Shown in pieces: positions 1 to 64,000 of a DNA stretch of 64,000 nt. This DNA comes from Promethearchaeota archaeon (GTDB taxonomy: Archaea; Asgardarchaeota; Lokiarchaeia; Sigyniarchaeales; SOKP01). The stretch lies in the NCBI GenBank assembly GCA_030603385.1, contig JAUVXW010000018.1, positions 1 through 64,000 on the forward strand. The letters run 5' to 3'. Every line of letters starts with the position of its first letter. Position 1 is the first letter of the stretch. The position numbers and the translations under genes were made by a program. The notes under the pieces were generated by a model. That model saw nothing but the letters and a program-made list of their open reading frames with translations. It was not told where the DNA came from and ran no database searches.

Positions 1-623
1 AAATGCCCTTTCCAAAGGGCATCATGTCCGCAACATTTTATATTCTCAATAATAACTGGTGGTTGTTTAAGTACTTTATTTAAAATTTTTATTCCATTCT
101 GTGCAATTTCTAATAAATTTATATTTAAATAATCAAAAACAACATGTAAAATTGGTAAACAACCAAAGAAATATGCAATTTTTCCCTTTTTAGATATTTG
201 ATAACCGTCTGGTATTAAATCCGACGATATTTTAAAACCAGAGGGTAGATTTGCTTGTAGTTCAGAAATAATAGTTAAGATTCCATCATGAGTCTCTTCA
301 TATTTAATTCCTTGTTTTATTAAAAGTCTTCTGGCTAATTTTATAAATTCTATAAAATCTACATTTTGAGGACAATATTCTTGACAAGTTCTACAAGTTA
401 AGCAAAATCGGAGAACATCATCATTTAAAATCTGTTTACTTGCTCCAAAAGCTGCTAATCGAATCATTTGATGGGGATTTAATATAAATTGTTCACCAAC
501 AGGACAACTCGAAGTACATATTCCGCATTGAAAACAAGTTAATAGAGTTTTTGTTTCTTCTGCTTCAGAGATTTCTTTAATTAAATTAGGATCTAAATCA
601 GAACTTTTTATGACATCTTCCAT
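1..623 (-). CDS. HdrD-like (Fe-S)-binding oxidoreductase (4Fe-4S dicluster plus CCG domain); 3' part runs off the window
   Basis: Manual translation from ATG 623: MEDVIKSSDLDPNLIKE...TCFQCGICTSSCP...CLTCRTCQEYCP...AYFFGC...KCCGH; directly downstream of hdrCB; not in ORF track. Confidence 0.85.
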   Translation of the reverse strand, partial: MEDVIKSSDLDPNLIKEISEAEETKTLLTCFQCGICTSSCPVGEQFILNPHQMIRLAAFGASKQILNDDVLRFCLTCRTCQEYCPQNVDFIEFIKLARRLLIKQGIKYEETHDGILTIISELQANLPSGFKISSDLIPDGYQISKKGKIAYFFGCLPILHVVFDYLNINLLEIAQNGIKILNKVLKQPPVIIENIKCCGHDALWKGH

Positions 624-683
624 AGCTTTTCAAATCCAATTATTTTTTTTTATTAATCAAATTGATATTTCTAATTATTAAAT

Positions 684-1559
684 TTAAATTGAAAAATTTA
701 TACTTTCGAATAACACTTTTGGTCTAATTCTGTGAAAATTTAGACCTAATTCCTCTGGTTTATAACCAAACGCTAATGCGGTTAACTCTGAAAGATAGAA
801 AATAGGAAAATCATAATTAGTATTATTTCTCTTATTGAGCTCCCTTTGATTAAATTCATATTGCTGATAACAAGCCGGACAAACTACTGCAACGCAATTA
901 GCGCTGGATTCTTGAATGGCTTTTAATTTTTTATCTATCATTAAAAGAGATAAATCCTTATCAGATTTCTCAACTGGGTTCCCGCAGCATTCTATTTTCA
1001 ATTCATAATCCACAGACTCAGCACCAAGTACCCTAACAATTTCATCTATGGTTTTTGGTTCAAACGGGTCATCCCAATTTATAGTTTCTGATGGTCTTAA
1101 ATAATGGCATCCATAATGTACCGCAACCTTGAAGCCATCTAAGGGTTTTTCTACGTAAGCCTTGACTTCATCTAAATACTCGTAAAGCAACTCAGCAAAG
1201 TGCTTAACTTCGACTTTTCCATCGTAAGATTTTCCTACTTTCTTTAAAACTTTATTTACTTCTTCTTTTGTCTGAGAATCTTTGTTGATGGCATAATTAA
1301 CACCCTTTAATGTTTCTACACAACCAGAACAAAAGGATACTACACCACCATTAGTTTTGCAAAGGCTTAAATTCCTCGCTCCTAATGCTAACCAAGTTTT
1401 ATGATCGATTAATTCAATTCCTGTTGGATCGGGACAGCAGCTAAAACCATCAACATCATTTAATTTAATTCCTAATTTTTCAAACACCTTTCTTGATGAG
1501 GTTTCTAAATATGGTAACCTCGCAGGAATCACACACCCCAAAAACAAATCATAAGCCAT
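684..1559 (-). CDS. hdrB: Heterodisulfide reductase subunit B
   Basis: LFLGC, SCCP, CSGC, HYGCHYLRP, ECCG, CPAC (two CCG domains); adjacent to hdrC. Confidence 0.93.
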   Translation of the reverse strand: MAYDLFLGCVIPARLPYLETSSRKVFEKLGIKLNDVDGFSCCPDPTGIELIDHKTWLALGARNLSLCKTNGGVVSFCSGCVETLKGVNYAINKDSQTKEEVNKVLKKVGKSYDGKVEVKHFAELLYEYLDEVKAYVEKPLDGFKVAVHYGCHYLRPSETINWDDPFEPKTIDEIVRVLGAESVDYELKIECCGNPVEKSDKDLSLLMIDKKLKAIQESSANCVAVVCPACYQQYEFNQRELNKRNNTNYDFPIFYLSELTALAFGYKPEELGLNFHRIRPKVLFESINFSI

Positions 1560-1562
1560 TTT

Positions 1563-2060
1563 TTATTCAATCCCCTTTAGAATGTGTTTTTCAAAATTAG
1601 TCTCAATTAAGATTTTCTTTATTTCATCAATAGGGGCTGTTTTGATTGTAGGAAGACCTAATTTCTCTCGACGGGTTAAAATTGCTTTAGAATAAGGGAT
1701 TGCAACTCCATTTTCTAATACTGCTTGACCTTGCGCAATAAAAGCATCAGGTACTTTTCCCCTCTCAAAACATAAGTTTTTAATTAAAGTGAAAATTTCT
1801 GTGAGTTCAACTTTTTGAGGGCATAATTCAACACATTTTTGACATGTTGAACATAACCATGAATTTGGTTCTTGTTTCTCCACCAATTTATCTTGCAGAC
1901 CCAAGATTGCTTCTTCAATAATCTTTCTAGGATTATACTTTCCATTCGTTATTAAAGCAACAGGGCAGCCGCCGCTACAAGTGCTACATTGATAACAATA
2001 GCTCAATGAGGCATTGTGTTTCAATACTTCGTTCCGAAACTCAAAATTAATTACACTCAT
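1563..2060 (-). CDS. hdrC: Heterodisulfide reductase subunit C
   Basis: CYQCSTCSGGCP and WLCSTCQKCVELCP 4Fe-4S motifs. Confidence 0.92.
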   Translation of the reverse strand: MSVINFEFRNEVLKHNASLSYCYQCSTCSGGCPVALITNGKYNPRKIIEEAILGLQDKLVEKQEPNSWLCSTCQKCVELCPQKVELTEIFTLIKNLCFERGKVPDAFIAQGQAVLENGVAIPYSKAILTRREKLGLPTIKTAPIDEIKKILIETNFEKHILKGIE

Positions 2061-2318
2061 TTTGACAAAAATATCAAATTGTAATTTTATTCCATTGTTT
2101 TTAATGGTTAAGTAAATATGATAAATATTTTAAATTTATCAGAAAATTGCTAAAGTAAAACTTCTAAATAAAGTTATATTTTATTACAGAGCTTATTATT
2201 TTTCCAATGAATCTATTTTTCTTCTTTATTTTGTTCATTTTAATAATGGATTAATCATTCAATTTCATAAATGTTTGATTTTGCTTGACTTTATTAATAA
2301 ATATGACTGGATCTAATA

Positions 2319-2344
2319 ATTTGAATAATTGATTTGAATAATTG
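2319..2344. repeat. Tandem 13-bp direct repeat ATTTGAATAATTG x2 in the divergent hdrC / small-ORF intergenic region
   Basis: Exact copies at 2319-2331 and 2332-2344. Confidence 0.6.
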
Positions 2345-2401
2345 TGTTCAATTTTCCAAAATTAATGTTCAGATTTAAATATTATCAAATCTATAAATAT
2401 T

Positions 2402-2689
2402 ATGATGTGCCAGAATTGCAACTGTGATTTCTTTGATAGATGTTCAATTGTAGGTTATATGCCAATTGGTTTTTGTTGTGAAAGCTGTTATTTGTATGAT
2501 AAATATAAAACATGTTTAAAATCTAAAACTAAAAGTGAAGAGGAAAAAGAACCTAGAATTGAAAGCGTAAGGGAAATAAAATTAATGAATGCTTCAATTG
2601 ACGGAGAACTTTTAAAAGTTAGACTTACCCAGACGGGTGAAAAAGAAAAAACATTATTAATTGACTTAAAGAAGTATTTAGAATCGTAA
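2402..2689 (+). CDS. Small Cys-rich hypothetical protein (probable metal binding)
   Basis: CQNCNC, C, CCESC and C clustered in the N-terminal 40 aa. Confidence 0.7.
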   Translation: MMCQNCNCDFFDRCSIVGYMPIGFCCESCYLYDKYKTCLKSKTKSEEEKEPRIESVREIKLMNASIDGELLKVRLTQTGEKEKTLLIDLKKYLES

Positions 2690-2856
2690 TTTTAAGTTCT
2701 TATTTTTAAACCATTTAATATTGGGCTATTAAATTTTAATTCTGAATAGAAACAACATGAATTTTTTTGCTGGGAAAAAATAATTTAATAAACAATTTAT
2801 CACATTTATTAACTAGTTTAAATGGTTAAGTATTAATTTGCTGGTTTAGTTTAAAG

Positions 2857-3288
2857 TTGCCTAAAAAATTAGATTTATTGGATCTTAAAATAATAGAGGA
2901 ATTAAAGAACAATAGCAGAATTTCATTTAGTGATATCAGTCAGAAGATAGATAAAACTGATGCTACTGTTAGAAGGCGTGTTAAAAAATTATTAGAAGAA
3001 GGAGTTATCACACGTTTTACTATTGATTACGACATAGATTCAAAACAAAGCATCAGTGTCACGATAAAAGCTATACCAGATTTCAAAGATATTAAGCGAA
3101 TTATGAAAGAACTTAAATCAATTGAAGAAATAAAAAATATATGGCGTTTATCAGGTGATTGTGGACTTTTAATGAAAGTTGATGTAGCTTCTATAGATAA
3201 GTTTAACCCACTTATTGAAGAAAAGATTTCTCAAATTCAGGGGATAAAAATAATAGAGACCTGCTTCATAACTGATATTATTAAGTGA
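2857..3288 (+). CDS. Lrp/AsnC family transcriptional regulator
   Basis: LDLLDLKIIEELKNNSRISFSDIS...TVRRRVKKL HTH plus C-terminal RAM domain (SGDCGLL). Confidence 0.92.
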   Translation: MPKKLDLLDLKIIEELKNNSRISFSDISQKIDKTDATVRRRVKKLLEEGVITRFTIDYDIDSKQSISVTIKAIPDFKDIKRIMKELKSIEEIKNIWRLSGDCGLLMKVDVASIDKFNPLIEEKISQIQGIKIIETCFITDIIK

Positions 3289-3349
3289 AAACAGTAAAAA
3301 TTGTTTTAATTTCATTAAATCATAATATATAGTTTGTTTAATCGAAAAT

Positions 3350-3892
3350 TTGGTGTTTAAAATCGAACAGAAGCTTGCTTTTAAGATCTGTGTTTTTGGA
3401 GATGGCGGAGTAGGTAAAACCACTTTGATCAGGAGATTTTCTACAGGAGTCTTCGAGGAAGATCTTAAGATGACAATAGGTGCTGACTTTAGTGTTAAAA
3501 ATGTAGAAGTAGATGGGAAGCCAGTAACACTACGGATATGGGATTTTGCAGGAGAAGACCGTTTTAGAGTTCTTTTACCAGCTTTTGCTAAAGGAGCTGA
3601 TGGAGGTATCTTTATGTATGATACAACCCGATTTTCTAGCCTTGGCCAAATTAAAGACTGGTTATCTATTTTCGAATATTTTGTATCTGATGAAAAAGTT
3701 AAAATCCCGATTATCATGGTAGGTGCTAAGATAGACCTTGAAGATAAGAGATCAGTAACTTCTGAGGAAGCATTAGAATTATCAGATACTTATGAATTAA
3801 TAGGTCATTTTGAATGTTCTTCCAAAACTGGAGATACTGTAGAGCAAATTTTCGAATTTATCGCCAAAAAAATGGTAGAGAAAAATCGCTAA
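3350..3892 (+). CDS. Rab/Ras-like small GTPase
   Basis: G1 GDGGVGKT, G2 TIGADF, G3 WDFAGE, G4 GAKID, G5 SSKTG. Confidence 0.92.
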   Translation: MVFKIEQKLAFKICVFGDGGVGKTTLIRRFSTGVFEEDLKMTIGADFSVKNVEVDGKPVTLRIWDFAGEDRFRVLLPAFAKGADGGIFMYDTTRFSSLGQIKDWLSIFEYFVSDEKVKIPIIMVGAKIDLEDKRSVTSEEALELSDTYELIGHFECSSKTGDTVEQIFEFIAKKMVEKNR

Positions 3893-4002
3893 GCAATAAT
3901 TTTCTTTTTCTTTTTCATCATAGCACTTGATACCAATAAATTATATATGGTATTTAATTTTGAATTATAGATTAATCAGCGTATGAACTAAGGGGTAATT
4001 TT

Positions 4003-5946
4003 ATGATTAAAGATGTTCGTTTTACTAAAAGTGAAGGAAAAGTTTTAATGCTCGGAAATGAGGCTCTTGTGAGAGGATGCCTTGAAGCTGGCGTTTCCTA
4101 TGTCTCTCAATATCCAGGTACTCCTACTAGTGATATCGGAGAATATTTCCATCAGGTAATTAGAGATTATCCTGAATTTGGAGAATATTTAGTACACCAT
4201 TGGGCTGTTAACGAAGCAGTTGCATCCTCGGCTTGTGCTGGAGCGGCTTGGACGGGTTGTAGGAGTTTTAATCCCATGAAACATGTCGGTCTGAATGTTG
4301 CAAGTGATGCCCTAAGTGTGATAGCATTAAATGGACCGAACCCTGGGGGAATGGTAATTTCTGTTGGTTCTGACCCAGGTTCATTAGGCTCACACCAAGA
4401 ACAGAATGAACGGTTTTATGCATGGATGCTTCACCTTCCCACCATTGAACCCCATACACCTCAAGAATGTAAGGATTGGGTTAAATTAGCTTTTGAACTC
4501 TCAGAAAAATTTGACTTGGTTATGAATGTTCGTACTTCAACCAGAAGTGCTCATTCAAGAGGTTTTGTAGAACTAGGAACACTTGTAAAAGGTAAGAAAA
4601 GTGGAGAATTTATTAGAAATATCCCCAAATACAATTCGTTACCCCCACATGCTATTAATAATCACATCCGCTTATACGAAAGAATTGAAAAACTCCGAGA
4701 AATTATTCCAGAATTAGGATTAAATAAAATTATTCCAGGAGATAACAGAGTAGGTATTATAACAAGTGGAATGCCTTTTGGTTATACTATGGAGGCACTC
4801 AATCAATTAGAATTAAATGATGTCCCAATATTAAAACTTGGAATGGTTTACCCATTAAATTATGACCAAATAACTAATTATTTGCAAAATCTTGAGAAAG
4901 TAGTTATAATTGAAGAATTAGAACCATTTCTGGAAGTGAAAATTGCTGAGATTGCTCATAATCAGAGAATAGATGTTGAAATTTTAGGACAAAATTATTT
5001 TCCTAAGTATAACGAATTTTCTACTGGATTAGTAGCAACCTGTTTAGCCAAGATATTTAATAAACAACCAAATGAACAAATGATGAAAGCAATGGATTAT
5101 TACAATTCATATAAAGAGATAATTCCTAGTAGATTTCCTACATTTTGCGCAGGTTGCCCTGAACGAGCGACACTCTATTCCATATTGAAAGCAACAAATC
5201 ATTTAGAAAATACCATAATTTCTGGTGATATCGGGTGTTATGTGATGTCATTTTTCCCACCTCAGCAGTGCTCTGACTTAGTCATATGTATGTCGGGGGG
5301 AATAAGTGCAGCAATCGGAATGTCTACAAAAACAGATCAAAAAGTTTTAGCCATGATCGGAGATTCCACATTCTTCCACACGGGTATGGCGCCCTTAGCG
5401 GAAGCTGTAGGATATAACTCAAATTTATTACTCATTATATTTGAGAACTCATGGACAGCTATGACAGGACATCAAGATGATGTACTCCGTTATCTAATCA
5501 ATCAAGGATTTTCCATTGAAAAAGTATGCAAAGCTTTTGGTGTACCTTGGTTAAGGGTGGAAGATTCATATAACCCTAAAAAATTAACAAAAAGTATTGA
5601 AGAAGCTCTAGAAACTAAAGGATTGAAAGTAATTATAATAAAACGAGAATGTGCTTTACAAGCTCATCGATGGAGAACGTCACAAATTAAAACTCTTCAA
5701 GAAAATGACGAAAAAGTTCAGGATATCTCTTATTATATTGGAGGCTGCTCAATGTGCTATGAATGCGTGCGAATATTGAGTTGTCCTGCAATTAGAAGAG
5801 TTGAAACTGAAGGAATTGAAGAAATGCAAATAGATCAAGATAGGTGTATAAAATGTGGTGTTTGTTATGAAATATGTCCAAATGGGGCAATAAGAAAGTC
5901 AATTATAAATTTATTTGGCGAGGAGGTGCCATTTCGTGAAATTTAA
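4003..5946 (+). CDS. iorA: Indolepyruvate:ferredoxin oxidoreductase alpha subunit
   Basis: LGNEALVRG, YPGTPTS, MKHVGLNVASD, CAGCPER, GDIGCY, GDSTFFH, TAMTGHQ, C-terminal ferredoxin motifs. Confidence 0.95.
   Translation: MIKDVRFTKSEGKVLMLGNEALVRGCLEAGVSYVSQYPGTPTSDIGEYFHQVIRDYPEFGEYLVHHWAVNEAVASSACAGAAWTGCRSFNPMKHVGLNVASDALSVIALNGPNPGGMVISVGSDPGSLGSHQEQNERFYAWMLHLPTIEPHTPQECKDWVKLAFELSEKFDLVMNVRTSTRSAHSRGFVELGTLVKGKKSGEFIRNIPKYNSLPPHAINNHIRLYERIEKLREIIPELGLNKIIPGDNRVGIITSGMPFGYTMEALNQLELNDVPILKLGMVYPLNYDQITNYLQNLEKVVIIEELEPFLEVKIAEIAHNQRIDVEILGQNYFPKYNEFSTGLVATCLAKIFNKQPNEQMMKAMDYYNSYKEIIPSRFPTFCAGCPERATLYSILKATNHLENTIISGDIGCYVMSFFPPQQCSDLVICMSGGISAAIGMSTKTDQKVLAMIGDSTFFHTGMAPLAEAVGYNSNLLLIIFENSWTAMTGHQDDVLRYLINQGFSIEKVCKAFGVPWLRVEDSYNPKKLTKSIEEALETKGLKVIIIKRECALQAHRWRTSQIKTLQENDEKVQDISYYIGGCSMCYECVRILSCPAIRRVETEGIEEMQIDQDRCIKCGVCYEICPNGAIRKSIINLFGEEVPFREI
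5921..5928 (+). promoter_or_regulatory. Shine-Dalgarno-like site for iorB
   Basis: AGGAGGTG 7 nt upstream of GTG 5936. Confidence 0.7.
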
Positions 5947-6626
5947 AGAAACAGATATTATAAATATAGTTATAGCTGGAACCGCAGGTCAAGGAGTTAT
6001 CACACTTAAAAGATTAATTGAATTTGCGGCTCAGAAAGCAGATATTGAGCGAGTCTTTGGAAGCGAATCTTATATCTCATTTCAAGTATAAGCGTTTCAT
6101 GCACGGACTTGCTCAACGAGAAGGAGCTATTATGAGTCATACACGTTATCAAAAAAAGCTCGATGGAGATGAGAGAAAAAATATACAAAGTTCTCTTATA
6201 TGCTATGGAGATGCTGATTTGTACATTTGTTTAGAACCAGTAGAAGCTTTAAGACGCGGATTATTTGCTTCTTCTAAAACTTCGTTTGTGATTAATGAAC
6301 GTGATATTCCAAGTGTAATGGTTACAGCTGATCTAGAACAATATCCTCCCATAGAGGAAATTAGAAATATATTAAATAGATGTTCTAAACAAGTTTATTC
6401 CATTAACGCAACAACCTTATCTTTAAAACACTTTCAACAAAATCAATATGTTAATATAATGATGTTAGGTTTTGCAATGATCACTGGGAAATTACCTTTT
6501 ATAGAGATAGAAGACTTTGAAGAAGTTATTAAGGAATGGTTACGAGAACCTGACTCAAACATTAAAGCCCTACATTTAGGGATAGAAAAAGGAAAAGAAA
6601 TCATTTCATTCTCAAACGTTAACTAA
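5936..6626 (+). CDS. iorB: Indolepyruvate:ferredoxin oxidoreductase beta subunit, interrupted: join(5936..6067,6099..6626), 219 aa after removing 31 nt
   Basis: Segment 1 MKFKETDIINIVIAGTAGQGVITL...VFGSE; segment 2 MHGLAQREGAIMSHTRY...ADLYICLEPVEALR...NIMMLG; joined motif SE-M-HGLAQR matches the IorB consensus SE-x-HGMAQRGG. Confidence 0.9.
6068..6098 (+). other. Putative 31-nt bulge-helix-bulge mRNA intron in iorB
   Basis: Bulge AA^U 6066-6068, 4-bp helix AGCG 6062-6065/CGUU 6093-6096, bulge UC^A 6097-6099, intron stem 6069-6075/6086-6092, exon-exon stem 6045-6056/6105-6116. Confidence 0.85.
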
Positions 6627-6696
6627 ATCTCCAAATTTACTTAGTTTAATGCGATTTTTAATAAACTAATTAAAGAGGGGGTGGTTATGTTTTTAC

Positions 6697-7833
6697 ATGG
6701 ACATTCATAAGAAAATTGACTTAATTAAGCGAGGCACTGAAGAAATATTAACAGAAGAAAATCTACAACATCTTTTAGAAACAGGAGTTCCACTAAATCT
6801 TTATATAGGCTTTGAGATATCTGGTAAAGTTCATCTAGGAACTGGACTAATTTGTATGGCAAAAATTAAAGATTTTATTGATGCTGGAATTTCTTGTTCC
6901 ATTTTTTTAGCAGATTGGCATAGCTGGATTAATGACAAATTAGGAGGAGATATGGATAAAATTCGAGAAGTTGCTATAGGGTATTTTAAAGAAGGACTTA
7001 AAGCAGGGTTACTTTGCGTAGGGGCTGACCCAAACAAGGTAAAATTTACCCTTGGTACAGAATTATATCATAATAATGATGATTATTGGGAAACCGTTAT
7101 TGATGTCTGTAAAAACACTACTTTAAGCCGAATGCAGAGAAGTATCACAATTATGGGAAGAAAACAAGGAGATAATGTGGATTTTGCAAAATTACTATAT
7201 CCTGCCATGCAAGTTGCTGATATATTCATTCAAAATATCAATTTTGCTCATGCAGGTTATGATCAAAGAAAAGCTCATGTAATTACTAGGGATGTTGCTT
7301 TAAAAATGAAGAAGAATAACCTTGTTGATACTGAAGGTGAAAAAATTAAACCTGTTTGTGTTCATAATCATTTGATTTTGGGCTTACAAAAGCCACCAAT
7401 CTGGCCTCTTAAAGATGATGAGCAATTACGAGAGCTATGGTCTCAAATGAAAATGAGTAAATCGGTACCCAATTCTGCTGTATTTATTCATGATAATCCT
7501 GACGAAATAAAAGAAAAAATAGGATCCGCTTTTTGCCCTGAGGGAAATGCAGTATTTAATCCAATACTTGATTGGACGAAATCAATAATTTTCAGAGAAA
7601 AAGACTCTTATTTTCAAGTAAAAAGACCAGTAAAATTCGGTGGAGATATGGAGTTTTATTCATATCAAGAATTGGAAGATGCTTATCTAAATAAAAAGAT
7701 TCACCCTCTTGACTTAAAAAATAGCGTTTCAAATAAAATTATAGATATATTAGAACCCGCAAGAGAACACTTTGAAAAAGCTAGAGTAAAAAAAATGAGA
7801 AATCATATGGAAGAATTAATAGTTACTCGCTGA
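6697..7833 (+). CDS. tyrS: Tyrosyl-tRNA synthetase (archaeal type)
   Basis: YIGFEISGKVHLG, LLYPAMQVADI, HAGYDQRKAH, KMSKS. Confidence 0.96.
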   Translation: MDIHKKIDLIKRGTEEILTEENLQHLLETGVPLNLYIGFEISGKVHLGTGLICMAKIKDFIDAGISCSIFLADWHSWINDKLGGDMDKIREVAIGYFKEGLKAGLLCVGADPNKVKFTLGTELYHNNDDYWETVIDVCKNTTLSRMQRSITIMGRKQGDNVDFAKLLYPAMQVADIFIQNINFAHAGYDQRKAHVITRDVALKMKKNNLVDTEGEKIKPVCVHNHLILGLQKPPIWPLKDDEQLRELWSQMKMSKSVPNSAVFIHDNPDEIKEKIGSAFCPEGNAVFNPILDWTKSIIFREKDSYFQVKRPVKFGGDMEFYSYQELEDAYLNKKIHPLDLKNSVSNKIIDILEPAREHFEKARVKKMRNHMEELIVTR

Positions 7834-7886
7834 AGTAGTAAATTCTTTTTGAAATAAATATTTCTTAAATTAGAAGCAAAAATATA

Positions 7887-8417
7887 TTATGTTCTTTTAA
7901 TTACTTTAACCAATCCTTTTTTTCGGAGCTGTTCCATCATTTTTTCAATTTCTTCTACACTTTTTTGAGCAATCGAAGCAACTTGTTCAATTGTGTTCAT
8001 ACCATCACAAATTTTAAGGACTTTAAATTGCTCTTTTGTAAGCATTCCCAATTGTACTGCCATTGGAGAAATTTCCTTCACAATCACTGGAATTCTCACT
8101 TCACCACCTGCTTCTATTGTTTCTGCCCCAATTTCTTCCGTGCTTGGCGATTCACCAAAAAAAGATTTCACTCCAGTGATATCATAATTATCATTAATAT
8201 AGACATAAATCGTATGTTCTTGTCCAGAAACATCATCTGTGTCTTCCAGATCAGGAGAAGGATTAGCATGCTTATATTCTTTTGTATAAATACCCATTTC
8301 AAGACCACTGATAATCTCATTTTTATCTATATTTAATGAAATCATATCTTCACAGATATCACACCACGCCCATGCTTCAATAAGTTGGAAATATTTTCTC
8401 ACTTTATTTTCTGGCAT
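7887..8417 (-). CDS. Hypothetical protein with N-terminal CxxC and C-terminal winged-helix domain
   Basis: WCDIC; C-terminal VLKICDGMNTIEQVASIAQKSVEEIEKMMEQLRKKGLV. Confidence 0.75.
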   Translation of the reverse strand: MPENKVRKYFQLIEAWAWCDICEDMISLNIDKNEIISGLEMGIYTKEYKHANPSPDLEDTDDVSGQEHTIYVYINDNYDITGVKSFFGESPSTEEIGAETIEAGGEVRIPVIVKEISPMAVQLGMLTKEQFKVLKICDGMNTIEQVASIAQKSVEEIEKMMEQLRKKGLVKVIKRT

Positions 8418-8639
8418 TGTAATATACTTTAAGGTTAATTGAAATTTATATATTTAATTTATATGCAAACTAGAGTATTGATTAATTTAAATTTTGATTT
8501 ATATTTTCTTTATTGATAATTAAGTAAATTTTAAACTGTTAACTATATATAAGTTTTTTACTCAAGGCTAATCAAAAAGAATTAAAGTTATAATATATTT
8601 TAAAATCCAAGCTTTATTAAATTCATATTTGATTACTTC

Positions 8640-8816
8640 ATGAGCTCTTATAGAAAGAATACCTGTTTTGGTTGTGGGAGGCCTATAACTCCATTCGAAT
8701 CTGCTGTGCACTTTCCTTGTCCTCAATGTGGAGATGTTACTATTTGGAGATGTGAACGCTGTAGAGTATCAGGAAACTCCTTTCGTTGTTTAAAATGTGA
8801 TTTTGAAGGACCTTAG
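8640..8816 (+). CDS. Small double Zn-ribbon protein (DUF1610/HVO_2753-like), 58 aa
   Basis: Manual translation MSSYRKNTCFGCGRPITPFESAVHFPCPQCGDVTIWRCERCRVSGNSFRCLKCDFEGP; four CxxC motifs; typical position upstream of EF-1beta. Confidence 0.92.
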   Translation: MSSYRKNTCFGCGRPITPFESAVHFPCPQCGDVTIWRCERCRVSGNSFRCLKCDFEGP

Positions 8817-8842
8817 AGAAATAAATAGGGTATTTGATTATA

Positions 8843-9109
8843 ATGGGAGAATTTATAGCTTTAATTGATGTTGTTCCAGAAGATACAGATGTTAATTTTG
8901 ATGTCTTTGTAGGTAAATTAAAAGAAATATTACCTGAGACTTGTACTCTCGAACGTTATGATATACTTCCCGTTGCATTTGGTTTGAACAAAGCGAGGGT
9001 AAGAGTGAGATATCCTGAGGAATGGGGTGGTACAGATAAGCTTGAGGAATTGTTTGGTCAAGTTGAGGGTATACAAGGTATAGAAGCTATTGCTTTTTCA
9101 AAAGCATAA
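8843..9109 (+). CDS. ef1b: Translation elongation factor 1-beta (aEF-1B)
   Basis: PEDTDVNFD...PVAFGL...GGTDKLEE...VEGI. Confidence 0.9.
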   Translation: MGEFIALIDVVPEDTDVNFDVFVGKLKEILPETCTLERYDILPVAFGLNKARVRVRYPEEWGGTDKLEELFGQVEGIQGIEAIAFSKA

Positions 9110-9125
9110 AATATCTCTGTTTTTT

Positions 9126-10976
9126 TTAACCTGTTCTTTTAAATAGTTTATCTAATTCATTGTATGACAGGAACCTTAAAGTAGGCCTTCCATGAGCACA
9201 ATGATAAGAATCTTTACAGGCTGCTAAATCTATAAGTAGATTTCGTATGTCATTTAAGGATAAATCATCTCCTCCTCTAATAGATTTATGACAAGCTAGA
9301 TAGTTAATAATTTCTTCTTTTACTTCTTTGAAGCTTTTATCCTTTCCTATTTCAGTAATATCACTAATAATTTCTTTAATAATATTAATATCAGGAAGTT
9401 TATTCATTATTGTAGGGATTTCTCTCAAAATAAAAGTATTTCCCCCGAAATGTTCAAAATCGAACCCAATCTTCTTAACTTCGTTTAAATTATCTTCTAA
9501 AAATATCTTATCACTAGGCGAAACATCAATTTTTAGGGGTTGGATTAATTTCTGTTTACTTACTTTGGCATTATCATACGCATTCAGAAGGTTTTCTTTT
9601 TTTATCCTTTCTGATGCTGCATGTTGATCTAAAATAAAGATTCCCTCTTCATTATTTTCATTAACTCCTTCTAAAACAATGTATATTTTATTTTGTAATT
9701 GGCCTGTATAAGAAATTAAACGAATTTTTGGAAAATCATTCGAAGTTATGTATTTTCCTCTAATATAAGAGTCAGGTAAAGATTTTTTTCCGAATTTTTT
9801 TTCAACTACTTGATCCATTAGATCTAATTGGACGCCGTCTACAATTACTTCTTTTTCGTCTTCTAATATCTCCTGTATCTCTTCTAAGGATTCTTCGATA
9901 TCACCTAATTCTCTTTCATTTTTTGGAATGAAACCATCTAATTCAGTAGAGATATATTTTGCTTCTTTATCTATAAATTTTTCTTCAATAAAACCTCGTA
10001 TTATGTTGTATACCTTATTGTATAATGCCTCTTCTTTTTCAAATCTAACATGGAGTTTTTTTGGATGAACATTAAAATCTAAAACCATTGGGTCAAGTTC
10101 CAGAAATAATACAAAAAAAGGGTATTTATTTATCATCAGAGTTCCTTCATAAGCTTCCTTTATTGCTCTAAATAAGACATCACTAATAACATAACGATTA
10201 TTAATGAATAAGCTTGAATAATTTCTACTTTTTTTAGCAATTTGTGGATGTCCTAATAATCCATACATTTTTATAAAAGGATCTTTTTCAATATACTCTA
10301 CTGATTCCATAAATTTAGCGATTTTTCTTCCATAAATATGAAATACTGTCGTTTTTACATCATTATTAACAGGACAGTTTAAAATATCTAAATCATTATG
10401 ACGATAAATGAAATGGAGTTTAGGGAATGCCAACGAGTATCTTTGCATGAAGTCTGTAATATGGCTAAGTTCTGTAGAATCTTTCTTTAAGAATTTCTGC
10501 CTTGCAGGGATATTATAAAAAATTTTTTTAACCTTGATATTTGTTCCTACTTGGCATGAAACTTCTTTTTTACTTATAACTTTTCCTCCTTCTATATTTA
10601 ATTGCACACCCCTTTCATTCTGGCTAGTTCTTGAAATAATCTCAACTTGACTTACGGCAGCAATACTCGCAAGTGCCTCACCTCGAAATCCTAAAGTAGA
10701 AAGGGTATCAAGATCTTCAATACTCCTAATTTTACTACTGGTATGTCTTTCAAATGCAACTTCTATATCTTCAGGTGAAATACCTAAGCCATCATCAATT
10801 ACTTGTATTAAAGTTTTACCTGCTTTTCTGACAATCACTCTTATTTCTTTTGCTCCAGCATCAATACTATTTTCAATAAGCTCTTTCACAATATTAGCAG
10901 GCCTTTCAACCACTTCCCCTGCGGCTATTTTTTCAGCATCCAATATCTTTCTTATTTTCGCATATTTCACAATCAT
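9126..10976 (-). CDS. mutL: DNA mismatch repair endonuclease MutL
   Basis: KIAAGEVVERPANIVKELIENSIDA, GFRGEALASI, DFNVHPKK, DQHAASER, CAHGRP; ATG 10976 preferred over TTG 11003. Confidence 0.96.
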   Translation of the reverse strand: MIVKYAKIRKILDAEKIAAGEVVERPANIVKELIENSIDAGAKEIRVIVRKAGKTLIQVIDDGLGISPEDIEVAFERHTSSKIRSIEDLDTLSTLGFRGEALASIAAVSQVEIISRTSQNERGVQLNIEGGKVISKKEVSCQVGTNIKVKKIFYNIPARQKFLKKDSTELSHITDFMQRYSLAFPKLHFIYRHNDLDILNCPVNNDVKTTVFHIYGRKIAKFMESVEYIEKDPFIKMYGLLGHPQIAKKSRNYSSLFINNRYVISDVLFRAIKEAYEGTLMINKYPFFVLFLELDPMVLDFNVHPKKLHVRFEKEEALYNKVYNIIRGFIEEKFIDKEAKYISTELDGFIPKNERELGDIEESLEEIQEILEDEKEVIVDGVQLDLMDQVVEKKFGKKSLPDSYIRGKYITSNDFPKIRLISYTGQLQNKIYIVLEGVNENNEEGIFILDQHAASERIKKENLLNAYDNAKVSKQKLIQPLKIDVSPSDKIFLEDNLNEVKKIGFDFEHFGGNTFILREIPTIMNKLPDINIIKEIISDITEIGKDKSFKEVKEEIINYLACHKSIRGGDDLSLNDIRNLLIDLAACKDSYHCAHGRPTLRFLSYNELDKLFKRTG

Positions 10977-11178
10977 ATCAAAGTTTCTACAATTTTTCTT
11001 CAAGGAATTTATAATTCTTTAAACCTATTATATTTCACATTACAATCAAATTTAAAATAATACTCTATTAAGGTTTAAATAAATCTTACTCAAAAGCCTA
11101 TAAGTAAGTCTTTTAAATTTCCTTTAATATATAAAAGTAATTTACATAGGAACAAAAACGGGAAATTAATAATTAGTT

Positions 11179-12090
11179 ATGAGTAATGAGAAAGAATATC
11201 CAATTCACAAGTATTTCATTTTCATTTTTGTAGCAATCACAATTTCTTTTATTATTTTGAGGGTAATCTTATATTTCTTTGAAATTTCACCTTGGATAGA
11301 AGAAACAAAAGATGTTGATTTTAAAATCTTATTAGAGGGCATGGAAAACGGTCTAATTGATTTCTATGACCCTATAACCACATCCGATTGGCCTCCGTAT
11401 TATCTTTATTTTTGGTATTATTTATTTTTCTATATATTCATTATTCCTACAGAGGGTTTAATAGGTGTGTATGTTTGGGATGTGTTAAGATTGATTTTAA
11501 TAATTTTAGTAATAAAAGAATCGCCTAAAGTGTTTAAAAATAAAAAAGATTTGCTCATTTTTTATATATTCGGTACAGTCGGCTATAGTATCGATGCCTA
11601 TTATAATAATGTAAATTTCCTAATTGTATTCCTTTTGTTTTATTCATTTGTATATTTAGAAAAAGACAAAAAATGGATTGCTGGTATTCTCTTTACTCTT
11701 GCGTCTTTTAAAATAACTGCGATTTTATTTGTTCCTGTTTTATTGATAGCTAGAAAAATTAAATTTAAGGATCTCATCTACTATTTAATCCCTTTTGCAA
11801 TTATATGCATTCCATATATGATTTTTCCTGATTACTTCTTTCAAATGGTAACAAATTGGGGTCACAGTGATGCTGAAATTCAGGGAATTTTAATTATTGA
11901 TTCAATTATTTGGAAAGCTTTACAACCTTCTCATTTAATGTTTATAGCTCTATTATTGATAATCTTTTTAGAAAATATTAAAACCGAAGAGATGAAGAAC
12001 CTTTACCGGATAATTCTAGTTTCAATAATAACGCTATATTATATTTATCTGACTACGGTCGTTTTTATCCTTCCTGTCGTTTTAGGTTAG
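11179..12090 (+). CDS. Multi-pass membrane protein, probable GT-C glycosyltransferase (GT87/DUF2029-like)
   Basis: Many TM helices; DVDF, PPYYL, YYNNVN, AGILFTLASFKI motifs. Confidence 0.7.
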   Translation: MSNEKEYPIHKYFIFIFVAITISFIILRVILYFFEISPWIEETKDVDFKILLEGMENGLIDFYDPITTSDWPPYYLYFWYYLFFYIFIIPTEGLIGVYVWDVLRLILIILVIKESPKVFKNKKDLLIFYIFGTVGYSIDAYYNNVNFLIVFLLFYSFVYLEKDKKWIAGILFTLASFKITAILFVPVLLIARKIKFKDLIYYLIPFAIICIPYMIFPDYFFQMVTNWGHSDAEIQGILIIDSIIWKALQPSHLMFIALLLIIFLENIKTEEMKNLYRIILVSIITLYYIYLTTVVFILPVVLG

Positions 12091-12209
12091 ATATATTTCT
12101 CTACTTTCTTTTTGAGTTCAATTATTTTCTCTTTTAAATTATCAGGCGGTAGGCTATCTATATCTAATTCTTTAAGATTATTTTCCAAATTGAATAGGTT
12201 CTCATTCAT
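12087..12209 (-). other. Out-of-frame 40-aa MutS C-terminal oligomerisation tail
   Basis: MNENLFNLENNLKELDIDSLPPDNLKEKIIELKKKVEKYI*; its ATG overlaps the mutS TGA (ATGA). Confidence 0.7.
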
Positions 12210-14968
12210 TTTTCTTTCTTTATAGAAGGTTCAAATAAACTTGTTTGCACATATTTTTTCTTAGCTGAAGCTTTACTTTGAGAAGCTTTTGCTTCATTTG
12301 CTTTAATTTTAGTATCTAATTCCTTCATCTCATTTTTCTTTCTGGCTAGCTCTTTTCCTTTTCTTGTTAATTCCTCATCTGAAATTTCTAATTTCTCTTT
12401 GATCAAATTTAATTCCGAGTTTAATTTTTCAAGTTCATGTTTTTTGCCATTAATAACTTTATCATAATATTTACCTGAGGAAACTTTATTGCCATTTTCT
12501 CTAACTGTCGTTCTGAAAGGATCCTTTTCTTCTATTTGTTCAAGAAGCTCAAATGCCCTTATAATAACATCATCAGGAATCCCTGCTAATTTTGCTACAT
12601 GAATTCCATAGGATTTATCAGTACTGCCAAGTTTTAATTCTCTAACAAAATTAATACTACCATCATCATTCTCAATTATATCTAAATGATAATTTTTTAC
12701 TCTTGGTAAGTTTATTTCTGTTAATTGATGATAATGAGTGCTAAAAAGAGTTTTAATATTTAATTGATTAAGTTTTTCAAGAGTAGCCATTGCGATACTC
12801 TGCCCATCACTTGTACTAGTTCCTCTACCCAGTTCATCGATAATTATCAGGCTTTTTGGCGTGGCATAATTTAAAATTTTAGCTGTCTCAGTCATCTCAA
12901 TCATAAATGTACTTAATTTTCTCGCTAGATCGTCTGAAGCTCCGATACGTGTAAAAATTTGATCGATTATTCCAATCGTGGCAGATTTTGCAGGAACAAA
13001 GCACCCCATTTGCGCAATTATACAAATTAAGGCCACTTGTCTGAGATAAGTACTTTTACCCGCCATATTGGGGCCTGTAATAATTAATAATTGATTAGTT
13101 TCATTATCTAAGAGACAATCGTTGGGAATGAATTTTTCAGTGATATTCAATTGTTCGACAACGGGATGTCTTCCCTCCTTAATAATAATTTTTGAATCAT
13201 TATTAACAATTGGTCTGCAATAATCATATTTCTCAGCAATTTCAGCAAAACAAGCTAGAACATCTATTACCGCAATATTTCTAGCTGTTTCAAGGATATT
13301 TTCTGTTTCTTTCTCTACCTTACCACGTATCTCATTAAAGATCTCAAATTCTAAATTACCAATTTGTTCTTCAGCATTCACGATTTTTTCTTCTAATGTT
13401 TTCAAAATCTCCGTTGTAAATCTTTTTGCATTTTTTAAGGTTGCTCTTTCTACATAATCCTCAGGCACTTTGGAGATTATTTGTAAAGTTCTCAATGTTA
13501 TTTCAATATAATATCCAAGAATATTGTTAAAACCCACTTTGAACCCTGAAGTCAAATTCCACCTTTTTCTCTGCTCTTCTTCATATTTTAAGACATATTT
13601 TTTTCCATTATTAAGGATATCTCTCAGCTTATCAACGTCCTCATTAAAGCCATCTTTGACAATATTACCTTCTCTAATCGTGGTTGGGGGGTTTTCTTTG
13701 ATTGTATTTTCAATAAGATCTTTAACTTTATTAAAAGGTTTAATGTTCTCCATGAATTGTGAAATTTCAGGTATATCTGCTTTTACTAAAATTTCCTTAA
13801 TTTTTGGGATTTTTTCTAATGAGTGCTTAATATTAATTAAATCGCGTGCATTAGTTCGTCCAGAATAATTTAGTTTATTAATAATTCTTTCAAGATCACC
13901 TAATAATTTTAATTCTTCCCTTAAATCAGATCTCAGAAAGATATCATCCTTAAATTTCTGAACTATTTTTAGTCTGTCGTTAATTTGGTTAATGTCAGTT
14001 AACGGTTGCAAAATGAATTTTCTCAACAACCTTGCTCCCATAGGTGTATGAGTGTGGCTGAATACACTATATAAGGTAAAATCTTTACCTTTTTCCCATA
14101 AGGAATGAATTAACTCTAAATTTCTCTGGGTTATATAATCTAAATGTAAAATATTTTTCTCTTGAATTACATTAATCTTAAATATGTTTGGTACAATATC
14201 TCTCTGGGTTTCCTTTAAAAAAGCTAAAAGTCCACCCGCAGCCTGAATTGCCAACTTTTTTCCTTCTAATCCAAAACCTTCTAAATTAGAAACTTTGAAA
14301 TGGCGTGTTAAAAGAGTATATGCTTCATCATAATTAAAAACATATTCTTCATATGTTTTTATAATTGCATCTGTTAAATCAGTTAATATGAGGAAAAATC
14401 TTTCATCTTGTTTGAGTTCTTGAGGAATAATTAATTCAGCAGGATCATATTGGGAAAAGATGCTGAGTAATCTCTCTTGAGGATTTTCCTCTTTAGTAGA
14501 AAACTCAACAGTCGCAAATTCTCCAGTCGAAATGTCTGTAAACGCAACAGCAAAACCTGTTCTTTCTTTAATCATCGATGCCAGATAATTATTTCTATTT
14601 GCGTTTAACATATTAGGTTCGATAATAGTTCCTGGAGATAAGATTCGAGTAATTCCCCTCTTTACAATCCGACCTTTTACTGTTGCTGGATCTTCTAACT
14701 GATCAACTATTACTACAGTTTGATTAAGATTTATAAGATTATTAAAATAGTTATGACCTGAATGGTGTGGGATTCCAGCCAATGGTACATCTCCTCTTTT
14801 TGTCAATGTGATCCCTAAAAGTTTTGAAATTCTTTCAGCATCATCATAGAAAAACTCGAAGAAATCACCCATTCGATAGGAAATTAGGTAATCTGAAGGA
14901 AATCGTTTACGAATAGAGTACCAATGCTTTAACATAGGAGTTAGTTTCTTTTCGTTTATTTCCTTCAT
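12206..14968 (-). CDS. mutS: DNA mismatch repair protein MutS (MutS1 type)
   Basis: TPMLKHW, RMGDFFEFF, TGPNMAGKSTYLRQ, STFMIEM, DELGRGT, STHYH, SYGIHVAKLAG. Confidence 0.96.
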   Translation of the reverse strand: MKEINEKKLTPMLKHWYSIRKRFPSDYLISYRMGDFFEFFYDDAERISKLLGITLTKRGDVPLAGIPHHSGHNYFNNLINLNQTVVIVDQLEDPATVKGRIVKRGITRILSPGTIIEPNMLNANRNNYLASMIKERTGFAVAFTDISTGEFATVEFSTKEENPQERLLSIFSQYDPAELIIPQELKQDERFFLILTDLTDAIIKTYEEYVFNYDEAYTLLTRHFKVSNLEGFGLEGKKLAIQAAGGLLAFLKETQRDIVPNIFKINVIQEKNILHLDYITQRNLELIHSLWEKGKDFTLYSVFSHTHTPMGARLLRKFILQPLTDINQINDRLKIVQKFKDDIFLRSDLREELKLLGDLERIINKLNYSGRTNARDLINIKHSLEKIPKIKEILVKADIPEISQFMENIKPFNKVKDLIENTIKENPPTTIREGNIVKDGFNEDVDKLRDILNNGKKYVLKYEEEQRKRWNLTSGFKVGFNNILGYYIEITLRTLQIISKVPEDYVERATLKNAKRFTTEILKTLEEKIVNAEEQIGNLEFEIFNEIRGKVEKETENILETARNIAVIDVLACFAEIAEKYDYCRPIVNNDSKIIIKEGRHPVVEQLNITEKFIPNDCLLDNETNQLLIITGPNMAGKSTYLRQVALICIIAQMGCFVPAKSATIGIIDQIFTRIGASDDLARKLSTFMIEMTETAKILNYATPKSLIIIDELGRGTSTSDGQSIAMATLEKLNQLNIKTLFSTHYHQLTEINLPRVKNYHLDIIENDDGSINFVRELKLGSTDKSYGIHVAKLAGIPDDVIIRAFELLEQIEEKDPFRTTVRENGNKVSSGKYYDKVINGKKHELEKLNSELNLIKEKLEISDEELTRKGKELARKKNEMKELDTKIKANEAKASQSKASAKKKYVQTSLFEPSIKKEK

Positions 14969-15280
14969 AATTAGCTCATTTAAGAGTTAGGCGATATTAT
15001 TACTACATATAATCCATTATAACAGTAATTTTATATTAACTGTATTTGTTAAAATTTTAATAACAATAACAAATAAGATAATTAGGTTTTTTATTATTCC
15101 TCAGACTCTTCCAAAATATCATGAAACAATAATATAAATTTGATACTCAAATCCAAGGATAAATTCACTCAACATATTTATATCCTAATTTTTCTTGTAG
15201 TTTTCGTTAAGAAACGTAAAATAAATAAATATTTTCCTCTTAAGATAAAATAATTTTAGAATTCATATTGATGATTTTTT

Positions 15281-16360
15281 ATGCCAGAAAAAATTAATTT
15301 AGCTATTGTTGGTATAGGTAATGCCGCATCTGCTTTAATCCAAGGTATTGAATATTATAAAGACGGTTCAAACGATAGTGGATTACTCCGTCCAACTCTT
15401 GCGGGATACCATGTCTCTGATATTGAAATTGTTGCTGCTGTAGATATTTCAGAAAAAAAAGTAGGGAAAAACGTTACCGAAGCGATTTATGAAAATGAAT
15501 TAGATATTTTGGTTGATTTTCAAAATGAAGTTAAAATTCCTGTTGTAATGGGAAACATATTAGATGGTGTTATTGTTGAGACTGAAAGAAGTATCAATCC
15601 AGCAAATGTCGCGTCTAAGGATATTGCAGAATATTTTAGATCAACTAGAGCAGAAATAGTTTTATGTTTATTACCTTCTGGGGCAGATAATGCGGTCAAA
15701 TTCTATGCAAATGAAACTATTAAGGCTAAATGTGCTTTTATTAATGCTACTCCTACAAAAATTGCAACTGATAAGGAATTTGCTAAAAAATTTGATGATA
15801 GTGGTTTACCGTTAATTGGAGATGACTTACAAGACCAGTTTGGTGCAACAATTTTGCATAAAATGATCATTCAACAGATGTTAGATAGAGGAATTGATAT
15901 AAAAGAAAGTTATGCCCTCGATGTAGGTGGTGGTGCTGAAAGCTTAAATACAATTTATCGAGCACGAGAGATTAAACGAGAAATCAAGAGCATGTCTGTG
16001 ACAGGTGCATTAAATATAGATGTCCCAATTGTTGCAGGTACTTCTGATTGGGTGGAATTTCTTAATAATAAAAGGAATTCCATGCTCTGGATTGTAGGGA
16101 AAGGATTTTTAGGTTCTGATATCATAATGGATATTAAGATTCAAACTGAAGATGGGCCTAATGGTGGTTCAGTATTAGCTGATGTGATTCGAGCTACTAA
16201 AGTGGCTATAAATCAAGGTGCTAAAGGTTCTATAGATGAAATTTCTGCATATGGATTCAAAAATCCACCAAGATCTATGAAAAATCCAGCAGAAGCTAAT
16301 AAAAACTTAGCTAACTTTATTTTAGGAATAAATAGGAGGAATAAAATCCATGAAAGATAA
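15281..16360 (+). CDS. myo-inositol-1-phosphate synthase-like protein (divergent paralog)
   Basis: GIGNAASALIQGIEYY, LLPSGA, GDDLQDQFGATILH, EDGPN; several active-site residues changed. Confidence 0.82.
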   Translation: MPEKINLAIVGIGNAASALIQGIEYYKDGSNDSGLLRPTLAGYHVSDIEIVAAVDISEKKVGKNVTEAIYENELDILVDFQNEVKIPVVMGNILDGVIVETERSINPANVASKDIAEYFRSTRAEIVLCLLPSGADNAVKFYANETIKAKCAFINATPTKIATDKEFAKKFDDSGLPLIGDDLQDQFGATILHKMIIQQMLDRGIDIKESYALDVGGGAESLNTIYRAREIKREIKSMSVTGALNIDVPIVAGTSDWVEFLNNKRNSMLWIVGKGFLGSDIIMDIKIQTEDGPNGGSVLADVIRATKVAINQGAKGSIDEISAYGFKNPPRSMKNPAEANKNLANFILGINRRNKIHER

Positions 16361-17495
16361 TTCTGGAAAAAAAGAAATTCGAGTTGCTTTAGCGGGGCTT
16401 GGAAATTGTGCATCTGCCTTAATTCAAGGTATTGAATACTACAAGAATGTCAAGGAAGAAGATCTATACATTAACGGTATAATGAATCCAAGTATAGGTG
16501 GATATCTACCTCGCCATATTAAGGTAGTTGTTGCTTTTGATGTAGCTACAACAAAAATAAATAAAGATATTTCAGAAGCAATATATGCTGAGCCCAATTG
16601 CTGCCAAATGATTATAAAACCAGATGAAATGCCTAAAACTGACGCTTTATGTTTTCCTGGTCCTATTTCAGATGGATGTTATGAAAGTAAAGATGGTCGT
16701 ATATCCACTTTCGATTACTTTAAGGCTTATGATGAGAGCAAAGTAAAACCTGTTAATATCGCTCAGACATTAAAAGACAAGGGGGCAGAAATTTTAATTA
16801 ATCTTTTACCTGTTGGAAGCCATAAAGCCTCTAGAATCTATGCTCAAGCGGCTATTGATGCAGATTGTGGATTTATAAATGGCATACCTGAGTTTATTGT
16901 TTCTGAGCATATCGAAGGTGATCAAGACTGGGTTGCTGAATTTGAATCAAAGGGATTGCCTTGTGCTGGAGATGATATCAAGTCCCAAGTAGGGGCTACT
17001 CTAACACATAGAGTTTTAGCCAAGATGTTTCTAGATAGAGGAGTAGTTATTAATGATACATATCAATTAAATATAGGGGGAAATGGTGATTTTTATAATA
17101 TGAAATTCGAAAATCGTTTAAGAACAAAGCGAAAATCTAAAACTTCTGCAGTCGCTTCGGTTCTCCCATATCCCATTAATTGTCGAATTGGGCCAAGTGA
17201 TTATGTTCCTTTCCTTGAAGATAAAAAGGTTTGTTATATAAGGATAAATGGGACTACTTATGGTAATTTACCATTAGTCATGGATGTAAAACTTCGGGTT
17301 GAGGACTCCCCAAATTCTGCTGGAGTTTTATTAGATATAATTCGGGTCATGAAACTTGCATTAGATCGAGGAATTTCCGGACGATTAGAAAGTATTAGCT
17401 CATTTAGTTTTAAACACCCTCATCTTCAACCACCTTCAGACGTAATTGCTAAACAATGGGTTGCTGAATTTATCGAAGGCAAACGTGGGAGATAA
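16350..17495 (+). CDS. ino1: myo-inositol-1-phosphate synthase
   Basis: GLGNCASALIQG, GDDIKSQVGATLTHR, YQLNIGGNGDF, SKT, GPSDYVPFLEDKK, EDSPNSAG. Confidence 0.94.
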   Translation: MKDNSGKKEIRVALAGLGNCASALIQGIEYYKNVKEEDLYINGIMNPSIGGYLPRHIKVVVAFDVATTKINKDISEAIYAEPNCCQMIIKPDEMPKTDALCFPGPISDGCYESKDGRISTFDYFKAYDESKVKPVNIAQTLKDKGAEILINLLPVGSHKASRIYAQAAIDADCGFINGIPEFIVSEHIEGDQDWVAEFESKGLPCAGDDIKSQVGATLTHRVLAKMFLDRGVVINDTYQLNIGGNGDFYNMKFENRLRTKRKSKTSAVASVLPYPINCRIGPSDYVPFLEDKKVCYIRINGTTYGNLPLVMDVKLRVEDSPNSAGVLLDIIRVMKLALDRGISGRLESISSFSFKHPHLQPPSDVIAKQWVAEFIEGKRGR

Positions 17496-17521
17496 GCCTA
17501 ACATTCTTAAAGGAGAAAAGT

Positions 17522-18370
17522 TTATTTCAGATGCTTTTCTAGCCACACGTACATATCTTGATATACTTGAGCTCTTCCTTTTTCATTCCATAGCTCATGA
17601 AGAAATCCTGCGTATTCTTTGTAGGTTTTATCTTTGCTCCTAACTTTATTGAAGAATTCTTCTGCTTTTTTCGTATCAACTATTTTATCATTGCCAGCTT
17701 GCATTATTAACACAGGACAAATTAAATTAGAGGCATTTTCCATGGCCCATTTTGTATATTTATCAATTTCAGAAGCAGATTTAGCCGAAATAACATCAAT
17801 TTTATGTTTATCAGCAATATGACTTCTTAATATTTTTAAATCGCTTGTTAATTGATTTTGATCAATTTCATTATTTAAAATCTTATTAGGTGATAATTTT
17901 GATATGGTGTTTGATATTGATTTGATAACTTTTTTACCTATTGATAATTTCATAAACATTCCTAATAATGGTGAAGAAATCAGTACTCCTGGTAATGCAG
18001 GGTGATTAATGGCAAAAATCAAGCTGATTAAACCTCCAAAAGAATGGCCCATTAAAAAGATTTTCTTATCTTTTGCAACCTCACGGACTGTATCCATAAA
18101 TAAAACGATATCTTTTTGGATATGGTCCATACTATCAATGTGTCCAGGAATCTCACCAGTATTTCTATAATGTCCTCTAAAATCATATGCATAGACAGCA
18201 TATCCTTTCTCTGTTAAATATTCAGCAGGCAGTTTCAATCTATCAGAATGAGTACCCCATCCATGAAAGGCAATTATGTAAGCTTTGATTTCCTCATCAT
18301 CAGGTAACCAATATTGATAGAATAATTTTTTTAATTCTCTTCCTTCAAAAAAACCCTCTACATTTTTCAT
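17522..18370 (-). CDS. Alpha/beta hydrolase (lysophospholipase / monoacylglycerol lipase-like)
   Basis: HGWGTH, DFRGH, GHSFGG, DKIV, HELWNE. Confidence 0.9.
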   Translation of the reverse strand: MKNVEGFFEGRELKKLFYQYWLPDDEEIKAYIIAFHGWGTHSDRLKLPAEYLTEKGYAVYAYDFRGHYRNTGEIPGHIDSMDHIQKDIVLFMDTVREVAKDKKIFLMGHSFGGLISLIFAINHPALPGVLISSPLLGMFMKLSIGKKVIKSISNTISKLSPNKILNNEIDQNQLTSDLKILRSHIADKHKIDVISAKSASEIDKYTKWAMENASNLICPVLIMQAGNDKIVDTKKAEEFFNKVRSKDKTYKEYAGFLHELWNEKGRAQVYQDMYVWLEKHLK

Positions 18371-18579
18371 TGCTTTATCACTTCAAATATTAATTAGAGA
18401 GAAGTTAGATAAATTATAATTAATAATATTAAAACTCTCTTATTATAATTGCTTTTAATTATTCTAAGATTTTGTGTTCTTTAAATAATATTACTCATAA
18501 AAGAAATTTAAAAAAATTTTATATTATTCGGTAAACTTCATAATAAATAGCAAATATTCAATTTTCTTTGGCTTTTCAT

Positions 18580-19167
18580 ATGAAAGAAACTGAAAAATTA
18601 GAAATCAGTATCCATGGAAGAGGGGGAATGGGAGTAGTTACATGTGCAGAAATAATTGCAGAAGCAGCGTATTTAAGTGGTAACTTTGCTGATGTGCATG
18701 CATACCCTTCATTTGGAGCTGAAAGAAGAGGTGCTCCTGTTCAAGCATATGCTAAGCTTTCTCGAACAGACACTATTTGGGATAGAGCTCAAATAGAAAA
18801 CCCTAATATCTTGATAATATTTGATGAAACTGTATTAAATCAAGAAATAACTTCTTCCCTTAGACAAGGGGGTATATTCATTATTAATTCAGAAAAGGAT
18901 CCTAAATTTTTTGTAGAGAAGTATAAAATAGGTAGTGAGTCAAAAATTGTTATCGCAGATATTAGTAAATTAGCAATAGAGAAAAATCTTACAATTGATG
19001 GAAATCCAGTTATCAATACGCCAATCTTAGGATTGCTTTCTAAAGCACTTCCAGATTTAAATTTAGATAATTTAAAAAAAGTTGTTATTAAACGTCTGGG
19101 CGAAAAAGTTGGCACGCTGAACTATGAATTAATAGAAAAGGGATACAATTTAGCTAAAATACTATAA
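18580..19167 (+). CDS. porC: Pyruvate/2-ketoisovalerate:ferredoxin oxidoreductase gamma subunit
   Basis: IHGRGGMGVVT, FGAERRGAPV, INTPILG. Confidence 0.92.
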   Translation: MKETEKLEISIHGRGGMGVVTCAEIIAEAAYLSGNFADVHAYPSFGAERRGAPVQAYAKLSRTDTIWDRAQIENPNILIIFDETVLNQEITSSLRQGGIFIINSEKDPKFFVEKYKIGSESKIVIADISKLAIEKNLTIDGNPVINTPILGLLSKALPDLNLDNLKKVVIKRLGEKVGTLNYELIEKGYNLAKIL

Positions 19168-19189
19168 ACTGAATTAAAAATATAATCAC

Positions 19190-20689
19190 TTAATTAAGCG
19201 GTAATTTAACAATAAAAGTGCTTCCTTTACCTCTCCCTTCTGATTCCGCTCTAATATAACCTCCATGTAAATCAACAATTTCTTTTGATATAAATAATCC
19301 AAGTCCTGAACCTTGGATATCAATATATTCTAGTCCTTCTTCATATCTCTCTATTTTCCCGAATCTAGTGAAAATAATACTCATTTCTTCCTCAGTTAAG
19401 CCAATTCCAGTATCATTCACAGAAAACTCAACCCAATCTTCGTTTTCTGATAAAATTATAGTTATTTTTCCATTAGGAGGAGTATTCTTTATGGCATTTA
19501 GAAGTAAATTGGTAATTACTTGTTCAATTCTTAATCTATCTATTTCAATATGGATATTTGAGGGAAGTTCTAATATAAGACTCAAATTTCTTTCTTTTAT
19601 TAAAAATCTCATTTCTTCTGAACTTTCCTTAATTACTATTGTGAGGTTCGTTAATTCTTTTTCTAGCTTAAGTTTATTATATTCTATTCTTGTAATGTCT
19701 AACAAATTATCAACTAGAAGATTTAACCTTTCTCCACCTTTTTGAATCATTTGAATTAATTCTAATACATCTTCTCCTAATTTATCTTTAAATACATCTA
19801 GTAAAAGCTCAGAACTTGCGAAGACCAACACAAGGGGTGTCTTTAACTCATGAGAAACTCTTGAAATTAAATCCTTTCTTAATTGATCTAATTCTTTTAA
19901 TTTTTGGATTTCTTCCTTTATTAAGAGATCTGCTTCCTTCCGTTTAGTTATATCATGTAAAATTACTTGGACTAAAGTTTCACTCCCTAATTTTACTAAG
20001 GATGCTTGAAGATTTGCCCAAATTAAACATCCGTCTTTTTTATACAATTGAATATCTATACGGTGTATCACTTCTCCTTTTATAAATCTATCAAATAAAT
20101 CAATTAGCATCGGAAGAAAATCCGGATGAATAAATGTAAGATCTTTAAATTTTTTACCTTGTAAATCAATTCTGTTATATCCCACTAATACTTCAGCAGC
20201 AGGACTACTATCAATTATTTCACCTTTTGAATTAATTAAAATTATAGCAAATGGTGAGTCTTCAAATAAATATCTATATTTTTCCTCAGATTCTCTTAAT
20301 TTCTGCTCCGCTAGCTTCTTCTCAGTAACATCATTTCCAATCCCTAAAACGGCATAGATTTTTTCATTTTTTTTAAATGGAATAGCATAGGTTTCAACAT
20401 ATATAAATTTCCCTTCTTTAGTTTTAAGCTTATATTCACTGCGTTCTGATTGTTTTCCCGTTTTTCTAATTTCATTTGTAACTTTTATTGCTTTCATTAG
20501 ATTCTCTCTATCTAGTAAATCTATGAAAGAAATATCTGGAATTTCATCTCTTTTAAATCCTAACTTTTTTAATGCGACATTATTAGCATCCAGAAAATTT
20601 CCTCTCAAGTCATTAACATAAATTAAATCTAAAGAAAACTCAAATAGATCCTTATACTTTTCTCTTATCTCTTCCTTGTTAAATTTCAT
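19190..20689 (-). CDS. Cytoplasmic PAS-PAS sensor histidine kinase
   Basis: Two PAS/PAC domains; SHELKTPL, NLLLNAIKNT, DTGIG, GSGLGL, GSTF. Confidence 0.95.
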   Translation of the reverse strand: MKFNKEEIREKYKDLFEFSLDLIYVNDLRGNFLDANNVALKKLGFKRDEIPDISFIDLLDRENLMKAIKVTNEIRKTGKQSERSEYKLKTKEGKFIYVETYAIPFKKNEKIYAVLGIGNDVTEKKLAEQKLRESEEKYRYLFEDSPFAIILINSKGEIIDSSPAAEVLVGYNRIDLQGKKFKDLTFIHPDFLPMLIDLFDRFIKGEVIHRIDIQLYKKDGCLIWANLQASLVKLGSETLVQVILHDITKRKEADLLIKEEIQKLKELDQLRKDLISRVSHELKTPLVLVFASSELLLDVFKDKLGEDVLELIQMIQKGGERLNLLVDNLLDITRIEYNKLKLEKELTNLTIVIKESSEEMRFLIKERNLSLILELPSNIHIEIDRLRIEQVITNLLLNAIKNTPPNGKITIILSENEDWVEFSVNDTGIGLTEEEMSIIFTRFGKIERYEEGLEYIDIQGSGLGLFISKEIVDLHGGYIRAESEGRGKGSTFIVKLPLN

Positions 20690-20724
20690 TTAAGACTCAC
20701 ATTTTTCATAAATTTGATTTAGCA

Positions 20725-23442
20725 CTACTTGGAAAATGGTAACTTTATTATAAATGTACTTCCTTTATTTCTCCCTGCTGATTCCGCCCAAATTTGACCC
20801 TTATGTAAGTTAATAATCTCTTTAGAAATAAATAAACCAAGACCAGAACCTTGAATGTCTATAAATTCTAATCCTTCTCCATATCTTTCTATCTTCCCAA
20901 ACCTAGTAAATATTCTATCCATTTCCTCTCGAGTTAAACCAATACCAGTATCATTGACAAAAAATTCAACCCAATTTCCTTTTCTATATAATTTTATCAA
21001 AATTTTTCCATTAGGTGGTGTATTTTTTATAGCATTGGATAAAAGATTTAGAACTACTTGTTCAATTCTTACTTTATCAAGGTTTATAATTAATTCATTA
21101 GGAAGTTCAAGTTTTAAATCTAATTTCCGCCTTTTTATTAAATACATCATTTCATTAGCGCAATCTTGGATTATATCACTTAAATTAGTTAAATCTGTTA
21201 TTAATTCAAATTTATCATACTCAATTCTAGTAATGTCAAGTAGGTTGTCAACTAAATATTTTAATCTTGAACCTCCTTTTTCAATCATCTTAATTAATTC
21301 TTTACTCTCCTCATTAATCTCATCTTTAAATAGTTCTAAAAGTAACTCCGAGGCTCCACAGACAGAAACAAGTGGTGTTTTTAATTCATGAGAAACTCTT
21401 GAGATTAAATCTTTTCTAATTTGATCTAGCTCTTTTAATTTTTGAATCTCCTCTTGTACTAGAAGATCAGCCCTCTTCCGATCTGTTATGTCATGAAGAA
21501 TTGCTTGAACTAAGAAATTCTCACCTAATTTGATTAAAGTTGTTTGATAATTAATCCAAACTAGATCTCCATTCTTTTTATAAAACTCTGCATCGAAAGG
21601 AGGTAAAATTTCACCTTTTAGTAATTTTTTAAATCGTTCAAGCATCATAGGTAAATAATTTGGATGAATTGTTACAAGATTCCTATACTCATGACCTATT
21701 AATTCTTCTATATTATATCCTAATAATTTTTCAGTTGCAGGATTACAATAAATGATTTTACCTTTTTGATCGATAAGAGCTATTGCAAATGGCACAGATT
21801 CAAATAGGTTACGATATCTACTTTCAGATTCCTTTACTTTTTGCTCCAAATCAAACTTTTCAGTGATATCTGATATTAATCCTTGAATCTTAATAGGCTC
21901 ACCATCAATATTCTTAATTAAATGGGAGTTTAGCTGTAAAATAATATTTTGACCATTCTTTTTTTGTGAGTGTACAATATAATTCTTGATAAATCCATCT
22001 TCTTCTAATTTTTTTAAATAATCATCACGCTCACTCGGATTTTGCCAAAACTGCTTCACATTTATTTTTGATAAATCTTCTGTAGGTCCAAAACCTAATA
22101 AATAGCTAAATGCAGGATTATAATTTAACAAATCACCTTCCCAATTTACCTGATAAAATCCTAAATCTAATTTATTAATCATATTTCGATATTTTTCTTC
22201 AGATTCTTTTAGCTTTTGTTCAGATTGCTTCCGAATTGTTATATCACGAACTTCTCCTTGAATGAATTTCTTTCCACCTATAGTAAAAAGACTTGAGGAT
22301 ACTTCAGCAGGAAAAATTTCTCCGTTTTTCTTTTTAAAGTTAATGTCAAACCTTACAAAACCTTTTTTCGAAATTTCTTCAAAAGCTTTTTTTGATTCTA
22401 CAAGTTCACTTATTGGATGTAGTTGGGTAATGTTAAGAGATAAGATCTCTGCTTTTGGATATCCAAAATGATCTAATACTTTCTGATTAACATCTATTAT
22501 TTTACCTTCTAAATCATGTAAAAAAATTCCATCATTTGAATGTTGAAAAAGATTACTGTATTTTTCTTGGGATTCTTCCAATTCTTTTGTTCTCAATCTA
22601 ACTTTTTGAGTGAGTTCAATCTTAAATTTCTCCTCTAAATCTTCTTCTTTCTTCCTCTCAGTAATATCTCGTACTATACCATAAAAACCTCTTTTTCTGC
22701 CTTTAGGATTATACTTTAAATATACTGAAGTTTCAAAAAACGCTTTTTCTCCATTTTTTCTAATAACAGGAAACTGAAATATATTCTGCTGAATTTCTGT
22801 TCTAAACACCTTATTAAAGGTTTTAAAAACTAAATCACGCGTTTTCTCTTCAGTAGTTATAATATAATTTTCTTTTAACAATTCTTCCTTTGAATATCCA
22901 ATAAATTTACATAGAGCATCGTTAACATACGTAAAATTTCCTTTCAGATCAACTTCATAATATCCTTCTTTAATGTTTTTGATTATACTTTGATATTTTT
23001 CTTCTGAATCTTTTAATGTAAGTTCAGTGAGTTTTTTTTCTGATATGTCTTTTGAAATTAAAAGAACTCTTTTACCTTTCTTCCTATCTTCTAATAGCTT
23101 AATCTTCACTTCAAACCAGACTTTCTTACCATCTTTATGGTAGATTTGTATATCAACTATTTTTTCGTCAGTATAATCAATCTTTTTAAGGATTTCTTGT
23201 ATTTTATTAATACCCTTAATATCGATGAAGTGATTAATGTTCTTGCCAATTAAATCTTCATTTGAATATCCTAATAGTTTTAAATAGATTTTTTCATTTA
23301 CAAATTCAATTTCAAGGTTCAGATTTATAATACAGATTAAATCATTTACGGTATTGGATAATAATAAATAATTTTCTTTTGAAATTTCCATGTCAATCCC
23401 TAAATCCATCCTTTTTTTATAACTTATATAAAAGAAACACAA
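20725..23442 (-). CDS. Cytoplasmic multi-PAS (about 5) sensor histidine kinase; true start probably ATG 23409 or 23391
   Basis: Repeated DITE/DITI...SEEKY linkers; SHELKTPL, NLLSNAIKNT, DTGIG, GSGLGL. Confidence 0.95.
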   Translation of the reverse strand: MCFFYISYKKRMDLGIDMEISKENYLLLSNTVNDLICIINLNLEIEFVNEKIYLKLLGYSNEDLIGKNINHFIDIKGINKIQEILKKIDYTDEKIVDIQIYHKDGKKVWFEVKIKLLEDRKKGKRVLLISKDISEKKLTELTLKDSEEKYQSIIKNIKEGYYEVDLKGNFTYVNDALCKFIGYSKEELLKENYIITTEEKTRDLVFKTFNKVFRTEIQQNIFQFPVIRKNGEKAFFETSVYLKYNPKGRKRGFYGIVRDITERKKEEDLEEKFKIELTQKVRLRTKELEESQEKYSNLFQHSNDGIFLHDLEGKIIDVNQKVLDHFGYPKAEILSLNITQLHPISELVESKKAFEEISKKGFVRFDINFKKKNGEIFPAEVSSSLFTIGGKKFIQGEVRDITIRKQSEQKLKESEEKYRNMINKLDLGFYQVNWEGDLLNYNPAFSYLLGFGPTEDLSKINVKQFWQNPSERDDYLKKLEEDGFIKNYIVHSQKKNGQNIILQLNSHLIKNIDGEPIKIQGLISDITEKFDLEQKVKESESRYRNLFESVPFAIALIDQKGKIIYCNPATEKLLGYNIEELIGHEYRNLVTIHPNYLPMMLERFKKLLKGEILPPFDAEFYKKNGDLVWINYQTTLIKLGENFLVQAILHDITDRKRADLLVQEEIQKLKELDQIRKDLISRVSHELKTPLVSVCGASELLLELFKDEINEESKELIKMIEKGGSRLKYLVDNLLDITRIEYDKFELITDLTNLSDIIQDCANEMMYLIKRRKLDLKLELPNELIINLDKVRIEQVVLNLLSNAIKNTPPNGKILIKLYRKGNWVEFFVNDTGIGLTREEMDRIFTRFGKIERYGEGLEFIDIQGSGLGLFISKEIINLHKGQIWAESAGRNKGSTFIIKLPFSK

Positions 23443-23689
23443 TACTCGAAAGGTTATACAACATTAAGAAACTGTATAACTTTTACTTATTAGACTAATG
23501 ATATATTAAGTATTTATTTTTAATTTAAAAAAAAGTAATATCAAATTATTCTCATGTTCTACATATCATTCTTGATAAATTAAACGAAATCCTCCAACAT
23601 TCTTTATTTTTATAAATAATAAGAATTAAAAATTTGCTTACGTTTGATTTTATACAAGAATCTGATATTAAATTAATTTTGATGAATAG

Positions 23690-23989
23690 ATGACAGGCTC
23701 GAAAAAAAAATATCAAAAAATATTAGGCTCAGTTCAGAAACCTGTTATTGGGGAAGCAGGTCAAACAGGAACTTGGAGTTCAAAAAAACCAATAATTGAT
23801 TTAAAGAAGTGTATACCCGTTAAATCCGGAAAACCTAGTTGTTTTAATTGCTGGCTATATTGTCCAGAAGCCGTAGTCTCTAGAACAATTCCACCTCAAA
23901 TAGATTTTAATTACTGCAAAGGATGTGGTATCTGCATGGAAGAATGCCCAGTTAAAGCAATATCAATGGAGGAGGTGAAAAATGAATGA
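23690..23989 (+). CDS. porD: 2-oxoacid:ferredoxin oxidoreductase delta subunit
   Basis: TGTWSSKKP, CFNCWLYCPE, YCKGCGICMEECP. Confidence 0.93.
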   Translation: MTGSKKKYQKILGSVQKPVIGEAGQTGTWSSKKPIIDLKKCIPVKSGKPSCFNCWLYCPEAVVSRTIPPQIDFNYCKGCGICMEECPVKAISMEEVKNE

Positions 23990-25278
23990 CACTTACTGAA
24001 AATGAAGAATCAACTACCGATGAAAATATCATGATTTTGACAGGAAATCACGCTGCTGCACACGCATTTAGACAAGCAAAAGTAGGTGTTGTTTCTGCAT
24101 ATCCAATCACACCTCAAAGCCCAGTAGTTGAAAAAATTGCTGAATTTATAGCTGAAGGTAAACTAAAAGCAAGATTTGTAAAAGTTGAATCTGAACATAG
24201 TGCGATGGCCGTTCTATGTGCTGCCTCTGTTACGGGATCAAGAGTATGTACAGCAACTTCTGCTCATGGTTTAGAATTGATGTATGAAATGTTACCTTGG
24301 GCTTCAGGGAATAGATTACCAATAGTTCTTAATTTAGCGACTAGGAGCTTAGGAGCCCCTTGGTCAGTTTGGACAGACCATCAAGATTTTATAACAATTA
24401 GAGATGTTGGATGGATTCAATTGTTTTGCGAGAATAATCAAGAAATCTATGATACCAACCTTCAAGCATTTAAGATTGCAGAAGATTCAAGAGTTCTCCT
24501 ACCTGTAGCCTGTGCTTACGACGGTTATGTGCTTTCACACACGGCAATGCCAGTAAAGTTAGAAATACAAGAGTTAGTAGATAAATTCTTACCACCTCTC
24601 AATCATCATATTAATTTGTCTGATATTTCTACTGTTAAAGGAATTGATCCGGTAACCACACCTCAAGTTGTTAAGCGAGATGAGGGTGTCGTTCCAGGAT
24701 ATTATGAATATAGATATGCATTGCAAAAAGCATTAGAGAATTCAATTGATATCATTAAAGAAGTTCACAATGATTTTGCTAAAAAGTTTGGAAGATCTTA
24801 TGGAAATGGTATATATAAAGCAATTCGAACGGATGACGCAGATATTATAATCTTTGGGATGGGATCAGTAGCATCACAATCAAGAGTTGCTGTAGAAAAA
24901 CTTAGAACTGAAGGTCTAAAAGTTGGCTTACTGAGTCTGAAATTATTTCGTCCCTACCCTGCAGAGGAACTAAGAGAATTTTTCAAGGATAAAGAAAATA
25001 TTATAGTATTTGATAGGGACATTGGATATGGATATGAAGGTACTTTATCATATGAATTAAAAGCAGCCCTTTACGGATTGAAAAATCGACCAAATATCAA
25101 GGGTTTTATTGTTGGATTAGGTGGAAGAGATGTTAAAACAGAACACATAATAACTGGTGTTTATAAAGCTTTGGATGAATTTAAGAAGGGGATCTTTACA
25201 AATAAAACAGACTTTTTAGGATTAAGATTAGAAGAATTGGAAGATTATGATGAAGAAACTTATTTTAAAGGAGGATGA
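23986..25278 (+). CDS. porA: 2-oxoacid:ferredoxin oxidoreductase alpha subunit
   Basis: YPITPQS, VESEHSA, TATSAHGL, DHQD, GLGGRD. Confidence 0.95.
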   Translation: MTLTENEESTTDENIMILTGNHAAAHAFRQAKVGVVSAYPITPQSPVVEKIAEFIAEGKLKARFVKVESEHSAMAVLCAASVTGSRVCTATSAHGLELMYEMLPWASGNRLPIVLNLATRSLGAPWSVWTDHQDFITIRDVGWIQLFCENNQEIYDTNLQAFKIAEDSRVLLPVACAYDGYVLSHTAMPVKLEIQELVDKFLPPLNHHINLSDISTVKGIDPVTTPQVVKRDEGVVPGYYEYRYALQKALENSIDIIKEVHNDFAKKFGRSYGNGIYKAIRTDDADIIIFGMGSVASQSRVAVEKLRTEGLKVGLLSLKLFRPYPAEELREFFKDKENIIVFDRDIGYGYEGTLSYELKAALYGLKNRPNIKGFIVGLGGRDVKTEHIITGVYKALDEFKKGIFTNKTDFLGLRLEELEDYDEETYFKGG

Positions 25279-25284
25279 GAGATA

Positions 25285-26184
25285 ATGGTAAATGTAATGG
25301 ACATTCCTGAGGAAGAATATATTTTTCCTGGCACACGCGCATGTGCGGGTTGTGCTATGGCGTTAATATATAGGATCGCACTAAAAGCTCTTGGTTCTAA
25401 TACAATCGTAACAGTTCCTGCTTCTTGTTTAACCGTTCTCCATGGAATGCAAGGTTTTTGTACTACAAAGATTTCTGTTTACCATACTCCATTCGCAACT
25501 ACAGGTGCATCTGCATCTGGTATCTTAGCATCATTAGAGGATAAAGGCTTAGCAGATGAAATTACTGTCCTTGCTTTTGCAGGTGACGGCGGAACAGCTG
25601 ATATTGGAATACAAGCTCTAAGTGGTGCTGCAGAAAGAGGCACAAATTTTATTTATGCCTGCTATGATAATGAAGCTTATATGAATACAGGAGTCCAAAG
25701 AAGTGGATCAACGCCAATAGGTGTCCAAACAACAACAACACCAGAAGGAAAATTAGTTCATAAAAAAAATATGCCCAAAATTTTAGAAGCTCACGGGATT
25801 CCATATGTCGCTACTGCCAATGCCGCATACCCACTTGATTTATATGAAAAATTTAAACGAGCAAAGGATATAAAGGGTCCAAAATATATTCATATATTAT
25901 CGCCTTGTCCTCCTGGTTGGGGATATAACCCAAAAGATACAATGTTAATTGGTAGGCTAGCAAATGAAACAGGATTTTGGCCTCTTTACGAAGTTCTTGA
26001 TGGAAAGTTTGAGCTGTCAAATTCAAGTAAAAGATATTTAGACTCCTCGAAAAGAAAACCAATAACAGATTATTTGAAAGCTCAAAAAAGATTTAAATCA
26101 ATCGATGAAAAGATAGTAAAAACTTATGAAAAATATATTGATAATACTTGGAAAGAAATAAAGAGTAGGCTTGAAAGTAGCTAA
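25285..26184 (+). CDS. porB: 2-oxoacid:ferredoxin oxidoreductase beta subunit
   Basis: ACAGC, GDGGTADIG, YDNEAYMNTGVQRS, SPCPPGW. Confidence 0.95.
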   Translation: MVNVMDIPEEEYIFPGTRACAGCAMALIYRIALKALGSNTIVTVPASCLTVLHGMQGFCTTKISVYHTPFATTGASASGILASLEDKGLADEITVLAFAGDGGTADIGIQALSGAAERGTNFIYACYDNEAYMNTGVQRSGSTPIGVQTTTTPEGKLVHKKNMPKILEAHGIPYVATANAAYPLDLYEKFKRAKDIKGPKYIHILSPCPPGWGYNPKDTMLIGRLANETGFWPLYEVLDGKFELSNSSKRYLDSSKRKPITDYLKAQKRFKSIDEKIVKTYEKYIDNTWKEIKSRLESS

Positions 26185-26291
26185 CTCTTTAGACTTAATT
26201 TGAGAATTTCCTATTTTTGAATTCTTTTTTCTTGTTATTTTGTTATGGAAAAAAATAAAAACTAATTTTAGTTAAGTTAATTAGATATTAT

Positions 26292-27074
26292 ATGCTGAGA
26301 ACATTCATATTTGACGATTCTAAATCTAAATGGGTAGAAGAGAAACAACAATTATTATCAGAAGATATTTGTGTATTATTGGATGATGAAGAAGAAATTC
26401 TATATTTATGGAGGGGCTTAAAAACAAGTAAAAAAAGGTTTAAGAAGGGATATAAACAATTAAAAGAACTAATTTCTAATTTCCCTGATTTAAACCTCCA
26501 ATTTATGATGGTAACAAAAAATTTCCCAATCCAAGTTCAAGAGAAGCTTGATTCCATGTTAGAAACAGCTAAGAAAGAGAGGAGTGGGATTTTACTATTT
26601 AACAGATTTATTACTATACGGATTTATTTTATTTTTTTATTATGTGCAATTATTTTACCAATCGTTTCTTTATTAAATTTGAGTTCCTCCTTGCTATGGA
26701 CGATTTCTAATGGAAATTATGAAGTAAATAATAATACCTTCCGATTATGGATATACTACTCGGAAATTTTAACACTTATAACTTTAATTTGCTTTATCAT
26801 TAATTTGGTTATTGGAATTATTGAATTTGAAAATCAGGTAATTGTTTTTTCTATTGTTGGGTTATTAATTTGTGTTGGATTATTTATATATTTAAATTTT
26901 GACATTTATTTATTTCTATTTCAAGAAGGATCAACCTTAACTAATTATTTAATCTCAAGAAAGGATATTTTGTACTTTATTATAGTAAACTTAATCTCAA
27001 TTTTAATTTTTGAAATCCCAAATACAATTAAATTAATATCATTTCTGAAAACATACCGAAAATTTATTTTTTAG
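26292..27074 (+). CDS. Membrane protein with N-terminal gelsolin-like domain and about 4 TM helices
   Basis: LLSEDICVLLDDEEEILYLWRGLKTSKK resembles a gelsolin repeat core; four hydrophobic segments after residue ~105. Confidence 0.65.
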   Translation: MLRTFIFDDSKSKWVEEKQQLLSEDICVLLDDEEEILYLWRGLKTSKKRFKKGYKQLKELISNFPDLNLQFMMVTKNFPIQVQEKLDSMLETAKKERSGILLFNRFITIRIYFIFLLCAIILPIVSLLNLSSSLLWTISNGNYEVNNNTFRLWIYYSEILTLITLICFIINLVIGIIEFENQVIVFSIVGLLICVGLFIYLNFDIYLFLFQEGSTLTNYLISRKDILYFIIVNLISILIFEIPNTIKLISFLKTYRKFIF

Positions 27075-27084
27075 CTGAAGTAAT

Positions 27085-27960
27085 TTGGAAGCCGCAAAAC
27101 TTCTCAAGAGTTTGGAAAAAGAGGATTTTAGAATCCTCATGGCAATTGAGATTGGAATGAAAAGATCAGAATATGTTACAATTAATAATATAAAATTTTA
27201 TTCAAGATACAAGATGGAAGAAACACTATTTCGCTTGAATAAAGTTCATAAATTTGATTTAATAATAAGAAACACTTCAAAATATGAAATTGCTTACAAT
27301 CTTAATTCAAAAGCATATGATTTGCTTGCTCTACACACACTAGTCAAAAAAAATGTGATTAGCCAACTCGGACCTTTAATTGGAAAAGGAAAAGAATCTG
27401 ATGTATATAGTTGTATGGATGATAATGGAAAAATCTATGCTTTAAAATTTTATCGTATGGGTCGTACGAGTTTTAGAAACATTAAAATGTACAGAGACAT
27501 CATAGGTGATAGAGGGCACCTTTCATGGCTTTATGTAAATCGACTTGCTGCTAGAAAGGAATTTGAGGCATTGACAAAAATCTTTAAATTAAAATTAAAT
27601 ACTCCTAAGCCAATTGCATATAATCGACATGTCATTGTTATGTCATATTTGAGGGGTAAGGAATTAGTTTATTACAAGCAAATTAAAAAACCATTAAAAA
27701 TTTTTAGACGTATTATTAAGCAAATTAAAATCATTTATCAAAAGGCGCATATGATTCACGGAGATTTAGGTGAATTTAACATTGTCTTGAGTGAGAGAGG
27801 AAATATTTTGATTATTGATTGGCTACAATGGGTTCCAAGTGATCATCCTAATGCCAATACACTTTTAGAAAGAGATATCATTAACATCTGCCATTTTTTT
27901 CAAAAGAAATTCAATATTGAGAGTAACGTGAATGAAATCATAACCAGTTTTTATAAATAA
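27085..27960 (+). CDS. rio2: RIO2 serine/threonine kinase
   Basis: N-terminal wHTH (DFRILMAIEIGM), GKGKESDVY, KFYRMGRTSF, IHGDLGEFNI, IDWLQ. Confidence 0.94.
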   Translation: MEAAKLLKSLEKEDFRILMAIEIGMKRSEYVTINNIKFYSRYKMEETLFRLNKVHKFDLIIRNTSKYEIAYNLNSKAYDLLALHTLVKKNVISQLGPLIGKGKESDVYSCMDDNGKIYALKFYRMGRTSFRNIKMYRDIIGDRGHLSWLYVNRLAARKEFEALTKIFKLKLNTPKPIAYNRHVIVMSYLRGKELVYYKQIKKPLKIFRRIIKQIKIIYQKAHMIHGDLGEFNIVLSERGNILIIDWLQWVPSDHPNANTLLERDIINICHFFQKKFNIESNVNEIITSFYK

Positions 27961-27980
27961 TGATATAAATAAAATTAAAA

Positions 27981-28592
27981 TTATTCTTTTGAAATTATAC
28001 CTTGTATTATAATATCTTCTAAGAATTCCTCGTTAATTATCTCAAGATCCTTAACATTCGGCTTTAAAAAATCAATTAAAGCGCCTAACTCTAGTTTCTT
28101 CTTTAAGATTGAGAATTTCAAATCACTGTTTATTAAGGCTACTCTAAATAATTCTTGAATTCCTTCATAAGTTCCTGGTTGATTTTGAAAGGATGTAAAT
28201 GAAAAAATTAGATTAAAAATATTATCTCGAAAAGGTAAATTTTCTATGTCTGATAAAATTAAAGAAATATTAGCTTTATCTTTTAACCTAAATAGTTTTG
28301 ATTTAAATTCTAACAGCATATTCCATGATATATCTATTGCTACAAAATTACATTTTAAATTCCCGTTATAAAGATCACTGTTTAATATAAATTCAATTAA
28401 AAGCCCTGTACCACAGCCAACATCTAAAACTTTTTTCTCTTTTAATTGATAATTATTCAGTACTTTATTGTATTTTTTTTCTTGGATTTCCTTGTATCTT
28501 TTGTCATAAAAAGATGCTGATAAGTTATAACTTTCAATAATCTTTTTCTTCTTATTTGAGGTTCTAAAATGTCTTTTCAATAATAAAACCAA
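27981..28592 (-). CDS. Class I SAM-dependent methyltransferase
   Basis: VLDVGCGTG, DISWNML, DIENLPF. Confidence 0.88.
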   Translation of the reverse strand: MVLLLKRHFRTSNKKKKIIESYNLSASFYDKRYKEIQEKKYNKVLNNYQLKEKKVLDVGCGTGLLIEFILNSDLYNGNLKCNFVAIDISWNMLLEFKSKLFRLKDKANISLILSDIENLPFRDNIFNLIFSFTSFQNQPGTYEGIQELFRVALINSDLKFSILKKKLELGALIDFLKPNVKDLEIINEEFLEDIIIQGIISKE

Positions 28593-28711
28593 AGAACTTT
28601 AATCTTTCTATTTTTAATATCGATAAAAAGGTTTTAATTGAAAAAAATCTATCTTTAAATTATCTTTTCAATAAATATAATTAAAATTTTTGTTAAAAAA
28701 AAGGTTTTATA

Positions 28712-28975
28712 ATGTCTTATAGGAATAACAGTCAACAGAGGTCAAAAAACCCTCTCTCCATATTACAAGCTGCGCAAAACAGCATTATTTTGCTTAGATT
28801 AAAAGATGGTACAGAATATAAAGGATTACTAAAGGAGATCGACGCTTACATGAATTTAATCTTAGAAAATGCCACAGAAATGCTTGAAGGAACGCCGGTG
28901 GCTAAATACAACGAGATATTCATTCGAGGCAATAATCTTCTCTTCATAAAGCCAGACGCCTCACAGATTACATAA
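28712..28975 (+). CDS. Sm/Lsm-like RNA-binding protein (SmAP)
   Basis: LKDGTEYKGLLKEIDAYMNLILENATE (Sm1), IFIRGNNL (Sm2). Confidence 0.95.
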   Translation: MSYRNNSQQRSKNPLSILQAAQNSIILLRLKDGTEYKGLLKEIDAYMNLILENATEMLEGTPVAKYNEIFIRGNNLLFIKPDASQIT

Positions 28976-28976
28976 T

Positions 28977-29333
28977 TTAGGGATATAGGTTCTCATGTCC
29001 TTTACGATTAAACTCGTAGCATCCTTCACAATACCACGTATTTAAAACAGGATTATAAATTAAATCGAGTTCTGTTTTACCGCATAGTCTGCACCCAACT
29101 ACGGAGTGAAGAAAAGCTCTTTTCAATTCCTCGCTTTTTTGATAAATCTGCTGAATTTTTTTCTTCTTAACTTCATATTCTAATGACTTATCATATCTTA
29201 TTTTGTTGATCTGTTCATGTAACCTTGAAGCATGATCCTCAAATGCTTGACGTAATAAGTTCCTCAATTCAGTTCTAACCCTACGTAACTGAGGGTTTTT
29301 GAGGGTGATTGATCTCTTTTCCTTCGTTCTCAT
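28977..29333 (-). CDS. Hypothetical protein, helical N-terminus plus C-terminal Zn finger
   Basis: CRLC...WYCEGC. Confidence 0.75.
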   Translation of the reverse strand: MRTKEKRSITLKNPQLRRVRTELRNLLRQAFEDHASRLHEQINKIRYDKSLEYEVKKKKIQQIYQKSEELKRAFLHSVVGCRLCGKTELDLIYNPVLNTWYCEGCYEFNRKGHENLYP

Positions 29334-29367
29334 AATTGAATAATAAAGAAATGGCTATTTAAGTATT

Positions 29368-29427
29368 ACGCTTACATGGACATGTCCATGAATATTAGAA
29401 GATGCATCGGAACTCTTAGAAGGAACT
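29368..29427 (+). pseudogene. Degenerate partial duplicate of the Lsm gene
   Basis: ACGCTTACATG identical to 28842-28852; 29395-29427 reads LEDASELLEGT versus LENATEMLEGT in Lsm. Confidence 0.7.
29375..29390. repeat. Perfect 16-bp palindrome CATGGACATGTCCATG
   Basis: Sequence equals its own reverse complement. Confidence 0.9.
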
Positions 29428-29465
29428 CATAACATACCTGACAATACCATCGGTTTAAAATAGGA

Positions 29466-30365
29466 TTATAATTCTAATAGTTTTGGAATTATTTCATCAT
29501 TTTTAATTATTGCATAAGATGCGGGGGATGGAGCAAACATCCCTCGATAATTGGCACTTGAGAATATCGATAACAAATGGTTGTGAAAAAACCACCTATA
29601 TCCTTCTGGGAAGCATTCGTGAGATCTAATAAGTAATTTAAGATTGTTTTCCTTCATAAAATTATCAAAAACATCTTCACCAAAAGATTTAATGCCAGAA
29701 CCTCTAAAACTTTCTGTAAATCCTTTTAATCCTGCTTTAGGATCATTCCACATAATCTGAAATAAACCAAGTGAGACTGATTTTAATAATGATTTTCTCT
29801 CTTTTGTTTTAATGCCTCTTAATTCCTTGAGAATATCAATATCTTGGGGAATTCCACCATGGAGACATAAAATAGTGTCATTAATAATTGCACATATAGG
29901 AAGTACATTATATAATTTTAATATCTCATTAAAATTGTCAGAATTATTGAATCTATTAACGAAATCTTGAAAAAACCCATAGTATTGATTCATTTCTAAA
30001 GTTTCATGATTTCCTTTTAATATATAATATTTTTGAGAATCAAGAATCTTTAAGGCTAATATAATCAATAAACATTCTAACTGTTTTGGACCACGATCAA
30101 CGATATCTCCTAAAAAGATAACTACTTCTGGATTATTTTTATTTATAATTTCAATTAATTTCAATAAAGTGTCTAAATTTCCATGAATATCCCCAATTAC
30201 ATAAATCTCCTTATCTTTATCTTTTAAATTGAACTCTAAAAGTAAATTTTCTTTTTCAAAAAAATCTTTAGCATTTTGTAGAATTTTTGAAATATCATCA
30301 AATCTTAAATCAGATAATAAAAATGGATTATTAATCAATTCTTTCAAAAAAGCATGTTCAATCAA
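29466..30365 (-). CDS. PPP-family serine/threonine protein phosphatase
   Basis: GDIHG, GDIVDRG, GNHE, LHGG, WNDP, RSHE, FSSANY. Confidence 0.95.
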   Translation of the reverse strand: MIEHAFLKELINNPFLLSDLRFDDISKILQNAKDFFEKENLLLEFNLKDKDKEIYVIGDIHGNLDTLLKLIEIINKNNPEVVIFLGDIVDRGPKQLECLLIILALKILDSQKYYILKGNHETLEMNQYYGFFQDFVNRFNNSDNFNEILKLYNVLPICAIINDTILCLHGGIPQDIDILKELRGIKTKERKSLLKSVSLGLFQIMWNDPKAGLKGFTESFRGSGIKSFGEDVFDNFMKENNLKLLIRSHECFPEGYRWFFHNHLLSIFSSANYRGMFAPSPASYAIIKNDEIIPKLLEL

Positions 30366-30510
30366 AATTTTCCTCTTTTAAGAGCTTAATAAGAAAATTT
30401 TTCTATTAATTATCTTCTTATTTTTAATATTATTTCTATAATTTTTATTAATAAGGAAATCTAAATTAAAAACAGAATTAACAGAAAATTCTAAAAATTG
30501 TTAACTATCA

Positions 30511-32592
30511 ATGGATAAGTTGCCATCTCAAGATTTTTTAACGTATCTAAATAAGGTTATTAGAGACTTTGAGAATGAAAAAGTTAATGGAAAAACTAAT
30601 AATAGGAGTTTAGGAGTAATATATACTCCAAAGTTTATTGTTGATTATATTGTTTCAAATGTCTTCAAATTATATTTTGAAGAGTTTTTCAATTTTCCAC
30701 AAACCTCTAATACAAAATCCATTTTTGAAATTTTACAACATTTTTTATCTAAAAACCATTATCTAAAAACTAAATTCATCAAAAAACTCAAAAATATTAA
30801 AATATTGGATCCTGCTTGTGGATCTGGAAGATTTATGATTTCTTCCGCTGAAAAACTTTATCATTTTTATAAAACTCTAAATTCTGGATTAGATGATTAC
30901 GAGGTAAAACGAGCCATATTACAAGAAAATCTATATGGGATTGAAATTGAGAAATCTGCTTACATTATCACAAAATTGCAATTAATATCTTGGCTTTTTT
31001 CTGATAATGAAACTCAACATAATCTTCCTAATTTTAATACAAAAGATTTAAACCTAGAAGAGATTAACCAATTAATTAATGAGATTGACATTAAACTCAA
31101 TCTATTCAACTTAGACTTTCTTTTAGAGTTTGAATTTGGAGAGTTTGATATAATAATAGGAAATCCTCCTTATGTTGAAAATAAGAAAATAGATTCTGAA
31201 TATAAAAATAAATTGTATGAAAATTTCAAGTCAGCATACAAATTATTCGATCTCTCTGTTATATTTATCGAAAAATCGATTGAATTAATGAAAGAGAATG
31301 GCTATCTCTCCTTTATTTTACCAAATAAATTTTTATCGGCTGATTACGGAATTAAAATCCGAGAGCTATTAATAGAGAACATTGAACTTAGAGAAATTGT
31401 TAATGTTTCTTCTTTATCTGTTTTTCAAAAAGCATCAACGTATCCAATAATTATATATTTTAAAAAGGGCAAATCTAGTGATAAGAATGAGATTATTATA
31501 AGAAGATTTGATGAACTTGATGATCTTCTGACCTGTAATGATTCAAATTTAATAAAATTGCCTCAGAAATTAATCAGTGGCCTGCCTTCTAATGTTATCC
31601 CTATTTCAGGTAATATTGATTTAATTGAATTTTTGTATAATAAATTTAAATCATTCAAGGATACCTTTAAGGATTTAAAAATCATATATCGTCCCTTTGG
31701 ATTTTTGAAATACAGTAAAAATTTTGATAATATCAGTGAAGAACCCCGTTCTGATAAGGATCTCTTGTTGATCGGGACGGGAAATGTAGGAAAGTATCAT
31801 ATTAAATTTAATAAAAGAATAAAAATCGCCAAGAGAGATCTTGAAATTTCATATTTTAATTATAATCCTACTTTTAAACCTATTTGGCAAGACCTCAACC
31901 AAGAAAAGATTATTTTTAGAGAAATTGCTAAAGAATTAACATGTGTCTATGATCCCGGAATCTTTACTAATATAACTGGTTTATATTTCGTAAGAATCCC
32001 TTCGATAAATACTGAGAAACTATATTGTCTCTTAACAATATTAAACTCAAAATTATTGGATACAGTGTTTAAAACATTATTTAGTTCTCTTCACATGGCT
32101 GGAGGTTATTTACGATTTAATGGTAGTTTCATTAAAAGATTACCATTACCAAGAAAATTTCCTGTGTTTTTATCACAATTGGGAAAAATTCTACAACTTC
32201 TTTCACAATTAAAATATGATTTTGATTCAAAAGAAATTGTAAGAAATCCTGTTATCGAGAGATCTAATAACAAATACTATAATGAAATACAGTGTTATCT
32301 TAAATTTTTTACAAGATTGAGCAATTCTTTGGTGAATTTATTGTTTTTAGATGATTTTTATTTAGAGTCTAATTTAGATTATTATTTATTAAGAGAATTA
32401 TTCGATTTAAAAATAGAACCACAAAAAGTTCCATACAAATTTTTAACTCCCCGATTCGATATTTATAAAATCTTTTCATTAAATGAATTAGATTCTATTT
32501 TAACTAAAATAAAAAAACTTTATAGCCGATTACATAATAATACAGGTTTAATAAATCAAATAGATGACCTAATGAAAAATAATTTTAGTTAA
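30511..32592 (+). CDS. N6-adenine DNA methyltransferase (gamma class, TaqI/Eco57I-like), apparently orphan
   Basis: YTP, ILDPACGSG (motif I), IIGNPPY (motif IV), C-terminal target-recognition region. Confidence 0.9.
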   Translation: MDKLPSQDFLTYLNKVIRDFENEKVNGKTNNRSLGVIYTPKFIVDYIVSNVFKLYFEEFFNFPQTSNTKSIFEILQHFLSKNHYLKTKFIKKLKNIKILDPACGSGRFMISSAEKLYHFYKTLNSGLDDYEVKRAILQENLYGIEIEKSAYIITKLQLISWLFSDNETQHNLPNFNTKDLNLEEINQLINEIDIKLNLFNLDFLLEFEFGEFDIIIGNPPYVENKKIDSEYKNKLYENFKSAYKLFDLSVIFIEKSIELMKENGYLSFILPNKFLSADYGIKIRELLIENIELREIVNVSSLSVFQKASTYPIIIYFKKGKSSDKNEIIIRRFDELDDLLTCNDSNLIKLPQKLISGLPSNVIPISGNIDLIEFLYNKFKSFKDTFKDLKIIYRPFGFLKYSKNFDNISEEPRSDKDLLLIGTGNVGKYHIKFNKRIKIAKRDLEISYFNYNPTFKPIWQDLNQEKIIFREIAKELTCVYDPGIFTNITGLYFVRIPSINTEKLYCLLTILNSKLLDTVFKTLFSSLHMAGGYLRFNGSFIKRLPLPRKFPVFLSQLGKILQLLSQLKYDFDSKEIVRNPVIERSNNKYYNEIQCYLKFFTRLSNSLVNLLFLDDFYLESNLDYYLLRELFDLKIEPQKVPYKFLTPRFDIYKIFSLNELDSILTKIKKLYSRLHNNTGLINQIDDLMKNNFS

Positions 32593-32710
32593 AAGGCAAT
32601 TTTCAAATAGTCTTTCTTTAGGTACAATCGAATAAAAATTAAATTTTAACAAATATTATATATTTAAAATATTAATTAGTAAAAATCAATTAAAATTGGG
32701 AGTAAGAATT

Positions 32711-33025
32711 ATGGCTAAAAAAAAGAGCGCTCCACGTGAAGAAAAAGATCTTGAACTTCCAAATGGAAAAATAGATGAAGATGGAGATGAAATAATAGAT
32801 CTATCTGATTGGGAAGATAATTTAGAAGAAGATATTATTTATGAAATCCCAGATGATGATGAAATGATCGCGGAGGAGTCTGAGGATGAAGAATTTGGGA
32901 TGGAAGTTGATGATATTATCAAAATGTTACGAGATGTAAAATGTAAACCTTGCCCAGGTTTGAAGAGCAAACCAGATTGTAAAATTGCTCATGATTATGG
33001 GTGTCCAAAACCAAAGAAGCCATAA
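32711..33025 (+). CDS. Small acidic protein with C-terminal Cys cluster
   Basis: D/E-rich core; CKPC...C...HDYGC. Confidence 0.7.
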   Translation: MAKKKSAPREEKDLELPNGKIDEDGDEIIDLSDWEDNLEEDIIYEIPDDDEMIAEESEDEEFGMEVDDIIKMLRDVKCKPCPGLKSKPDCKIAHDYGCPKPKKP

Positions 33026-33086
33026 AAATTATATTTTATTTTTTTATTATTTAAACGCTTATATCATTCTTGATTAGTGGAATATT

Positions 33087-34085
33087 TTGCTTTCAAATAC
33101 ACACAAACGCATTATATTAATTATTATTGATGTATTATTTAGCTGGTACATCTGGGAAATAAATATTTCGTTAGGTAATCCATGTTATACAACTGCTTTT
33201 TCAAAATGTTTTATGTTATCAATAACCACCTTCTTAATCGTCTATACTCCGTTTGAAATTTATTTTTCGTTTCGTGATCTCTGGTTTGATCGTTGGCCAA
33301 AACTTTATCATAAAGATTTAGAAGTATCAACCATAAAAATTAACGTTTCAGATGGATTTTTATCAGCAAATCTGGTAAAAAACCAGAATCAAGCAAAAAT
33401 TGAATTAAAAAATGCTATAGTTATAGTTTGTCATGGGTTTTCAGACACGAAAGAAACGCTTGAATATTTCTATTATCCGCTTGCTTACCAAGGTTATGTT
33501 GTTTTAGCTTATGATGCCAGAGGTACGGGAAAATCTAAAAAAGCAGGAAAAAGAAGTAATTTTTTAAAAAGAATTGAGGATTTTAAAAAAATAATTGAGT
33601 GGGTTAAAAATCAAGAAGAATTTTCTATTATGAAAATCTCTTGTGTTGGTTTTAGTATAGGTGCAATAACAGTTTTATCTGGAGGTTTTTTAGATAGAAA
33701 TATCGAAAAAATTGTTGCAATTTCTTCAATGTCACATTACAAGCAAAATATTCCTAAATACAATCCTATTATAAGGCTTAGTTACTTTTTAAAAGGAGTA
33801 AATTTGTTCCCTAATGATGTGGAAAATAAAATGTTATCTCCTTATTTATTGATACAAAATGCAAAAAAAGAACTAACATTAGAAGAGTGGAAAATTTTAT
33901 CTAAAAAGGTTATGTTAATCCACTGTATAAATGACAGAGTAATAAAATTCAAGAATTTTAAAGAAAATAAAATGATTTTAGAATCTCCAGAGAAAAATGT
34001 GCTTATATTGAAAAAAGGAGGACATTCCCAAAAGAAAAACGAAAGTGTATTGGTTGGGGCAACACTCAAATTCTTAAATTCTTAA
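33087..34085 (+). CDS. Membrane-anchored alpha/beta hydrolase
   Basis: N-terminal TM segments; HGF, YDARGTGKS, GFSIGA, D, GGH. Confidence 0.85.
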   Translation: MLSNTHKRIILIIIDVLFSWYIWEINISLGNPCYTTAFSKCFMLSITTFLIVYTPFEIYFSFRDLWFDRWPKLYHKDLEVSTIKINVSDGFLSANLVKNQNQAKIELKNAIVIVCHGFSDTKETLEYFYYPLAYQGYVVLAYDARGTGKSKKAGKRSNFLKRIEDFKKIIEWVKNQEEFSIMKISCVGFSIGAITVLSGGFLDRNIEKIVAISSMSHYKQNIPKYNPIIRLSYFLKGVNLFPNDVENKMLSPYLLIQNAKKELTLEEWKILSKKVMLIHCINDRVIKFKNFKENKMILESPEKNVLILKKGGHSQKKNESVLVGATLKFLNS

Positions 34086-34179
34086 AACGCAAGAAATCAG
34101 ATTAAATTTCATATTTTGTTTAGTTTAAATAACTTGATCCTAAACTTCTTCTGAAAAAATCTACAATATCATTTTTCAA

Positions 34180-34362
34180 ATGTATGAATGTAAAATTTGT
34201 AGAAAATATATTAAAGCTGAAAATTTAAAAAATACATTTCAATTCACTTTAGGAAATGTAAAATGCGGAAAATTTCATGGTGTAAAGTCTTATTACTATC
34301 ATGTAAAATGTTTAAATAAAGTTGACTCTAAAGAAGTAAAATTACTAGTTCCTATTACTTAA
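34180..34362 (+). CDS. Small Zn-finger-like protein (CxxC...HxxC)
   Basis: CKIC...YYHVKC; fills an intergenic gap and is followed by a T-tract. Confidence 0.6.
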   Translation: MYECKICRKYIKAENLKNTFQFTLGNVKCGKFHGVKSYYYHVKCLNKVDSKEVKLLVPIT

Positions 34363-34404
34363 AAGCTCATAACCATAAAAAACTAATTTTTTTTTTTTTA
34401 ATAT

Positions 34405-35853
34405 CTAAGCAATAACTTCATCCCATTTAGAGAAATTTACGATTCTTTTATAATTTTTGACAATATTAGCAAATATTACACAACCAATACAAAACATATT
34501 TACAAAATCTTCTTCAGTTAAGTTTAACAATTTGCTCGTTTTTTTAGAAAAACCAATCCCTCGTTCCACTTCAATTCGACCATTGTATCCTGATAAGTTA
34601 ACAACAAATTCTTCCTTATCTAACCCAACTGTAAAATTTCCTCGTGCGATTCTTCCTAACCCTCCAATCGGTATAACCATTCCTTTACATTGAGCTAAAT
34701 ATATCCTTAAGTCAAATGTATGTTTTCCCCCACTCCAATCAATTAAAGAAAAATTGGCCTTTTCTTGTATAGTGTATGGATACGGATTACGATTTTTCAT
34801 AAATTTAGCAAAAAACTCGTTCTTGCTTGTCTCAATAATATTTTTTAAATTAGTTGGTTGTTCATCTTTAGAAACAGGGATAACCCCAGCCCCTCCTGAT
34901 CCTCCACTAGGTTTAATAATAAATGATTTATTATAATTCTTTAAAAGATAACTTAACTTATCTATTAAATCTTTATCATCAAAAGCTTTAGTAAATAGTA
35001 GATATCTAAGATTATATTTTCTTAAAATATCTTTACTAAAAAAGCTCGCGAGGTATGTTAAAGATTTATCGTCTGTGACTTTGAAAATTGGGTTTACAAC
35101 TATTGTTTTAATATAGCGAAAATCTTTCTTTATCTGCTCGTGAAAATTTTTATTGTTTATTCGTCTTGTAATACCATCACCGATTAAAACACTTATTTTT
35201 TCACCTTTATATTTAATAAAATTCTCAGAAAATGAGAGAGAAGTAGAGAGTTGTCTATAATCTGCTATTAGAAAAATGATATTAGCTTTAAAATCGATAT
35301 TAAAACTTTCTCTGTTGAAAATTTTAACACTATGTCCTTCTGATTTGAGTGTTTTCCTGAAATATTCTATCATGATTACTTTTTCATGGATTAAAGCATC
35401 ATCAACCGGTACTCCAATTAATACAAAAACTTTATCATCTTTTCTTTCATTTTTCTTAATTGCTTGATAGATAGCTTCAAGGTATCCATTATATAATCGG
35501 GCTTGCTGGTTTTTAGTAAGAATAGAAAGTCCTCTATGTGATCCGCCATTAGTTTCTAAAAGAAAAAATTTTTTTCCTTCAGGTTCATCAGATACCATGA
35601 AATCAATACTCCCAGAGTAAAAGCAGTCGTTATTAGCTAGAATATTGTCTTCATTTTTTTTCATCTTCTTTAATGCTTTATCTCTAATAAGATCTACAAA
35701 AAAATCTTGCTGTGAAGCTCTTAATTCTGCGAAAGATACCAAATCTAAGCCTAATGAGTTTCCAAGTTTGATTAATTCAAGATCAGAGGCTGTAATCGTG
35801 GAAGACATTAATTTAAGAAACCTAGTAAGCAAATCCTCTTCCATATAAATCAT
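34405..35853 (-). CDS. Circularly permuted ATP-grasp ligase (YheC/D- or TTL-like motifs)
   Basis: IIKPSGGSGGAGV, IQE, FDLRIY, VVNLS; DFM...LLETN motif located N-terminally. Confidence 0.75.
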   Translation of the reverse strand: MIYMEEDLLTRFLKLMSSTITASDLELIKLGNSLGLDLVSFAELRASQQDFFVDLIRDKALKKMKKNEDNILANNDCFYSGSIDFMVSDEPEGKKFFLLETNGGSHRGLSILTKNQQARLYNGYLEAIYQAIKKNERKDDKVFVLIGVPVDDALIHEKVIMIEYFRKTLKSEGHSVKIFNRESFNIDFKANIIFLIADYRQLSTSLSFSENFIKYKGEKISVLIGDGITRRINNKNFHEQIKKDFRYIKTIVVNPIFKVTDDKSLTYLASFFSKDILRKYNLRYLLFTKAFDDKDLIDKLSYLLKNYNKSFIIKPSGGSGGAGVIPVSKDEQPTNLKNIIETSKNEFFAKFMKNRNPYPYTIQEKANFSLIDWSGGKHTFDLRIYLAQCKGMVIPIGGLGRIARGNFTVGLDKEEFVVNLSGYNGRIEVERGIGFSKKTSKLLNLTEEDFVNMFCIGCVIFANIVKNYKRIVNFSKWDEVIA

Positions 35854-35990
35854 TCAATATTATAGTTATGTAATAATTCTAATACAATCTTATTTTATAA
35901 TTTTTTACTAAATAAAATCCTCATTCTTATTATTTTAATAAATTAGAACAAGATATCTTGGATTTTGGTTATTTTAATTCATAGTAATAA

Positions 35991-37223
35991 CTATAAGTAT
36001 AAATAACCTTGATGATTACCTTTTGTAGATAATCTAAGACTCCCAAGCAAGATTTTTTTTATTTGAAGTTGCTGTTTATAAGTCAAGTCTGAATAAAGTA
36101 ATATAAAGTTTTTCTCAACATTTATAGTAAAAAGAAGTCCAATTTCCACTAATTTAGAATTTTCTGTTAATAAACCAATTATTACATAATGATAAGGTAA
36201 CTTCACTAATTCATTGATGTTTATTTCTGTTTCAACAATTTCGTCTATTTCCGTATCATAATCAGTTTTTATAAATTTCATATCATTTAGCGGGATAGAA
36301 ATTTTTCTAAAAACCTCAAATTTCTTTGAAAATTGACTTTGTCTTAGAAATCTTCTTTCTTCTTTATCTTTTTCATAGAAATATTCATTTACCTCCTTTA
36401 TCAAATACATTTTTCTATTTTTTCTTTGATTTGAGGCTGTCTTTTCAATATCCTTTAATTCTTCAATAGTATCATCATGAAAAGCAATTAAAACATCTGG
36501 ATCTACTGTTTTTATGAAAAAATTCTTATATAGGATACCTGCTTCAGTTTTTATCCAGCCATCAGTATCAATCAAAATAAAATCAATATTTTTATGTTCT
36601 GCGATGTAATCATCAATCATTTTCCTACATGAAAGTGATACAATGTATTTATAATCCCCCTTAGGGTATGTTGCTCCAATAAATACAGTATTTTCGGAAT
36701 GAATATTTTTATTCGAAATAATATATTCTTTTATTGTACCTAAATTGAGAGTGGTAGGAATATAAATAATTTGTTGTCCAAGATCAGAATCTAGGTATCC
36801 TCCTTTTAATCCTTCTTTCATAAAACTATTTGCCAAGTATTTGATGAGTGTTGTTTTTCCATTACTAAAACCTATCACCATTATTTTTAAAGGAGTTTCT
36901 TTTTCCTTTTTTAGTTCTTTTAATATCTCACTTTTAATATCAACCCATGTTGACGAAATTGAATTTTCTTTGACTAATTTTAGATTTTTTTCATTACTAG
37001 TATAGATTTCTAGTTTTGCATCCTCATTTGCATAGAGGGGATAACATTGGGCACTAGGTATTATTAAAACATTTTCGTCTTCAATATTGGATATATCTGA
37101 TGTTGAGCTTTCCTTTTCTGGAAGAACTAACTTTCCAAAAACGTCTAATTTTCCCTCTAATAATGTTACTCTCGCGGGGCCTTTTACTATTAAAGTATTT
37201 CCTTTATCAATATTCTTAATCAT
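35991..37223 (-). CDS. Clp1/Nol9(Grc3)-family polynucleotide 5'-kinase
   Basis: N-terminal VKGPARVTLLEG domain, GKTT, DSDLGQ, IDTDGW, RRFLRQ clasp. Confidence 0.85.
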   Translation of the reverse strand: MIKNIDKGNTLIVKGPARVTLLEGKLDVFGKLVLPEKESSTSDISNIEDENVLIIPSAQCYPLYANEDAKLEIYTSNEKNLKLVKENSISSTWVDIKSEILKELKKEKETPLKIMVIGFSNGKTTLIKYLANSFMKEGLKGGYLDSDLGQQIIYIPTTLNLGTIKEYIISNKNIHSENTVFIGATYPKGDYKYIVSLSCRKMIDDYIAEHKNIDFILIDTDGWIKTEAGILYKNFFIKTVDPDVLIAFHDDTIEELKDIEKTASNQRKNRKMYLIKEVNEYFYEKDKEERRFLRQSQFSKKFEVFRKISIPLNDMKFIKTDYDTEIDEIVETEININELVKLPYHYVIIGLLTENSKLVEIGLLFTINVEKNFILLYSDLTYKQQLQIKKILLGSLRLSTKGNHQGYLYL

Positions 37224-37467
37224 GAGTTATTCATCTAATGTACAAATTAACTTAAAAATATTATTTTTTGAGTTGATTATGTTTCCATACTTCTTTTTTT
37301 TTATTTCAGAAACTAAACATCTTTGAAATAGGATTACCGGACATCCCCTCTGGGTGTTATATATGTCATACAAACCTAAAGTAATATATTTAAATACATT
37401 TCATTTATATAAAAACGGAAGTTAGAGAGATTTGAACTTCATAAATTAACAAAATATAACTCTTTCT

Positions 37468-37995
37468 TTATTTTCTCTGAGCTTTATAGCATGGAATACA
37501 CATACTACTATTCTTATAGAACATAAGTCTACTATTCATAGTGGGCTCACCACAAATGTCACACGGTATAGATTCTTCTATCTCTGCTAGACCAGGAGGA
37601 TTAAATTCTATTTCATATATTGAAAATATATTTTCAGGTTTTGAATCAAGTAAATGTTTAATACGTTCGTGTTTTGATAACTTCTTTTTTCCAAAAGCTT
37701 TACTTTTTAAGGATAATTTTATAGCTTTTTCAGTTTCTCTATTATAGAAATAATAATTAAGTTTACCGTAATCTTGATGAATTAGATTTCCTTTGCCATA
37801 TGTAGTTCCTAATAAAGCTTGAAATGCATCAATGCTACAATTATCATTCTCAACAACCGCAACCACCTCTTCATTGGGAGAATATTTGAAACCATGTTCT
37901 AACACATATTTAGCAGCTAAAACACCTATAGCTAAACCGGGACATATATGCCCATGAAACCGTGTTGCCTTTTCCATTAATTCTTTAGTTTCCAT
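37468..37995 (-). CDS. fmdE: FmdE-family protein with C-terminal Zn finger
   Basis: FHGHICPGLAIG, ENDNCSIDAFQ, GKGNL, CDICGE...CIPC. Confidence 0.9.
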   Translation of the reverse strand: METKELMEKATRFHGHICPGLAIGVLAAKYVLEHGFKYSPNEEVVAVVENDNCSIDAFQALLGTTYGKGNLIHQDYGKLNYYFYNRETEKAIKLSLKSKAFGKKKLSKHERIKHLLDSKPENIFSIYEIEFNPPGLAEIEESIPCDICGEPTMNSRLMFYKNSSMCIPCYKAQRK

Positions 37996-38100
37996 TGGGG
38001 GTGATACATTTTTTTTTGTTAAATACCAGATATATAATTTATTACATGTTTTAAATATATTTAATCTATAAGAATTTAATTAAATAATAGTCATAATAAT

Positions 38101-38595
38101 ATGAAATTTTTAGTCGATTCAATGTTAGGTAAACTAGCTCGATTCCTAAGGATATTTGGCTATGATACTTTATATGCAAACGACTTAGTAGATTTCTTCA
38201 AGATGGATCCTGTCCCTGACGAAAAATTATTAGCTTTTGCAAAGAAAACTAATAGGTTTGTTATAACAAAAGATTATCCATTTTATAAGAGTTTTACTGA
38301 AAATACCATATATTTGAGAGGAGAGGGTGTATATAATTATTTAAATCAACTAAAAGAAACTCTGAGATTGAATTTTAAATTCAATATTCAGAATGCAAGA
38401 TGTTCTATCTGCAATTCAAAAATGAAAAAAGTTAAGGAAAAAAGCGATATTAAACATCTTGTTTTACGAGAAACTTTTAATCAATATAATGACTTTTATC
38501 AATGTTTAAATTTGCAATGTAAAAAAGTCTATTGGAAAGGTTCTCATATTGATGATATTGAGAATAGATTAGGATCAAATTCTATTCAGGATTAA
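38101..38595 (+). CDS. Mut7-C RNase (PIN-like) domain protein
   Basis: FLVDSMLGKLARFLRIFGYDT, ITKD, RCSICN, C..C.KVYWKGSH. Confidence 0.92.
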   Translation: MKFLVDSMLGKLARFLRIFGYDTLYANDLVDFFKMDPVPDEKLLAFAKKTNRFVITKDYPFYKSFTENTIYLRGEGVYNYLNQLKETLRLNFKFNIQNARCSICNSKMKKVKEKSDIKHLVLRETFNQYNDFYQCLNLQCKKVYWKGSHIDDIENRLGSNSIQD

Positions 38596-38600
38596 TAAAA

Positions 38601-38837
38601 TCACACTTGCTTTTTTTGAAAATATTTTTCTTTAATTTCCATGAATCTTTGTTTAGTTTGTTCAGCAAGTTCAGTGTACTTTCCTTTCGTATACATATTA
38701 TGGGCTTGATTTAATAATTCAAGGCATTTTCGATATTCTACATTCTTGAAATGATTTTCTGATAAAGATACTAAGTAATCGCCCTTTTTCTTATAGAATT
38801 CAATGAATTGGTCCGAAGTGTCAATTTTCCATGCCAT
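38601..38837 (-). CDS. Small helical (TPR-like) hypothetical protein
   Basis: 78-aa ORF with helical-hairpin pattern (EYRKCLELLNQAHNMYTKG). Confidence 0.65.
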   Translation of the reverse strand: MAWKIDTSDQFIEFYKKKGDYLVSLSENHFKNVEYRKCLELLNQAHNMYTKGKYTELAEQTKQRFMEIKEKYFQKKQV

Positions 38838-38942
38838 TTTATTTTAACTACATAAAATCTAGTTTAAATAATATAATATTTTGTATTCTAGATTATAATA
38901 ACTTAACTAAAATTTATACATTTTCTTCTACTATTTCTATTT

Positions 38943-39170
38943 TCAGAGATGGTCTGCTTTTCTGCCGAATTCTTCCATATCAACAACTATATTTTTTAAT
39001 CGGACTTATTTGCTGCGAAAACCATTAAATGACTTTCACGTCTCTTTTTTATGGGTTCTGCTACGGCTATAAAATTTAATTTATTTCTATATTTTAGAGT
39101 ATAATTTCCATAAACTTCAAAACCTCTTCTTCCAGCTCCGATTAGTATTTCTAAACCAATGCTTTTGTAA
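38943..39170 (-). pseudogene. Remnant of a Gfo/Idh/MocA oxidoreductase with large internal deletion
   Basis: Reads ILIGAGRRGFEVYGNY...FIAVAEPIKKRR fused directly to ESHLMVFAANKS, then frameshifted RLKNIVVDMEEF; no start codon. Confidence 0.7.
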
Positions 39171-39192
39171 TTAATTTAATCAATTTAGTAAA

Positions 39193-39438
39193 TTAATCAA
39201 TCTTCTCGTTATCTTTTTTGTTTTCAAGTTGATCTCTGTGTTCAAGAACAATTTTAGCAATTTCAACTAAATAATTAACAGGGTTCATAGTCTTTCCACA
39301 TCTACTACATTTATAATCAAGCATACCTTCTATTGAAACCATGGGTCCATCTTCACAAAAAGCACATTGTTCAAAAGACCATCGATCTATTACTTTTATA
39401 ATTGCTCTAATAAATTTTTCTTGAATTAGTCTTGTCAT
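39193..39438 (-). CDS. Small Zn-ribbon hypothetical protein
   Basis: CAFC...CSRC. Confidence 0.7.
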   Translation of the reverse strand: MTRLIQEKFIRAIIKVIDRWSFEQCAFCEDGPMVSIEGMLDYKCSRCGKTMNPVNYLVEIAKIVLEHRDQLENKKDNEKID

Positions 39439-39534
39439 AGTAAATCATATCTCATTTTGTTCTTTCTGTAGTTAACTATTTTTTTTTGAACTTTATGATA
39501 TTTGATTGAATAATACTAAATTAAGTGGATACTT

Positions 39535-40644
39535 CTAAGATTTAAAAACTCTTGGAACAAAACCGTCTATTAATAAACAATCAAGTAAAACAACTGATGT
39601 CATAGCTTCAACTACTGGAATTACTCTTGGTACTATACACGGATCATGACGACCAGAGAATTCAATCTTTATATTTTCCATTATGTCAATATTTACAGTT
39701 TTTTGAGAAATACCAATAGAAGCAGTAGGTTTTACAGCAACCGTAAACTCGATAGGCATACCTATAGAAATTCCACCAATGATCCCTCCAGAATCATTTT
39801 TAATAGTTTGTATCTTACCATCTTTGAGGATCCAAGGATCATTATGTTCAGAACCTTTCATACTCGAAGCTTTAAACCCTGCTCCAAATTCTATGCCCTT
39901 TATTGCTGGGATTGAGAATATTGCTTTGCTTATGTTTGATTCGATACTATTAAAGATAGGACCACCTTTTCCTGCTGGAAATCCACTAACTATACATTTT
40001 ACCAATCCACCAATTGAATCTTTATGAGCTTTAACCTCATTTATCAAGATTTCCATAAGTTTTGATTTTTCTTGATTAAGTGTTCTAACAAGAGAATTCT
40101 CTCTTAATTCAAGAAGGCTCTCATAATCACTTGTATTATACACTTCCTCATCGATAATATTTCCAATGCTCTTAGTATAAGCAAATATTGTAATATTATA
40201 TTTTTTGAGGATTTGTTTAGCTATTGCTCCAGCCATAACGAATCCTGCAGTTATCCTCCCAGAAAATCGTCCTGATCCTCTATAGTCGTAATATTGTCCG
40301 TATTTCATTAACGCAGAATAATCTACATGAGAAGGACGCAAAATTCCTTTAAATTCTTCATATTTTGAAGAATCTACATCTTTATTTTCAATAATCAAGC
40401 AAATAGGGGCTCCTGTTGTTTTTTTATTGAAGATACCTGATACAATTTTAACTTTATCTTTCTCCATACGAGGTGTTGTAAGAGACGATTGTCCGGGTTT
40501 TCTCATATCTAATTCTTGTTGGATTAATTCTAAATCTAACTCAATCCCTGCTGGAGTACCATCTACGATTATCCCAATTAAATCACCATGACTTTCACCG
40601 ATTGAAGTGATGGTGAACAAGGTTCCGAGGGTGTTATCTCCCAT
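39535..40644 (-). CDS. aroC: Chorismate synthase
   Basis: GESHG, RPSHVD, GRFSGR, KGIEFGAG, KPTASI, GRHDPCIVPR. Confidence 0.96.
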   Translation of the reverse strand: MGDNTLGTLFTITSIGESHGDLIGIIVDGTPAGIELDLELIQQELDMRKPGQSSLTTPRMEKDKVKIVSGIFNKKTTGAPICLIIENKDVDSSKYEEFKGILRPSHVDYSALMKYGQYYDYRGSGRFSGRITAGFVMAGAIAKQILKKYNITIFAYTKSIGNIIDEEVYNTSDYESLLELRENSLVRTLNQEKSKLMEILINEVKAHKDSIGGLVKCIVSGFPAGKGGPIFNSIESNISKAIFSIPAIKGIEFGAGFKASSMKGSEHNDPWILKDGKIQTIKNDSGGIIGGISIGMPIEFTVAVKPTASIGISQKTVNIDIMENIKIEFSGRHDPCIVPRVIPVVEAMTSVVLLDCLLIDGFVPRVFKS

Positions 40645-40733
40645 AAGGATCACATTAATTAAAATTTAATTTTACAATAATATTTAATTAATATTATATC
40701 TATTATTTTCTATTTATCATTTAATGGATTAAA

Positions 40734-42050
40734 ATGGAATTGGAAATAACACCATTAATAAGTAATTTAAATGGTGAAATCACAGCATCTGGGTCTAAAA
40801 GCTATACACACAGAGCTTTTATTGCTGCAAGTCTAGCTGAAGGGATCTCCGTAATTAAAAAACCTTTAACAATTGGAGATTCAGCAATAACAATTAATAA
40901 TTTAAAAGCTCTAGGGATTAAAATATTAAAATCTAGCGAAAATTCTTATGTCGTTAAATGTGATAAAAAAGGATTTATACCAATCAAGAAACCTCTAGAT
41001 TGTAAAAATTCTGGAACCTCCTTTAGAATTTTTTGCGCTTTAAGTCTTTTAGTTAAAGGAGGGCTTCTATTGACAGGTGAATTTTTAAAAAGGAAAAGAC
41101 CAATTATTCCACTCCTCAATGCTTTAGAGGCTTTAGGAGGAAAATTTAAAATATCAGAGGATAAAATTAAGATAGAACGTAAGAAAATGTTATGTAATAA
41201 AATAAAAATCCCTGGAGATATTAGTTCTCAGTTCATAACCGCCTTACTATTTATCTGTCCTCTATTAACATGTAAGGATAAAGATTTCATTGAAATAGAG
41301 CTAACAACTCCATTAGTTTCTATTCCATATATAAAAATTACTCTAGATGTATTAAACACATTTGGAATTAATATTCAAGAAGATCTAGAAGGAGGGAAAT
41401 TTTATATAACAATTGAACAAAATTATAGGGCTCAATCATATGAAATTCCTGGAGATTTCTCCTCATCAGCATTCATTATCGCAGCAACCGTTTTATCTAG
41501 TGAACCTACTAAAGTTGTAATAAATAATTTAAGCATGGAAAATTACCAAGGAGACAAAAAGATTATTGAGATTCTAAGGGAAATGGGTGCTGATATCAAA
41601 TTTGATGAAAATCAAAAACAAGTAATTATACGCGGGGATTTAACCCATAATACCTTAAAAGGAATAGAAGTTGATTGCGGTGATATCCCAGACTTATTCC
41701 CGATTCTATCCGTTATTGGGGCATTTGCAGAGGGTCAAACTGTTCTCTATAATGCTGGAAATCTTCGACTAAAAGAAAGTGACCGAATTTCTGCTATGGC
41801 AAGAGAATTAAAAAAAATGGGTGTTAGTGTCAAAGAAGAAGATGAAAAGTTAACAATTTATCACTGCGATAAATTAAATGGAGCTATAATAGATCATGAA
41901 TATGATCATAGAGTAGCAATGGCATGCACTATTGCTGCCTTATATGCTTCTTCAAAATCTCATATAAAAAATATTGAAGTTGTAAAAGATTCTTACCCTT
42001 CCTTTTTAGATGATCTACAAAAATTAGGTGTTCAAATAGAAACAAGGTAA
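40734..42050 (+). CDS. aroA: 3-phosphoshikimate 1-carboxyvinyltransferase (EPSP synthase)
   Basis: SKSYTHRA, NSGT, SSQF, GDFSS, LRLKESDR, DHRVAM. Confidence 0.96.
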   Translation: MELEITPLISNLNGEITASGSKSYTHRAFIAASLAEGISVIKKPLTIGDSAITINNLKALGIKILKSSENSYVVKCDKKGFIPIKKPLDCKNSGTSFRIFCALSLLVKGGLLLTGEFLKRKRPIIPLLNALEALGGKFKISEDKIKIERKKMLCNKIKIPGDISSQFITALLFICPLLTCKDKDFIEIELTTPLVSIPYIKITLDVLNTFGINIQEDLEGGKFYITIEQNYRAQSYEIPGDFSSSAFIIAATVLSSEPTKVVINNLSMENYQGDKKIIEILREMGADIKFDENQKQVIIRGDLTHNTLKGIEVDCGDIPDLFPILSVIGAFAEGQTVLYNAGNLRLKESDRISAMARELKKMGVSVKEEDEKLTIYHCDKLNGAIIDHEYDHRVAMACTIAALYASSKSHIKNIEVVKDSYPSFLDDLQKLGVQIETR

Positions 42051-42062
42051 CCCTATTAGAAA

Positions 42063-42473
42063 TTATCTAAAACTTTTCTGCCTACGAGCACGGGCTTTTT
42101 TACCACCAAATTTCTTTGGTTCTACCCTTCTAGAATCTCCACTTAATAATGAATCGTCATAATCTCTAAATGCCCGTTCTATTGTTTTTGTTCCTATAAA
42201 TTTATGGATTGATTTAGCAATGGCCATCCGAACAGCGTCCGTTTGCCCACTTATCCCACCACCTTTAACTCGAACATTAATATCACATTTTTCAAGCTTT
42301 GGGTGATTTACTATTTCAAGAACTTCTTGGATCCTCAACCGTGCTAGTTCAGGTTCATATAGATTTAGAGGAACATTATTAATTCTAATTTGTCCTTTTG
42401 AAGGATGTTTCAATACAGCTCTCGCTATGGCACTTTTCCTTTTACCCGATGCTTGAACTACTTTCATTGACAT
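42063..42473 (-). CDS. rps9: Ribosomal protein S9 (uS9)
   Basis: GKRKSAIARA, GGGISGQ, EPKKFGG, QKSFR. Confidence 0.97.
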   Translation of the reverse strand: MSMKVVQASGKRKSAIARAVLKHPSKGQIRINNVPLNLYEPELARLRIQEVLEIVNHPKLEKCDINVRVKGGGISGQTDAVRMAIAKSIHKFIGTKTIERAFRDYDDSLLSGDSRRVEPKKFGGKKARARRQKSFR

Positions 42474-42478
42474 ATTGA

Positions 42479-42958
42479 TTACACCTCAATTTCCTTTTTA
42501 TTCCATCCTATTCGCATACAAAGATTTTCTAAAGTAATATATCTGTTATAATAAGAAAGACGCTTTTTTTCAGCATAAAAGATTTCAGTTGGTGTTAATT
42601 TTTGATATCTGTTTTTAAAACGTTCAGGAATGTCTGAAATATATACATGAACTCTTTTGAGAGCTTCTTTTCCCCGAAATTTTTTTCGTGGAAGCATTTG
42701 TTTTATTACCCTTCTCATAAAAGTATCAGGTCTTCTTTCGTGAAATGGACCTCTCAGGGGATTTGTAGCAGTTGAAATTTTTAATTTTGCTAAATATTTT
42801 TCATGAATATTTCTCTTAGTCCCACTTATTATCGCATCTTTAGCATTAATTATTACTATATTATTACCCAATAAAGCCTTTTTGGCTATTTGACCGCAAA
42901 ATCGTCCCAAAATCTTATCTGTAGCATCTATTAATTGAAATTCTATTCCCATAATCAT
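42479..42958 (-). CDS. rpl13: Ribosomal protein L13 (uL13)
   Basis: IDATDKILGR, GPFHERRP, MLPRK. Confidence 0.96.
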   Translation of the reverse strand: MIMGIEFQLIDATDKILGRFCGQIAKKALLGNNIVIINAKDAIISGTKRNIHEKYLAKLKISTATNPLRGPFHERRPDTFMRRVIKQMLPRKKFRGKEALKRVHVYISDIPERFKNRYQKLTPTEIFYAEKKRLSYYNRYITLENLCMRIGWNKKEIEV

Positions 42959-42977
42959 AACACACTCTATTATTTTA

Positions 42978-43334
42978 TCAATAAAAAACTTTTACTCCAC
43001 TACCTTTAGGGTTCTGTTCTAACAATTCCTCTATAGAAATCAGGTTACTTCCTGAAGATTCAATTTTTTGTCTCGCTGATTTCGAACAATCTAAACAAGC
43101 AATAGTAATTGTATGATCTAATTCCCCCATTCCTAACACTTTTCCAGGTATGACAACAATATCATTTTCCTTAGTTTTTTTGTTTATACTATATAAATTA
43201 GGGGAAACTCTATTTTTTCTTGAACCTTTTAATTTTTTAGAGATTTTTCGCCATATCTTAATTTTAGTTTTCCACAAATCTCTTATCAACTTTCTAACAT
43301 AATAATTACTTGGGCCAGTTATCTTATGAGACAT
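42978..43334 (-). CDS. rpl18e: Ribosomal protein L18e (eL18)
   Basis: VIPGKVLGMG, NPKGS; conserved synteny. Confidence 0.95.
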   Translation of the reverse strand: MSHKITGPSNYYVRKLIRDLWKTKIKIWRKISKKLKGSRKNRVSPNLYSINKKTKENDIVVIPGKVLGMGELDHTITIACLDCSKSARQKIESSGSNLISIEELLEQNPKGSGVKVFY

Positions 43335-43401
43335 TAGGAAGTATTACTCTCGCTTTATTTATTATTTTAAATTATTGATATTTTAATAAATTTTTGTAAT
43401 T

Positions 43402-44235
43402 TCACGATTCCAACTCAATAGCTTCAAGTCTTTCAACAAATTCATCGATTTTTTCTAAAAAGATTTCAAATGTTTTCTTAATAATTGTGTCAAAGGGTAA
43501 AACTCCGTCACTTTCGATAGAAAAAAAATATGTGTTATCTCTTGATCCTACTTTGATAGCTTTTTCTGGACAATCTCTTTCACACGATTTACATAATGTG
43601 CAAGTTTTCCAATAGTCTCCCTGTAATTTTACCGTTTTCCCATCTGAAAAATCATATAAATGTTCAGGACACATTCTCGATACCACACACCTTTCTAAAC
43701 ATTTTTTACAATTTTCATCGTTAAATTCTATTTCTGGATAAAATCTATAAAAAATATTTGATACAGCTTGCCATTTCACATGATCTTTTGCTTTACCTAA
43801 AATCGCATATGCTTCAATAATTAATTGGTTATTTTTATCAATTTTCACAATTGGGATTTTTGGATTAACAGGCACTATTTTAGGATCATTTGATTTTAAA
43901 TCGCCCGAATAAACCTCTAAAGGCATATTCGTAGTGTTAGTGACTTCGCATGTTAAAGAAACTTGGCATAAAGCACACCCGTAACCCTCACATACGCATT
44001 CCTGTGGTAGTTTATATGTTTCTAAATCAGTAGTAAGTGGTATCATCCCAAGTCTATGAGAAATTATCTCATCATAGAGAGGACTATCATTCTTCAAAAC
44101 AATAACCTCATCAACTGCCATTACAAGGATTTCAGACATAATTATCCTTCTGATTGCATTTGCCATCTCTATAGAAATGTTCTGTACAACAAACACTAAC
44201 TTATGATCGGATTTTTCAAGAACCTCGATATCCAT
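43402..44235 (-). CDS. rpoD: DNA-directed RNA polymerase subunit D (Rpo3) with Fe-S domain
   Basis: ANAIRR, NDSPLYDEIISHRLGMIPL, HVKWQ, CTLCKSCERDCP, ESDG. Confidence 0.96.
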   Translation of the reverse strand: MDIEVLEKSDHKLVFVVQNISIEMANAIRRIIMSEILVMAVDEVIVLKNDSPLYDEIISHRLGMIPLTTDLETYKLPQECVCEGYGCALCQVSLTCEVTNTTNMPLEVYSGDLKSNDPKIVPVNPKIPIVKIDKNNQLIIEAYAILGKAKDHVKWQAVSNIFYRFYPEIEFNDENCKKCLERCVVSRMCPEHLYDFSDGKTVKLQGDYWKTCTLCKSCERDCPEKAIKVGSRDNTYFFSIESDGVLPFDTIIKKTFEIFLEKIDEFVERLEAIELES

Positions 44236-44384
44236 GATAATGTAAATTAAGTTATTTAATATCAAATTTATGAATGTAGTCTTAAATGCATTATATAAGA
44301 TAAGTTTTATTGTTATATTTATAGCAAAAATATGGATACTTAGCGAGAACTCTTAAAAATTTGTTCAAAAAAAAAATTTAAGAA

Positions 44385-45713
44385 TTAATAGAATTTTAAA
44401 TATTCATAAGCCTTACTTGGAGTTTGAAAACAATATTTAATTTCTTGGAATTCTTTTCTAAATTCTACGACTTCGTTTCTTATTTTTTTAGGATCTATCT
44501 TATCAATAAGTAGTTTTTTAATTAGCTCTGCAATATCAATCATTTCACTTTTACTCATGCCAAGTCTGGTGATTTCAGATGTCCCGATTCTTAATCCTCC
44601 AGGATTTTGATAATGTCTTCCTTCAGCAATATCATATGGTAAAAGATTTCGATTGAGAATGATGTTTGCTTTTTCTAATAATTTTTCAATATCTCCTCCT
44701 AATCCAATTGTTTTCTCGAATTCTGAAATATCAACAACAATTTGGTGTGACTCTGTAAAACCTTTATGTTCCATTAATACTTTAAATCCCCGTTCATATA
44801 ATGCTTGTCCAAGACCTTTAGCATTCTCAATAACATTCTTATGGTACTCTTTTCCAAATTCTAACATTTCTGCTATAGCAATCGCTAATCCCGCTACATT
44901 ATGAAGATGGTGATTAGATAATAATGCTGGAAAAGCACAAGATTTAAATGTATCAATTAAATCTTCCCTATTCGATACTAAAGCTCCATGTTGAGGTCCA
45001 GGAAGTGTTTTATGAGTGCTCATTGTCATAGCATCTGCTCCTTCTCTTAAAGGATCTTGAAAATATCCAGAACCTATTAAACCAGATACATGAGCTGCAT
45101 CATACCCAACATAGGCTCCAATCTCTTTTGCAACATCACCAAGCTCTTTAACAGGGTGTGGGAATAAAAATACTGAACCACCAAACAATACCAATTCTGG
45201 TTCAAATTCTCTTATCTTCTTCGCAGAAGCATCAATATCTAAATTCATTTCATCATTGTCAAATGCTAAATATTCAATATCTAAACCCCTTGTCGTTCCT
45301 GCCGTCCCAAAAATTTCTCGACCACTTTTTGCAAATCTTGGACCATGTGAAATATGTCCTCCTCTAACAATTGACATACAACACATTTTACCGTTATTAT
45401 CTGATGTGAATGCATTATACATCACTAAATTTGCTACAACTCCAGAGATCGGGCGTACATCGCAAAATTTTGCGCGCCAAAACTCTCTTCCGAGCTCCAT
45501 GCAAATATCCTCAACTTGATCGATATACTTACAACCTGCATAAACTCTTTGGCCTGACCATCCTTCGGCATATCGATGTGAGAAATCACTAGCACAAGCT
45601 TCATCTACAGCAGGACTAGTTATATTTTCCGAGGCAATTAAAGGAATTGATTTTTTAAACCAGTCGTGATGCTCCATTAAAATTTCTCGGATTTCAGTTA
45701 CTTTTTTCCTCAA
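44385..45713 (-). CDS. glyA: Serine hydroxymethyltransferase (archaeal type)
   Basis: LIASEN, RYAEG, GGHISH, DAAH, STHKTLPGP, GLRIGT. Confidence 0.96.
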   Translation of the reverse strand: MRKKVTEIREILMEHHDWFKKSIPLIASENITSPAVDEACASDFSHRYAEGWSGQRVYAGCKYIDQVEDICMELGREFWRAKFCDVRPISGVVANLVMYNAFTSDNNGKMCCMSIVRGGHISHGPRFAKSGREIFGTAGTTRGLDIEYLAFDNDEMNLDIDASAKKIREFEPELVLFGGSVFLFPHPVKELGDVAKEIGAYVGYDAAHVSGLIGSGYFQDPLREGADAMTMSTHKTLPGPQHGALVSNREDLIDTFKSCAFPALLSNHHLHNVAGLAIAIAEMLEFGKEYHKNVIENAKGLGQALYERGFKVLMEHKGFTESHQIVVDISEFEKTIGLGGDIEKLLEKANIILNRNLLPYDIAEGRHYQNPGGLRIGTSEITRLGMSKSEMIDIAELIKKLLIDKIDPKKIRNEVVEFRKEFQEIKYCFQTPSKAYEYLKFY

Positions 45714-45922
45714 TTTTGATCAATTCTTCCGTTTTTTCTAAAGCGTTGAAAAAAAATAAATCTTCAATTTTTTTAAATTTATGCCAATTCTATTAATGAT
45801 TTAAGTAATAATTAACAGAAGAATTAGAATGAAAATCAATATAATAAGAATAGAATTAATTGCTGTAGATTTATAATTTAAGAAATTAAACTATAAGATG
45901 ATTTTTAGTTTTAAACTAGAAA

Positions 45923-46831
45923 CTATCTTTCAGATTTCTCTAAGATTAGTCGAGCTTCAAATAAGTTTAATTTTTTGCCCGCTTTTTGTTTTTCTAAAGC
46001 TTCTGCTAATTTATCTTTCTTCATTTTTTCAATCATTTCATTTCTCTTTTTGAAATGATCCGATCTCGTTCCAGGATTTTTAATTGATCTATAAGGTCTC
46101 TTACCTTTCGATATTTTCTTTCTTTGATTCATTGCCTGCAAATATTGTTCATGGTAACGATCCGCAGATTTTTTGTTTTCTATTAGTTCCTCTTCCATCT
46201 TTTTCTTCTGTTCTCTTAATTCATCAACGTTTTGGAAGATTTCTAACATCTTGGTATGATTTTCTTGAGATTTATTCGACCACTTATTTAATTGTTCATA
46301 TATCTTGTTTAAATTTATTTTTACAATCTCAACTTTTCGCTCTACTTTGAAGAGATCACTATTTTCCTGTTCTGATAAAAAATCTTGTTTTGATTTTGCT
46401 AAATCTCTTATTATATCAATAATGGAATTTTCTTCTGCAATATCAAGGTTTTCAGTCTCAATTCTTCTTTCTAAATTATCAATTTTTCTTTCCACTTGCT
46501 TTATAGAAACGAGCCTATCTGAGTTTTTACTCTTCTTCTGATTCGATTTTTTCTCTTCTAATAATTTATCAAATAAAGTTTTATATTCCACTTTTTTTTC
46601 TTTTAACTGCTTAACTTTATTATTCCAATAATCTCTTCTCTTTTTATATTTTTCTTTGGCCGATTTTAAATTTACATTAATTTCAGTTTCTATCTCCTGC
46701 AAACCGTTAATGAATTTTTTAGTTTTAAGGTTAAGATCGTCTCGGCTTTTCCTTAAATCATCACTTAAGATTTGAAGACCCCTAAAAGAGGTTTGAGAAT
46801 TTTGCGAGTTTTTGGAATTATTTCTACTCAT
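45923..46831 (-). CDS. Archaeal coiled-coil protein (COG1340-like)
   Basis: Continuous heptad pattern; C-terminal EKQKAGKKLNLFE. Confidence 0.75.
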   Translation of the reverse strand: MSRNNSKNSQNSQTSFRGLQILSDDLRKSRDDLNLKTKKFINGLQEIETEINVNLKSAKEKYKKRRDYWNNKVKQLKEKKVEYKTLFDKLLEEKKSNQKKSKNSDRLVSIKQVERKIDNLERRIETENLDIAEENSIIDIIRDLAKSKQDFLSEQENSDLFKVERKVEIVKINLNKIYEQLNKWSNKSQENHTKMLEIFQNVDELREQKKKMEEELIENKKSADRYHEQYLQAMNQRKKISKGKRPYRSIKNPGTRSDHFKKRNEMIEKMKKDKLAEALEKQKAGKKLNLFEARLILEKSER

Positions 46832-47003
46832 AAATTCATGCTTTAAAGAGTATTTATAAAAAGGAATTTATTTAAAATGGTTAAATATGACAATTTTATA
46901 TGTTTTATATATTTTTTGTAAATAAAATAATAATAAAAACAGGGCTAATGAAAAAAAATTTAAGATTTATTAACTTTAGAAATAATAAAAAATAAAACAT
47001 AAA

Positions 47004-47870
47004 ATGACCTCTGAGAAAGTAAAAGAAAACGATTTAATCTTTTTGATCCTTGATGGTAAAAGAAGGTGGTTAATTCAAGTGAAAGCTGGAGGCAGTTTTC
47101 ACACCCACAGAGGAATTATTGAATTTGATGAGATAATAGGAAAAAATTATGGAACAGTAATATTCTCAAAACCATATGAAACTCAAGGGTACAAATTTTT
47201 TGTGCTGAAACCGATGCCCTCCGATTATGTGCTTCATATGACTCGCAAAACTCAAATAATATATCCTGAAGATGCCGGATTTATTTTACTTTACTCTGGG
47301 ATTGGACCGGGCAGCGTGGTTATTGAAGCGGGATGTGGGTCTGGGGCTTTAACCTGTATTTTAGGCAACTATGTTCGGCCTAGTGGGCATATATTCTCCT
47401 TTGATATTCGTGAAAAATCGCTCAAGAACGCTAGAAAGAATGTAGAAAGAGCTAAACTGGAAAATATTGTGTCGATAGAATATGGTAACATTATTACTGA
47501 TAATTTAAATTTGAAAAATGTGGATTCTGTTGTCTTAGATCTTGCTGAACCATGGAAAGCAATCGAAAAAGCAATGAGTTATCTCAAATTGAGCGGGGCT
47601 TTAGTTTCTTTTTCTCCAACGATTGAGCAAGTAAAAAAAACTACGTTCGCAATGAGGGATAATAATTTCGTAGAAATCAACACGTATGAGCTGATTAAAA
47701 GAAAAATCCAGGTTAAGGAAAATGCAACTCGTCCTGAAACGCGGATGGTTGGACATAGTGGTTACATAAGCGTAGGGAGAAAAATCAGAAATAAGAAAAA
47801 CCCATATCGCGAAAGAAAACCAAAAAAAAAAGAATTTATTGATTTTACGGGAATGCCTTTACGAAGTTAG
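47004..47870 (+). CDS. trmI: tRNA (adenine-N1)-methyltransferase TrmI
   Basis: RKTQIIYPED, EAGCGSG, LDLAEPW, FSPTIEQV, GHSGY. Confidence 0.95.
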   Translation: MTSEKVKENDLIFLILDGKRRWLIQVKAGGSFHTHRGIIEFDEIIGKNYGTVIFSKPYETQGYKFFVLKPMPSDYVLHMTRKTQIIYPEDAGFILLYSGIGPGSVVIEAGCGSGALTCILGNYVRPSGHIFSFDIREKSLKNARKNVERAKLENIVSIEYGNIITDNLNLKNVDSVVLDLAEPWKAIEKAMSYLKLSGALVSFSPTIEQVKKTTFAMRDNNFVEINTYELIKRKIQVKENATRPETRMVGHSGYISVGRKIRNKKNPYRERKPKKKEFIDFTGMPLRS

Positions 47871-47910
47871 AATCTTATAAAGATTGATAACTAAGGTCAA
47901 AAATAAATAG

Positions 47911-48327
47911 TTAAAATCCTTTTAACTGGGCCCCAGTTCTAAATTCTTTCTTTTTCTTATATCGCTCGGTTTTAAAAAAATGCTTCTTCTTTTCAGGTAA
48001 GATATCTAGGTATTTTCTTAAAATGTTTTCTATATATTCTTTGGTTGGTTTATTTCTAATTTTATTTGGATCTGATAAATAAGTTAATATTTCTTTGTCC
48101 TTAGAATCATATGATAGACCTAAATTCTTTAAGGGAATATGTACAGAATGAAGAAACCACCCAGTCTGACTTTCTTCATGAGCAATTACTTTTAAAATAT
48201 TTTCATTTTCTTTTTTTATTTTAATAGCTAAAACTTTTTTCCCGGGTTTTATTATTATACTTGCGTATTCAGGGATTTGAGATTTAGGATTGTGTATCTT
48301 CTTAAAGAATTCTTCTAATTTTTTCAT
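47911..48327 (-). CDS. Hypothetical basic protein
   Basis: 138-aa ORF filling the gap; no recognised motif. Confidence 0.65.
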   Translation of the reverse strand: MKKLEEFFKKIHNPKSQIPEYASIIIKPGKKVLAIKIKKENENILKVIAHEESQTGWFLHSVHIPLKNLGLSYDSKDKEILTYLSDPNKIRNKPTKEYIENILRKYLDILPEKKKHFFKTERYKKKKEFRTGAQLKGF

Positions 48328-48437
48328 CAGTAATTCATAAAGTTGTAAGTGTTTAAAATGAATAAATTAAAATTCATAAAAAATTTTATTATTAAATGGA
48401 TTTATATTAAAATCTATAACACTTAGAGGAAGTCAAT

Positions 48438-49481
48438 TTGAACTCTTATGAAACTCTAGAAACTTTCCAATTCTATTTCAAGAAAAAGGTAGTGTTGTTA
48501 GGAGGGACTGAAAAATTCAAAAATGAGTTTCAAAAATGTTTAAGTTCAAGTTGCTTACCAATAGAGAATAAACAAAATATTGGTGTGAATATTAGTAAAA
48601 TCGATTATTTTTACGAACCGAAATATAAATTTGAATATCTTCTATGGAATATAGATTGTGGTCAACGTAGGGCATTCTTACGTACAATTTTCTATTCTGG
48701 TGCTGATGCAATAATAATTTTTATATCTGAAACTAAAATCGATCAAATTAGACAATATTTTGATGAACTTCAATTAAAAATACCAGAAATACCACTCATT
48801 TTTTGTATCATTCTTGAAAAACACTCTAAAAAAGAGATAATAAATTCTTATTTTATAAACGAAGAGTTTAGCTCAATTATTAGTGAAAATAGTTTTAAAA
48901 TAAACGAGCTTACCGATCCTATTGAAATACTCAATCAGGTTTCTAGTATTTTTAAGAAAAAAGCAAAAATTAAAGAATTAGAGAATAGATTTTTTATCGA
49001 CTTTATATCACTCACTTCTTTGTTTGGTCATAAAGGTATTAGAGATGAGTGTAATGATTATTATGAACCAGAAACTCATACATTAAAAATTAGTCAAATT
49101 ATTAATACGGATTTATTAATTAAATACCTTCAAAAAATAGATTTAGCGATTGATTTTGACTACCTTAATTGGATTAAAATAAAAAATAAAATTTTCGGCA
49201 CTTTCTCTATTTACTTAAAAAATGGTAATGTTTATTATTTTCCTAAAGTCTGTGAGAAATGTAAAGATAAAAATTGTTCAAAGTTTAAAAAGGCCCCATA
49301 TTATATATGTATTGAGGCGGGGGATTCAAACGGATGGACGAATATTAAAGGATTCAATCAAAATGAACTCCTCATTCTTACAAAGGTCTTTGCTTTAAAA
49401 GAAGGGGATGAAAAAAGTTTACCTAAATCAGTAATAAAACAGATTAAAAACATAAATATTTGTGAATATAAACTAAAATGA
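48438..49481 (+). CDS. Degenerate Rab-like GTPase domain fused to a Cys-containing C-terminal domain
   Basis: KVVLLGG, IGVN, LWNIDCGQ, FYSGADAIIIF; no GKT; CEKCKDKNC. Confidence 0.7.
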   Translation: MNSYETLETFQFYFKKKVVLLGGTEKFKNEFQKCLSSSCLPIENKQNIGVNISKIDYFYEPKYKFEYLLWNIDCGQRRAFLRTIFYSGADAIIIFISETKIDQIRQYFDELQLKIPEIPLIFCIILEKHSKKEIINSYFINEEFSSIISENSFKINELTDPIEILNQVSSIFKKKAKIKELENRFFIDFISLTSLFGHKGIRDECNDYYEPETHTLKISQIINTDLLIKYLQKIDLAIDFDYLNWIKIKNKIFGTFSIYLKNGNVYYFPKVCEKCKDKNCSKFKKAPYYICIEAGDSNGWTNIKGFNQNELLILTKVFALKEGDEKSLPKSVIKQIKNINICEYKLK

Positions 49482-49900
49482 CTGTAGATTTTCAAACTTT
49501 TGATTTAAAGTCTAAGGCATATTGTGATGTTATTAACATCACTAATCAAGTTCAAAATTCTATTAAAAGAAGTGGAATAAAAAATGGAATGGTAAATGTA
49601 CATATAGCTGGTTCGACGGGTGCAATATCCACTACTGAGTATGAACCAGGTTTAGTAGATCATGATATCAAAGATATATTAGAAAAGTTAATTCCTTATG
49701 AAAAAAACTATGCACACCATAAGACTTGGCATGACTACAACGGAGCAGGTCACTTAAGAAGCTTTCTCATTAAAACTTCACAAACCTTTCCTTTTAAAAA
49801 CCAAAAATTAATCTTAGGAACTTGGCAGCAGATAATTTTCATCGAATGTGACGAAAAACCTCGCTCAAGAACTATTCATTGTACGATTATAGGTGAATAA
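49478..49900 (+). CDS. yjbQ: YjbQ/UPF0047 family protein
   Basis: GSTGAIS, EPGL, NGAGHL, LGTWQQI. Confidence 0.93.
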   Translation: MTVDFQTFDLKSKAYCDVINITNQVQNSIKRSGIKNGMVNVHIAGSTGAISTTEYEPGLVDHDIKDILEKLIPYEKNYAHHKTWHDYNGAGHLRSFLIKTSQTFPFKNQKLILGTWQQIIFIECDEKPRSRTIHCTIIGE

Positions 49901-49941
49901 AATCCATCTTAATTTTTTTTAAAAAAATAGAAAAGAAATTT

Positions 49942-50184
49942 TTATTTTTTTGATTGCTGTATTAATTCTTCCAATTCTGTAATTATAATCTGATATTTAT
50001 CTCTAAGATGTATTTTTTCAAATTTTCCTCTAAGATCCATAACAGATTTATCAAATTGTTTTAATTGTTCTGTAAAAACTGGAATTTTCTTATAAGATTC
50101 TTCAGTGTTCTCTATTATGCTTATCTGATATTCTAAATTTTCTAAAAAATTATTCTTAACTTCAGTCAATAATATCATCCTCAT
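49942..50184 (-). CDS. Short helical hypothetical protein (possibly the remnant of a longer gene)
   Basis: 80-aa ORF, no motif. Confidence 0.4.
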   Translation of the reverse strand: MRMILLTEVKNNFLENLEYQISIIENTEESYKKIPVFTEQLKQFDKSVMDLRGKFEKIHLRDKYQIIITELEELIQQSKK

Positions 50185-50468
50185 TAAAAAACTAGTTCAT
50201 TTAGTAAAATCACACTAATCTCTTTAAAAAATATGAATATCATTTATATGTCATCATTTTCGCTTCTAAATCGTGGATCTTTAAGTAGATTCTCATAGAA
50301 AGAAGAAATTATTAATATGAGAGTAATATTTAGATAGCATCTCGATATTATAACAAACAATATAATAAATTATAACAAGTTAAATACATAAGTCTGCATT
50401 CCAAGAAGTTTAAATTAGTATAGACTATTATTTTATTAAATCTAAAAAACGTATATGAGTTAAAATCA

Positions 50469-51395
50469 ATGGAAAACCTTTTAAAAATAATCATTAGTGG
50501 GCTCGATAACGCAGGAAAAACTTCTATATTGACAGCTTTGGATAAAAAATATGACTTTCAAAAGGATATTGTCCAACTGAAACCAACTATTAGGGTTGAA
50601 TATCATAAAATGAATTTCCTGAAGAATAATTCGATATTCTGGGACATGGGAGGACAAGATCAATACCGAGACATTTATATAAACTATCAGGATGTTTATT
50701 TCGACGCTACTGACTTACTCATCTACGTGATTGATATCCAAGATCCTGAAAGATTCGAGAACTCGCTTGAGTATTTAGATGCAATTTTAACTTTTTTTAC
50801 TGAAAGTAAAATGGATGTACCACTAATAATAACTTTTCATAAGTACGATCCTGATTTAAGAGGAAATGAAGAGATTTTAAAAGATATTGATGAACTAAGG
50901 ACGAGGATCTTGGATAATTATTCTAATTTTAAAATCCTATTTCAACAAACATCTATTTATGATATTATTTCCATTGTCCAGTTAGTATCATATGGTCTTT
51001 CTGTTTTTGACGAAAAATTCTTCGAGCTTTCTGAATTATTAGAGAATTATATAGAAGTTTTCAAGAGTCAAGCTCTACTTGTATTTGATCGAAATGGTAT
51101 TATTATTTCTGAATATTACAGTGATATAGAACCCGAAGTTTATGTTGAATTATTAGAATCAATCAAAGAACACCTATTCTTACTTAAAAGGATGGAAGAG
51201 GAATCGACATATGAATATGATCATGATATTTCTTCAATTGAGCACACGCTTTTCTCCTATTTACATAGATTGAACTTAGGATCAGAATTGTTTTTTATTT
51301 CAGCTGTAACAAAAGAAAGCCAAAAAGACGATCTATTAATAAATTTTCCAGAATTTCTTGAAGACTTAACACAGATTTTAAAAGAATTAATTTAA
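50469..51395 (+). CDS. Arf/Rag-like GTPase with C-terminal roadblock/longin-like domain
   Basis: GLDNAGKTS, PTI, WDMGGQ, HKYD, TSIYD; C-terminal LLVFDRNGIIISEY. Confidence 0.88.
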   Translation: MENLLKIIISGLDNAGKTSILTALDKKYDFQKDIVQLKPTIRVEYHKMNFLKNNSIFWDMGGQDQYRDIYINYQDVYFDATDLLIYVIDIQDPERFENSLEYLDAILTFFTESKMDVPLIITFHKYDPDLRGNEEILKDIDELRTRILDNYSNFKILFQQTSIYDIISIVQLVSYGLSVFDEKFFELSELLENYIEVFKSQALLVFDRNGIIISEYYSDIEPEVYVELLESIKEHLFLLKRMEEESTYEYDHDISSIEHTLFSYLHRLNLGSELFFISAVTKESQKDDLLINFPEFLEDLTQILKELI

Positions 51396-51404
51396 TAGAA
51401 AAAT

Positions 51405-52505
51405 TTAGTCAATCTTCAAAAGATCTTTAGCTTTGTCGATTAATTTTTCCTTTTTCTTTCGATGGTTTTCAATGAATTTTAAAACCTTTTCGATACATTC
51501 TTGTTTATGATCTCCACACATTAATTCTCCTTTAACACACATTTCAAAATCATTCGCTAATTTTTCATCATCTTCTTCAAAGTGATACATCAGAATTTTG
51601 TAAATCATGCATTTCTGAGGTTCTCCGCCTAACTCACGTTGCTCTTTCAGGTTTCTCCTTCCACCAGTTAAAGCACCCTTAATTTTTCTTTCAATTGATT
51701 CATAAGGTTCATTAAATGTAAAATAACTATTCGGATTTCTCTTAGCCATTTTTTCTGAGCCATCTATACCTGCTAATAAATAATGATATGTCGCACCTGG
51801 TAAGAAAAATTTCTTGTAGTTTCTTCGAGTTAAATCTCTAGTGAGACGTATATGTGGATCTTGATCAATACCTACTGGTACAACAGTTGGTTGTAAACCA
51901 TCTAATACTTGGGGTAAAATTATGTCACCAACTTGAATCAATGAGGAAATGTAAAGTCCAAATGTTCGTTCTCCATAAATAGCGTTTAACATATTCTGTG
52001 TGACTAACCTACTTACCTTAAAACACACGTCCTTTACAATTGGTTCTTTTGATTGTCTCCAAATATACGCCTTTTCTGGAGAAGGATCTAAACCTAGTGC
52101 TAATATATCAGCAATGTTATCGACTGCTGCCGCTTCGGCTTCATCCCATGGTATTCCATTATCTTCCCAACTTTCAATATCTGCTATTGCATAAAACGCT
52201 TTACCTCCCATTTTCTGAAATTCAACGATTTCTAAGGCTGTTGTTAGTGTTCCTAAATGGAACGGTCCGGATGGTTTAATTCCGCTCATTACAGCCCAAG
52301 GCTGTTCCTTTTCAATAGCTTTAAAAACGAGATTCAAATCACGATGGCCAAAAATTATCTTCCTTCTAATAAATCTGTTATTAAGCATTTTTTGTCTTAA
52401 CGGCTCTGTTATTTCTTCGATTCCAAACTTCTGTATGAGTTTTGAATAATCCTCATCTTCAATAGCACTTGTCCCCCATGGATCTATTTTAAAATCGTGC
52501 GTCAT
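51405..52505 (-). CDS. trpS: Tryptophanyl-tRNA synthetase (archaeal type)
   Basis: IDPWG, GIKPSGPFHLG, VPVGIDQDPHIRLTRD, KMAKR, ALTGGR. Confidence 0.96.
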   Translation of the reverse strand: MTHDFKIDPWGTSAIEDEDYSKLIQKFGIEEITEPLRQKMLNNRFIRRKIIFGHRDLNLVFKAIEKEQPWAVMSGIKPSGPFHLGTLTTALEIVEFQKMGGKAFYAIADIESWEDNGIPWDEAEAAAVDNIADILALGLDPSPEKAYIWRQSKEPIVKDVCFKVSRLVTQNMLNAIYGERTFGLYISSLIQVGDIILPQVLDGLQPTVVPVGIDQDPHIRLTRDLTRRNYKKFFLPGATYHYLLAGIDGSEKMAKRNPNSYFTFNEPYESIERKIKGALTGGRRNLKEQRELGGEPQKCMIYKILMYHFEEDDEKLANDFEMCVKGELMCGDHKQECIEKVLKFIENHRKKKEKLIDKAKDLLKID

Positions 52506-52564
52506 GCTTTTCTCCTATTTGATGTTTGATGTTAATAATAATATAATAAATAATATAATAAATT

Positions 52565-52987
52565 TTGATAAGTATGAAAAAATTTTCTAAAGAGGAAATC
52601 AGAGTTTTAATAAATTTATTAGACTTTTCGAAAATTAAAGGTGAATTAATACCAATAATAGCCCAAGATCACGAAACTAATGAAGTTTTAATGTTAGCTT
52701 TTGCCAATAAAGTAGCGATTGAAAAATCTTTAGAAACAGGATATATGCACTATTATTCAAGATCAAGGCAGAAAGTGTGGCAAAAAGGCGAAACTAGTGG
52801 ACATTTTCAAGAACTACAAGAGATATTTGTAGATTGTGATAATGATTCCATCCTGATAAAGGTAAGGCAAACTGGAGCCGCTTGTCATGAAGGATATTAT
52901 TCTTGCTTTTATAGAAATTTTAAGAATGGAAAATTTAATGAAATTAGAAAAAGAATTTTTAATCCTAAAGATGTTTATGGAAATTAA
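52565..52987 (+). CDS. hisI: Phosphoribosyl-AMP cyclohydrolase
   Basis: YYSRSR, KGETSG, DCDND, ACHEGYYSCF. Confidence 0.96.
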   Translation: MISMKKFSKEEIRVLINLLDFSKIKGELIPIIAQDHETNEVLMLAFANKVAIEKSLETGYMHYYSRSRQKVWQKGETSGHFQELQEIFVDCDNDSILIKVRQTGAACHEGYYSCFYRNFKNGKFNEIRKRIFNPKDVYGN

Positions 52988-53099
52988 ATTTAAACAATTT
53001 TCATAAAAAAAGAGATTTTTATTTAGAATTTCTAAAGTTTTATATATTTTTTACAATAAATTATATTGGTTTTAATTAAAAATCTTTTTTAGGCAAGGG

Positions 53100-53567
53100 T
53101 TGCACTCCATGAAAAAAGAGAAGGCTCTGGATGATATTGATAAGAATATTATAAGAATTCTTCAAAATGATGCGCGTACATCATATCGAGAGATTCAAGA
53201 AAGGTTAGGAATCTCGATTGGGACTATTCATAATAGAATTTCTAAATTAAGGGAATCAGGTGTTGTCCAAGGATATACCCTACGACTAAACAATGAAAAG
53301 CTAGGATATAAATTGACATTTTTAATCAGAGTTAACGTAGACGGAAAACACACAGAAGAAATATTAGAAGACCTTACAAAAATTCCTGAAGTCTGCTCTA
53401 TTTTTCATACCACGGGTGAACAATCTGCTGCATTAATCTGTAGATTTATAGATAGTGATTCAGTCCATCAGTTTATCAGAGAGTTGAATCAGAAGGAGTA
53501 TGTTACACGAACTAACTCGAATATGGTTCTGAAAGAGTATAAAAACAACTCCTACGTCAATATCTAG
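53100..53567 (+). CDS. Lrp/AsnC family transcriptional regulator
   Basis: LDDIDKNIIRILQNDARTSYREI...TIHNRISKL, TTGE. Confidence 0.94.
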   Translation: MHSMKKEKALDDIDKNIIRILQNDARTSYREIQERLGISIGTIHNRISKLRESGVVQGYTLRLNNEKLGYKLTFLIRVNVDGKHTEEILEDLTKIPEVCSIFHTTGEQSAALICRFIDSDSVHQFIRELNQKEYVTRTNSNMVLKEYKNNSYVNI

Positions 53568-53716
53568 AATGTTAATCTTTACTCTTTAGTGCCATAGATA
53601 AGTAGCTATAAAAGTCATCTTCTACCCCTTTTACCTAAAAAAAGTAAACTTTTTTTAATTTTGATCTAAAGATTTTTTGCTAACATTTTTCTCTTTTTTA
53701 ATCTATCAAGTGATTG

Positions 53717-53890
53717 TTAGACTGTCGTAATCGAATTTAACTCGTTTACAATAGTTTGTATTAATTTTTTGCCTGTAGATGTTAAAAAAATCTTTTGGGG
53801 GCGGCGGTCTTTTTCCCTTCGTATAAGGTTATCTGCTTCTAACTTTGTAAGGATGGTGGAGATTTGATTAAAGTACGAAAGTTTGCTAAA
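53717..53890 (-). pseudogene. Start-less C-terminal fragment of a MarR-like winged-helix regulator
   Basis: Reads ...QISTILTKLEADNLIRREKDRRPQKIFLTSTGKKLIQTIVNELNSITTV*; bounded upstream by an in-frame stop. Confidence 0.65.
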
Positions 53891-53935
53891 TTAGAAATTT
53901 GTAAAATCTAAAAATTAAAAAAAAAATAAATAAGG

Positions 53936-56900
53936 TTAGTCTTTAATTACTTGCTCTATAGCGTCAATTATTCTGGTAATTTCTTCAATTAAGTAATTGG
54001 CTAACTCTTCAGATACTCTCCCTTTATTAAGATCCCAATTAATTTTCGATATTATGTGTCCCAGTTTCCATTGAGTACATTTTAATAAGCATTCAATATC
54101 CTCACCCTTCGTACTCATAAAGAGCGCTTTTTCTAACATCTTTGAAGCACAATGAACTTTCCAGCTAAGATATCTACCGGAACAATATGGAATTTCTCTA
54201 TTTATCAAATCACCCAAATTCAATAAATCAACTTCTAGATAAGCGATATCATATGCTTCATCGATACCAGTAGAAGCACCCATCAAAATCACGATGTTGT
54301 TCCTAATAGAGTGTAACGCCACTATAATATAATCAGTTAGTTCTTCGCTTATTCGACAGTGTCTATTATAAATCTCAGCTCTTACCTCAGTGATTTGTAT
54401 AAAAACTTTAGCAATCTTATTATGGTATAAAGCACAGGTGATTTCGCCCTTTTCAACCAAAGTGAAAGCTTCAGCTAAATGTTCTTGGGCTTTTGAAAGT
54501 TTCCAATTAAGACATCGACTTTTTCTACAGGACAAATTCTCCTCAATATATGCCTTTAACTCCTCTATTTGCCAATCAATATGTTCATACATATCGAATA
54601 AAACATTTTTAAATGAACCAGAAATTATCGTCATCAATGAATCATTCGGTCTATCATTATCAGCATCAAAAACTTGAACCTCTAGTTGTGAATATCCTTT
54701 CTGGAAAAGCCAATTATTCGTTATAAGGAAAGTGTAGGTAGTTCCCTGCTTAATAAAACTAATCGGTTCGACAACTTCTCCATTAACATATATTATCATC
54801 TCTCCTATTTCACTCAAGTCTATTGCATTCAGTGATACATTTATTTCAAAAACATCAGGGATTATTATCAAATTTGATAATTCAGGAGGAGTAATGTCAT
54901 CATCCAGTATCTCCTGATATATTGAAACTTCTACGGTAAGTGAATCTACTAGTAAAGTTCTATCATCATCTTTATCTCTCGCGATAATAGCCAATGTATA
55001 ATATCCTAGATTAGAAGGTAAATCCCATTTTCCTGTGGGGGAACCAGGAAACGCTAATTCAAAATCTTCTGAACCATCGGTGGAACTGTATGTTATCCTA
55101 ACTTCAATTTCACTTAATCCCGAATCAACATCCCACACATTCCATTCAAAGTAGCCAGGATTATTGTCAAATCCTCCTCCGATATAATTTATCACTGCTT
55201 CAGGAGGAGTTGTATCATCATCATATATAGTAATTGATATAGACAAACTGCTTGTTAATGAATCATCAGGATTATCAGTATCATTATCTGTCGCATAAAA
55301 TTCAAAATTGTGGGTTCCAAGACTATTGGGAACTGAATAACCCCCGCTAGGATCCACAGAAAGACCAGATTCATCCCAAGCAGTTACGATGATTTCTCCA
55401 GGATTTCCATCCGTTCCATCTCCTGTATATACATAACTGATTTCGGGGTAGGATATGTCATCATCAGTAATACTCACTGAGGCTACACTCCACGCAAATT
55501 CAGGTGCGGTTGTATCATTATTCCATACTTCAACTCTAATTGTATGAGTTCCAATGTCGTTTGGAACACTGTAATACCCAAGTGCATTCCCAATATAGTT
55601 ATCATCAATAAAAATTTTAAGTTTACTTTCATTAATTCCGCTTTCTCTATCATAGGCAAATATGTCCCATTTACCAGGAAGCCCATCTGTCTTATCACCA
55701 TCTTTATATTCAATAGATATAGAGGGAGGCGTAAGATCATTATCTTCTATTAATTCGACAATAATATTTCTATATGAAATTACGTCCCTCTCAACTTCTT
55801 TAAAAATTACATCAAGAGAGTAAGCACCATAGTGGTCAGGAGTCTGACATGAATACTCTAGATAAACTGTATGTATCTCTTCGGGATTTATCATTAATTG
55901 AGTTATTTCACTTCCATCTTCATCCAAGAATTGATATGATCCGTCAAAATCTCTAACATTTAGTTCGATAGTGCTTGGAGTAGTACTATTATACAATTCA
56001 AGATAAATTTTAGCCAATTTTTCTTTGTTTGGTTCTATTCTTTGGATTTCCGAGAACTCGGGGCTTGATATTAACACATATTTGTAATTATTTTCAATTG
56101 CTTCATATTTCTTGATATTCGCATAATTATTATATGATAATAGAGTAGGATGACTGTGATTCGATATTTCTATCATCAGTTCATTTATTAGTCCAATTAA
56201 CTCATCACAGACTTGAATAGCTTGAGTCCATTCCTTTACATTTATGTGACCATCTAATTCTTGCTTTAAATCTTCTAAATTTTCAAGATCTGATTCTTCT
56301 AAGTCAGTCGGTATACTGCCATTTAAAATTAAGATATCAACATAATTAATGTTTATATTTTGAAGTTCATCTTCAAATGCATTATTACTTATTTGCGTTA
56401 GCTCTTCAGTCTCAATGTTTAGTTCCTTATAATAATCTAAAAAAGAATCTTCATTCGGATTTTCAAGATTAAATAGATTGCATTCTGAAGTATATTTAAC
56501 ATTATTTTCAATTTCCTCCAGTCGTTCTGGATCGGTAACTCCTAGAATATCCTGAAGTTCTGGTGAAATTCCATTGTTTTCAATCTCCGATTCAATGTCT
56601 AAAAAATCTTGATTTGTAAGATCCAAATCCTCGAAATCTTCTGTAAATAGGATATTTAATTCTTTAATATTATTCATGAAGTTATTGAAGAATTCCTTTT
56701 CCCTTTTTCTACTTTCAATCAAATCTTCCATTTGAAAGAGTTGCCATCCATATTCTCCGTCTTGCTCAGCGGCATTCATACGTCTCATAATTTCCTGTTG
56801 AGCTTCTCTCTCAACTGTAAGATTTGCATGAGTTTGCTGTACAAGATATATTTGTAATGAATAACGGGGATTTTCCTCAAATTTTCTCGGCAGGGTGACT

Positions 56901-59326
56901 TCATAGAACTCTCGCTCAACATGTTGGGTATAATCTCCTGCGGGAGGATCGGGGTCATCACACCTCCTTCTTGCATAATCTCGTTCTTCTTTTACTGATA
57001 TCGAAGCAATAAAACAGATTATTCCCCCTATGGCACCAATAACAGCACCGTAAGGTCCTCCAAACGTTCCAACTACACTACAAACTACGCTTGCTATATC
57101 ATAACCAATAAGATAGCCATGAAGTAGCCAAAATTCTGAGATATCAGATAGCTGTTGGGCACTTACCGTAGTAAAGATGGAAAAATCTAACTCAGTCTCA
57201 TCAATAATATCTTTATATTGATTTTGAAAGATTGGTACAGAATTAATATCATAATAGAAATCACAGTAAAACGGATTTCCGTTGGTAAAAAAGTCAACCT
57301 CATAGAAATTATACATATCGAAATTTTCTTGCATATAAAATATGTCACATACGTCCTTTATGAGCCCATAAGCATCAAATATTAATCCTACCCCACTTAT
57401 AAGCTTACCAAAACCACTCCCAATCCCTTTGATAAGTTCCTCAACACCAGATAGGGCTTTACCTAGTTCAACTACATCGTCAGCAAATCCAACCCAATCG
57501 AAAATGTCCAGTAATATCGAGCCAATCGGGTCCCAATCGGGAGGGAAGACGGGATCATCTTTTATAGAAAATAAATTTCTGTATTCTTTTTCTGAGCAAG
57601 GGTCCACTATTACGTTGATATCATCTTCTCCATTAAAGCTTAGTCGATTAGGATTTCTTCCTTCTGTATGAGCTATATTAAATTGTAGATTCTGTGTCAA
57701 TTTTAATGTTAATCTTGCTCTATTTATGAAGTTAATGCCCCAATCGATTTTTGTATATTGCGTTCGAGAATACTTGTAATACATTAGTAATGCCATTTTT
57801 TCATCTATCGGATTTTCCTTAACATTTTTAAAGCTAAATCTAATCTGTGGTCTCTCTGGTTTAATAACGCTAAATAAAGCTGTAGAATATACTTGCATTT
57901 TCTTTTGATGTTCTAACGTAAGATTTATAGTAATGAATACTTTGTAATCACCATAGACATTTTGAAATTGACTTAATAATTCAGCAGATAAAAAGGGAGT
58001 CGACCATTTTATACTATGCTTATCAACGAGAAATTCATTAGGAACAAATGTCTGATCAATATAAGTCTTGCCACCAGCAGAGGAAATGAGCTCTGTTGCA
58101 TAACTTATACAGTCTATATTTATTCTCTCCCCAAGTCCATTCACCATTTTTACTAAGAAAGCAACATCTTCTCCTTTATAAGGGTGATAGGTAATAAGAG
58201 GGTTTAATAAACTAGGATCATCTGGGTACTCGAATTCCATATCAAAACCATCAACAACAACCTCTTCTCCAATTATTCTTGCCACAGTAGTCCATTCAGT
58301 CCAATCAGACCAGAGTCGATCATTATCACGATCATTATCATAATCCTCAAACCTGCTACAAACTTCAATGGCTGAAAGTCCATGCTGAAGATATGATCTC
58401 CATCCTTTCATTGTATGAAAATTTCCCCAAAAACTTACCGTCCAATCATCTGCAGGTATTGTAAGAATATCAGTTTTTGTTAAGGTTCCATCTTCACCCC
58501 AAATGAGGTCAATAGGCGAAGGATATTCATAATCATAATAGGGGTATAACTTGAGCAGATCCCAAAACCGTTCAGGAAGATTATATAAAACATTACCACT
58601 TCCATCTAAAAATTTATATCTCCGAAGATAAGTTCTAATTCCAGTAGAATCGTCATAGTTAAATTTAATTTTTAAATTTTGATCACATTCAGGAATTGGA
58701 TTATCGTTTTTATCCTTGAAGATATATACTTTTTGATTGACTTTCTGATATTCTTCATCATATCTGAACTTTACATTAACACCTTTATAATCTGGGGCGG
58801 CTGCATCATCATCGAAAACTGTTATTGCTGCACTTTGCGATTCACGTACTTCACTTGTATGCCACAGGTCAGTCCACCCTATTTCTACCCGAAGATCACA
58901 ATCCCAAGGAGGGTTACTACTATAGGAGTCATAAAATAAACTTTCCTCGAATTCAAAGGTATAATCAAACCACTCTCCCCATACATTCCAAGCTGATTGT
59001 TTCCAGATCCAATCCCATTCTATATATAAAGCTTCACCTTCCGTTGTATGAATAAAAACCCCTACATATTTCCAGGTTGTGTCTGGTGATTTCAAATAGG
59101 CACGAACTTTTATTTTAAAATATCCATCTGTGATTATGTCGTCGTCATTCAAAATATCAAAATTCCAAGGGTCGATATTTGACGTTTTGGGTTGTTGTTC
59201 TTCCTCTACAATATCTCCTTTCTCTATTAAATCAATCTTTGGGACGTAAGAATTTGTAAGACACATACCAAATAAGACGACAAAAACTAAAGTTAAACCT
59301 TTTATTTTTTTTATAAATGTTTTCAT
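53936..59326 (-). CDS. Giant secreted/surface protein (~1,800 aa) with acidic beta-rich repeats, a central Gly-rich hydrophobic region and two C-terminal helical repeats
   Basis: Signal-like MKTFIKKIKGLTLVFVVLFGMCL after GGTGA; repeats D(D/N)DxTPP...DxxSG...DxDxDRxxDSL. Confidence 0.85.
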   Translation of the reverse strand: MKTFIKKIKGLTLVFVVLFGMCLTNSYVPKIDLIEKGDIVEEEQQPKTSNIDPWNFDILNDDDIITDGYFKIKVRAYLKSPDTTWKYVGVFIHTTEGEALYIEWDWIWKQSAWNVWGEWFDYTFEFEESLFYDSYSSNPPWDCDLRVEIGWTDLWHTSEVRESQSAAITVFDDDAAAPDYKGVNVKFRYDEEYQKVNQKVYIFKDKNDNPIPECDQNLKIKFNYDDSTGIRTYLRRYKFLDGSGNVLYNLPERFWDLLKLYPYYDYEYPSPIDLIWGEDGTLTKTDILTIPADDWTVSFWGNFHTMKGWRSYLQHGLSAIEVCSRFEDYDNDRDNDRLWSDWTEWTTVARIIGEEVVVDGFDMEFEYPDDPSLLNPLITYHPYKGEDVAFLVKMVNGLGERINIDCISYATELISSAGGKTYIDQTFVPNEFLVDKHSIKWSTPFLSAELLSQFQNVYGDYKVFITINLTLEHQKKMQVYSTALFSVIKPERPQIRFSFKNVKENPIDEKMALLMYYKYSRTQYTKIDWGINFINRARLTLKLTQNLQFNIAHTEGRNPNRLSFNGEDDINVIVDPCSEKEYRNLFSIKDDPVFPPDWDPIGSILLDIFDWVGFADDVVELGKALSGVEELIKGIGSGFGKLISGVGLIFDAYGLIKDVCDIFYMQENFDMYNFYEVDFFTNGNPFYCDFYYDINSVPIFQNQYKDIIDETELDFSIFTTVSAQQLSDISEFWLLHGYLIGYDIASVVCSVVGTFGGPYGAVIGAIGGIICFIASISVKEERDYARRRCDDPDPPAGDYTQHVEREFYEVTLPRKFEENPRYSLQIYLVQQTHANLTVEREAQQEIMRRMNAAEQDGEYGWQLFQMEDLIESRKREKEFFNNFMNNIKELNILFTEDFEDLDLTNQDFLDIESEIENNGISPELQDILGVTDPERLEEIENNVKYTSECNLFNLENPNEDSFLDYYKELNIETEELTQISNNAFEDELQNININYVDILILNGSIPTDLEESDLENLEDLKQELDGHINVKEWTQAIQVCDELIGLINELMIEISNHSHPTLLSYNNYANIKKYEAIENNYKYVLISSPEFSEIQRIEPNKEKLAKIYLELYNSTTPSTIELNVRDFDGSYQFLDEDGSEITQLMINPEEIHTVYLEYSCQTPDHYGAYSLDVIFKEVERDVISYRNIIVELIEDNDLTPPSISIEYKDGDKTDGLPGKWDIFAYDRESGINESKLKIFIDDNYIGNALGYYSVPNDIGTHTIRVEVWNNDTTAPEFAWSVASVSITDDDISYPEISYVYTGDGTDGNPGEIIVTAWDESGLSVDPSGGYSVPNSLGTHNFEFYATDNDTDNPDDSLTSSLSISITIYDDDTTPPEAVINYIGGGFDNNPGYFEWNVWDVDSGLSEIEVRITYSSTDGSEDFELAFPGSPTGKWDLPSNLGYYTLAIIARDKDDDRTLLVDSLTVEVSIYQEILDDDITPPELSNLIIIPDVFEINVSLNAIDLSEIGEMIIYVNGEVVEPISFIKQGTTYTFLITNNWLFQKGYSQLEVQVFDADNDRPNDSLMTIISGSFKNVLFDMYEHIDWQIEELKAYIEENLSCRKSRCLNWKLSKAQEHLAEAFTLVEKGEITCALYHNKIAKVFIQITEVRAEIYNRHCRISEELTDYIIVALHSIRNNIVILMGASTGIDEAYDIAYLEVDLLNLGDLINREIPYCSGRYLSWKVHCASKMLEKALFMSTKGEDIECLLKCTQWKLGHIISKINWDLNKGRVSEELANYLIEEITRIIDAIEQVIKD

Positions 59327-59365
59327 TTCAATTTCACCAAAAATAGTTAGATAAAAATTATTCAA

Positions 59366-59392
59366 TTAAGTATTTAACAGTTAAGTATTTAA
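59366..59392. repeat. 12-bp direct repeat TTAAGTATTTAA x2 upstream of the giant gene
   Basis: Copies at 59366-59377 and 59381-59392. Confidence 0.6.
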
Positions 59393-59558
59393 TATTTACG
59401 AAAGAAAGTAATTATTTATAATAAGATTGGAAGGGCAATCAATCTTGTATATAGATTTTAAATCATTAAGGAGTTATTTTAACTCTCTTCCATTTTTTTT
59501 CTAAGTAATGAAATTGCAATGGCACTGCTTACTTGCTGTTTTTGGATAAAATCAATAA

Positions 59559-59830
59559 GGAGATGAGAAAGGTAAAAGATATTATGCGGTTAAATTAACA
59601 TTAAAGGGAGTCGCTTATGTTGAGACTGAATATGCTAAAGTAAATCCAAGTACTATTTTTAATAAAAATTCTACACCTATTTCTTTTTCTGATGAATTTA
59701 CCCAAGACCTTAATAAAAACTTGAATACTCTATTTGAGAAATTTCCAGATCTCACCCAAAAAGAAATATTCTTAGTAATTTTAGAAAACTTTTTTTATTT
59801 TTATGACTTAGAGATCTTTATATATATTTT
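59559..59830 (+). pseudogene. Possible gene remnant, frame bounded by an upstream stop (wHTH wing-like KRYYAVKLTLKG)
   Basis: About 90 open codons after a TAA, protein-like composition. Confidence 0.35.
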
Positions 59831-59871
59831 AAATTTTAAATTCTTAAAAAAACATAAAATCGTGAAAAAAT

Positions 59872-61446
59872 ATGTCAGGCGTTCCAATAATTATACTTAA
59901 AGAGGGAACAGAAGAAGTTCGTGAGAGAAAGGCTCGAAAACAAAATATATCGGCGATGGTTGCTATTGCTGAGGCTGTGCGATCTACACTCGGCCCAAAG
60001 GGTATGTCAAAAATGCTGGTTGATTCTATGGGTGATGTAACTATTACTAATGATGGTGCCGAGATTTTGAAGAATCTTGACATTGAAAATATTGCTGCGA
60101 ATATGATGGTCAATGTAGCCAAGTCGATTGATGATGATATAGGGGATGGGACTACATCTGCTGTAATCTTTTCCGCCGCACTATTAGATAATGCTTTAGA
60201 TTTAATTGAACAAGATATTCATCCAAAACCTATTACTCATGGATATAAACTAGCAGCTGATAAATCACTTGCAATTATCAAAGATATTGCTGAGACAATT
60301 TCTGAAGATAGTGATGAAGTCCTTATGAATGCTGCAAAAACCGCTATGAATGCGAAAGATATCTCTCCATTAAAGGAATTTTTTGCAGGTTTGGCCTTAA
60401 AAGCAGTAAAACAAATAGCAGATGATGAAGGAAATACATTTGGTAAAGTAGCTAATGTAAAAATTGTAAAAGCTCCTGGAAAGTCTTTAAAAGACAGCAA
60501 GTTAATTAACGGGGTATATATCCAAAAAGAAAAAGTTAATACCATGATGCCTGAACTTATAAAGGATGCTAAGGTTGCAGTTTTGAGAAAAAAGCTCGAC
60601 GTGAAAAAAACCGAATTTGATGCTCAAGTTCGAATCACTAGCCCAACAGAGATTCAAAGGTTTCTTGACCAAGAGGAGAAAATTTTATTAGATTACATGA
60701 AGATTTTCAAAGACCAAGGAGTTAACATGATTGTCAACAGTAGTGATATTTCCGATAAATTTGGTGCTTTTTTAGCCAAAGAGGGAATAGCAGCTATTAA
60801 GAATGTTGGCGAAAGTGACTATAAATCAATCTTAAAAGCAGTTGGTGCAAAATTAGTTGATGATTTAACCTCCTTGTCAGAAAATGATTTAGGATTTGCT
60901 GAAAAAGTAGTATTTGAAAAACTTGGCGATGATAATTACACTTTATTTTCAGGATGTAAAAACCCAAAATCTGTTTCTATTTTACTTAAAGGAGGTCTCG
61001 ATAAGATTCTTAGCACTGCAGAAGTCTCTTTACATGATGTATTGTGTGTGATTAGTAAAATAATGGATACAAAGGCAGTCGTTGCTGGTGGTGGAGCAAT
61101 TTATATGGAACTCTCTAAAAGAATTAGAGCATATGCCAATGAAATTGGTGGAAAAGAACAACTTGCAGTTTCAGCTTTCGCTTTAGCACTTGAAGAAATC
61201 CCTAAAACCTTGATTAGAAATGCGGGTCTGGAAGAAATTGAAAAGCTTACCGAACTAAGAGCAGCACACAAAACAGATAGTGACAAATGGGTAGGAATTG
61301 ATACAATTACAAATACAATTGAAGATAACTTCAAAAAAGGAATCATTGAACCAGCAGAATTATTAAATCATATTATAAAATCTGGGAGTGAATTGGCAAA
61401 TCTTATCTTAAGAATTGACCGAATCATCAGTGCAAAAGGTACGTAA
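59872..61446 (+). CDS. ths: Thermosome (group II chaperonin) subunit, divergent
   Basis: STLGPKGM, TNDGA, GDGTTS, AGGGA, LILRID. Confidence 0.94.
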   Translation: MSGVPIIILKEGTEEVRERKARKQNISAMVAIAEAVRSTLGPKGMSKMLVDSMGDVTITNDGAEILKNLDIENIAANMMVNVAKSIDDDIGDGTTSAVIFSAALLDNALDLIEQDIHPKPITHGYKLAADKSLAIIKDIAETISEDSDEVLMNAAKTAMNAKDISPLKEFFAGLALKAVKQIADDEGNTFGKVANVKIVKAPGKSLKDSKLINGVYIQKEKVNTMMPELIKDAKVAVLRKKLDVKKTEFDAQVRITSPTEIQRFLDQEEKILLDYMKIFKDQGVNMIVNSSDISDKFGAFLAKEGIAAIKNVGESDYKSILKAVGAKLVDDLTSLSENDLGFAEKVVFEKLGDDNYTLFSGCKNPKSVSILLKGGLDKILSTAEVSLHDVLCVISKIMDTKAVVAGGGAIYMELSKRIRAYANEIGGKEQLAVSAFALALEEIPKTLIRNAGLEEIEKLTELRAAHKTDSDKWVGIDTITNTIEDNFKKGIIEPAELLNHIIKSGSELANLILRIDRIISAKGT

Positions 61447-61679
61447 GAAGGCCAAATGTAATATTAGACTGTTTTTCTTTTTTTTTCTTATTTTTCTTTA
61501 TTTGTTTTACATATAATCATGGTTTTGAAATTCTCAGTATAATTTTTATCTAAGATCGTCTTATTTTTCGCAAATTTTTATTTAAGACTTGAAAAAGTTA
61601 ATATAGTTACATAATTTTCCTATAACACATTATACACTAATAGATATCAATATACAAGAACAGCTATACTGTTATCATA

Positions 61680-63557
61680 ATGCAGATCATTGATCAAGAA
61701 AATTTTGACAAATTAAGAGCATTAAATAATGAAAATGTTATAAAGATTGTAAATGAATTTGTCGAATTGTGTAGACCTTCTAAGGTTACTGTAATAACAG
61801 ATTCAATAGAAGATATAGAATATTGCAGACAAACAGCAATTAAGATTGGCGAGGAAGCGAAACTAGAGATTGAGGGACATACAATCCATTATGATGGATT
61901 CTTCTCAATGTCAAATCACGACCAAGCAAGGGATAAGACAAATACAAAGGTATTAATTCCAAAAGGACAATACCATCCTCCTGCCATAAACACAGTTGAG
62001 AGAGAAGAAGGGCTTAAGGAAATTTTGGAAATTATGAAAGGATGTATGGAAGGTAATGAATGCCTAATCCGGTTTTTTTGCTTAGGCCCTAAAAATTCAA
62101 AGTTTTCAATCCTTGCCCTTCAGCTTACAGATTCTTTTTATGTAGCTCATTCAGAAGATCTCCTCTATAGAGCAGGTTATGAAGAATTTAAAAAATTGAA
62201 TGGATCTGATGAATTCTTCTATTTTATTCATTCATCTGGAGAATTAATTGGAGATCCTCCAGTAACAAAAAACCTTGATAAGAGAAGAATTTATGTGGAT
62301 CTACAAGAAGGGCGTGTATTATCTGTTAATAATCAATATGCTGGAAATAGTCTTGGATTAAAAAAATTAGCTTTAAGATTGGCAATATATAAATCCAATA
62401 ATGAGGATTGGTTAACAGAACATTATTTTATTCTGGGTGTACACCCTAAAGGAAAAAATAGAGTTTCATATTTCTGTGGAGCCTTTCCAAGTGCTTGTGG
62501 TAAGACCAGTACAGCCATGTTGCCTGGTCAGACGATAGTGGGTGATGATATTGCCTATCTTCGCGTATGGGATGATGGATATGCTCATGCTGTAAACATT
62601 GAGAGGGGAATTTTTGGTATTATCAAAGATGTTAATCCTAAAAATGACCCTGTTATTTTTGAAGCGTTAACAACTCCAAGAGAAACTATTTTTAGTAATG
62701 TATTGGTAACTGAAGGTTCGCCTTATTGGATTGGTGATGGAAGATCAATCCCAGCAAAAGGTATTAATTTTTCAGGAGAATGGTATGTAGGTAGAATTGA
62801 TGATGATGGAAAGGAAATCCCCCTTGCTCACCCTAATGCTCGATACACAATTCGGATTGAAGAATTAAGTAATGCTGATGAAAATTTGCACAATCCGGAT
62901 GGTGTTCCTATATCTGGAATATTTTATGGCGGACGGGACAGTGATACATTGCCACCTATCCTTGAAAGCCTAAGTTGGGAACATGGAGTTTTCTTAGGTG
63001 CTTCAATTGAATCAGAAACAACCTCTGCTACCTTAGGTGCTGAGGGTGTAAGACAAATAAACCCTATGTCTAACCATGATTTCTTAGTTATAAGTATGAG
63101 ACAGTACCTCAAAAATCATTTCGACTTTGGTAAAAGGCTAAAAAGTTGCCCAAAAGTATTTGCAACAAATTATTTTCTCAAAGATAAGGCTGGAAAGTAT
63201 TTAAATGGAATTTTAGATAAACTTTGCTGGGTAATTTGGGCAGAAGGTCGAGTACAAGATGATTTTAAGGGTATAAAAACACCAATTGGCTATATACCTA
63301 TATATACAGACTTAGAAATTTTATTTGAACAATATCTTGATATAGATTATAAAGAAGCAGATTATATTGAACAATTCTCTATTCGGACTAAAAAGCTTTT
63401 AGAAAAATTAGAGCGCATTGAATCCATGTATAAAAAAGAAGAAGATGTTCCACAATTTTTTTGGGATATGCTTAATGATCAGAGAAAAAGTTTGATCAAC
63501 CTAAAAAATGAGTATAATATGGAAGAAATTTCGCCTTTACTATTAAAAAAGTTATAA
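61680..63557 (+). CDS. pckG: Phosphoenolpyruvate carboxykinase (GTP)
   Basis: YAGNSLGLKK, AFPSACGKT, VGDDIA, HPNARY, GGRD. Confidence 0.96.
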   Translation: MQIIDQENFDKLRALNNENVIKIVNEFVELCRPSKVTVITDSIEDIEYCRQTAIKIGEEAKLEIEGHTIHYDGFFSMSNHDQARDKTNTKVLIPKGQYHPPAINTVEREEGLKEILEIMKGCMEGNECLIRFFCLGPKNSKFSILALQLTDSFYVAHSEDLLYRAGYEEFKKLNGSDEFFYFIHSSGELIGDPPVTKNLDKRRIYVDLQEGRVLSVNNQYAGNSLGLKKLALRLAIYKSNNEDWLTEHYFILGVHPKGKNRVSYFCGAFPSACGKTSTAMLPGQTIVGDDIAYLRVWDDGYAHAVNIERGIFGIIKDVNPKNDPVIFEALTTPRETIFSNVLVTEGSPYWIGDGRSIPAKGINFSGEWYVGRIDDDGKEIPLAHPNARYTIRIEELSNADENLHNPDGVPISGIFYGGRDSDTLPPILESLSWEHGVFLGASIESETTSATLGAEGVRQINPMSNHDFLVISMRQYLKNHFDFGKRLKSCPKVFATNYFLKDKAGKYLNGILDKLCWVIWAEGRVQDDFKGIKTPIGYIPIYTDLEILFEQYLDIDYKEADYIEQFSIRTKKLLEKLERIESMYKKEEDVPQFFWDMLNDQRKSLINLKNEYNMEEISPLLLKKL

Positions 63558-63572
63558 GCTACAATAATTCAA

Positions 63573-64000
63573 TTAGGCTAAATACTTTAATCCACTTCTT
63601 ACTTTATAGGTTTTTCTAACTCTATCCACCTCAATAAATCTCTTTATTTCAAGATTGTTTAGTAAATCCCTCATCTCAACACGGTCTTTCTTTAGTTCAT
63701 CTCCTAATCCTTGAATATCAGTTTCATGCGTTTTTAATATTTGTATAAGTGATGAATATTCTTCATAAATTACATTAACTAGATGCGTTATTGACTCTTT
63801 TATGTTCAATCCCGTTTTTGTACTTGTTGGAAAGATTTTACTTTTATCCGATAAATAATTTTGGGAATGAATTATTTCTGGAGGTCGAGCACCCTCTATA
63901 TCCTGCTTATTAGCTAGAAAAACAACAGGGGTGTTAGAAGGTAATAATTTTCTTATAGAATTTAATATTACAATTGCACTGTCATCCTTTTCAGGAGCTG
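63573..64000 (-). CDS. Small GTPase (Arf/MglA-like) with C-terminal wHTH-like domain; N-terminus lies beyond the window
   Basis: Frame open to the window edge: PVVFLANKQD (G4), PTSTKTGLNI (G5), then EMRDLLNNLEIKRFIEVDRVRKTYKV. Confidence 0.85.
   Translation of the reverse strand, partial: APEKDDSAIVILNSIRKLLPSNTPVVFLANKQDIEGARPPEIIHSQNYLSDKSKIFPTSTKTGLNIKESITHLVNVIYEEYSSLIQILKTHETDIQGLGDELKKDRVEMRDLLNNLEIKRFIEVDRVRKTYKVRSGLKYLA

What the first reader, a model, noticed from the sequence alone, without database searches (positions are those of the whole stretch)
6045..6116. Bulge-helix-bulge intron inside the protein-coding gene iorB: candidate tRNA-endonuclease-type mRNA splicing in an Asgard-like archaeon
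Seen in sequence: iorB starts at GTG 5936 behind a good SD and reads ...ERVFGSE. It is then interrupted by 31 nt (TCTTATATCTCATTTCAAGTATAAGCGTTTC, 6068-6098) carrying an in-frame TAA and a frameshift, and resumes with ATG CAC GGA CTT GCT CAA CGA (MHGLAQR). Removing exactly these 31 nt rebuilds the IorB motif SE-x-HG(M/L)AQR with no gap. The RNA folds as a BHB: exon-exon stem UUGAGCGAGUCU/GGACUUGCUCAA (6045-6056/6105-6116, 12 consecutive pairs, extended inward with two mismatches), 4-bp central helix AGCG/CGUU, 3-nt bulges AAU (6066-6068) and UCA (6097-6099), and 7-bp intron stem CUUAUAU/GUAUAAG with a 10-nt loop. Established: the archaeal splicing endonuclease EndA cuts after the second base of each 3-nt bulge and RtcB ligates. 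Those cuts (6067^6068 and 6098^6099) coincide with the boundaries derived independently from protein homology. Archaeal mRNA introns of this type are best known from crenarchaeal cbf5. Inference: this lineage splices mRNA of a metabolic gene, IOR activity would depend on splicing, and other apparent pseudogenes in such genomes may be intron-containing genes.
Basis: partly seen in the sequence, partly recalled or inferred. Interest (0 to 1): 0.97.

Follow-up and report, generated by a model that had tools for sequence, protein, structure and literature searches.

The report
tRNA-type mini-intron splitting Asgard iorB
A 31-base insert that breaks a metabolic enzyme gene (iorB) of a Loki-type Asgard archaeon has the shape, cut sites and evolutionary conservation of an intron removed by the tRNA-splicing enzymes. 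The papers I could search report this kind of mRNA splicing for only one other archaeal gene, and direct RNA proof is still missing here.

Summary
Observation confirmed. iorB (GTG 5936) is interrupted by 31 nt (6068-6098) carrying an in-frame TAA and a frameshift. Removing exactly these bases restores ...FGSE|MHGLAQREGA.

The insert is neither an artefact nor gene decay. Of 166 orthologous loci from independent MAGs and metagenomes, 52 carry a 30-, 31- or (once) 32-nt insert at the same codon boundary. The other 114, including all outgroups, have none. Intron-bearing genes are otherwise intact, with dN/dS 0.04-0.2 at dS above 1.

Anchored on the homology-defined borders, a 4-bp helix ends exactly 2 nt before each border. 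That is the BHB ruler: two 3-nt bulges, each cut after its second base. This helix, the intron hairpin and a long exon-exon helix show compensatory changes (91% paired, 8 pairs changed on both sides, 0 of 500 shuffles as high).

The genome encodes an (alpha-beta)2-type EndA and RtcB.

Best reading (about 0.85): an EndA/RtcB-spliced mRNA mini-intron.

In the papers searched, only crenarchaeal cbf5 is a precedent. This scan has already reported the same iorB intron in other genomes, and similar mini-introns in other genes of this genome. I re-verified one in a mutase small subunit and saw others in histone genes.

The parts
4003..5946 (+). iorA (647 aa), intact upstream partner; its stop overlaps the iorB start by 11 nt
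   Evidence: ORF. TPP_enzyme_C, POR_N and Fer4 domains. NCBIfam IOR_alpha E 1e-164, though below the curated cut-off.
5922..5926 (+). Shine-Dalgarno-like GGAGG, 9 nt upstream of the GTG start
   Evidence: Read directly.
5936..6067 (+). iorB exon 1 (44 codons, ...ERVFGSE)
   Evidence: It is 84-95% identical in protein to the N-termini of 17 genus orthologues.
6045..6061 (+). 5' strand of the exon-exon outer helix: 6045-6056 is 12 bp, then 6058-6059 and 6061 pair, with mismatches at 6057 and 6060
   Evidence: The U-A to C-G compensatory change at alignment columns 17/70 is seen in 11 of 34 sequences.
6062..6065 (+). Central helix H, exon strand (AGCG)
   Evidence: The Ser-codon wobble base (C or U) covaries with the intron partner (G or A): UA 21, CG 10-11.
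6066..6068 (+). 5' bulge AAU; predicted cut 6067^6068
   Evidence: The border from protein homology coincides with the position after the 2nd bulge base. The cleavage rule is taken from PMC2738675.
6068..6098 (+). 31-nt intron, with an in-frame TAA at 6089-6091
   Evidence: The sequence is unique in the genome at up to 5 substitutions.
6069..6092 (+). Intron hairpin h': 7-bp stem (6069-6075 with 6086-6092) and 10-nt loop
   Evidence: The basal pairs switch among CG, UA and AU.
6093..6096 (+). Central helix H, intron strand (CGUU)
6097..6099 (+). 3' bulge UCA; predicted cut 6098^6099
6099..6626 (+). iorB exon 2 (175 codons plus stop, MHGLAQREGA...)
   Evidence: Public gene callers annotate this piece alone as a 171-176 aa protein.
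6100..6116 (+). 3' strand of the exon-exon outer helix

Best explanation
The 31 nt at 6068-6098 are a bulge-helix-bulge (BHB) intron in the iorB pre-mRNA. In the transcript, the end of exon 1 (AGCG) pairs with the 3' end of the intron (CGUU) to form the 4-bp central helix. This helix is flanked by the 3-nt bulges AAU and UCA, stacked on an intron hairpin on one side and clamped by a long exon 1-exon 2 helix on the other. The organism's heterotetramer-type splicing endonuclease (EndA alpha plus beta) cuts after the second base of each bulge (6067^6068 and 6098^6099). RtcB then joins the exons, giving ...GGA AGC GAA|AUG CAC GGA... and a full-length 219-aa IorB, and the intron is released, possibly as a circle. 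Shown here: the structure, its exact register relative to the homology-defined borders, its conservation and covariation, purifying selection on both exons, and the presence of the enzymes. Inferred: the cleavage and ligation themselves, and any regulatory role.
For: (1) Recurrence. 7 of 18 genus orthologues and 52 of 166 loci overall carry a 30-, 31- or 32-nt insert at the identical E|M codon boundary. These come from many independent assemblies, including the LAZR01 Loki's Castle metagenome, and comprise 33 different intron sequences.
(2) The genes are alive. All spliced CDS are open. Pairwise dN/dS among intron-bearers is 0.04-0.20 with dS of 0.8 to above 3, the same as for intronless pairs.
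(3) Only excision fits both length classes. The in-frame 30-nt inserts all carry stop codons, and the 31-nt inserts shift the frame.
(4) Covariation anchored on the borders. 91.2% of 875 cells are paired, 8 pairs have changes on both sides (62 cells), no shuffle of 500 is as high, and structures slid by 1-3 columns pair in only 17-46% of cells (the 7-sequence version is). The synonymous AGC/AGU wobble in exon 1 switches together with G/A in the intron.
(5) Exon-exon complementarity tracks intron presence. Intron-bearers have 12-16 of 16 pairs (mean duplex -19.8 kcal/mol), intronless orthologues 5-14 of 16 (-10.5). Intronless orthologues show no significant fold, with z from -0.8 to +0.9, against z -3.9 here.
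(6) Enzymes. A catalytic EndA alpha (Y-H-K present, 198 aa) and a beta subunit (200 aa) are encoded separately, and RtcB is present. PMC5829648 reports the (alpha-beta)2 type with the L1 loop, which it links to broad substrate specificity, for Asgard.
(7) Geometry control. tRNA introns of this genome fit the same bulge polarity and not its mirror image.
(8) One variant (L057) has ATT instead of ATG at the first exon-2 codon, so exon 2 cannot depend on that ATG as a start.
(9) A second, canonical hBHBh' 28-nt insert restores the B12-binding motif of a mutase small subunit elsewhere in the genome.
Against: In this genome the MFE fold prefers a 6-bp central helix, whose bulges would predict a 33-nt excision that does not restore the frame. 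In the canonical register the 3' bulge is closed on the exon side by only one A-U pair followed by a G.G mismatch, so the motif is relaxed rather than strict. The central helix has only 2-3 standard pairs in about one sixth of the variants. BHB-like geometry combined with ORF fusion is no commoner genome-wide than a mirror-image decoy, so the motif alone is weak evidence. ATG is kept at the exon-2 start in 35 of 36 variants, which is also what a re-initiation model would predict.
Confidence: 0.85

Rival explanations
1. Split gene without ligation. Exon 1 and exon 2 are made as two polypeptides, either by termination in the insert and re-initiation at ATG 6099, or after EndA cleavage that leaves a leaderless exon-2 mRNA beginning exactly at AUG. 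The two pieces then assemble non-covalently.
For: Exon 2 starts with ATG in 35 of 36 variants. Every gene caller already reports exon 2 alone. Both exons are under purifying selection, which a two-piece protein would also explain.
Against: There is no Shine-Dalgarno-like sequence in any insert, and the distance from stop to ATG varies from 7 to 27 nt. Variant L057 has ATT. Met at this position is ancestral, being present in all intronless outgroups. This model does not predict a helix that ends exactly 2 nt before both borders, nor the covariation of the exon wobble base with the intron. A cleaved exon-1 RNA would lack a stop codon. The break lies inside the most conserved motif of the domain.
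Confidence: 0.07
2. The structured element is removed or bypassed by some route other than EndA/RtcB, such as another endonuclease/ligase pair, ribosomal frameshifting, bypassing, or stop-codon readthrough.
For: In this genome the +1 frame is open from 6018 through the insert, so a +1 shift before 6089 would produce a fused protein with about 10 extra residues.
Against: The 30-nt variants are in frame and carry one or two stops, some directly after GAA. The 31-nt variants need a frameshift. There are no matched take-off and landing codons. No single recoding rule fits all variants. No Rfam family matches, and 31 nt is far too short for a group I or II intron. The geometry is specifically that of EndA substrates.
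Confidence: 0.05
3. Dead gene or neutral insertion relic (pseudogene), or an assembly or sequencing artefact.
For: Read on its own, the locus looks like a frameshifted gene with a premature stop.
Against: The same insertion site appears in 52 loci from many laboratories and assemblers. Sequences have diverged to dS above 1 without a single further stop or frameshift, and dN/dS is about 0.1. Compensatory changes maintain the fold. The insert is not a repeat in the genome.
Confidence: 0.02

Closest known systems
BHB intron in the cbf5 (pseudouridine synthase) pre-mRNA of Crenarchaeota (Watanabe 2002; Yoshinari 2006; Yokobori 2009, PMC2738675)
   Same: A short intron inside a coding sequence. The BHB-like motif is often relaxed. 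The predicted cut lies between the 2nd and 3rd bulge residues and matches the exon borders. The host has a hetero-oligomeric EndA. The intron sits in a highly conserved, functionally essential motif. Its distribution among close relatives is patchy, implying gain and loss.
   Different: Different gene (a metabolic iorB-like oxidoreductase subunit rather than an RNA-modification enzyme). Different phylum (Asgard/Promethearchaeota). Phase 0, between codons, whereas cbf5 is split inside the catalytic Asp codon. A very long exon-exon clamp of 12-15 bp. Splicing of cbf5 was shown experimentally, but not here.
Archaeal pre-tRNA and pre-rRNA BHB introns and processing stems (EndA plus RtcB)
   Same: Same motif geometry and the same presumed enzymes. 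tRNA introns of this very genome fit the same register. Asgard tRNA genes are reported as heavily interrupted (bioRxiv 10.64898/2026.10.13.758758).
   Different: The substrate is an mRNA, so the exon halves of the motif must be built from codons. The wobble and amino-acid choices of exon 1 and exon 2 are visibly constrained.
HAC1/XBP1 unconventional cytoplasmic mRNA splicing in eukaryotes (Ire1 endonuclease plus tRNA ligase/RtcB)
   Same: Spliceosome-independent excision of a short, frame-changing intron from an mRNA by a protein endonuclease that recognises RNA structure, followed by ligation by the tRNA ligase (from my own knowledge, and the review PMC13149111).
   Different: A different endonuclease family and recognition motif (twin stem-loops rather than BHB). 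HAC1/XBP1 splicing is a regulated stress switch, and no regulation is shown here.

Membership tests
Archaeal BHB intron (EndA substrate) | [quoted passage not shown] | tested here: met
   AGCG/CGUU with bulges AAU and UCA. The four pairs are standard in 30-34 of 36 variants, with UA/CG covariation. Caveat: the MFE fold of this genome extends the helix to 6 bp, which is possible in only 4 of 36 variants.
Archaeal BHB intron (EndA substrate) | Cleavage after the 2nd bulge residue reproduces the exon borders | tested here: met
   Borders defined independently by protein alignment to intronless orthologues fall at 6067^6068 and 6098^6099. The same holds for both the 30- and 31-nt classes. The rule is from PMC2738675.
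Archaeal BHB intron (EndA substrate) | Inner helix h' stacked on the 5' bulge | tested here: met
   7-bp stem here. The basal pairs are 83-94% paired across variants, with CG/UA/AU switches.
Archaeal BHB intron (EndA substrate) | Outer helix h of at least 2 bp directly closing the 3' bulge (strict hBHBh') | tested here: inconclusive
   Only one A-U pair, then an invariant G.G mismatch, 2 bp, another mismatch, then 12 bp. This is a relaxed motif on the exon side, of the sort reported as substrates of (alpha-beta)2 EndA with the L1 loop (PMC5829648).
Archaeal BHB intron (EndA substrate) | Host encodes the splicing endonuclease and RtcB ligase | tested here: met
   EndA alpha at C44 (99 bits) and beta at C9 (71 bits). 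RtcB at C39 (558 bits).
Archaeal BHB intron (EndA substrate) | Excision and exon ligation observed in RNA | not testable with these tools
No spliced-form sequence near-identical to an intron-bearing locus was found.
cbf5 pre-mRNA intron family of Crenarchaeota | Located in cbf5 at the catalytic Asp codon, in Desulfurococcales or Sulfolobales | tested here: not met
   The gene is iorB-like and the relatives are Promethearchaeota. This is an analogue, not a member.
Self-splicing group I / group II introns | Ribozyme core of hundreds of nt; Rfam model match | tested here: not met
   31 nt; no Rfam match in 5700-6700 apart from one chance hit at E 0.78.
Programmed frameshift / translational bypass | One recoding rule (slippery site, or matched take-off and landing codons) that restores the frame in all carriers | tested here: not met
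   The in-frame 30-nt class has stops, the 31-nt class shifts the frame, and there are no matched codons.
IorB (indolepyruvate:ferredoxin oxidoreductase beta; TIGR03334 / PF01558) | Full-length match above the curated cut-off | tested here: inconclusive
   Pfam POR is above its cut-off (56 vs 27 bits). IOR_beta is the best NCBIfam hit but falls below the equivalog cut-off (83-114 vs 206 bits). Call it an IOR-family beta subunit; the substrate is unproven.

The most novel reading that the evidence does not exclude
iorB is one of a population of 28-31-nt mini-introns, spliced by EndA/RtcB, in protein-coding genes of this Lokiarchaeial lineage. Other likely cases are a mutase small subunit and several histones. 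These introns are repeatedly lost, and possibly gained, between close species. If so, routine and possibly regulatory mRNA splicing by the tRNA-splicing machinery exists in the archaeal group nearest to eukaryotes, and many of its 'truncated' or 'frameshifted' gene calls are mis-annotated intact genes.
Probability: 0.55. Interest if true: 0.9.

Novelty: new member of a known kind. Interest (0 to 1): 0.8.

Why it matters
In the papers I could search, endonuclease-type introns inside archaeal coding sequences are documented only for crenarchaeal cbf5, and a 2025 NAR paper still cites only that case. A second gene, metabolic rather than RNA-related, in Asgard archaea has several consequences.

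- It shows that mRNA splicing by the tRNA machinery is not a one-gene curiosity.
- It gives a tractable substrate: an 82-nt RNA and two small EndA subunits for in vitro tests.
- It supplies a natural series of 33 intron variants with many presence/absence transitions, useful for studying how such introns are gained and precisely lost.
- It exposes a systematic annotation error. Public records list exon 2 alone as a 171-176-aa protein, including in Lokiarchaeum sp. GC14_75.
- It bears on ideas about pre-spliceosomal mRNA processing in the lineage that gave rise to eukaryotes.

Tried and rejected
A protein-database search for a spliced-form product found only exon-2-only gene calls identical to intron-bearing loci. 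The closest full-length proteins were 93% identical intronless relatives.

(b) Genome-wide census. I ran three scans for BHB geometry combined with ORF fusion: a strict one, a relaxed one, and one with a codon-usage filter. The correct geometry gave as many hits as a mirror-image decoy (222 vs 200, 198 vs 200, 1669 vs 1580). iorB ranked first or second, but the census neither supports nor refutes a genome-wide excess. It also missed known relaxed cases such as the histones, and it picked up the mutase intron only in the decoy register.

(c) Mobile-element idea. The 31-mer has no other copy in the genome at up to 5 substitutions.

(d) Rfam: nothing.

(e) Single-origin test. Protein trees are too short to resolve. 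The 24-row IQ-TREE needs at least 2 changes on well-supported branches. A FastTree of 125 unique proteins needs 16 changes. Recombination between alleles cannot be excluded: L057 has an intron identical to this one although its exon 2 is only 74% identical in DNA.

(f) ARAGORN found no tRNA in the window and only 22 in the genome. I used these only as a geometry control.

Full report
**What is in the sequence.**
The window carries an iorA-iorB pair. iorA (4003-5946, 647 aa) has TPP-binding, POR_N and 4Fe-4S domains and is best matched by NCBIfam IOR_alpha. iorB starts at GTG 5936, 9 nt after GGAGG, overlapping the iorA stop. It reads 44 codons to GAA 6065-6067 and then runs into a 31-nt stretch (6068-6098) with a TAA at 6089-6091. 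A 175-codon frame in +1 begins at ATG 6099. Exon 2 matches Pfam POR positions 29-173 of 173 and IOR_beta positions 36-188 of 189. An intronless orthologue matches IOR_beta positions 1-187 in one piece, so exon 1 supplies the missing N-terminal ~35 profile positions. The 82-nt region folds at -26.9 kcal/mol (z = -3.9). One detail differs: the MFE structure here lengthens the central helix to 6 bp and shifts the 3' bulge by 2 nt. The canonical 4-bp register is the alternative.

**Is it real, and is the gene alive?**
Searching exon 2 against 61 relatives and then all 54 genomes of the genus found 18 orthologues (65-73% identical in protein). Seven of them, this genome included, have a 30- or 31-nt insert at exactly the same GAA|ATG boundary, and eleven have none. 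Six orthologues from other families of the order are uninterrupted.

A scan of metagenome contigs and of GTDB species genomes raised the sample to 166 loci. Of these, 52 carry an insert (30, 31, or once 32 nt) and 114 do not. There are 36 distinct sequence contexts and 33 distinct intron sequences. They come from many unrelated projects, among them the original Loki's Castle metagenome. Record titles name Promethearchaeota, i.e. Asgard.

After removal of the insert every gene is an open reading frame of about 215-220 codons. Pairwise dN/dS among intron-bearers is 0.04-0.20 with dS mostly above 1, indistinguishable from intronless pairs. An assembly artefact or a decaying pseudogene is therefore excluded. 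The insert has coexisted with a selected, full-length coding sequence through long divergence.

**Why excision from the RNA, and why EndA.**
(i) The 30-nt class is in frame, yet every member carries one or two stop codons, some immediately after GAA. The 31-nt class shifts the frame. Only precise removal serves both.

(ii) I anchored the analysis on the borders given by protein homology, with no alignment of the introns needed. The four exon-1 bases at -6 to -3 pair with the four intron bases at -6 to -3 from the 3' border in 30-34 of 36 variants. The intron bases from +2 pair with those from -7 inward. Exon 1 from -7 pairs with exon 2 from +2. That is exactly a BHB: a 4-bp helix, two 3-nt bulges, and each border after the second bulge base. 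This is the cleavage rule stated for cbf5 (PMC2738675).

(iii) On a 34-sequence alignment, 91.2% of cells are paired. Eight pairs show changes on both sides (62 cells). No shuffle of 500 reaches the observed covariation. Structures slid by 1-3 columns pair in only 17-46% of cells.
- The synonymous third base of the Ser codon in exon 1 (AGC/AGU) changes together with its intron partner (G/A): 21 U-A and 10-11 C-G, against 3-4 non-pairs.
- In the exon-exon helix a Val/Ala codon change (U to C) is matched by a synonymous GGA to GGG change (11 C-G against 18 U-A).

(iv) Exon-exon complementarity goes with the intron. Intron-bearers have 12-16 of 16 pairs (mean duplex -19.8 kcal/mol) and intronless orthologues 5-14 (-10.5). 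Intronless junction regions have no significant fold.

(v) The genome encodes two separate EndA-family proteins. One is a catalytic alpha with the Tyr-His-Lys residues, matching the C-terminal repeat of fused EndAs. The other is a beta lacking the His, matching the N-terminal repeat. RtcB is also present. The (alpha-beta)2 architecture with the L1 loop is reported for Asgard archaea, and that paper links the loop to broad, relaxed-BHB specificity (PMC5829648).

(vi) As a polarity control, tRNA introns that ARAGORN finds in this genome fit the same register (4-bp helix with a 5-7-bp outer stem) and not its mirror image.

**Weak points.**
- Nothing here shows the RNA being cut and joined.
- The motif is relaxed on the exon side: the 3' bulge is closed by one A-U pair followed by an invariant G.G mismatch.
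- In about one sixth of the variants the central helix has only 2-3 standard pairs.
- In this genome the MFE register would misplace the 3' cut. That register is available in only 4 of 36 variants, so it is unlikely to be the selected one.
- A motif-first census of the genome gave no excess over a mirror-image decoy, so BHB-like shapes that fuse open frames arise readily by chance in this 31% G+C genome. The case rests on comparative data, not on the shape alone.

**Rivals.**
- A two-polypeptide model fits the near-universal ATG at the start of exon 2. In that model exon 2 is translated by re-initiation at ATG 6099, or from a leaderless exon-2 RNA left by EndA cleavage without ligation. It does not explain the ruler-like register or the covariation, and the inserts hold no ribosome-binding site. 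Met is the ancestral residue at this position in the intronless outgroups. One variant has ATT.
- Recoding is ruled out by the two length classes.
- A mobile element is ruled out by uniqueness in the genome.
- Ribozyme introns are ruled out by size and by Rfam.

**Evolution.**
On a tree of 125 unique proteins, intron presence needs 16 changes, with several well-supported intron-bearing/intronless sister groups. All outgroups lack the intron. The introns share loop and stem motifs, so one gain near the base of the genus followed by many precise losses is the simplest reading, as was proposed for cbf5. Allele exchange is a live alternative. Locus L057 has an intron identical to this one although its exon 2 is only 74% identical in DNA.

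**Context in the same genome.**
Prompted by earlier notes of this scan, I checked other genes myself.
- A mutase small-subunit gene on contig C26 has a 28-nt insert (94206-94233). Its MFE fold is a textbook hBHBh' (GGCU/GGCU, bulges UGA and UAA), and its removal restores the motif GLDGHDRGAKV.
- Histone genes on C36 and C6 carry 30-nt, stop-containing hairpin inserts at positions where intact paralogues are continuous.
- The same iorB intron has already been reported by this scan in other genomes, with the same conclusion.

**Comparison with the known.**
It works like the crenarchaeal cbf5 intron and like tRNA introns. It is not a member of the cbf5 intron family, since the gene, phylum and phase all differ. 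None of the papers returned by five full-text searches reports a BHB intron in an Asgard coding sequence, and recent EndA literature cites only cbf5. I therefore class it as a new member of a known kind, with high interest because of the lineage, the metabolic target, the evidence that it is not alone in the genome, and the annotation consequences. Public records list exon 2 alone as a 171-176-aa protein.

Noticed in passing
G000 contig C26:94158-94300 (+), outside the window: A B12-binding mutase small-subunit gene is broken after KPGLDG by a 28-nt insert (94206-94233). Its MFE fold is a canonical hBHBh' (helix GGCU/GGCU, bulges UGA and UAA, 9-bp inner stem). Removal restores GLDGHDRGAKV.
   Followed up: partly
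G000 contigs C36:121025-121204 (+) and C6:1150-1300 (+), outside the window: Histone-fold genes carry 30-nt, in-frame, stop-containing hairpin inserts: two in the C36 gene and one in the C6 gene. Intact paralogues (C45, C4, C10) are continuous at these positions. The motifs look like relaxed BHB.
   Followed up: partly
L057 (Ga0114930_10001837), locus positions 540-1125: Its iorB intron is 31/31 identical to the window's and the flanks are nearly identical. Exon 2 is only 74% identical in DNA overall, though the last 75 nt are 71/75 identical. This suggests mosaicism or allele exchange. Its first exon-2 codon is ATT, not ATG.
   Followed up: partly
L117 (Ga0209536_100590852), locus positions 539-625: This is the single 32-nt variant. 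The extra base falls in the 3' bulge/central-helix region and spoils two central pairs. It could be a 4-nt bulge, a sequencing error in a 1.4-kb contig, or a dead copy.
   Followed up: no
Whole genome G000; window 1-64000: ARAGORN finds no tRNA gene in the 64-kb window and only 22 in the 3.9-Mb genome (94% complete), 9 of them with introns. Many tRNA genes are probably too interrupted to be recognised, in line with a 2026 preprint on Asgard tRNA introns.
   Followed up: no
Public protein records P0004, P0118, P0019, P0061, P0082: Gene callers annotate intron-bearing iorB as an exon-2-only protein of 171-176 aa, for example 'IorB [Candidatus Lokiarchaeum sp. GC14_75]'. This is a systematic truncation error.
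   Followed up: partly
P0071 and P0072 (220 aa) compared with L068: These full-length, uninterrupted IorB proteins are 93% identical to the spliced product of an intron-bearing locus. They are the closest intron-present/intron-absent pair seen, which points to recent loss or gain.
   Followed up: no
window 3350-3892 (+): A small Ras/Arf-like GTPase ORF (GDGGVGKTT... motif) lies upstream of iorA, a gene type typical of Asgard genomes.
   Followed up: no
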